Positions 1 through 32,000 of a stretch of 32,000 nucleotides of DNA are shown in pieces. This DNA comes from Pendulispora albinea (GTDB lineage Bacteria > Myxococcota_A > Polyangia > Polyangiales > Polyangiaceae). The position numbers and the translations under genes are program-made. The notes under the pieces are model-generated. The model was not told the DNA's origin, ran no database searches, and saw nothing but the letters and a program-made list of their open reading frames with translations. The stretch is from NCBI RefSeq assembly GCF_037157815.1, contig NZ_CP089984.1, one strand, 5' to 3'. Numbering within the stretch: the first letter of the stretch is position 1; every line of letters starts with the position of its first letter.

Positions 1-33
1 ACATCAACCGCGCGGCTCCTTCGCACACGCGCA

Positions 34-294
34 TCAAGGGCACAATCGCCGATTCGGACTGCCACTTCCCGAGGACGCCACCGACTCTTCGCAACCGGGC
101 ACACCCTGGGCGGTACCCGGGGTTCCCGTCACCGTGATCGGCGGATTGACCGCGAGCGGCGGTGAGCTCGGCGTCGGCTGGTAAATACTCGACGGATCGT
201 GACCCGCATAAGCCGAGGTGCCACGCGATTGGCCCGCGCACGCCATCAAACCAAGAGCCATCGCGATGACCACGGATACGCTTCGAACGGACAT
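34..294 (-). CDS. small secreted lipoprotein, unknown function
   Basis: Internal ATG at 294 of ORF 34..450 gives MSVRSVSVVIAMALGLMAC (signal peptide plus lipobox LMAC). The mature part is Pro/Ser/Thr-rich. GC3 is about 75% in this frame. ATG at 348 is an alternative start. No family recognised. Confidence 0.45.
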   Translation of the reverse strand: MSVRSVSVVIAMALGLMACAGQSRGTSAYAGHDPSSIYQPTPSSPPLAVNPPITVTGTPGTAQGVPGCEESVASSGSGSPNRRLCP

Positions 295-543
295 CCACAA
301 CCTCCATGCCTTGCGATGGCTGAAAAGAGGGTGGCGTTTCTTGCGCATTCCGGGAGCGTGGGTACAGAGCTCACCTTCTCCGCGAGCTCCTGGAACACGG
401 GCCCAAGTCGCATAAGCACCCACACAATCCCGTTTGCGCCGCAGGTGCAAGCGTGCGCCTTTTAATGTTACCCATCATCAATACGGACCACGCCTGCGCG
501 GGTCGAGGGTCGAGGACCAACGTCTACCCCGGAAGGAGATTGG

Positions 544-2817
544 ATGATGAGCATTCGTCGATGGGTAACCCACACTGGAGGCATCTCGTTGCTCGCCGCG
601 TTCGTCGCGGCGCTCGGCTGCGCCGATGGCACCCGCGGCGACGCGCCCGGAGAGCCGCCTGCTCGGGCTCCCCTGGCCGGACCGCCGCGGTTCGACGCGG
701 GCAGCACCCTTCGAGCCGCGGCGTTCACGAGCAAATCGAACCCGAATCCGCACCTCGAGAACAACGACACCACCCTGGGGTTCTTCGACGTGGGCACGTG
801 GTTTTGCTTCGATGGCGTGGAGATGAGCGGGGTGGGCAGCCTTGGCCTGCGCATGGCGGCCGCGAACACGGGCGGGGTCTTCTCCGTTCGAATCGATGGC
901 AACGCGGGCACCGAGATCGGGCGCTACACGGTGGCGACGTCCACGGGGGGATGGGGCACGTGGGAGACGCGCACCATGACATTGACACCGGTATCCGGCG
1001 TGCATTCGCTCTGTCTGCGCGGTGAGTCGGGCTACGGCATTCTCAACCTCGCCTGGCTCGAGCTCGGGCAAACCACGGCGGCCGTTGGGGCCACCACCCC
1101 CTTCGTCAGCTACGAGGCGGAGGCCGGGAGGCTCGGGGGCGGGGCCGCGATCGTGGCCCTCACGTCGCCGCCGACCACGCCGTATTCGAGTCCGGAGCTG
1201 GAGTCTTCGGGTCACGCGTACGTTCGGCTGAATGCAACGCATCAGTACGTGGAGTGGGTGAACGACACCGAAAAGAACATCACGTTCATCGATGTTCGCG
1301 CGTCGATCCCGGATAGCGCCGATGGCAAAGGGCTCACGGCCACCTTGGATCTGTATGTCGATGGCGCGTTCCGCCAGACGCTCACCCTCACCTCCAAACA
1401 GACTTGGGGCTACGAGGGCAACGACCACTACAACAACGAAAGCCAAAATCCCTCGGACGGCCGCCCGCGCACGTTCTTCGATGACGTGCACACCTTCATC
1501 ACGGGCGCCGCCGTGGCCCCCGGCAGCACCCTCCGGCTCCAGAAGAGCGCCGCGAACACGGCGGCCTTCTACGACATCGACGTGGTGGACGTGGAAGCTC
1601 CTCCCGCACCGCTCGCCCAAACGCCAAACTCCCTATCCATCGCGGCCGACTGCGGCGCGGTGGCCAACGACCGCAACGTGGACAACTCGGGCGCGATTCA
1701 GACTTGCATCGATAGGGCTGCGTCGCAAGGAAAGAGCCTCTGGATTCCCCCGGGCGCCTTTTACGTGAGGACCGTTGGCGGACTCCATGCCAATGGCATC
1801 ACCATCGAGGGCGCGGGCATGTGGTACAGCACGATTTACCGCAACATGCCGCTGCCCAATGTGAACGGGTCGGGGCAGCCGCAGCCGCTGGGCGCCATCT
1901 TCAATCTCACATCGTGCACGGTGCGCAACTTTGCGCTCGATGCCAACGCAACGAGCCGGGCCCAAATCGACGGCGCCGGCGGCGCCATGGATACCACGGG
2001 CACCCATTGGGTGGCCGACGGCATTTGGACCCAGCACACGATGTCTGGGTTCTGGGCATCGGGGACTGGAGGAACGGTCAAGAACTGCCGATTGACGAGC
2101 ATCTGGGCCGACGGATGCAATATCAACAACGTGAGCAACGGAGGAAAGGTCGGAAACGATCTCACCGTTCAAAACAACTTCGTACGTGGCACGGGGGATG
2201 ATGCCATTGCCATCAACTCCGTCGATTACAATGACTTTGGCCCCACCCGCGTCTATTACACCCCCATGGCGAGGGCCAAGGTCATCAACAATACATCCAT
2301 CGCCCCTTGGGGCGGCAAAGGAGTGGCGGTTTACGGTGGCGGCGGCCACGAGGTGCGCAACAATGCCATGAGCGACACGGCGCGCTATATCGGTCTTGGC
2401 GTGGGCAAGTTCGGGGCGAATGGCTCGAACCTCACCTCGGCAACGGTGACCGGCAACCTGGTCGTGCGCTGCGGCGGCAATGCCTATGTGCAGCAACAAC
2501 CCGCTTTGCACATCGGCAACGGCGGCGATGGCCATGAAACGGGCACGGTCGCGAACGCCACCGTGTCGGAGAACACCATCGTGGATGCGCTCTACAACGG
2601 AGTGGGGTTCTCCGCGAGCACCGACACGCTTCTGCGAAACAATACCATTCGCCACCCTGGACTCGACGGTATCGTCATCTCGCCGCCCTTTTACCCTGCA
2701 CCCACCGGCTCGGCGGCCATCCGCGACAACATGGTAACGGGGCTGAACTCTGGAAAGTCGGCCTTCCGCAATCTGTCGAGCGGCTTCACCGCGACCCTCA
2801 GCGGGAATAATTGGTAA
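544..2817 (+). CDS. secreted lipoprotein glycoside hydrolase: CBM6-like module + beta-sandwich + right-handed beta-helix (GH87 alpha-1,3-glucanase/mycodextranase-like, tentative)
   Basis: GGAGA lies just upstream of ATG 544. Signal/lipobox is LLAAFVAALGC. CBM6-like block: GTWFCFDGVEM...STGGWGTWETRTMTL...ILNLAWLEL. It is followed by FVSYEAEAG...SSGHAYVRL...IPDSADGKG...LYVDG. Repeated beta-helix rungs follow (NCRLTSIWADGCNINN, NNFVRGTGDDAIAINS, NNTSIAPWGGKGVAVYG, VTGNLVVRCGG, VSENTIVDALYNGVGF, LRNNTIRHPGLDGIVI). The GH87 assignment is from memory of the family pattern, not a search. Confidence 0.8.
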   Translation: MMSIRRWVTHTGGISLLAAFVAALGCADGTRGDAPGEPPARAPLAGPPRFDAGSTLRAAAFTSKSNPNPHLENNDTTLGFFDVGTWFCFDGVEMSGVGSLGLRMAAANTGGVFSVRIDGNAGTEIGRYTVATSTGGWGTWETRTMTLTPVSGVHSLCLRGESGYGILNLAWLELGQTTAAVGATTPFVSYEAEAGRLGGGAAIVALTSPPTTPYSSPELESSGHAYVRLNATHQYVEWVNDTEKNITFIDVRASIPDSADGKGLTATLDLYVDGAFRQTLTLTSKQTWGYEGNDHYNNESQNPSDGRPRTFFDDVHTFITGAAVAPGSTLRLQKSAANTAAFYDIDVVDVEAPPAPLAQTPNSLSIAADCGAVANDRNVDNSGAIQTCIDRAASQGKSLWIPPGAFYVRTVGGLHANGITIEGAGMWYSTIYRNMPLPNVNGSGQPQPLGAIFNLTSCTVRNFALDANATSRAQIDGAGGAMDTTGTHWVADGIWTQHTMSGFWASGTGGTVKNCRLTSIWADGCNINNVSNGGKVGNDLTVQNNFVRGTGDDAIAINSVDYNDFGPTRVYYTPMARAKVINNTSIAPWGGKGVAVYGGGGHEVRNNAMSDTARYIGLGVGKFGANGSNLTSATVTGNLVVRCGGNAYVQQQPALHIGNGGDGHETGTVANATVSENTIVDALYNGVGFSASTDTLLRNNTIRHPGLDGIVISPPFYPAPTGSAAIRDNMVTGLNSGKSAFRNLSSGFTATLSGNNW

Positions 2818-2830
2818 AGATGGACAACTC

Positions 2831-2865
2831 GCGCCTCGCGCGGTCGAAACACCCGCGCGAGGCGC
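2831..2865 (+). terminator. GC-rich hairpin 14 nt after the glycosidase stop (intrinsic-terminator-like)
   Basis: GCGCCTCGCGCGG (2831-2843), 9-nt loop, CCGCGCGAGGCGC (2853-2865). The 13-bp stem is perfect. It is followed only by TTAT, so the U-tract is weak. Confidence 0.45.
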
Positions 2866-2966
2866 TTATGCCGGTGTGCATCCGGGATCGCCGCCCGCCG
2901 CCGGCTGTCCCATGAGGGAGGGTCGAGAATTTTTTCAGCAGGGAGAAGACGTTCTTCCCAGCGTAG

Positions 2967-3227
2967 ATGAAGATTGCCGACGTAGCCTATGGCCTCTCTT
3001 TTTCTTCCCATCTTCGCGACGAACGCACAGTATCCGTAGTCTCAGGGCCGTTGGTCCCGCCCGAGCTGCTCTCGCTCCGCGGCCGCTTTGGCTCCGAAGC
3101 GCGATTTCATGGCCCGATCACCGAGTCGATGCGCGCGGAGGTGAAGCTCGGCCTCGACGCCATCGCGGAGGCGTGCGTCGTCCAGAATGGGCGCATCGTC
3201 GACGCGCACGTCAACAATCCGCATTGA
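2967..3227 (+). CDS. possible small ORF or 3-prime remnant of a lost gene
   Basis: ORF 2967..3227. Only the distal part (about 3050-3227, ...RFGSEARFHGPITESMRAEVKLGLDAIAEACVVQNGRIVDAHVNNPH) has high GC3 (about 85% by hand count). The first 25 codons are about 50%. No family recognised. Confidence 0.2.
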   Translation: MKIADVAYGLSFSSHLRDERTVSVVSGPLVPPELLSLRGRFGSEARFHGPITESMRAEVKLGLDAIAEACVVQNGRIVDAHVNNPH

Positions 3228-3258
3228 GCCGCGGTCATCCGCGCGGGATCCGTCCACG

Positions 3259-4314
3259 TCACGGCTCGAAGCTGACGTGGACGTGGTCGAAGTGATTCTG
3301 GGTGATGCTCCCGCGGTCCTCCATTTGCGACCAGCCATCGCCTTGGTGGATGCGCTGGCGGTAAATGACATAGGCGATGCGGTACTTGCTCATGTTCGAG
3401 ACGGCAAACTCCGCCAGGCGATTGCCGAACTCGTGATTGTCGCTGGGGACTTGGCCGTAGGCCTCGGAGGTCAGCATATCGAGCGCCAGATCGGCGCTGG
3501 GCTGGTGACCATTGTAGGTACCGGCGCGGCACGCCTCCACGAAGCAGCAGGCCTCGTTCGCGAAGGTTTGGGCTTGCGAGCGAACGGGCGGACCTTCGAT
3601 GTCGACCTGTTTGTCGCAGGTGGACGAGTCGCACGAGGAGCACTGGCCCTGCGTCTGCTCCTGCGCCTGCGACGCCTTGCTGACTTGGGAGGAACAGTTG
3701 CTCGTGGCCCCCGTCGACGTCTGGCACGCCGAAACGGCGTTGGCGCCTGCCGATGCCGACGCGGTGAGCGCCGAATTGCAGCCGGTGGTCAAGCACCCGA
3801 CGGGCTCCACGAGCTTGGTCTGCGGGCGGAGGCCGGAGGCTTGGAGCTCCCGGCTCGATCGCCCGGTGAGCTTGCCCCCGGCGCGCGCGGACTGCGTCTC
3901 GAGATCGGCGATGATGCGGTCGACGATCTTTCGTGCGCGCGCGTCGTTCGCGAAGGTGTTCTCGAGCACATTGAACCGCGCCCCGCCCGCGCCGGCCTCG
4001 ATCGTCATGCGCGCGTGGCTCTCTTTGGTCGAGAGGGTCGCCTCGAAGGTGCCCTGCTTCGCGCTCGTTTTGTGCGCGAACTGAACGATCGGCGTGTGCG
4101 ATCCGTCGTAGCCGCGCACGGTGGTGACCTCGGATTGGCCGCTGTCGAGCCCCCACGTCTCCACACCGAGCTCGGAGCGCGTCTGGTCCGACGCCTCCAT
4201 GACGACGAGATCCCCCGTCGCCCCCTCGCTGACCGGTGCTTGCTCCGAAGGACTCGAACACGCCAGCCCCACGGCCACGAGAACGGTCGCCACGACGGGC
4301 ACGATTCGATTCAT
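3259..4314 (-). CDS. lipoprotein with Cys/Ser/Thr/Gln-rich linker and conserved-looking C-terminal H..D...HxH domain, unknown function
   Basis: ATG at 4314 (codon 156 of ORF 3259..4779) gives MNRIVPVVATVLVAVGLAC, a lipoprotein signal. Central low-complexity Cys-rich stretch: CLTTGCNS...CQTSTGATSNCSS...QCSSCDSSTCDK. The C-terminus reads ...GHQPSADLALDML...YRIAYVIYRQRI...ITQNHFDHVHVSFEP. Confidence 0.65.
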   Translation of the reverse strand: MNRIVPVVATVLVAVGLACSSPSEQAPVSEGATGDLVVMEASDQTRSELGVETWGLDSGQSEVTTVRGYDGSHTPIVQFAHKTSAKQGTFEATLSTKESHARMTIEAGAGGARFNVLENTFANDARARKIVDRIIADLETQSARAGGKLTGRSSRELQASGLRPQTKLVEPVGCLTTGCNSALTASASAGANAVSACQTSTGATSNCSSQVSKASQAQEQTQGQCSSCDSSTCDKQVDIEGPPVRSQAQTFANEACCFVEACRAGTYNGHQPSADLALDMLTSEAYGQVPSDNHEFGNRLAEFAVSNMSKYRIAYVIYRQRIHQGDGWSQMEDRGSITQNHFDHVHVSFEP

Positions 4315-4667
4315 ATTTTTCGCATCAGCAACCGCAATGCCACTCGCATTGCCGCGCAAATGCAGCGATGAATGCGCGGATCTTCGCCGGCATCCCGCGG
4401 ATCTTCGCCGCAGCGCCGAGGAACTCGGACTTCCGAAGATGGAAATGCGATTGCCACTTTCGCCATCGTGGGAGACACTACATGTACGACATCGAGGGGC
4501 ATGCGCGGGCGCCTGCGGTGCGCTCCCAACGTGCCCGGGCGCGCCCGTCCATCGGTTGCGGCACCCAAGCTCACTGTGCCATTTTTGCAGAGCGCGTGCC
4601 GTTCTCGAGGGGCCGCAAATTCGCGATGATGCGAGGTGGCATAGCGGCTGATGAGGAGGGTCGCACC

Positions 4668-5825
4668 ATGAATGAGGCAACCCCAAGTCCCCTTGCATCG
4701 CTCCTCGTGACGGCACGCGATGCGCTCCTCGAACGATGGGCGCAACGGCTCCTCCATGATCCCGAGGTGCCCAGCGCACAACGACTCTCGAGGCCCGCGC
4801 TCGAAGACAACTTCCCCGTGCTCATCGAGCGCATCGTTCAGCGACTCGAGCGAATGGCCGCGAACCAGGACGGTGGCAAGCCGGAGCACAGCCAATCCGA
4901 GGACGTCGGCGTCGCCCATGCTCGCCATCGCTTCGCCGCGCAATACACCATCGCGGAAGCGCTCCGGGAGCTCCGCCACTTCCGCGGGGCGGTCCTGGAT
5001 ATTTGTGACGAGCATCGGAGCGCGCTGACGATCGGGGAAGCGCGCGTGCTGCACGCGACCATCGACGAGTCCATGGAGATCGCGGCGAGCGAAATCGAAG
5101 GGATGGCGGTGCGCCGATTCGAACACGTGATGGCCATCGTCGCCCACGATTTGAGGGCCCCTCTTCAAGTGATCACCGGACATGCGACGCTCTTGAAGGA
5201 GGGCCTGGCGCTCGGCGCCTCGGATTGTGCGATCGTGGGGGCCGCGCTCGAGCGGAGCTCCAAGCAAATGGTGCGGCTCATCGAAGATTTGGGCCTCGCC
5301 TCCGAGCTGGAGCTCGGACATCTCTCCATCCAGCGCCGGAGCGTGGACGCGCGATCCATCGTCCAGAACGTCATCGAGCAACTGCGCTACATCGCCAATC
5401 GCAAATCGATTACCCTCGCGACCACGATGCCCGAGCAACCGGTGCTCGCGGTGTGCGATCCCGAGCGCATCGAGCAAGCGTTGGGCAACATCGTATCGAA
5501 TGCCATTCATTTCACGCCGCGCGCGGGGCAAATCCGCATCGATCTCAAGGCGTCGCTGAAACAAGCCATGTTCCGTGTGCTCGACAGCGGACCGGGTATT
5601 GCGCCGGAGCACCGGGAGCACGTCTTTCATCCTTTCTGGAAAGGGTCGAGCACCCGTCGAACGGGCATGGGGCTCGGTCTCGCCATCGCGCGCGGTATCG
5701 TCGAGGCCCACGGCGGGACCATCTTCGTCACCAGCCCGCCGGGCTCCGGTGCCGTTTTCTGCTTCACCATTTCCCTCGAGGCCGACGAAGCGCCCAGCGA
5801 GAGCATCGAGATTGGTTCGCGCTGA
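4668..5825 (+). CDS. cytoplasmic sensor histidine kinase (RsbRD-N-like sensor, HisKA, HATPase_c)
   Basis: GAGGAGG lies about 8 nt upstream of ATG 4668. No TM segment. N-terminal LLERWAQRLL...EDNFPVLIERIVQRL (RsbRD-N-like, tentative). H-box VAHDLRAPL; N-box GNIVSNAIHFT; G1 DSGPGI; G2 GMGLGLAIARGIVEAHGG. Confidence 0.85.
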   Translation: MNEATPSPLASLLVTARDALLERWAQRLLHDPEVPSAQRLSRPALEDNFPVLIERIVQRLERMAANQDGGKPEHSQSEDVGVAHARHRFAAQYTIAEALRELRHFRGAVLDICDEHRSALTIGEARVLHATIDESMEIAASEIEGMAVRRFEHVMAIVAHDLRAPLQVITGHATLLKEGLALGASDCAIVGAALERSSKQMVRLIEDLGLASELELGHLSIQRRSVDARSIVQNVIEQLRYIANRKSITLATTMPEQPVLAVCDPERIEQALGNIVSNAIHFTPRAGQIRIDLKASLKQAMFRVLDSGPGIAPEHREHVFHPFWKGSSTRRTGMGLGLAIARGIVEAHGGTIFVTSPPGSGAVFCFTISLEADEAPSESIEIGSR

Positions 5826-6251
5826 GACGTGCTGAGGTGCGCGCGCGTCCGCGCGGCACGGCCTGTCGAAGCTCTTGCGTTTGCAGGGAGTGTGCGGAAA
5901 GAGGTGGCGCGATCGAGAGCTTTTGACTCATCCGTGATGCGCCCATGGTGGCGCAATTCCTGCGATGCGTTCGGGCGAACGAGCTCCGAGTGCTCACGGT
6001 GCTCGTTCATCCGGGGGGCCAGCACTTCATGCAGGAGGGCTCGCCAATGAGGAGGCTACTGGGGATCCGGGAGAAGTCGTGTATCGCGCCGCGTCCGAGG
6101 AGGTCGGCGATGAGGTGCACGCTCCGGAACCTTCCATCGTCGGGTACGAGGAGAGTGGCCGGATCGTGGCAAATTGCCCGCTTCTACCGGACTGCCACTG
6201 CCGCTGCGCGGCGCGCACACTGGCCTCGCAGCAGGATCGGGATCCAACAGC

Positions 6252-6650
6252 TCAACCGTTTTCATGGAGATCCGAGCGGCTCTTGCGAACGTGGTGAACG
6301 CGCTCGCGGAGCTGTTCGAACTCGCTCTGCAAGTGCTTCAGATCGTCATCGCTCATGTCCTCCAGCGCTAGGAGGCCATTGCGCGCGCGGGCGTTGCTGC
6401 GAATGAGCTCATCGAGCTTCAAATGGATCGCCTTCGCGTCACGATTTTGGGTGTTCTGAATGAGGAAGACCATCAAGAACGTCACGATGGTCGTTCCCGT
6501 ATTGATCACCAGCTGCCAGGTGTCCGAGAAGTGGAACATTGGTCCGCTCACCGCCCAGATGGCGATGACGGCGACGGCGATGAAGAAGGCCGCCGACGTC
6601 CCTGCTTTTTCGGCGGTCGCGTGAGCGAATTTTCGAAAGCGGTCTTCCAT
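6252..6650 (-). CDS. low-affinity iron permease (Fet4-like) family membrane protein
   Basis: ATG at 6650 gives MEDRFRKFAHATAEKAGTSAAFFIAVAVIAIWAVSGPMFHFSDTWQLVINTGTTIVTFLMVFLIQNTQNRDAKAIHLKLDELI. This is close to the family consensus as I remember it. Two predicted TM helices. Confidence 0.8.
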   Translation of the reverse strand: MEDRFRKFAHATAEKAGTSAAFFIAVAVIAIWAVSGPMFHFSDTWQLVINTGTTIVTFLMVFLIQNTQNRDAKAIHLKLDELIRSNARARNGLLALEDMSDDDLKHLQSEFEQLRERVHHVRKSRSDLHENG

Positions 6651-6681
6651 GAAACGTCGAAACAGTGCAAAAAATGGGCAC

Positions 6682-8358
6682 ATGTCCTTGAACGAGAACG
6701 ACACCGAGAACGAGACGGAGCCAACCGTAACTGGCAACCTTACCGATCGTGCCGGGTCGCTCGAGTCGACCATCGGGGAACAGCCAGTCCCCGCGACGTT
6801 CGCCGTCCTCATCGAGAGCGTCAAAGACTACGCGATCTTCATGCTGGACGCGCGTGGGATGGTCGCGACCTGGAACGCGGGCGCAAAGCGGATCAAGGGT
6901 TATGAGCCGCACGAGATCATCGGCCAGTACTTCGCGAAATTTTATCCTCCCGAGGTGGCCGCGAGCGGCAAGTGCGAAATGGAGCTCGAGGTGGCGGCGC
7001 GCGATGGGCGCTTCGAGGACGAGGGGTGGCGCGTCCGCAAGGACGGCAGCCGGTTCTGGGCCAACGTGATCATCACCGCGCTGCGCGACGAGCACGATCA
7101 CCTCGTGGGGTTCGCAAAAGTGACACGCGACTTGACCGAGCGACGAAAGGCCGAGGACGAACGGATCGAGTACGCCAAGCTCCAAGAGGCGAGCAACATC
7201 AAGGACCAGTTCCTCGCCACCATCTCCCACGAGCTGCGGACACCGTTGAACGCGATCCTGGGGTGGGCCTCGCTCCTCAAGACCTCGGAGGATCTGCAGG
7301 AGATCGCCAAAGGTCTGGAGACCATCGAGCGCAATGGGGAGGCGCAAGCCGTCATCATCGACGACATGCTCGACATGTCGCGCATCGTCACGGGCAAGAT
7401 GCGCATCGATCCGCGGGCCGTCGATCTCGCGGCCATCGTCCGCGATGCGATCGAGGTGGTGCGCCCCGCCGCGGACGCAAGAGAGATTCGACTCTATCCC
7501 ACGGGGGTGGAGGAGCCGATACGGCTGGTTGGCGATCCGGTACGCCTTCAGCAAGTGGCTTGGAACTTTCTTTCGAACGCGGTGAAGTTCTGCGGAAAGG
7601 GAGGCTCCGTATCCATCGCATTGACGCGCGAGGACTCGAGCGTCCTGCTCCGCGTGGCCGACACCGGACAAGGTATCGCGGCGGAGTTTCTCCCCTACGT
7701 CTTCGAGCCCTTTCGCCAGGCGGAGAGCGGCCCCGCGCGCCGAGTGGGCGGCGTCGGCCTCGGTTTGGCCATCGTCAAGCACATCGTGGCGTTGCACGGG
7801 GGCGTCGTATCGGCCGAGAGCGCGGGGCCGGGTCAGGGAGCGTCGTTCACGGCCAAGCTCCCGGTCCGCGCCGTTGCCCCGGTGGAGCCGGAGATTCCCA
7901 AAGCCACGCCGGCCAAGCCTGGACCCGCCCCTGGGCAGAGCGCGCTGCGGCTCGACGGAATCCGCGTGCTCGCCATCGACGACGAGGCGGATGCGCGCGA
8001 GATCCTGAAGACGCTCTTTCGAATGCGCGGCGCGACGGCATATCTGGCGGGGTCCGCCGAAGAGGGCCGCCAAGCGCTCGCGTCGTTCAAGCCGCATATC
8101 ATCGTGAGCGACGTCGGTATGCCGGGCGAAGACGGATATCAATTCATGCGGAGCGTCCGCGCGCTCCCCAAGGAGAACGGCGGGGTGACCCCCGCGATCG
8201 CGCTCACGGCCTATGCGTATGCCGTGGACCGGCAACGTGCGCTCGACGCGGGGTTCAACTACCATTTCGCCAAACCCGTCGACTATGCCGACCTCATTCG
8301 CGCGATGCACAACCTCGTCAGCGTGGTCGATACACCTTGGCGGAGAGGTGCGGAGTGA
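6682..8358 (+). CDS. hybrid sensor histidine kinase (PAS-HisKA-HATPase_c-REC)
   Basis: PAS: VKDYAIFMLDARGMVATWNAGAKRIKGY...GWRVRKDGSRFWANV. H-box ISHELRTPLNAI; N-box NFLSNAVKF; G1 DTGQGI; G2 GVGLGLAIVKHIVALHGG. Receiver: VLAIDDEAD...IIVSDVGMPGEDG...FAKP. Start 6682 (MSLNEND) is preferred. ATG 6649 is possible but overlaps the divergent start codon. Confidence 0.85.
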   Translation: MSLNENDTENETEPTVTGNLTDRAGSLESTIGEQPVPATFAVLIESVKDYAIFMLDARGMVATWNAGAKRIKGYEPHEIIGQYFAKFYPPEVAASGKCEMELEVAARDGRFEDEGWRVRKDGSRFWANVIITALRDEHDHLVGFAKVTRDLTERRKAEDERIEYAKLQEASNIKDQFLATISHELRTPLNAILGWASLLKTSEDLQEIAKGLETIERNGEAQAVIIDDMLDMSRIVTGKMRIDPRAVDLAAIVRDAIEVVRPAADAREIRLYPTGVEEPIRLVGDPVRLQQVAWNFLSNAVKFCGKGGSVSIALTREDSSVLLRVADTGQGIAAEFLPYVFEPFRQAESGPARRVGGVGLGLAIVKHIVALHGGVVSAESAGPGQGASFTAKLPVRAVAPVEPEIPKATPAKPGPAPGQSALRLDGIRVLAIDDEADAREILKTLFRMRGATAYLAGSAEEGRQALASFKPHIIVSDVGMPGEDGYQFMRSVRALPKENGGVTPAIALTAYAYAVDRQRALDAGFNYHFAKPVDYADLIRAMHNLVSVVDTPWRRGAE

Positions 8359-8452
8359 GTTGCGGGCGGCGCGATGCGGGGCGCCGTGCGGGCGGGAATG
8401 GGGAAACGCCTCCCGCGCGAGCCTGGTAGAGCAGCGCTGAAACAACATCGCA

Positions 8453-8875
8453 TTATCCGGTCCCCTCGCCATAGCGCTGCGCGTTGGCGGCGATGGCGTC
8501 GGCGATGAACTGTGTCAGCCCGGCGGCGTGCTTCTCGTAGTAGGCTGCGAATCGTTCGTCGGAGACGTACAATCGTGACAATCCGACGTGTGCCGAATAG
8601 GAGCACGCGTAGAACCATCGATCGATGTGTTGGCGGTGCTCCTCGGCCAGGTCCATTGCGCGGGGATCGCGGGCGGGCACCCTCGATTGAAAGAGCGCTG
8701 CGAACGCGCGCACATTGGCGTCGACCTGCGACTGGATCGTCTGCCAATCTTCTTCGCGGTAGCCCTTTGCGCGCCTCTGGCTTTCGGCGTACGCCTCGGT
8801 GTGACCCCAGCGGGCCTCGGCTTCTTCGGCGTACTTGGACGGGTCGAATCCTTCGAGCTCTTCTTCCGGTTTCAT
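8453..8875 (-). CDS. stand-alone TipAS-type antibiotic-recognition domain protein (no MerR HTH)
   Basis: GAGG lies about 8 nt upstream of ATG 8875. Sequence: FDPSKYAEEAEARWGHTEAYAESQRRAKGYREEDW...AEEHRQHIDRWFY.CSYSAHVGLSRLYVSDERFAAYYEK. This is the typical TipAS domain pattern. At 140 aa there is no room for an N-terminal DNA-binding domain. Confidence 0.8.
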   Translation of the reverse strand: MKPEEELEGFDPSKYAEEAEARWGHTEAYAESQRRAKGYREEDWQTIQSQVDANVRAFAALFQSRVPARDPRAMDLAEEHRQHIDRWFYACSYSAHVGLSRLYVSDERFAAYYEKHAAGLTQFIADAIAANAQRYGEGTG

Positions 8876-9129
8876 GTTGGCACCTCGTTTCGGAGTGATG
8901 CACCCTCACGTCGCGAGAGGGTCAAGGGGACGACGTCGCTTTCGTTCGAGCACCTCGCTTCTGCTCTACCAAGTAGATGGATCGAGCAGGCTCGAGCGCA
9001 TGCGTGTTGTCGCGTCAATCGCGTACATCGAGCAGCTGCTCGACCCATGCCTCATCGCCCTTCGTGCTGCGTGGAGGTGAGGGCAGAGTCCTCTTCGTCG
9101 CCGTGGGAGTTCGGGGGGAGCCATCGCCC

Positions 9130-9312
9130 AGGTGCAATGGCGACCGCCAGCGCGGCGACCGTCGCAAAGCGCTCCTCGGGCTTTTTGCGCAAGCAACGGG
9201 AGATGGCCTCCGCGAGCTTGGCCGACCAGCACGACCCCCACTGGAAGCGTACCTGCGATGTACCAGCGTGTACCGGAAGGCGATAATCGGTTGGTACACG
9301 GGTGAATAGCGA
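9130..9312 (-). pseudogene. relic of a Hanks-type Ser/Thr kinase C-lobe
   Basis: The frame of ORF 9052..9453 reads ...AKLAEAISRCLRKKPEERFATVAALAVAIAP, a subdomain-XI-like signature (CL.K.P..RF). No HRD, DFG or APE motif survives upstream in any of the three minus frames. Confidence 0.3.
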
Positions 9313-9554
9313 TTTCGAACTTTCTCGACATCGCGACCCCGGCGAGCCACCACGGTGCACAGGCACGGATTTTGGAATTCGTCGGGCCGCTTTCGCGGTG
9401 ATGCTCACATGAAGTCGAGACCACATCACTTGGAGCTTGAAACCGCAAGGCACTTACAAGATTCGCTCATGCAGTGACTCGGAGTACCTGCAGGTCCGCT
9501 CGTGTGACGTATCCCGCCCTTTCTTACAATCCACCCTCGCTACGGAGGCTCCCC

Positions 9555-11069
9555 ATGACGTCCAGCGTTCTCGGATCATCCATCGCTACGTTTGCCCTCG
9601 TCGTCCTCGGAGCTGCGTCGACCAGCGCGTGCGACCGAATTTCGGGGACCGACGAGCAGCCATCTCCTCTGGTGAACGATGGGGGACAGGATCGTCGATG
9701 CCGGCCGCCATCCGCGCAAAACGCCTCGGGCCCGAACCGTGCGCCCGCTCTCAAGGTTCGATCGGTGTTGACGCTCACGGGTCCCGCTTCGGAAATGGCA
9801 ATCCCATACAGTTTTGCGATTCATGACTACTTTCGCGAGTTGAATGAGAGCGGCGGGATCCGAGGCTGCCCGATCGATTACGATCTGCGGGATGACGCCT
9901 ACGATGTCACCAAGGCACAAGCCATTTGGGACCTCTGGAAGGCGGCGCCCGATTGGGACGAAGTGGTTCAGGTCATGACCTGGGGTGACGATGCGACGCT
10001 CAACCTTTCCCCGCAAGCCACTCAGGAAGGAAAGCCGCTCGTCAGCGGCTCGCATGCAGGGCTCCTTGCCTCACCGCGCCCCATCGACGTGATCGTCGAC
10101 GTCCCAGACGTCGGAGCGAATTTTCAGGAAGCGCTATTGCCGCAGCAGTTCAAGAGCCCGGGCTTCCCGAACAACTTCTTCGCCAGCACGGACGACTCGA
10201 CGAGCGCTCGGGGTGCGGTGTTTCACGTAAGGCAGAACCAGGCCAAACGCCTGGGGTTCTTTTACTGCAACACCGCGGCTTTCTGTAGGAGGCCGTCGCC
10301 CGCCGCGCACGCGTACGCGAGAGAGATAGGTCTGCCGATCGGGCGCGATCTCTTCCTCGAGCCAAACGAGGACGAGGCAAGCTACCGCGAAAAGATCCGC
10401 TATTATTTTCGCGGCGAGATCGATTATAAAAAATCCCACCCCGACTACGATATGGTCGATTGGGTCTGGGTCGGGAGCTCACCACGCGCCATGGCGCTCA
10501 TCGCGAAAGCCGTAGCTTCCGTCCAGCAGGAGCTGCGCGCGTCCATGCCGAACCCCATCCAACTGATCGCCAACGAGCGGGCCTTCGACGAGGGCCTCTA
10601 TGCTCGCTGCGGCGCGGCTTGCGTCGGCAACGTGCATGGCGCTCTACCTTCCCTCGCCTTCGGCGATATGTCTTACCCCTCGCGGGAAATGCCAAAGGTC
10701 GTTGCGCTTTACGACAAGTGGCGCACCATCGACGGGTCGGGCAGCAGGGCGGTGTTCGCCGACGGGGTAAGCCTCGATGCGCGCACCGTCAATTACGTCA
10801 AAGGCTATGTCAGCGCGCTCGTGTTTCGCATGGCGGTCGAGCGCGTCCTCGATGCGGGCAAAACGGTGACGGCGCAAAATGTGAAGGAGGCCTACGAGTC
10901 CTTCGCGAGCGTAGGCACGGGTGGTCTGACCGAGAACTTGGCCTTCAGGCCCGAAGATCATCGTCCCCAAGGCACCGTCTACGTCTACAAATTCAGCCCC
11001 GCAGGCGAGCTGCTGAGCGAACCTCCTCCCCGCCTCACGAAGCTCGACCGATCATGGCTCGGATGGTGA
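9555..11069 (+). CDS. periplasmic substrate-binding lipoprotein (type I PBP, Leu/Ile/Val-binding-like), orphan
   Basis: GGAGG (9545-9549) precedes ATG 9555. Signal is MTSSVLGSSIATFALVVLGAASTSAC. Mature part includes ...ELNESGGIRGCPIDYDLRDDAYDVTKAQA..., consistent with the amino-acid-binding PBP fold. No permease or ATPase genes are adjacent. Confidence 0.6.
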   Translation: MTSSVLGSSIATFALVVLGAASTSACDRISGTDEQPSPLVNDGGQDRRCRPPSAQNASGPNRAPALKVRSVLTLTGPASEMAIPYSFAIHDYFRELNESGGIRGCPIDYDLRDDAYDVTKAQAIWDLWKAAPDWDEVVQVMTWGDDATLNLSPQATQEGKPLVSGSHAGLLASPRPIDVIVDVPDVGANFQEALLPQQFKSPGFPNNFFASTDDSTSARGAVFHVRQNQAKRLGFFYCNTAAFCRRPSPAAHAYAREIGLPIGRDLFLEPNEDEASYREKIRYYFRGEIDYKKSHPDYDMVDWVWVGSSPRAMALIAKAVASVQQELRASMPNPIQLIANERAFDEGLYARCGAACVGNVHGALPSLAFGDMSYPSREMPKVVALYDKWRTIDGSGSRAVFADGVSLDARTVNYVKGYVSALVFRMAVERVLDAGKTVTAQNVKEAYESFASVGTGGLTENLAFRPEDHRPQGTVYVYKFSPAGELLSEPPPRLTKLDRSWLGW

Positions 11070-11273
11070 CCACGTCGCCCCACCGCGCCATCGCGACACG
11101 TCGATGATGGCGCCCCCCCATCCGCCCGCGCCGCCCGCCGGACGGTGTAGGGCTGGGTCGCGGGCGGCATCCGGCTCGCGTGCTTCGCCCTCGTCATGGT
11201 CCCGTGATCGCCGTCAGCTTGCTCGCCGCCTCGACGGAGACGAATGGGCGACACGCGAGCCCGCGCCACGACG

Positions 11274-12209
11274 TCAGAGACCGAAGGTGAAGAACGGCTG
11301 ACACTTCAGCGGCGCGGCGTTCTCGGGATCCAGCGCCCGCAGCACCAACTGCGTGACATTGGGATCGATGGCCAAGCCCAAGTGGCCGCTGAAATCCTGC
11401 GAACAGGCGTCCTGCAGCACGATGTTGGTCACATTCGCCGCCTGGAGCACCCCGCTGGTATACGGGGTTACCACTTGGTCGTGGCGTGAGACGATGTTCG
11501 TGTAAATAGGCCCGGCCACCGCGACCCCGCCCGCGTTGAGCTTTTGCATGAACGGCGAGTCGGGCATGAACTCCAGACAAGACGCGCACGCATGACGGCT
11601 GAACAGATCGGCCAGACCGGGTGCGGCGCTCGTCAGCAAGCGAATCAAGGTCGAAAGCCCGCCGAGGGTGGTGCCCTGGTAGTTGGCGCCGAAGCCCACG
11701 AACCGTTTGACCTTGGATGCACCACCAAGGAATTTGACGTAGTAGGCCGGAACGGTGGTGCCCTCCGAGTGCCCGACGATGTCGACTTGCGAAGCGCCGG
11801 TGGCTGCAAGGACTTTGTCGACGAAGGCATCGAGCTCGGCGGCGCTCTCGGCCATCGAACCGATGCCGCCGACCCAAGGCCCGAGCACGCCGGTGCCATA
11901 GGTCGGAGAGAATACGCAATAGCCTTTGCTCGCCAGCTGGGGCCCGTGGAAGAACCAATTGCCAGCACCGGTCGCGCCGAGGCCGTGCATGAGCACGACG
12001 GGCTCGGGATGTTCCGCGGTCGGCTTGCAGTTCCAGTCGTTCGTTTGGGCGCTGGCCAGCTCGAGGGCGGCGGGCTCGGTGCCGTCGAGGACCACGATCG
12101 GCGCGGGGCCGGCGGCGTTTTGAACGGGATCCTCGGCCCCCCCAGCACTACAGCCGCCGAGCAGGAGCGCGAGCACCATGTATCCACCGGTACGTGTAAC
12201 GTTCGCCAT
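11274..12209 (-). CDS. secreted lipase/esterase, alpha/beta hydrolase
   Basis: GGAGG lies 8-12 nt upstream of ATG 12209. Lipobox LLLGGC. Oxyanion region VVLMHGLGATGAGNWF. Nucleophile elbow VDIVGHSEGT (GxSxG). Confidence 0.8.
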   Translation of the reverse strand: MANVTRTGGYMVLALLLGGCSAGGAEDPVQNAAGPAPIVVLDGTEPAALELASAQTNDWNCKPTAEHPEPVVLMHGLGATGAGNWFFHGPQLASKGYCVFSPTYGTGVLGPWVGGIGSMAESAAELDAFVDKVLAATGASQVDIVGHSEGTTVPAYYVKFLGGASKVKRFVGFGANYQGTTLGGLSTLIRLLTSAAPGLADLFSRHACASCLEFMPDSPFMQKLNAGGVAVAGPIYTNIVSRHDQVVTPYTSGVLQAANVTNIVLQDACSQDFSGHLGLAIDPNVTQLVLRALDPENAAPLKCQPFFTFGL

Positions 12210-12309
12210 GATCGAGCACCTCCAGGGGATAATCTACGAAACCGAGCCGAGCACCGGCTTGTACGAGGAGGCTGTTCTATTTGTATGAACCGGCTATTTT
12301 GAATGCTCA

Positions 12310-13077
12310 ATGCGGGAACCACTGCGATTCACTGCTTATTACGGTATGCGCCGATTCCTGCTGCTGGCGCCCACGTTCATCCTGGAGCCTCCCCGTCCCT
12401 ATCGGCGCCTCACACCGACCTTGCTCGTGGCGTGCAGGGAACCATTTTGGCTCGAGTGCGGCGATGACTCGTCCCTGTCGGCCCGTGTCGCACTGATAGC
12501 CCCGAAAGTACCGCGACGGCGCTTGGTGGCCGTCAACAGCGATTTGGCGATCTTCGACCTGCCGATACATTCACGGTTCGGCGAAGAGCCCGTGCAATCC
12601 CTCGACTTCGAGCGATTCACCTCGCTGTTGCCGGCGCTGGCGGAGGCGTTCGCGGGCAAGCTGTCCTGCGCCGGGGTCGATCGGCTGTTCGAATCGGCCG
12701 TGCAGATCATCTCGGGCCAGGCGCCAACCCCGCCGACCCTCGATCCGCGGATCGAGCGCGCGCTGGAGCTCATCGACGAGCTGCCCTTCGACGAGGTGAC
12801 CTTGACCGCGCTGGCGCGCCGTTTGTCGTTGTCCTCCTCGCGCTTGCGGCATCTGTTCAAGGAGGTCACCGGCAATAGCGTGAGCCACTACACGCGTTGG
12901 GCCGCGGTGTGGCGGGCCGTCTCGCTATGGTCGCAAGGACGAAAGCTCACGGAAATCGCGCACCAGGTCGGCTTTCACGATCTCGCGCACCTCGATCATG
13001 CGTTCATCGACGTCTTTGGCCTCAATCCATCGACGGTCATCAATCCGGAGAATGTCACGCTAATCCGCTGTCCGTGA
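12310..13077 (+). CDS. AraC-family transcriptional regulator
   Basis: C-terminal double HTH: LTALARRLSLSSSRLRHLFKEVTGNSVSHYTRW...KLTEIAHQVGFHDLAHLDHAFIDVFGLNPS. It is divergent from the lipase gene across a 100-bp gap. Start 12310 (ATG) or 12346. Confidence 0.8.
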   Translation: MREPLRFTAYYGMRRFLLLAPTFILEPPRPYRRLTPTLLVACREPFWLECGDDSSLSARVALIAPKVPRRRLVAVNSDLAIFDLPIHSRFGEEPVQSLDFERFTSLLPALAEAFAGKLSCAGVDRLFESAVQIISGQAPTPPTLDPRIERALELIDELPFDEVTLTALARRLSLSSSRLRHLFKEVTGNSVSHYTRWAAVWRAVSLWSQGRKLTEIAHQVGFHDLAHLDHAFIDVFGLNPSTVINPENVTLIRCP

Positions 13078-13246
13078 ACCACGTGGGGGAGCTTTCGACC
13101 TCGGGGGGTGAACACCAGCCGGTCGATCGACGTGTCCAGGCGGGGCCGGGCGACTTTAATCGGGAACCTCACGAGCCCGTCGTGACTCCCTTTGGCTGTT
13201 CCCCGTCCTACGTCCACCCGCACGGATGAAAGTGGAGATGCAAGCC

Positions 13247-13714
13247 ATGGCCCGACCCCTTCTATTATCGTCGTACGTCTTTCTTTGCTCCGCAGCTCTT
13301 TTCCTGCTCATGAACGGATGTGGAGACTCGAACTCACAAGATTCGGGAGCTCCGCCGACGAGCAACACCGATGACGGTGAAACGCAGGCCGCGCGAGGCG
13401 CGCAGCTGTACGGTGCGCACTGCGCCTCATGCCATGGGCCGAGCGGCGAAGGCTCGGGGGAAGCTCCTCCGCTCGTGGGCAAGGAGGCGCTTCCGTTGCA
13501 TCCGCGGTCCACACAAAGGGTGCGAACGAACCAATTCCACACCGCCCTCGACGTCGCGCAGTTCGCGGTGAGGACCATGCCGCCCAAAAGTCCCGGATCG
13601 CTCAAGGAAACCGAATATTGGGACATCATCGCCTTCGATTTGAAAGCCAACGGGGTCTCGGTGGCTGGCGTGCACATCGACGCGACGAGCACCGCCAACA
13701 TCAAGTTGCGTTGA
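13247..13714 (+). CDS. monohaem c-type cytochrome lipoprotein
   Basis: MARPLLLSSYVFLCSAALFLLMNGC signal/lipobox. A single CASCH haem-binding motif with distal VRTMPPK (likely Met ligand). GGAG lies 9 nt upstream of ATG 13247. Upstream ATGs at 13226 and 13238 are alternatives. Confidence 0.75.
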   Translation: MARPLLLSSYVFLCSAALFLLMNGCGDSNSQDSGAPPTSNTDDGETQAARGAQLYGAHCASCHGPSGEGSGEAPPLVGKEALPLHPRSTQRVRTNQFHTALDVAQFAVRTMPPKSPGSLKETEYWDIIAFDLKANGVSVAGVHIDATSTANIKLR

Positions 13715-13820
13715 TTTCGCTCCAGCGCGACGTATTGCCACGTGAAGGAGCTCACGCGAGCGCGTCCCGAGATGGAACGCGCGAGCATTGCCATGGCACA
13801 TCCAATGCGTTGCCGATGGC

Positions 13821-14870
13821 ATGACCACGCACCTGGATCGCCGTGCCCTACTCGGTTCGTTTGCGGCTTCGCTCGTTGCCGGCGTCGTCGGTGCTTGCAA
13901 GAAGGAATCGCCCCCAGCCGAGGGCGCCACCGCGTTGCCGCCGGCCAAGGTGACCCGCGACACCATGCCCATGCGCCAATTGGGCAAGACGGGTGTCGCG
14001 GTATCCATCGTTGGGCTGGGAGGGTTTCACATCGGTGTGCCCGAGGAGAAAGAGGGTATTCGCATCGTGCGAACCGCGCTCGACCGCGGCATCAACTTTC
14101 TAGACAATTGCTGGGACTACAACGACGGCGAGAGCGAGCTACGCATGGGAAAGGCGCTCCGGGACGGCTACCGTCAAAAGGCCTTTTTGATGACGAAGCT
14201 CGATGGCCGTACCAAGCGCGCCGCCGCCGAGCAGCTCGATCAGTCGCTGCGCCGCCTCGGCACCGACCGGATCGATCTGGTGCAGATCCATGAGGTGATC
14301 CGCGACACCGATCCCGCGCGCTGCTTCGGCGAAGGCGGCTGCGTGGAGGCGCTCACCGAGGCCAAAAAGGCCGGCAAACTTCGCTTCATCGGGTTTACGG
14401 GGCACAAGCACCCCGACATTCATCTGGCCATGCTGCGCGCGGCCGACGCCCACGGCTTCGCGTTCGACGCCGTGCAGATGCCGCTCAATGTCATGGACGC
14501 TCATTTCCGCAGCTTCGAGCGCAATGTGCTGCCCGTGCTGATCGACAAAGGCATCGGGGTGCTGGGGATGAAGTCGATGGGCTCCGGGATTTTGCTCGAG
14601 AGCAAGGTGGTGACGGCCGTCGAGTGCCTGCACTACGCCATGAACCTGCCCACCTCGGTGGTGATCACCGGGTGCGATTCGATGGGCGTCTTGGAGCAGG
14701 CCATCTCGGCCGCCATCGCCTTCAAGCCGATGGATCGAGCCTCGGTCGAGGTGCTCCTCGCAAAGACGCGCGACGCCGCCAAAGACGGCGTCTACGAGAA
14801 GTTCAAGACCAGCGAGAAGTTCGACGGCACCGTGCAGCACCCGAAGTGGCTCGAGGGCGCTCAGATTTAG
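13821..14870 (+). CDS. Tat-exported aldo/keto reductase (lipobox-like VVGAC)
   Basis: MTTHLDRRALLGSFAASLVAGVVGAC has twin-arginine RRxLL. The AKR core has an intact D-Y-K-H tetrad context (FLDNCWDYNDGESE, FLMTKL, LVQIHEV). Confidence 0.85.
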   Translation: MTTHLDRRALLGSFAASLVAGVVGACKKESPPAEGATALPPAKVTRDTMPMRQLGKTGVAVSIVGLGGFHIGVPEEKEGIRIVRTALDRGINFLDNCWDYNDGESELRMGKALRDGYRQKAFLMTKLDGRTKRAAAEQLDQSLRRLGTDRIDLVQIHEVIRDTDPARCFGEGGCVEALTEAKKAGKLRFIGFTGHKHPDIHLAMLRAADAHGFAFDAVQMPLNVMDAHFRSFERNVLPVLIDKGIGVLGMKSMGSGILLESKVVTAVECLHYAMNLPTSVVITGCDSMGVLEQAISAAIAFKPMDRASVEVLLAKTRDAAKDGVYEKFKTSEKFDGTVQHPKWLEGAQI

Positions 14871-14902
14871 CGCACGGCGCTGCGAGGTGCGGCGACGCGC
14901 GA

Positions 14903-15388
14903 CTAAATGCTTTTGCTGCTGTCGCGCGCCGGCCCTTTGACCTTTCCTCGTCGAGCGCGCCGCTTTTCATGAGCCGATGTCGATTTCGATTCCTTGGGCG
15001 GGCTCGGAGGCGGCGTCGCCGACGCGGGTGTGGTCGTCTCCCGCGGGAGGCTCAGGGACACGGGCGGAGGAAGAACGGGCATGGGCGAGCTCGTTGCGGG
15101 GACGCTTGCCTTGTCTGCAGCCGCAGGAGCAGGAGCAGGAACAGAAGGAGAAGCAGGAACAGAAGCTCCCGTCTTGGCTGCGCTGGTTGCAACGTGCCCC
15201 GAACGCGGCACGGAGGGCTTGGCCTTCCAATAGCGTCCGTGGGGCGCGGGTGATCGAACGGGCTGATGACCGGCAGGGCGCTCCGCAGCACGCGCAGCTC
15301 GCGCCGGCCTCGGGGTAGGCTCGGCGTAGGCCGAACCGGCGACGAGGCTGCTAAGTACAAGGGCACAGGAGAGAGCGAGAACGCGCAT
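14903..15388 (-). CDS. secreted Pro/Ala/Ser-rich low-complexity protein
   Basis: ATG at 15388 gives MRVLALSCALVLSSLVAGSAYA|EP, a signal peptide. The rest is a P/A/S-rich tract with a basic C-terminus. No family recognised. Confidence 0.45.
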   Translation of the reverse strand: MRVLALSCALVLSSLVAGSAYAEPTPRPARAARAAERPAGHQPVRSPAPHGRYWKAKPSVPRSGHVATSAAKTGASVPASPSVPAPAPAAADKASVPATSSPMPVLPPPVSLSLPRETTTPASATPPPSPPKESKSTSAHEKRRARRGKVKGPARDSSKSI

Positions 15389-15448
15389 GTGCACACGATA
15401 GTGGGCCATGCGGAGCGGGCAAGTTTTAGGCGGTGGTCGTGCGACCCA

Positions 15449-15793
15449 TCATCCACACGGGGGTTCCGGCGCGGCACCATCCGGCACTCCGGCGTCCGGC
15501 GTTTGGGCATCCGGCGCCTGAGCATCCGGCGGAGGGGCGTTCGGAAGATTGAGCACCGAGCACTCGGACGAAGTCGATATCGCCGGCGGCGGTGGACAGC
15601 AACGGCTGTTCGCGGCGCATCTGTCGCGCGCGAGGTGAACGCACTGCAAGCCGGATTGGCAATCGGCGTGGCCATTGCGGGTATCGCAGCGCTCACCTTC
15701 GCCCTGATTCGGCTCGGTGCAGGCGGCCAACGAAGAAGAAACAGCGAGGAGGAGGGCTCCGAACACGGAGATGACAAGGAAGTAGCCGCGCAT
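15449..15793 (-). CDS. small Cys-rich secreted lipoprotein with PDA(Q/G) repeats
   Basis: ATG at 15793 gives MRGYFLVISVFGALLLAVSSSLAAC. The mature part has 8 further Cys residues and the C-terminal tract PPPDAQAPDAQTPDAGVPDG. Confidence 0.5.
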   Translation of the reverse strand: MRGYFLVISVFGALLLAVSSSLAACTEPNQGEGERCDTRNGHADCQSGLQCVHLARDRCAANSRCCPPPPAISTSSECSVLNLPNAPPPDAQAPDAQTPDAGVPDGAAPEPPCG

Positions 15794-16088
15794 GGTGCTC
15801 GCTATCTGGGACGGTCCCGCGCGCACCAACCTATCGGCGCTCGCCCCTATTCCGCCGTGGGTCGATCATTCCGCGCCAAGCGGGAGACGTCGTTCGCACA
15901 CCCTCGAAATTGGACGAAATTGGCCAGCACCGCTCCCGCGCCGGCTCGGGCAGCCCGGCGTTCCATGGAACCAATCCTTCCGCGCGGAATACGAAGTTCC
16001 CGCAGGCGGAATACCGCGTTCCGCGCGCGGCCTTCGCATTTCATCGTGCAATGGGAAAAGTACGCGATACATATCACGAATAACGATA

Positions 16089-16104
16089 TGGAGGGATTTT
16101 TGCA
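16089..16104 (+). promoter_or_regulatory. candidate sigma-54 (-24/-12) promoter
   Basis: TGGAGGGATTTTTGCA has GG and GC separated by exactly 10 nt, with TTGCA at -12. It lies in an AT-richer patch 39 nt upstream of ATG 16143. The -24 element is TGGAGG rather than TGGCAC. Confidence 0.3.
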
Positions 16105-16142
16105 ATTACAGGCGTAACCCCTACGGAGGAGGGAGGGTACAA

Positions 16143-17300
16143 ATGAAGACCATGTTATGGAAAGACATCGTCGGGCGTGCGGCCGTGGCGCTTGGCGCGC
16201 TCGCCGTCATGCCGATGATCCAGGCCGGATGCCGTGCGGACGACACGAATGACGAGCCCCCGGGGGCGACCGCGCGCGGTGTTTATGCGCTCGACGCGAG
16301 CGAAGGCGAGATAGCGCTCATCTCGTTCATCGACGGTACGCGCTATTGGGTTTGGAAGAACACGCCCGCGTGCCCCGCGTCCGGCGATACGAACACCTGC
16401 GGCGAGTGGGGAACGTATGCCGTGACGGGCGACCAGCTCACCCTGACCGACGATCGAACGAAGGCTTCGCGATCGCTCCCCTTCCAACAAAGCACGGCGG
16501 TGAAATTACCGGCGCTCACGCCCGCGAACATGTCGGTGGGGATCCTCGATGGTCTGGTGGGTGGTGGCGGCTCCCTCGTCGAGACGCAAAAGTCCATTTC
16601 GGGAGAGGTCAGCATCGGGGGACGATCCATGCGCCTCCTGACCAACCCCGTCGAGCTCCTGACGAGGTGCGAGGCGCGCGAGGCAGGGAGCGGGGCGATC
16701 CCGGGGGCGCCGTCCCCGCAAGAGAACTTCGAGCGCGGCGTCTTCCGCTCCGGCCAATTCGCACCGGGCGGCACATACGATCCGCGCACGGCGGCGCAGG
16801 GCAACCTCTATCGCTCGGCCACCGCGACCTCGCACCACTATGCGCTCATCAGCGATCGGCTCCCCGCCGGAACGACCTGGGAAGAGGCCAACGCGGCGCT
16901 CCAACGTTTCAATGGGCCGACCGGGCCCGCCGTGCGCGGCGAGGGGGACGATCCCAATTCGACCAAGGGCTGGGTGGTGGACCCCGTTTTCAACTTGCCC
17001 ATCGGGTGCGTCACATTCGAGCGTGGAAACGGCTGGGCGCGGAACACCACCCAATGGAATCACCCGTTCATCGGCACCATTACACGTTACGTGGTGGACG
17101 GCGGCAATTGCACGTTTCGCATCCTCACGGTGGGCGAAGGCCAGGGCGGCGGCATCGTCAATCCGCCCACGACCACGGGGCAGGGTGTCACCGCGGGCCG
17201 CCACATCGCCAACGCGATGGGCGGACCGTCCATCTTCCGCGATCTCGACCAGAAGCTCATTCAGTCGGTCCGACCGGCCCGTGCCGGCGGCGGCTGCTGA
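16143..17300 (+). CDS. lipoprotein, unknown function
   Basis: GGAGGAGGGAGGG lies just upstream of ATG 16143. MKTMLWKDIVGRAAVALGALAVMPMIQAGC signal/lipobox. High GC3 throughout. No family recognised. Confidence 0.65.
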   Translation: MKTMLWKDIVGRAAVALGALAVMPMIQAGCRADDTNDEPPGATARGVYALDASEGEIALISFIDGTRYWVWKNTPACPASGDTNTCGEWGTYAVTGDQLTLTDDRTKASRSLPFQQSTAVKLPALTPANMSVGILDGLVGGGGSLVETQKSISGEVSIGGRSMRLLTNPVELLTRCEAREAGSGAIPGAPSPQENFERGVFRSGQFAPGGTYDPRTAAQGNLYRSATATSHHYALISDRLPAGTTWEEANAALQRFNGPTGPAVRGEGDDPNSTKGWVVDPVFNLPIGCVTFERGNGWARNTTQWNHPFIGTITRYVVDGGNCTFRILTVGEGQGGGIVNPPTTTGQGVTAGRHIANAMGGPSIFRDLDQKLIQSVRPARAGGGC

Positions 17301-17354
17301 GAGCCGCTCGCGCAGCTCAAATGTTCACGTTGGCTCACGCCGGCTCACGCCGGT

Positions 17355-18020
17355 TCACTTCGGGGCGGCAAGCAGCCGCGCGGCCAGTCCCGTAAAGACG
17401 GTGCCGCTAAAGATGTTGAGCGCCCGGGCCATACGACGGCTTCGGCGCAGCGCGGATGCCACGCGCCCCGAGAGCAGGCCGACCGTCGCATCGACCGCGA
17501 GGCCCAAAAGAACGAGCGTGACCCCGAGGATGAGAAACTGCATCGTCACGGCGCCGCGGCCGGGATTCACGAACTGCGGCAAAAACGCGACGTTGAACAA
17601 AATGACCTTGGGGTTGAGGAGGTTGGTGGCCGCCCCCTGCCAGAATGCCCGCGTACGGGTCGGCCCCGCGCGTCCCGCGACCGCGTCATCACCTTGCCCC
17701 AGGTCCAGCGCGCCACGGTCGCGAAATGATTTGACCGCAAGGTAAATGAGGTAGGCCGCGCCCGCCCAACGCAGCACCTCGTAGAGCGCTGGCAACCTCG
17801 TGAACAGCGCCGAAAGCCCGAGCACGGCAGCCATCGCATGCAAAAACGCGCCAAACGCTACACCGAGCGCGGCCATCAAGCCCGTCATGGGCCCACCGCG
17901 GCCGCCCATGGCCACGATAAACATCATGTCCGGGCCCGGGGTCACGCACAGGCCGAAGGCGGCAACGATGAAAGCGGCATAGGACGATGCGTCGGGCATC
18001 CCGGGCAGATAGTGGCGCAT
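17355..18020 (-). CDS. LysE/RhtB-family amino-acid exporter
   Basis: AFIVAAFGLCVTPGPDMMFIVAMG N-terminal signature. About six hydrophobic segments. LLNPKVILFNVAFLPQFV motif. Start 18020 or 17999. Confidence 0.8.
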   Translation of the reverse strand: MRHYLPGMPDASSYAAFIVAAFGLCVTPGPDMMFIVAMGGRGGPMTGLMAALGVAFGAFLHAMAAVLGLSALFTRLPALYEVLRWAGAAYLIYLAVKSFRDRGALDLGQGDDAVAGRAGPTRTRAFWQGAATNLLNPKVILFNVAFLPQFVNPGRGAVTMQFLILGVTLVLLGLAVDATVGLLSGRVASALRRSRRMARALNIFSGTVFTGLAARLLAAPK

Positions 18021-18094
18021 GGCCGCCGTGGCCAGGGGTGATTCACATGCCAGGTTGCGCGCGGAGGGAATGATGAGCTCCGCAATGGCGTTGG

Positions 18095-18266
18095 ATGGCG
18101 ATGGCTAGCATCGGTCATATCGCCGTGGGATGCCTCGCCGCGCGGCTGGAATCATCGGCCGCGATCTCCACGCGCACCCTGGCCGCGAGGATGGTCGCCT
18201 ATTCGACCTTGTCCTTGCTGCCCGATCTCGACGTCTGGGCCTTCGAGGCGGGGATCCCTTACGAAG
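18095..18266 (+). pseudogene. 5-prime fragment of a YdjM/DUF457-like membrane-bound metal-dependent hydrolase gene, cut by the IS21 element
   Basis: MAMASIGHIAVGCLAAR...STLSLLPDLDVWAF matches the GH...LPD(I/L)D pattern of YdjM-type proteins. The reading frame leaves native sequence at 18267, where the IS terminal TGTCAACGG begins. Confidence 0.45.
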
Positions 18267-18273
18267 TGTCAAC

Positions 18274-18317
18274 GGCCACCGAAAACTGACCCATCTCGGC
18301 CATCAAAAACTGACCCA
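18274..18317. repeat. IS21 left subterminal direct repeats (2 x 20 nt, period 24)
   Basis: GGCCACCGAAAACTGACCCA (18274-18293) and GGCCATCAAAAACTGACCCA (18298-18317). Confidence 0.8.
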
Positions 18318-18338
18318 CCCCGCCGCGATGGGGGGCAC

Positions 18339-19157
18339 TCACCGCGTGAGCGCCGGCACCTCCTGGGTCGCTTTGGGTTTGCTCTCGTCAGATCTTGAAT
18401 CTGTCTTTTTGGTGGCCGCGGCCGGGACACGGTCTCCCGGACCGCGAGTGACGAGGACCTCCGCATGCTGGGCCAGACGGTCCAGGAGTGCGGCCGTCAG
18501 CTTGTCGTCGACGAAGACCCGGTTCCATTCACTAAAAGCCAGATTCGATGTGATCACCGTTGCGCACCGTTCGTGCCGGGTGGACAAGACGTCGAAGAGC
18601 AGCTCTCCGCCGGCTTTTTCAAACGGTACAAAGCCAAGTTCGTCCACCACCAAGAGTGAAACCCTTCGCAGTCGCTCTTGCAGGCGAGAAAGAGCGCGTG
18701 CATCCCGGGCCTCGGTCAGTGCCCGGACCAAGTCGGAGGCGCGGTAAAAGAGCACGTGGTGGCCGCGCTTGATGGCCTCGATGGCGAGCGCGATGGCCAA
18801 GTGCGTTTTTCCGGTGCCCACGGGGCCCAAGATCACGATGTTGCGCGCCGTCGGAATCCAGGCACCACGAGCCAAGTCTTCGACGCGGGCGCGTTCGAGA
18901 CCGTGTGGCCTCCGCCAATCGAATTGCGACATCGTTTTGTGCACGGGCAGACGAGCCGCTCGCATGCGGCGCCCAATCGCGTGCTCGGCGCGGACTGCGA
19001 GCTCGGCGTCGAGCAACGCCCGCAAGTACTGCAACGGTGACCAGCCTTCGGCCAGCGATTGACGTCCCAGCGTTTCGCACTCTCGTGCGACGGTCGGCAG
19101 CTTGAGTACGCGCGTATGGGCGCGTACGGCGGCCAAGAGCACGTCGTCGGTGCTCAT
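18339..19157 (-). CDS. istB: IS21-family helper ATPase IstB
   Basis: ATG at 19157. Walker A GPVGTGKTHLA; Walker B LLVVDELG; ...ITSNLAFSEW...LLDRL. Its ATG overlaps the istA stop (ATGA at 19154-19157). Confidence 0.9.
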   Translation of the reverse strand: MSTDDVLLAAVRAHTRVLKLPTVARECETLGRQSLAEGWSPLQYLRALLDAELAVRAEHAIGRRMRAARLPVHKTMSQFDWRRPHGLERARVEDLARGAWIPTARNIVILGPVGTGKTHLAIALAIEAIKRGHHVLFYRASDLVRALTEARDARALSRLQERLRRVSLLVVDELGFVPFEKAGGELLFDVLSTRHERCATVITSNLAFSEWNRVFVDDKLTAALLDRLAQHAEVLVTRGPGDRVPAAATKKTDSRSDESKPKATQEVPALTR

Positions 19158-20613
19158 GCCGATGCCCTCTCGAGAAGCACGTCGTAGCGCGATAGGTCGG
19201 GCGTCTCGACCGCGTATTCCGATAATGCCAGCGGGACAGCGGCGAGGGTTTCGGTGCGCCTTGTGCGTTGCAGAAAGGGCACCAGCGTACCGCACGCAAG
19301 GGCGGTGATGATGGCTTGCTTGACCCGACCGACTCCCTCGCGGTCAGCGCGCTCCAACCACGGAGCCAGTCTTCGTGCAGCTTCGATCAGGTCGGGCGAA
19401 TACCGATTGCAAAGCGTCTCCCAGAGCTCGGGCCATGGTGAGCCGAATTGTACCACCAACTCGTGAGCGACCTGGCGCAGAGCTTGTGGCTTGCGCGATA
19501 GTGGCAGTAGCAAATGCCGATAGTCGATACTTCGGCCACCGAAGGCCACGCGAGGATGGCAGATGGTCTCGTCGCCTTTGGCGAAGGTGACGGTGTCGAT
19601 GCCTAGGAATAGGTCGACCATCTGACCGCACCACCGACTGGGCACCGAGCGCCCGCGACGAGGTAGCTGGCGTGGTGGCGAAGCTGCACGGTGCGCACCT
19701 GGCGGCCGTCAAAAGGCGCTGGGAGAGGCCGCAGCGCGCTGCGCTCGCGGGCCCAGGCCTCGACGTACATCGGATTGCGCGAATGCTGAGCATCGAGGCG
19801 TGCTTGCAAAGCCGTGGTCATGGCGGCAAGTGATTCACCGCGCGGAATGGGCACCAAATGCTGGCGACGTACGTGTCCTCCGCGGCGCTCGACTCCTCCC
19901 TTGTCGTGGCCTTCGCCGGGGCGGCAAAAACGTGGCTCGAAGGCGTAGTGGGCGCAAAGCGCGGCAAATCGGGGCCGAAGCAGCCGTGGCGCCCCGACGA
20001 GGATCTTGGCCACGGCCGCGCTCAAGTTGTCATAGGCCACGGCGGCCACCACCCCCGCGAAGTAGGTAAACGCCGCAACGTGAGCCGCTAAGAACCAAGT
20101 GGCGTCTTGTTGCGCGCAGAGCATGGCGAAGTCGCGCCCTGAGTGCATCAAGCGCATCACGAACATCCACGCCTTCTGGCGAATCCCCGAGGGCTCGACC
20201 CACACTTCGAAAAAATCCACCTGTGCGAGCTCGCCGGGCGTGTACACCAGAGGAACAGTCACCTCACGCTCACCGCTACGAAATTCGGCCACCAATCGCC
20301 GCACGGTGCGCTCGCTCGCCGTGTGCCCGTTTTCACGCAATAGCTCCCACAGCCGCTTGGCCGTCAGCCGCTGTTTGCCCGCCGTAAAGGATCGGCGCGC
20401 TCGCCAGATAGCCGCGGCCGCCGTGGCCACCTCGTCGCGCACCGGGCTTGGTCGGACCTGTTTTTCTGGCCTTGGAACCGGAATCTTGTTGGCCCTCACG
20501 TATCGCCGAATCGTGTTTCGCGACAATCCGAGCTCCCGCGCCACTTCTCGAATCGGAACCCCTTCGCTCGCCACCTTGTGTCGAATCACTGCCACCACGT
20601 CCATCGGCACCAT
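19154..20613 (-). pseudogene. istA: IS21-family transposase IstA, split by a frameshift
   Basis: HTH IREVARELGLSRNTIRRYV. Catalytic region ...AQVDFFEV...FVMRLMHSGR.... ORF 19603..20718 terminates at 19603. The C-terminal part continues in another frame (ORF 19154..19645: VPSRWCGQMVDLFLGIDTVTF...). The expected ...AGARYSVPSRW is read as ...AGARCPVGG, which implies an indel near 19645-19655. Confidence 0.8.
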
Positions 20614-20650
20614 CCCCGGACGACGACTCCCCGCGCTTCGCTCCGCCGGG

Positions 20651-20694
20651 TGGGTCAATTTCTGGTGGCCGTCGTGGGTCAATTTAACGTGGCC
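20651..20694. repeat. IS21 right subterminal direct repeats (2 x 20 nt, period 24), inverted relative to the left pair
   Basis: TGGGTCAATTTCTGGTGGCC (20651-20670) and TGGGTCAATTTAACGTGGCC (20675-20694). Confidence 0.8.
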
Positions 20695-20701
20695 GCGTAC
20701 A

Positions 20702-21121
20702 CACCGCAAAGGCGCCACGCCTGCATTCGGGCCCTCGGGCGCCGATCATCACGGAAAGCCGGTGATCATCCCGGGCTCGATGGGCGCGGCGAGCTACCTG
20801 CTCGCCGGCATGGGCCGCGAAGACGCGCTCGCGAGCGCCTGCCACGGCGCCGGCCGTGCGCTCTCCCGCGCCAAGGCCACCCACGTTCCCAAGGAGGTTT
20901 TCGCCGGCGCGGTTGCAAAGCTGCGCGTGGTCGGTCCCATCGATCCCCGTGCGCCGCAGCTCGCGCGCCGTCGCGATATCCTCGACAAGTACGAAAAGCG
21001 GGTCATGGAGGAGGCTCCGTATGCGTACAAGCCCGTGGAGCCGGTCATCGATTCCGTCGAACACGCGAACATCGCGCGAAAGGTGGCGCGCCTGATGCCC
21101 CTTTGCACCGTAAAGGGGTAG
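20702..21121 (+). pseudogene. rtcB: 3-prime fragment (139 codons) of RNA ligase RtcB
   Basis: It starts immediately after the IS end with HRKGATPAFGP...PVIIPGSMGAASYLLAG...CHGAGRALSR...EEAPYAYKPVE...ARLMPLCTVKG, the conserved RtcB C-terminus. No upstream part of rtcB is present in the window. Confidence 0.8.
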
Positions 21122-21187
21122 CTCGAACGTCGCCTCGTGCTTTCGCCGCGGCCGTCGGCACTCGCGGCGAGCGGCGCGCGCATCGAG

Positions 21188-22015
21188 CTACCCGGTAGGG
21201 GGCCGCAACAGTAAGAGGTCGGCCGCGCCGCAATACGTTCCGCTGGGGGCGATGGCGCTTCGCGGTCCGGTCGGCCCTGCGGTGGGGCGCATTTCGTCGA
21301 ATACGGAGATGATACCAAAGTTGTTTCGTGCGATCATGCCATCGGGTGTGACCCACGTGGCGTTTTCGCCACCATCGTTGATGGCCAGCATCACGAGCAT
21401 CTCGTTTGGCGCGCGGCTCTCGATTCCGGGCGATGTATAGATCCTGGTCATGCCGAAGGAGGTCCGCTGGGCCACACCGTCGAGGGGCGCGAGCTTGTGC
21501 ACACCGCGGTAGGCGACGAGCACGAGCGCTTCGAGGGACGAGGCCACGGTGGCCGCGAAGTGATAAACGCGTTCGTCCGTCGGTAAGATGACTCGATATG
21601 CCCACACGGCGGCGGAGCCGCAAAGCGGAAAATAGTCCTGCACCTGCCACCCCGCCGGAAACGTAATTTTGCTCTCCGCCTTATCGACGTAGATCACCGC
21701 GATGAGCAAATCGTCCGCTTGCGCGCCGACAGGCGCATCGATATCGAAATTCACGGCGTTGACGGGCATCGCCGTCGATATGTTGACGAAAACGGGGCCG
21801 GCCGACCCGGAGTCACTCGAACGATCGGAATCACTTGAATCACCGTCTTTGGGCGGGCCCATCGCATCGCCCGCGCCGCCTCCACCTCCGCCCCCGGTCA
21901 AGGTATCGACATCCACCAGAAAGGAGCATCCTGCCGCCACGGCGATGCCCACAAGCACGCTCGCGCGCAAGGTGTATCGATGCAAACCACGCCGATGCGA
22001 GGCGGACCTTGTCAT
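21188..22015 (-). CDS. lipoprotein, unknown function
   Basis: MTRSASHRRGLHRYTLRASVLVGIAVAAGC signal/lipobox. A Gly7 and Asp/Ser-rich linker is followed by a globular domain of about 200 aa. High GC3. No family recognised. Confidence 0.6.
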   Translation of the reverse strand: MTRSASHRRGLHRYTLRASVLVGIAVAAGCSFLVDVDTLTGGGGGGGAGDAMGPPKDGDSSDSDRSSDSGSAGPVFVNISTAMPVNAVNFDIDAPVGAQADDLLIAVIYVDKAESKITFPAGWQVQDYFPLCGSAAVWAYRVILPTDERVYHFAATVASSLEALVLVAYRGVHKLAPLDGVAQRTSFGMTRIYTSPGIESRAPNEMLVMLAINDGGENATWVTPDGMIARNNFGIISVFDEMRPTAGPTGPRSAIAPSGTYCGAADLLLLRPPTG

Positions 22016-22538
22016 GGGAGCACCCGCGAACGATACGCCGCGTTAGCCCCTCGAGCATCGCTGTTTACGTTCCATTTGAGGATGAGGTTCTCGCGCAACC
22101 GAGTGCGGTCCTTTTATTGACGTCATTGGAACGGAACTGCGAGCGCGAACCAATCGAAATTAGGACGAGATCCTTCCCAGCGTGACGCCAATGTCCCATT
22201 CACACGCGCGCCGACGATTCGACGAGGTCGATCGCGAACGTTCGTCCGCTGCACATCGAACGGCGCGTTGCATGCGGAAGGTTCGTCCTGCTCCGGCTAT
22301 CGGGAGCGACGAGCCTCCGGGTGCACCGTGTCTCCTCTCCTCTTCTTCTTCTTCTCTTTCCGATCCCGATCCTGGCCGATCCTGGCGGCCTCTCCGGACG
22401 AAGGCGGGCGCAGCGCGGCAGGGTGGTGTATGACAATGTACACGCAGCGCACTTGGCCGCGACGCCGTACCGGGCTCGCCAATAGCCGATTTCGGAGTGG
22501 ATTCGCCTAGGTTCGGTCGGGAGGCCGCAGGTGGGAGC

Positions 22539-22566
22539 TTGACGCGGCCGCCTACATCTCTATCTT
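22539..22566 (+). promoter_or_regulatory. sigma-70-type promoter for ssrA
   Basis: TTGACG (22539-22544), 16-nt spacer, TATCTT (22561-22566). It lies about 40 nt upstream of the mature tmRNA 5-prime end. The leader contains a GTGACC-TTCG-GGTCAC hairpin (22573-22588). Confidence 0.45.
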
Positions 22567-22604
22567 GCCGACGTGACCTTCGGGTCACAGACGCACCTCA
22601 TAAC

Positions 22605-22959
<355 letters not shown>

Positions 22960-22977
22960 TGATGCGATAAATTCGAT

Positions 22978-22999
22978 CCCTCCTCCGAAAGGAGGAGGG
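22978..22999 (+). terminator. hairpin 20 nt after ssrA (terminator-like)
   Basis: CCCTCCTCC-GAAA-GGAGGAGGG: perfect 9-bp stem with a GNRA loop. No U-tract follows. Confidence 0.5.
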
Positions 23000-23309
23000 T
23001 GAGAGTGTCCAGCTTGCAGGGTGGCCTGATAGTATGGGCGACCAAACCTCGAGCTTTGGCGTGAGGGCAATGGCCCCGGTCAGGCGGCGGAGGGCGAGAG
23101 CGGATCGCGCCCATTTTGCCTGTCCCTCGGAACTCGACCTACTGCGGCGCTGATTCTGGCGCAGCATTGGGGCGGCAAGCGAATGGATCTCTGGACGAAA
23201 TTGGGACGTCGGCCGATACCTTTCGGGACGTGCGCGCCGATAACGATCCCGGCGCGCTCTCTTTCTGCGCATGGCCCAGGCGCAAGCAACGTCGCGACGA
23301 CGATCGCGG

Positions 23310-23903
23310 TCATGAACGCAAAGGCAAGTCGGGGGCAATTCGAGCGTGAGCGTGCAGGGGCTTTGCATGACGGACCTCCCATGCAGTGGTTCGGTGGAAT
23401 CGATTTGGAGCGCGCCGCCTACCGGCAGGTTCGGGAAAGCAGGCCGTTGGCGGCCCGGCACGGCGCAGAGAGCCACTGCCGTCCGATGTCGCCTTTGCTG
23501 CAAGGAGGTGAACGTCCGGTGAGCCGTGGTCGCTCTTCGAGGAGCCGTTCGAATCTTTCAATCGAGGCACTGCTGGGCAGGACAGCCGTATGGAACAAGT
23601 CGGCCGTATGGAAGGAGAGCAGGCGCGCACGCCGAGGATGTCGGTCCGCACACTAGTGCGCTTCCTGTCGTCCATTGGGGCGCCCGTGCGCTCTACGCGT
23701 CTGCGGATCGGAGCGCTGAAGCCGACCAGGTAAAGGCGATTCTCGTGCTCGAGCATGTAAAACGCGAGCTCGTCGAGGAGCGATCCCGAGCCCGGCGAGT
23801 GCATGGTGCACGTCGTCGAGATGAGGAGGCCGGATACTTCGGCCACCACCCGGTGGCGGCCGCGGATGTGCCCTTGGCAATGACTCCGTATCGAGAACGC
23901 CAT
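23310..23903 (-). CDS. hypothetical ORF; probably only the first ~100 codons are (or were) coding
   Basis: GC3 is about 85% for codons 1-100 (MAFSIRSHCQGHIRGRHRVVAEVSGLLISTTCTMHSPGSGSLLDELAFYMLEHENRLYLVGF...). It then falls to background. No SD. No family recognised. Confidence 0.25.
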   Translation of the reverse strand: MAFSIRSHCQGHIRGRHRVVAEVSGLLISTTCTMHSPGSGSLLDELAFYMLEHENRLYLVGFSAPIRRRVERTGAPMDDRKRTSVRTDILGVRACSPSIRPTCSIRLSCPAVPRLKDSNGSSKSDHGSPDVHLLAAKATSDGSGSLRRAGPPTACFPEPAGRRRAPNRFHRTTAWEVRHAKPLHAHARIAPDLPLRS

Positions 23904-24593
23904 GCGAGCTATTTCGGTTTAGGCTCATCATTCCCTTCGCGACATCATCAGAAGTGTCAACGCGGCTCTGCGTCTATCCACGATTGGGCAGATTGATTGC
24001 GTGTTTCTTGAATAAGGCAAAATACCCTTTCGCGCCGCGGATCGGGCTCACCCGAACCGTGAATGGACGGATCCTTCATCGGCAGTTACGGAACGTGGTG
24101 TGCGGTGTCTGATGGTTAAAGGAGCGGCGAGTCGTTTTGCATGTTGGGACATGCAAAAAAAATCTCCGACGAGGCAACGATGTGACCGCCACAACGTCGG
24201 GTACGTCGGCAGCGGCTTGCGCTCTGCCGTTGAAGTAGCGGAACGTCGACTTGCAACTGTGTTGTCGCCGCAATGTTTAGAAGAAGCGGGCCGAATTTGC
24301 GCGAGTCGAAATGGCCGTTGCTTCGGCTCAGAATTGCGAATCGTAAGGCAATCGAGGTACGACGGGGAATTTCACCAATCGATCGAAATTGGACTTGCGG
24401 TCATCAAAGAAGGAATCCACCATGCAGCCGTCTGAAACCGTGGCGGGGAGGGTCTGGCGCCTTTGGCAGCAAGATCGCGAATCGACGGCCCCGTGAGCCG
24501 GGGAATGAAAGGCTGGCTATTACTCGGAGCACGGTTCTGCCCTGAGCTACGGCTCTTCCGTCTTTTGACGGTGAGGGCTTCCGGAGGCGCTCC

Positions 24594-26777
24594 GTGAGCA
24601 CGGTCACCCCCGTGACGGTGGCGCAGAGGGACGACCTCATCGCCGATACGGCAACGAATACGGCAGCGGGCGCACCGAAAGTTGGAAGTCGCATCCGTGA
24701 ACACATTCGACTGGATCGACTCCTTGAGCGCGGTGAGGGTTGGATGCTCTATCTCGCCGACGATGAGGCGTGCGCCCACCTCATTCTTGTAGTCATCGCC
24801 ACATCTACGGCCGCCCTTGAAGCATGCTTGTCCGGTCGGGGAACAGGAACCGTTCTGAATCGGTCGACATTGGGGCTGCTGCACATCGCCGAAGTCATGC
24901 TTGAGGAAGCTCACTATCTCCGCTTTTGTGAGCGCCTCCTCGAGCCGCAGCATGCCGCGAGCAAAGAGCTGACGCTCGAATCTCCAAGTTCACCAAACGA
25001 AGCGCGCCTCGCGGTGGGTAGTACCTTCGCCGAGCGGTACCGCATCGACGGCGTGCTCGGTCGTGGCGGCATGGGCGAGGTGTATCGCGCATACGACAGC
25101 GTTTTTCAACGCACGGTCGCGCTCAAGGTCGTTCTGGACCACGCCTCCGAGAACACACCCGAGCAGCGCGATGACGCGCAACGACGGTTACTGAACGAAG
25201 CTCGTCTGGTGTCCGTGTTGAAGCATCCCCACATCGTCGAGATCTTCGACGCGGGCGAGAGCGCGGGGCTGCCGTACTTGGTCCTCGAGCTGTGTGACGG
25301 GGGTAATCTTCGGAAGGCCATGCAAGGAGATGCGGGGCAGACCGAGCGTTTGCAATGGCTCACGGAGATCGCGGAGGCGCTCGCCCATGCGCACGACCGC
25401 GGAATCGTGCATCGCGACGTGAAACCGGAGAACGTTCTCCTTACTCACGAGCGAAGGGCAAAGGTCACCGATTTCGGCATCGCGAAAGCGTTGAAGCGCG
25501 AAGGTCACGAAAGCAACACGTTGTTCAGCATTGTCGGCACGCCACGCTACATGGCGCCGGAGCAGCTCTCGGGCAAAGCCATCGATGCACGCGCCGACCA
25601 ATACGCCTGGGGGCTTGTCGCCCACGAGCTGCTCACGAAGTCCCACCCACGTTTGCGGGAGGTGAACGCGCTTCGCGTAGACCACGGTGCCACGGTGACG
25701 CCGACGGTACCGCCCCACCTGCGTCGCGTCCTGACGCGTGCAATGGCGCCAGAGCCAGAGGCTCGCTATGCCAATTTCCATGCGCTCTTTCTGGATTTGC
25801 AGCCTGCGCGGCGCTGGCGCGGGTGGCCTGTGGTCCTCGGAGCGATAGCAGCCCTCGCTGTAGCTGGTGTGACGGTGGGCCGGTCGATTGTCCGTCCCCA
25901 GGCCCCCGCCCAGGCAACTTCGGCGACCCCTCCGATCGCAACATTCGACACCGAGAAGGTCGATGCGGAAACGGTCAACCGTTGCGCCCCCTCGGCGCGT
26001 CCGCACCTCGCCGCGGGCCTTCAACTTTGGCGCGACGCTTCGGAATGGGAGGCACTTCCAAAACTCGAAGAAGCCACCACGCTGGATGCAGAATGCGCCT
26101 CCGCGAGTCTCTATTACATCATCGCCGCGAGCTACACCTTCCCGAAGCGGCGCGATCATTTCCGGCATGCACGCGAGCATCGTGCACGACTGACGGAGCG
26201 CGAGCGGCGGATCCTCGACGTCCTCGAGCCTTGGGTGGCCGATCCGCCCGATTTTGCGGAAGTCCATCGCCGGGCTGCCGCCAACTCCGCGCAGATGCCA
26301 CGCGATCCCGATTTTCGCACGCTCCACGCTCGCGCGTTGGCTCGCATGGGGCGTTTGGATGAGGCTCTTACCGTTCTCGATGCGAGTGCGGCCCTCCAGC
26401 TCAATCCCGTGGCGGGCCACGAATACGAGGCGGCACGAATACTCATTCGAAAGCGCGATATCGTCGCGGCGCTCGATCGGTTCGACCGATGCCTCAACGT
26501 ATCGCCGGACTCCGGGGATTGTCTCCGGTGGAAGGGACTGTTTCTCGCCTCGCGGGGGGACTGCACAAAAGCGGAGGCTGCCTTTCGCCGGCTCATCTCG
26601 GTCAAGTCGGACAGTCAGTTTGCGCACTACGCTCTCGCGAACGTGCTGCTCGTCTCGACGCACGATGCGACAGTTGCTCGGAACGCCTACGAACAACGTT
26701 GGCGCCACCTCTCGGCCAAGGACTTCCTCTCGACCCCGGCACCGGACGTCTCCCGCCTAACCCCAGAGATCACCTGA
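24594..26777 (+). CDS. membrane Ser/Thr protein kinase: unknown 140-aa N-domain, Hanks kinase domain, one TM helix, TPR-like extracytoplasmic domain; 3-prime end runs into the IS630 inverted repeat
   Basis: GGAGG (24583-24587) lies 6 nt before GTG 24594. G-loop LGRGGMGEVYRA; VALK; HRDVKPENVLL; DFGIAK; GTPRYMAPEQ. TM helix WPVVLGAIAALAVAGVTVG. Helical repeats lie downstream. The last 6 codons and the stop (26760-26777) are IS630 sequence. An alternative start is GTG 25014, just before the kinase domain. Confidence 0.8.
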   Translation: MSTVTPVTVAQRDDLIADTATNTAAGAPKVGSRIREHIRLDRLLERGEGWMLYLADDEACAHLILVVIATSTAALEACLSGRGTGTVLNRSTLGLLHIAEVMLEEAHYLRFCERLLEPQHAASKELTLESPSSPNEARLAVGSTFAERYRIDGVLGRGGMGEVYRAYDSVFQRTVALKVVLDHASENTPEQRDDAQRRLLNEARLVSVLKHPHIVEIFDAGESAGLPYLVLELCDGGNLRKAMQGDAGQTERLQWLTEIAEALAHAHDRGIVHRDVKPENVLLTHERRAKVTDFGIAKALKREGHESNTLFSIVGTPRYMAPEQLSGKAIDARADQYAWGLVAHELLTKSHPRLREVNALRVDHGATVTPTVPPHLRRVLTRAMAPEPEARYANFHALFLDLQPARRWRGWPVVLGAIAALAVAGVTVGRSIVRPQAPAQATSATPPIATFDTEKVDAETVNRCAPSARPHLAAGLQLWRDASEWEALPKLEEATTLDAECASASLYYIIAASYTFPKRRDHFRHAREHRARLTERERRILDVLEPWVADPPDFAEVHRRAAANSAQMPRDPDFRTLHARALARMGRLDEALTVLDASAALQLNPVAGHEYEAARILIRKRDIVAALDRFDRCLNVSPDSGDCLRWKGLFLASRGDCTKAEAAFRRLISVKSDSQFAHYALANVLLVSTHDATVARNAYEQRWRHLSAKDFLSTPAPDVSRLTPEIT

Positions 26778-27792
26778 GTGGAGCCCGATAACCGGCGTGA
26801 ACGAACCAGTTGCTCGCGTGCGTCTCGGTGACTCGAAAGCGCGCTCGTCTGGCGATGAGCCGAAGCGCTTTGGGGTGGCGGGGAGCGTGGCGTCGCACGT
26901 ATTGCTTTTGGAGGGCCCAGCCGGATTCAATTGGATTGAGGTCGGGCGAGTATGGGGGCAAGTAGACGACACGAACGCCGCGCGCCTTGCAGGCGGCTAC
27001 GACACGCGGGTCGCGGTGGGCGGGGAGGTTGTCCATCACCAGGACGTCTCCGGGGTACAGTCGAGGGAGCAGCTTGCGTTTCAGCCAAGCCAGGAAGCGG
27101 GGACGGTTGGCCGTTTTGAACATCGTGCTGAGGACGACCCATCCCGATAGGCGCATCGCCCCAAGAAGTGTGAGGTTCGTGCCCCAGTTCATAGGAATGC
27201 GATCGATGAATTCGCGACCTCGCTTCACCCAGGCGTGGCTCCGACTCATGGCCAGGTTTAGGCCCGATTCGTCGAGAAAAACCAGCTTTTCCACGGGAAT
27301 CCGGAGGATCCTCCGTCGGAAGGAGCGGCGCTTGGCTATGACGTCGGGTCGCTGACACTCCAACGGCCGTCGGCGTTTTTTTTGATGACGTACCCATACC
27401 GATGCAGCGCGCGCTTCATGCTGGACACATGAACTCGCGCGCCCCGCGGGCGAAGCCGATTGAACTCCGCCGTAATCTCGTTAGCGGTCGCATCGCGCAG
27501 CTTCGCAACAAGCGCATCAACGTCGCCCTGGCCGATCGGGGACGGCGTTCCGCCTCGCTTCGGGTCGGCGCCGAGCGGCACGCCACGACGCCCTCGACGA
27601 ACCCACCGCTTGACGCTCGCCTCACCGATACGAAATCGAGCGGCAATTACCGCATAGCTTCCGTCGCCAGCTTCGTACGCCTCGACGACCCTGGCTCTCA
27701 ATTCAAGAGGGTGCGCTTCCGCCATGCCGCGACCAGATCATGCCTCGAGCCAAAGAGCAAGACGCTTGATCGACCCAGGTGAGCACTGGGGT
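26760..27792 (-). mobile_element. IS630-family insertion sequence, 1033 bp, flanked by TA
   Basis: Inverted repeats are ACCCCAGAGATCACCTGAGTGG (26760-) and the reverse complement of 27792- (ACCCCAGTGCTCACCTGGGTCG), matching 18/22. A TA dinucleotide lies on both sides (26758-26759 and 27793-27794), the family-typical target duplication. Confidence 0.85.
26770..27725 (-). CDS. IS630-family DDE transposase in two frames joined by a -1 slip on an A8 run
   Basis: orfA 27336..27725 (HTH, ...HRYGYVIKK) and orfB 26770..27384 (..RRRPLECQRPDV...VFLDESG...VLVMDNLPAH...YSPDLNPIE). The run of 8 A (minus strand, 27376-27383) allows a -1 shift giving ...VIKKKRRRPLECQRPDV..., matching the usual ..KKK....EQDRPDV.. 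junction of the family. Confidence 0.8.
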
Positions 27793-27925
27793 TAACACTA
27801 CTCAGTCAATTTATGGTGGAGCGAACAGGCGCACCGGAGCGCTGCATCGCGGGCAAGGCGTAGTGAGGCACTGCAGGAGACGCTTCCGAATCGAAGGGAG
27901 CGTCGCCGGCCGGTGCGGGTCCTCG

Positions 27926-28079
27926 CTACGCCGAAGCTTTATTTTCGCGGAGGCGTTCCTGTTGAAGAAACGCGAAGCTCACGAGAGTGAGAAGTGCGTG
28001 GTGATGAAGGCCACGCCAGGAGCGACCCTCGAAGTGGTCGAGCCCGAGCTCCTCTTTTAGCTGCTGGTGGCCTTGCTCG
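27926..28079 (-). pseudogene. IS701-family transposase, 3-prime part
   Basis: ...[42 protein letters not shown], the conserved C-terminal block of IS701-type DDE transposases. It is separated from the rest of the gene by the insertion at 28076-30020. Confidence 0.75.
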
Positions 28080-29672
28080 ATCACCTTGACGCAAACCACC
28101 AAATCGTCCTGACAGAGGGATAGCGTGCTCGATCGTGAGCTTGTCGCCGGTAACGACGACGCGCTCAAGAAGAAGACGGACGATCCTTTGGCGCTCGGTG
28201 AAGTCGAGCTTGTCGAATCCCTTGCGGAGTGTCGAGGCGAAGGCCGCGAGGTCATCGGCGATGCGTGTAACGCGGGTGGAGTCCATCTGCTGACCAATCA
28301 AGTCCTCGCCTCGGAGGCTGACGGAGTCCATGGCACTGTCGAGTCTCTCGCGTCGGGACTTCAGTTGCTCGACGCTGATCGCTCCTCGTTGGTATGCGTC
28401 GATCAATCGCTCGACTTGGAGTTCGAGTTGTCGTCTCGCTCCTTCCAGGCGCGCGAGCTCCTTGGCAACGCTCGACGCGGCTTGACGACTTGTTCGCCAT
28501 AGTTCGAGTTCGCGTTGGAGCATTGCGGGGCTCTGCACCCAAGATCGAATCGCGTCCCACACAACACCGTCGAGTTCCTCTGCGCGCACGCGCTTGGCGG
28601 TGCACTTGCTCATTCGCCCGGTGTCGACAGGATCGCGGCGAGCACATTCATAGTAAAAATACTCGTAGCGCTTGCACACGCTCGACTGGTGCCCACACGC
28701 CATCTTCCAACCGCACTCACCGCACGTGACGAGAGCCCGCAGCAAGTAGTCATGCTGCACGTTGCGTGGCGCCCAGATTTTGTTCTTCGCCAGCCGTGTC
28801 CGCACGCACTCTTGATCCTTTTCGGTAACGAGCGAAGGAATCGAAACGTGTAGCCATTGCGCCCGCGGGCGGATGACGTGCGAGCTCTTCGCGTTCTTAC
28901 GATATCCACCAGGACGACGCGGACGCTTTGGCTCTGCGGGTTCGCGTTTGCCGTACGTCGCCATGCCCGTGTACGCAGCGTTGGTCAGGATGACGTGCAC
29001 GCTGCCTGCGACCCAGATCTTGGCGCGGCGCGGCTTGATGCCGAGCGCGTTCAATCGTTTGGCGACTTGCCGTGCACTCAGCCCTTCGTCGAGCACCCAT
29101 CGATACATCGCACGGACATTCTGCGCCTCGACCTCGTCGATCACAATGCTTCCACCGGGCACGGCCTTCGTCCTGACGATCGCGTATCCGTACGGCGGTA
29201 TTCCAAAAGGAAGCATTCGACCTTCGCGCACTTTGTGCATTCGTCCTCGCCGCGTACGTTCCAGGATCTTGGCACGCTCGTACTCGGCGATCACTCCTTG
29301 CATCTGGACAAGCAGTCGATCCTCCGCACGCTCGCCGACAGGATGTTCAACGAAGTGTACGCGCACCCCACGCTTGGTGAGCTCTTCGAGGATGACCTGC
29401 TGATGGACGTAACTTCGCGCGAGCCGATCAGGACAATATATGTAAATTACATCTATCAATCCATCTGCCGCGGCGTCGCGAAGTGCATCGAACGCGGGGC
29501 GGTCCAAACGCGACCCGCTGAATCCTTCATCGACATAGCGCCGATCCGGCGCGATGCTCACGCCACCAGCGGCGCACGCGCGTTCGATCGCTTCGACTTG
29601 CGAGCCGATCGTTTTCTCTTGCTCCTGGCGCGCCGTTGAAACGCGCGCGTACAGCGCCGCTCGGTTCTTCAT
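27939..29672 (-). CDS. large serine recombinase (reads through attL; about 531 native codons)
   Basis: Catalytic [12 protein letters not shown]. Resolvase domain ...YCPDRLARS...[15 protein letters not shown]. Recombinase domain. Zinc ribbon LVTCGECGW...[11 protein letters not shown]. Coiled coil [23 protein letters not shown]. The ORF continues past the CTCG core into IS701 antisense sequence, to a stop at 27939. Confidence 0.9.
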
Positions 29673-30020
29673 GCATCACGCTCCTCGAGAACGCCGACGC
29701 TCGTGGGGATGAGGAGCCTCGACCTCTCGTTGTTGTCCGTTTGCATTGCGCGGGCGGCGGCCTCTCGGACGATCACGAGCTTCACCACCTGCCCGAGTCG
29801 TTCCAAACCGTCGGATTGCGGTCTCGCGCGTAACTCGACCTTCCATTTTCGCTTCGCCATCGCCGATGGCCTCCCCGCGCGAGGGAGCCCCATCACGACT
29901 CGCGCCGCAGGGCAAGTTTTCGGCTACGCCGCGATGTCGCGATCGACGAACCAGCTTGAAAACTCGTCGCTCCAGCGCGAAGCGGACCAAGATTTTACGG
30001 TTTGCGTCTGGGCTTCCTCG
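28076..30020 (-). mobile_element. IS-sized integrative element encoding only a large serine recombinase and a 63-codon ORF
   Basis: An identical CTCG core lies at both junctions (28076-28079 and 30017-30020). A 20-nt inverted repeat sits 8 nt inside each core (28088-28107 and 29989-30008; first 10 nt perfect, 16/20 overall). Removing the element restores the IS701 transposase frame. Confidence 0.7.
29669..29860 (-). CDS. 63-codon ORF translationally coupled to the recombinase gene (candidate accessory/directionality factor)
   Basis: GGGGAGG lies 9 nt upstream of ATG 29860. [65 protein letters not shown]3 is about 75%, against about 55% in the competing frame. Its TGA overlaps the recombinase ATG (ATGA, 29669-29672). 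Confidence 0.4.
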   Translation of the reverse strand: MAKRKWKVELRARPQSDGLERLGQVVKLVIVREAAARAMQTDNNERSRLLIPTSVGVLEERDA

Positions 30021-31069
30021 CACGACCAGCGCGCTTTGATCGCGCCCACGACTTTCCGAAGCGATGCGTCGGTTGGATGGTTCGTTAGGTAGTACTTCTT
30101 TTCGCCGTTCGCTCGTTCTTCACAGACGAGCCAGGCCTCCGTGCCGGGCAAACGGCATCCGACGCCGGTTCGCTTGCCGTCTGCGATGGCGACGCGACAA
30201 CGAGCGAAGCGGGCACTCATCGGTCTGCCTGTCGTCGTTGTTCGCCAGGTGACTTTCTTGAATCCTTTATCACCGAGGGCCTGAATCATCTCCGAGGCGG
30301 CATCGACGGGGTGACTCGGAATCGGATGTTTCTGATTTCCGATGCGAGCTGGCATCTTGATTTTCACGTTGGCCGGATAGACCTGTTGAGTCGACTGTAC
30401 TCCGAGTGCCCAGAGCAGCCCTTCGCTCGAAAGCGCCTCGCGAAACTCTGTGCAGTGGCCGTAACCGGCGTCGGCCAGCACCGTCCCGAACCGAACGCCC
30501 GCTTTCCGAAGGCGTCTCACTTCGTCGATCGCGATCCTCCACTTCTCGCGAAAGACGACGTTGTCCGGGATGCCCACTTTCGCGCGTCGCTCCGGGTCGG
30601 CAGCCCAATCCATCGGAACGTAGAGCTGCAAGGACAGCGGAAGGGGAACGATGTCGTTGGCCAACGTCACGGACACCAAGCACTGACAGTTCGCCTGTTT
30701 TCCGAGCGCTCCGCAGTACTGATGTGCGACGCCAACCGATTCGCTTCCCTTCTTTGGGAGTGCGGTGTCGTCGATGATCAAGAACGCATCGTCCGCACCA
30801 AGTAATGCATCCGCCTTCTCCCACAGCACTTCTTCGACCGCCGCGGCGTCCCAAGCAGACTCGCTTACGAAGTGACGCAACTCCTGCTCGTGACCAGGCG
30901 CAACTCGCTCTGCCAGCGGCTCGATACTCTTCCGCTCGCCGGGCAGCAGTAGCCCTCGCAGGTAGAGCGGTGCCCAATACCTGCGTTTCTTCGTCCGCCA
31001 CGCCGCGAGAAAGGGCTCGAGGAACCGATCGAAGCGCTGCTCCCAACCTGTCGAAGACACGGCCCACAA
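30017..31069 (-). pseudogene. IS701-family transposase, 5-prime part
   Basis: TTG start at 31069 (no ATG or GTG upstream before a stop). ...YLRGLLLPGERKSIEPLAERV...FLIIDDTALPKKGSESVGVAHQYCGALGKQANCQ...VLADAGYG...KYYLTNHP...LRKVVGAIKARW. It then diverges into element-derived sequence. Confidence 0.8.
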
Positions 31070-31126
31070 TGAAGCAGAGCGGCCGCCGAATGGAAAGTAA
31101 AAAGTGACCGAGTAGTGTTAAGTGCG

Positions 31127-31285
31127 TATTCCGACGTGACTCGGGGATCGATTCCAACGACACCCGGGGCCTCATTCCAACGTGACCCGGGGGCCGATTC
31201 CTGGGCACCCGGGGACGCATTCCAACGACACCCGGGGGCCGATTCCTAGGCACCCGGGGACGCATTCCAAAGGGGGCGGTCCCCC
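31127..31285. repeat. array of 7 direct repeats with 22-23 bp period (ATTCC-N6-8-CACCCGGGG), including a 45-bp tandem duplication
   Basis: ATTCC starts at 31128, 31151, 31174, 31197, 31219, 31242 and 31264. Segments 31174-31218 and 31219-31263 are 42/45 identical. The array lies between the IS701 end and the istA start. Confidence 0.8.
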
Positions 31286-31331
31286 CCGCAGCGGCGAGCA
31301 GGGTCACAGCTTCATCGCGTAGACAGGCGCG

Positions 31332-32000
31332 ATGTCGGAGCGAGTGTCCATGCGGAAGGTCCGAGAAGTTCTCAGATTGAAGTTCGAGTGCGGGCGCAGC
31401 CACGCCGAGATCGCGGCGTCGGTGGCAATCGGTGAGACGACCGTCGGCGATTACCTGGCGCGCGCACGTGCCGCGGGGCTCGCGTGGGCGGAGGCCCGGT
31501 TGCTGAGCGACGCCGAGGTGGAGGGGCGGTTGTTCCACGATGGTGGCCGTAACGAGCCGCCGTCGCGCGTGCCGATCGATTTCGCGTGGGTGCATCGAGA
31601 GCTGTCGCGTCCGGCGGTCACGTTGCAAACGTTGTGGGTCGAGTACCGCGATGGGGCGATGGGTCAGGCACCGCTCAAAGCCTACGAATACAGCCGCTTT
31701 TGCGCCTTGTATGCCCAGTGGAAGAAGAAGCTGAGCGTCGTCATGCGCCAGGTGCATCGTGCCGGCGAAAAGATGTTCATCGATTACTCAGGGAGAAAGC
31801 CACACGTCGTCCATCCATCGACCGGAGAGGTTTACGAAGTCGAGCTGTTCGTCGCGGTGCTCGGCGCGAGCAACTATACGTACGCCGAGGCGACGCGCAC
31901 GCAGAAGGTCGCCGACTTCGTCGGCTCGACGATCCGCGCCTTCGAGTACTTCGGCTGCGTCCCCGAGGTCGTCGTGCCCGATCAACTTCGCAGCGCCGTT
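31332..32000 (+). CDS. istA: IS21-family transposase IstA, N-terminal 223 codons, open at the window end (not in the ORF track)
   Basis: ATG 31332 opens a frame with no stop up to 32000: MSERVSMRKVREVLRLKFECGRSHAEIAASVAIGETTVGDYLARARAAGLAW...TLQTLWVEYRD...YSRFCALYAQWKKKLSVVMRQVHRAGEKMFIDYSG...LFVAVLGASNYTYAEAT...FEYFGCVPEVVVPDQLRSAV. This is the classic IstA pattern. Confidence 0.9.
   Translation, partial: MSERVSMRKVREVLRLKFECGRSHAEIAASVAIGETTVGDYLARARAAGLAWAEARLLSDAEVEGRLFHDGGRNEPPSRVPIDFAWVHRELSRPAVTLQTLWVEYRDGAMGQAPLKAYEYSRFCALYAQWKKKLSVVMRQVHRAGEKMFIDYSGRKPHVVHPSTGEVYEVELFVAVLGASNYTYAEATRTQKVADFVGSTIRAFEYFGCVPEVVVPDQLRSAV

Follow-up and report, generated by a model that had tools for sequence, protein, structure and literature searches.

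Anatomy of the locus

The window, which is the whole 32-kb stretch of Pendulispora albinea DNA analyzed here, contains an IS701-family insertion sequence whose transposase gene is interrupted by a 1,941-bp element coding for a large serine recombinase (LSR) and a 63-aa ORF. The original prediction had given the positions of the cores, the inverted repeats, and the ORFs, and all of them are borne out on a sequence check. The features are as follows.

27792-31121, minus strand: host IS701-family insertion sequence, about 1,389 bp without the insert
27792-27812 and 31101-31121: 21-nt IS701 terminal inverted repeats (TTAACACTACTC...), 90% complementary
30017-31069, minus strand: 5' part of the IS701 transposase ORF, ending ...GAIKARWSCE, with the predicted crossover after the first G of the Glu codon GAG
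27926-28075, minus strand: 3' part of the IS701 transposase ORF, running to its stop codon; collinear with intact P0121, P0123, P0124, and P0251
28076-30016, minus strand: LSR element, 1,941 bp with a single copy of the core counted
28076-28079, unstranded: core CTCG at the recombinase 3'-side junction, dyad center between T and C
30017-30020, unstranded: core CTCG at the recombinase 5'-side junction
28088-28107, unstranded: attP arm within the 3' end of the LSR gene, coding for ...RFGGLR; GGTTTGCGTC is conserved family-wide
29989-30008, unstranded: attP arm at the opposite element end, coding for DANRK in the extension frame
27939-29672, minus strand: LSR ORF, 577 aa, with Pfam Resolvase, Recombinase, and Zn_ribbon_recom domains
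28077-29672, minus strand: LSR gene body, 532 codons common to the integrated and circular forms, with catalytic Ser12, recombinase domain, zinc ribbon, and coiled coil
27939-28076, minus strand: foreign tail of the integrated LSR ORF, 45 codons of IS701 DNA read out of frame
29669-29860, minus strand: conserved small ORF, 63 codons, with an ATGA overlap with the LSR start
29676-30017, minus strand: extension frame, 113 codons plus stop, joined to the LSR ORF only via the circular junction and lacking a start codon of its own
29940-30008, minus strand: conserved part of the extension, DANRKILVRFALERRVFKLVRRS, consensus D(A/T)NxKxx(V/I/L)RFxLHRRVFKLxRR

Removal of 28076-30016 (1,941 bp, one copy of the core) leaves an uninterrupted 400-aa IS701 transposase ORF, which matches Pfam DDE_5 (1e-79) and 99% of which is covered by over 100 intact homologues, each about 400 aa long. 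It is collinear with these, as expected from the claim that the element had inserted into the IS701 gene with no residue lost. The intact relative P0121 (90% identical) is a continuous protein across the position of the join, and its DNA, ATCAAAGCGCGTTGGTCATGTGAGCAAGGTCACCAGCAG, is the attB site that had been predicted, differing solely at third codon positions; the empty site expected in P. albinea is ATCAAAGCGCGCTGGTCGTGCGAGCAAGGCCACCAGCAG. The IS701 terminal motif is also present in an uninterrupted relative (L161). Restoration of the ORF is exact and no bases beyond the shared core are duplicated, so that the insertion has no target duplication.

Exactly 8 nt inside each junction is a 20-nt inverted repeat, GACGCAAACCACCAAATCGT (28088-28107) and GACGCAAACCGTAAAATCTT (the reverse complement of 29989-30008), with matches at 16 of the 20 positions and identity over the outer 10. 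The pattern GACGCAAACCNNNAAATC is found at two places in the 32-kb window, both of them element ends; 0.07 matches are expected by chance from shuffles, and two were seen in 0 of 100 shuffles. The attP reconstructed for the circle is GGTTTGCGTC-N20-GACGCAAACC, with a central dinucleotide of GA on the gene strand, and the circle junction predicted on that strand is GGTTTGCGTCAAGGTGATCGAGGAAGCCCAGACGCAAACC. This arm-N20-arm site is dyad-symmetric, with 12 to 17 of 18 positions symmetric among the family sites. Because the dyad center falls between the T and C of CTCG, the crossover dinucleotide is probably TC on the plus strand and GA on the gene strand, and the putative position of cleavage in the core likewise follows from att symmetry. 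The 7/10 dyad symmetry noted earlier for attB is present in the window but is not a general property, since other reconstructed attB sites have 3 to 10 of 20 symmetric positions, about what chance gives. A promoter scan of 27700-31300 finds no sigma-70-like site, and none in the element, and an Rfam scan gives no match within the element.

The recombinase and its companion ORF

The LSR has an N-terminal catalytic domain (PF00239, 6e-34, residues 5-152) in which the YARVS(12)T motif is conserved among 116 homologues, a recombinase domain (PF07508, 1e-15), and a zinc ribbon (PF13408, 5e-11); Cys317, Cys320, and Cys343 are invariant. It matches the PHROG 95 integrases (2e-102), the C-terminal domain of A118 integrase aligns with residues 293-517, and in the AF2 model residues 399-488 form long helices where the coiled coil normally lies. 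The catalytic serine domain, the recombinase domain, zinc ribbon, and coiled coil, and the short dyad attP are all those of a large serine recombinase, and the protein is predicted to catalyze both attP x attB recombination and, together with a directionality factor, attL x attR recombination.

The only other cargo is the 63-codon ORF, as originally described; it adjoins the LSR gene, is translationally coupled to it through the ATGA overlap, and is conserved in relatives. Its product has no family match in Pfam, NCBIfam, or PHROGs, and the AF2 model (pLDDT 66 only) has an extended N terminus followed by one long helix. The protein is a candidate accessory or directionality factor.

A family of uniform elements

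Relatives of the LSR are encoded on 99 genomic and 353 metagenomic stretches, and the family is found in Myxococcota, Alphaproteobacteria, and low-GC lineages, as well as on plasmids, often in multiple copies with unrelated flanks. About 28 loci have both ends, and these elements are 1,925 to 1,941 bp long and organized as arm(10)-N20-arm(10), with the LSR frame continuing across the circle junction. Elements of the low-GC clade follow this layout in 1,851 to 1,865 bp. The central dinucleotide is GA in the window, in an IS91-targeting subfamily, and in the low-GC clade, and GT in the alphaproteobacterial clade, where attP is TTGTACAGTCGATC-GT-GATCGACTGTACAA. Copies of the family are annotated merely as 'recombinase family protein'.

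Other copies and relatives share the core and the arm geometry, so that the ends lie at the cores as proposed for the window. That the segment is an insertion and not a fixed part of IS701 is evident from the hundreds of IS701 homologues without it and from the same or related elements in unrelated contexts. In Sorangium So ce726, two elements (L008 and L009) match at 100% over 1,937 bp and have unrelated, non-IS flanks; Archangium lansingense (3 copies) and So ce26 each have several copies, and P. albinea P0001 is a second LSR copy, 100% identical to the junction and with a different tail thereafter. Contigs frequently break at the element ends, examples being L085, which is 1,941 bp long, and L012, which is 1,953 bp with a coverage of 100 in the contig name. 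The element is thus similar to insertion sequences both in its size and content (1,941 bp, below the working limit of about 2.5 kb, with an LSR and one 63-aa ORF) and in having near-identical copies in different contexts (Sorangium, Archangium, and P. albinea).

A recombinase gene that spans attP

The LSR ORF crosses the att site, passing the junction after codon 532. It runs into 45 foreign codons in the integrated form and into 113 further codons in the circular form, in which it stops 3 nt ahead of the LSR's own ATG. The fusion peptide predicted across the circle junction is ...GLRQGDRGSPDANRK.... In each of three clades, which share 37 to 40% LSR identity, the ORF crosses attP in frame into a conserved, start-less segment from the opposite element end, and this arrangement is the same despite different extension peptides. 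The tails of all 116 LSR homologues diverge exactly at the junction. The extension motif is found solely upstream of the LSR gene and on the LSR strand in all 162 fetched loci and the window (six-frame scan).

Over 26 distinct sequences, the extension frame has no stops and a pN/pS of 0.45 (0.43 in the alphaproteobacterial clade), in a segment that is short and with values that, at 0.4 to 0.6, are moderate; the other frames over the same segment have pN/pS above 1 or contain stops. The conservation could instead be at the DNA level, reflecting an extended attP, accessory recombinase-binding sites, or the promoter or leader of the small ORF, with the in-frame continuation of the LSR being accidental. 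The first five codons (DANxK) are the attP arm and are certainly constrained as DNA, and the frame relation follows automatically from the conserved arm spacing. However, codons 8 to 22 are 33 to 66 bp away from the crossover, outside the arm-plus-AAATC inverted repeat, whose limit is at about 28 bp, and as many as five synonymous codons, with both AGG and CGN among them, encode the invariant Arg, Leu, Val, and His residues; Arg14, for example, is encoded by CGC, CGG, CGT, AGG, and CGA. Past the first approximately 25 codons, the open frame of the GC-rich members overlaps the small ORF and may be open by chance, but in the low-GC clade (36 to 40% GC DNA) there are about 60 open codons before a conserved stop position, and the other frames hold stops. 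In AlphaFold the LSR body is modeled confidently but the extension is neither folded nor docked with confidence (pLDDT below 50), which is in keeping with DNA-level conservation, but a pN/pS of 0.41 to 0.45 in this frame only and the persistence of the arrangement in three clades as the peptides diverge argue against it, and we regard it as unlikely. The substitution pattern shows the signature of a protein-coding segment under protein-level selection. Because attP lies inside the recombinase gene and the segment beyond it is protein-coding, integration is therefore predicted to split the gene.

Other sources of the conserved segment were considered. An antisense gene at the left end was rejected, the wobble-sharing antisense frame having stops in 3 sequences, with a TGA in the window. 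A separate start codon for the extension was also rejected; ATG, GTG, or TTG occurs at codons 7 to 8 in at most 6 of the 26 sequences, and there is no in-frame ATG, GTG, or TTG in the low-GC left ends or the alphaproteobacterial sequences that were read. Read-through from the target transposase, rejected as well, is one base out of frame and ends after 11 to 30 codons.

The extension stops after 56 to 58 codons in one subgroup, and it has no match in Pfam, NCBIfam, or PHROGs. The motif is present in 0 of the 116 homologue tails, so that no circular or tandem form is seen among them, and an HMMER search with LSR residues 440-532 plus 60 extension residues finds no junction-spanning protein among 1.84 billion representatives; the sole extension-only match, P0285, is an ORF that a gene caller placed in that frame. 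Because the AlphaFold models of the extension and the small protein are weak (pLDDT below 50 and 66, respectively), the functions that we infer for both are put forward as candidates.

Insertion into genes of other mobile elements

Nearly all insertions of the family are in genes of other mobile elements. In the window subfamily and the low-GC clade, the element interrupts the catalytic Glu codon of the Y-x2-R-W-x-I-E motif in transposases and points the same way as the gene; 12 independent junctions of the window subfamily follow ...RW.IE, in at least 12 different DDE transposases, and the restored target ORFs match DDE_5 or DDE_Tnp_1. In the alphaproteobacterial clade, the junction follows LPKRW(I/V)V of IS5-type genes, and further targets include Transposase_31 (Rpn-like, 1e-43), a tyrosine integrase gene, IS66 TnpA (3e-17), and the C terminus of ISCR/IS91 (4e-8). 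With DDE transposase genes as its targets, the element thus parasitizes other insertion sequences.

At least four P. albinea IS701 transposase records have the same junction, which fits either homing of the LSR element or amplification of the composite by IS701. Carried through, the second would make the nested unit the no-longer-autonomous product of one ancient insertion, with the composite amplified by IS701 transposase in trans and the LSR element as a passenger. Four of the records share an identical read-through tail (EEAQTQTVKSW...), and there is no intact P. albinea IS701 protein among the close matches; copy number and flanks in this species come from protein records only, and these do not include the window's 577-aa LSR. 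However, P0001 places the same element in P. albinea with a different right flank, the identical Sorangium copies have unrelated, non-IS flanks, and the window's LSR and small ORFs are intact. Moreover, relatives occupy the homologous codon in at least 12 different DDE transposases, a distribution that amplification of a composite could not generate, and we give this reading of the nested unit only a small chance.

Relation to known elements

Transposons of the Tn5397/Tn4451 type move via a circular intermediate, and Tn4451 is about 6 kb long. Tn5397 is 21 kb, and its TndX alone both integrates and excises, with a central GA in the target and a preference for DNA encoding a conserved Fic domain (PMC4430133). 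These transposons and the window element have in common an LSR that acts as the transposase, and TndX and the window element share the central GA, but the transposons are larger and carry resistance and transfer or mobilization genes, whereas the window element has only the LSR and the 63-aa ORF; splitting of their own recombinase gene and targeting of transposases are not reported for them. DUF4368 is present in 63% of the TndX/TnpX multi-targeting LSR clade (PMC10083194), but the window LSR has no Pfam DUF4368 match.

In heterocystous cyanobacteria, interruption elements as small as about 1 kb are essentially recombinase only (serine or tyrosine), their excision restores the interrupted ORFs, and intragenomic transposition has been inferred (PMC4874684). 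Together with TndX acting alone (PMC4430133), these qualify the original view that so small an element with an LSR as its sole enzyme is unusual. The cyanobacterial elements differ in that their targets are host nif, hup, and fdx genes and their excision is developmental, and no conserved small ORF, transposase targeting, or split recombinase gene is described for them. The window element could itself be a domesticated, developmentally regulated interruption that switches its gene on by excision, similar to skin in sigK and to the fdxN, nifD, and hupL elements of cyanobacteria; excision of the window element would exactly restore the transposase ORF, there are precedents for recombinase-only interruption elements (PMC4874684), and myxobacteria have developmental programs. 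We consider this very improbable, since insertion is into genes for transposases and other mobile-element functions and not into host developmental genes, identical copies of this multicopy family lie in different flanks, members occur across several phyla and on plasmids, and the window LSR scores 105 bits against the curated NCBIfam XisF equivalog model, for which the cutoff is 375. Least credible is that a prophage or integrative element lost its other genes and left a decayed integration module behind; phage-type integrases are the closest to the LSR (PHROG 95, 2e-102), but the size is uniform (1.85 to 1.94 kb), dozens of independent members retain both att arms intact, the content of two genes is conserved, and there are no phage genes in the flanks.

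IS607-family elements are IS sized, use serine chemistry, and make no target-site duplication (PMC6188088, PMC4058570), all of which also holds for the window element. They differ in having a small recombinase with a helix-turn-helix before the catalytic domain, whereas the catalytic domain comes first in the window LSR, which scores 28.6 bits against the IS607 NCBIfam model (cutoff, 110 bits).

In phage Mx8, whose attP is within intP, and in mycobacteriophages with integration-dependent immunity, the product of the attP-containing gene is changed or split on integration, and in SSV1-type archaeal integrases attP is within the gene and the integrated and free forms encode different proteins. 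The window element similarly has an attP-spanning gene that is altered by integration, and the analogy to Mx8 drawn in the original prediction is stronger than was claimed, in that protein-level selection acts on the portion of the ORF past attP. The difference is that those systems are tyrosine recombinases on viruses, whereas here a serine recombinase on an IS-sized element has a short C-terminal module split off. IS3/IS911-type circles assemble a junction promoter, such that transposase is high only in the circle; this serves as a working analogy, with a promoter being assembled there and the coding sequence itself in the window element.

Proposed transposition cycle

The segment 28076-30016 is most likely an autonomous, IS-sized mobile element with the LSR as its enzyme and with the following cycle, target choice, and split gene. 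The LSR would recombine the two junctions to release a 1,941-bp circle, presumably the intermediate, and to restore the IS701 transposase ORF exactly. The attP of the circle would be dyad-symmetric about a gene-strand GA, and the LSR would insert the circle without target duplication at a new site with an (A/G)TCGAG core, which for the window subfamily would be the Glu codon of Y-x2-R-W-x-I-E in DDE transposase genes, in the same orientation. The integrated copy would encode the 532-residue body with a junk tail, and the circle alone would encode the LSR body fused to the conserved C-terminal module; by analogy with the junction promoters of IS3/IS911 circles, the full-length LSR made from the circle may be an integration-proficient or regulated form.

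A broader reading, which we hold tentatively and at somewhat less than even chances, is that this is a widespread and unrecognized LSR-driven IS family, a hyperparasite of transposase catalytic-motif codons and other mobile-element genes, in which topology-sensing isoforms and the 63-aa protein set the direction of recombination in place of a phage-type switch of the usual kind. No LSR-only IS-like elements that target transposase genes, and no attP-split LSR gene, are described in the full-text literature searched, which includes only a minority of subscription journals, and the family is apparently undescribed.

Significance

To our knowledge, insertion sequence catalogues list only IS607 as serine-recombinase based, and a uniform family of approximately 1.9-kb LSR elements, present on plasmids and in numerous soil and freshwater lineages, would be an additional class of insertion sequence. 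A recombinase gene made whole only by circularization would be a simple, testable direction-control device for a serine integrase, relevant to factor-poor LSR systems and to genome engineering, and compact LSRs with a short attP and a defined degenerate target are the type of enzyme sought by surveys such as that of PMC10083194. The bias for the most conserved transposase codons suggests a natural, reversible silencing of one mobile element by another riding on it, and the targeting of transposases bears on the regulation of insertion sequence load in large genomes, such as those of the myxobacteria.

Precise insertion of the LSR element into an IS701 transposase gene

The large serine recombinase (LSR) element is inserted precisely and without duplication, at a dyad center, in an IS701 transposase gene, and the geometry of attP, the joined element ends, is conserved. 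The region contains the following features:

22605-22961, plus strand: complete tmRNA (ssrA) gene (Rfam RF00023, 178.8 bits)
26770-27725, minus strand: IS630-family element, directly adjoining the IS701 element
27792-27812 and 31101-31121: terminal repeats of the host IS701-family element
28076-30016, minus strand: LSR element; its LSR gene (minus strand) codes for Resolvase, Recombinase, and Zn_ribbon_recom domains
31128-31270: 45-bp tandem repeat (3.2 copies, 86% matches), beginning 7 bp past the IS701 terminal repeat

The core CTCG is present at both junctions (28076-28079 and 30017-30020, read directly and then recomputed), and eight bases inside each is a 20-nt inverted repeat (28088-28107 and the reverse complement of 29989-30008), the copies of which agree at 16 of 20 positions and are identical in the outer ten, GACGCAAACC; this motif does not recur in the window, where 0.07 copies are expected by chance. 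Deletion of 28076-30016 (1,941 bp) fuses ...GAIKARWSCE to the downstream part in a single 400-aa open reading frame (ORF) matching DDE_5 (1e-79). More than 100 collinear homologues of ∼400 aa span 99% of the restored transposase, there is no break at the join in homologues P0121, P0123, P0124, and P0251, and the predicted attB (the empty target site) is present in the DNA coding for P0121 (locus L161), with differences at third positions only. The original prediction of cores with internal repeats interrupting a continuous transposase frame is thus correct in all its coordinates, and the intact relative that it proposed to seek carries the attB that it specified.

No clear target site duplication was found around the IS701 element, the flanks of which read ...ACTGGGG and GTGCGTA.... 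The adjacent IS630 transposase is coded in two overlapping ORFs (HTH_28/HTH_Tnp_IS630, 27336-27725; DDE_3, 26770-27363), which suggests a frameshifted or programmed-frameshift gene. Genes for tmRNA are common integration hotspots, and as the DNA downstream of ssrA codes for kinases and contains three or more mobile elements, the ∼23- to 32-kb region may be an island.

Proteins encoded by the element

The LSR of the window's element is complete, matches the PHROG 95 integrase (2e-102), and can be aligned over residues 293 to 517 with the C-terminal domain of the A118 integrase; an IS607-type element was ruled out, the NCBIfam IS607 model scoring below cutoff. Direct reading bears out a 63-codon ORF preceding the LSR gene and joined to its start by an ATGA overlap. 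This small ORF is conserved among relatives, with an N-terminal motif KRxWKVxWxARPxxDGxERLGxAVKL, and gene callers predict it in eight close relatives as a 63- to 67-aa protein. The Pfam, NCBIfam, and PHROG libraries gave no family match for it, and its AlphaFold model, of modest confidence, has an extended N terminus and one long helix. Other LSRs have small directionality factors, and by analogy the 63-aa protein stands out as the candidate for a factor permitting recombination between attL and attR, the junctions of the integrated copy.

A multicopy family of small LSR elements

LSR homologues number in the thousands, the best 120 being 50 to 100% identical and mostly on contigs of 1.8 to 4 kb. 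The sequence ...IPLSGRFxGLR is kept in all homologues compared (best 120), and the tails diverge from the junction onward. Scans recovered 99 genomic and 353 metagenomic stretches encoding relatives. At ∼28 loci with both ends available, the reconstructed element is 1,925 to 1,941 bp, and its joined form has 10-nt arms 20 nt apart. Multiple copies in unrelated flanks among relatives are evidence that the family is mobile. In Sorangium So ce726, two copies have 100% identity over 1,937 bp and sit in unrelated flanks, and So ce26 and Archangium lansingense also have several. Some contigs equal the element (such as L085, 1,941 bp; L012, 1,953 bp, with a coverage of 100 per its contig name), which is what collapsed repeats look like. 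In Sorangium cellulosum So ce26, loci L007 and L006 share a left flank (IS66 TnpA) and differ in the right, a pattern consistent with a deletion alongside or with a rearrangement caused by two copies recombining.

More-distant members include two clades with the same overall plan and some plasmid-borne ones: an alphaproteobacterial clade (37% LSR identity; attP, TTGTACAGTCGATC-GT-GATCGACTGTACAA), a low-GC clade in 36 to 40% GC DNA (38 to 40% identity; arms, AATTTGCAAC/GTTACAAATT; 1,851 to 1,865 bp), and plasmid-borne relatives (33 to 37%). On Methylobacterium aquaticum plasmid pMaqPC1 (L162, 2498-5122), the recombinase gene is shortened, and an annotated IS4 family transposase gene follows it directly on the opposite strand, overlapping the last part of the LSR match; here the roles seem to be reversed, an IS having entered an LSR element. 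Actinomycetota metagenome-assembled genomes (L028-L030, L035, L037, L038, L042, L043, and L066) contain distant relatives (35 to 38% identity) in larger multicopy units: 2.75 kb common to L035 and L038, ∼3.06 kb in the L028 group, and 4.5 kb common to L042 and L043, 2.7 kb of it shared with L066. In these units, with CGCACCAAGCGAACGCA among their arms, an additional ORF of ∼100 aa (FWPIxEPAQADYERLR...) is conserved upstream, and the right arm is likewise crossed by the LSR ORF.

Within Pendulispora albinea, an identical stretch of 30 residues, read through into the LSR element, ends four IS701 family transposase records (P0122, comprising WXB12899.1 and WXB13568.1; P0249, WXB12482.1; and P0250, WXB13917.1, which equals the window's truncated transposase), so that, counting from protein records, the nested arrangement is present at least four times. 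The window's own 577-aa LSR was not found in the protein collection, and the nested LSR copies may therefore be annotated otherwise or as pseudogenes. A second LSR copy (P0001, WXB19423.1) has a different right flank; its tail has only Ala-Arg (two codons) in common with the right half of the IS701 attB past the core, and beyond these does not resemble a DDE transposase motif. The four identical IS701 junctions could reflect either homing or amplification of the composite.

Targeting of mobile-element genes

Insertions across the family show a bias for mobile-element genes, which goes beyond the original prediction. Within the subfamily of the window's element, the left junctions of twelve independent insertions (the window's own, L001, L081, L082, L084, L086-L090, L104, and L125) lie directly 3′ of ...R-W-x-I-E codons, with the crossover inside the Glu codon, ATC G/AG (slashes outside brackets mark junctions). 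The rejoined flanks restore Y-x2-R-W-x-I-E-x2-F-x2-L-K, which we take to be the signature in IS4/IS5/IS701-type DDE transposases that bears the last catalytic residue, and the restored ORFs match DDE_5 or DDE_Tnp_1. The target DNA is degenerate beyond ATCGAG, and the LSR gene always has the orientation of the transposase gene. Other targets are:

Low-GC clade: HRWKIE/EFH and SRWGIE (same motif)
Alphaproteobacterial clade: 3′ of LPKRW(I/V)V in IS5-type genes (four sites)
Archangium and related: ISCR/IS91-type transposases, C-terminal RTFxxD/V motif (4e-8)
Sorangium: IS66 TnpA (3e-17)
L005 and L018: Transposase_31 (Rpn-like) gene at LEHQSSVD/ (1e-43)
L094: tyrosine integrase

One clearly non-mobile-element target was found, a Rhs/Tc-toxin-like gene (L009, identified by reading the sequence). 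At an identical IS91-like target site, the element in L112 is oriented oppositely to those in L014 and L015, so the assigned central dinucleotide or dyad center may differ for that subfamily. A precedent is TndX of Tn5397, an LSR homing to DNA that encodes a conserved protein domain, with a central GA (PMC4430133).

A recombinase gene split by integration

The LSR ORF runs across the junction, codon 532 being the last before it, and in the joined form gains 113 codons, stopping 3 nt before its own ATG; the ∼113 codons proposed earlier for the circular form are recovered on recomputation. At the sequence level, this split-off tail is under coding selection. Its first ∼23 codons are conserved (D(A/T)NxKxx(V/I/L)RFxLHRRVFKLxRR), and among 26 distinct sequences the extension frame has a pN/pS of 0.45 and no stops, with the remaining five frames having either pN/pS above 1 or stops. 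Arg14 is invariant while using five codons, including AGG and CGN, and the same holds for Leu12, His13, and Val16, each with synonymous codons. In the alphaproteobacterial clade, this position and frame are occupied by a conserved peptide of another sequence (DRLYNLARPDFEWSKTIRRSELRDLGF..AGLNLHRVPP; pN/pS, 0.43). In the low-GC clade, the extension (NxTFRF(I/V)TxTxVFxLxR(R/K)...SPG(V/I)(V/I)FQ(N/D)xG) is open for ∼60 codons to a conserved stop, with stops in other frames; the estimated chance of 65 codons staying open at that base composition is ∼1%.

No conserved start codon is present in the extension in the 26 sequences or the low-GC clade, and a reading of it as part of the interrupted gene was rejected, as the two frames do not coincide. 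As far as can be judged from sequence, the extension is therefore producible only as the LSR C terminus from a circular or tandem template; the assemblies and protein sets searched contained neither junction. The canonical LSR fold ends at ∼residue 517, and the extension comes after it, following a Gly/Pro-rich linker. Because AlphaFold did not place the extension, and because past codon ∼25 the open frame of GC-rich members shares its DNA with the small ORF and an early stop occurs in one subgroup, we claim function only for the first 25 to 60 residues.

Comparison with known systems and a proposed cycle

In a literature search of incomplete coverage, no description of such an LSR element family, or of an LSR gene spanning attP, was found. 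Tn5397 and Tn4451 similarly use an LSR as transposase with a GA crossover, but the window's element lacks their DUF4368, large size, and cargo. Cyanobacterial recombinase-only interruption elements are comparably minimal, whereas the present family is multicopy, spans phyla, and is aimed at mobile-element genes. Mx8 intP and the SSV-type integrases offer a parallel to the split gene, although those are tyrosine rather than serine systems.

We propose that the LSR would excise a 1.94-kb circle, restoring the target ORF, and that full-length LSR would be expressed from the circle and perform or regulate integration at a new ATCGAG-containing site, with orientation set by the nonpalindromic GA. 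No promoter was found in a scan of the element, so the integrated element may owe its expression to read-through from the transposase gene, which has the same orientation. The circles of IS3-family elements form junction promoters, a logic similar to that of a gene closed only in the circle. Integration would dismantle the full-length LSR gene, damping the activity of the integrated state.
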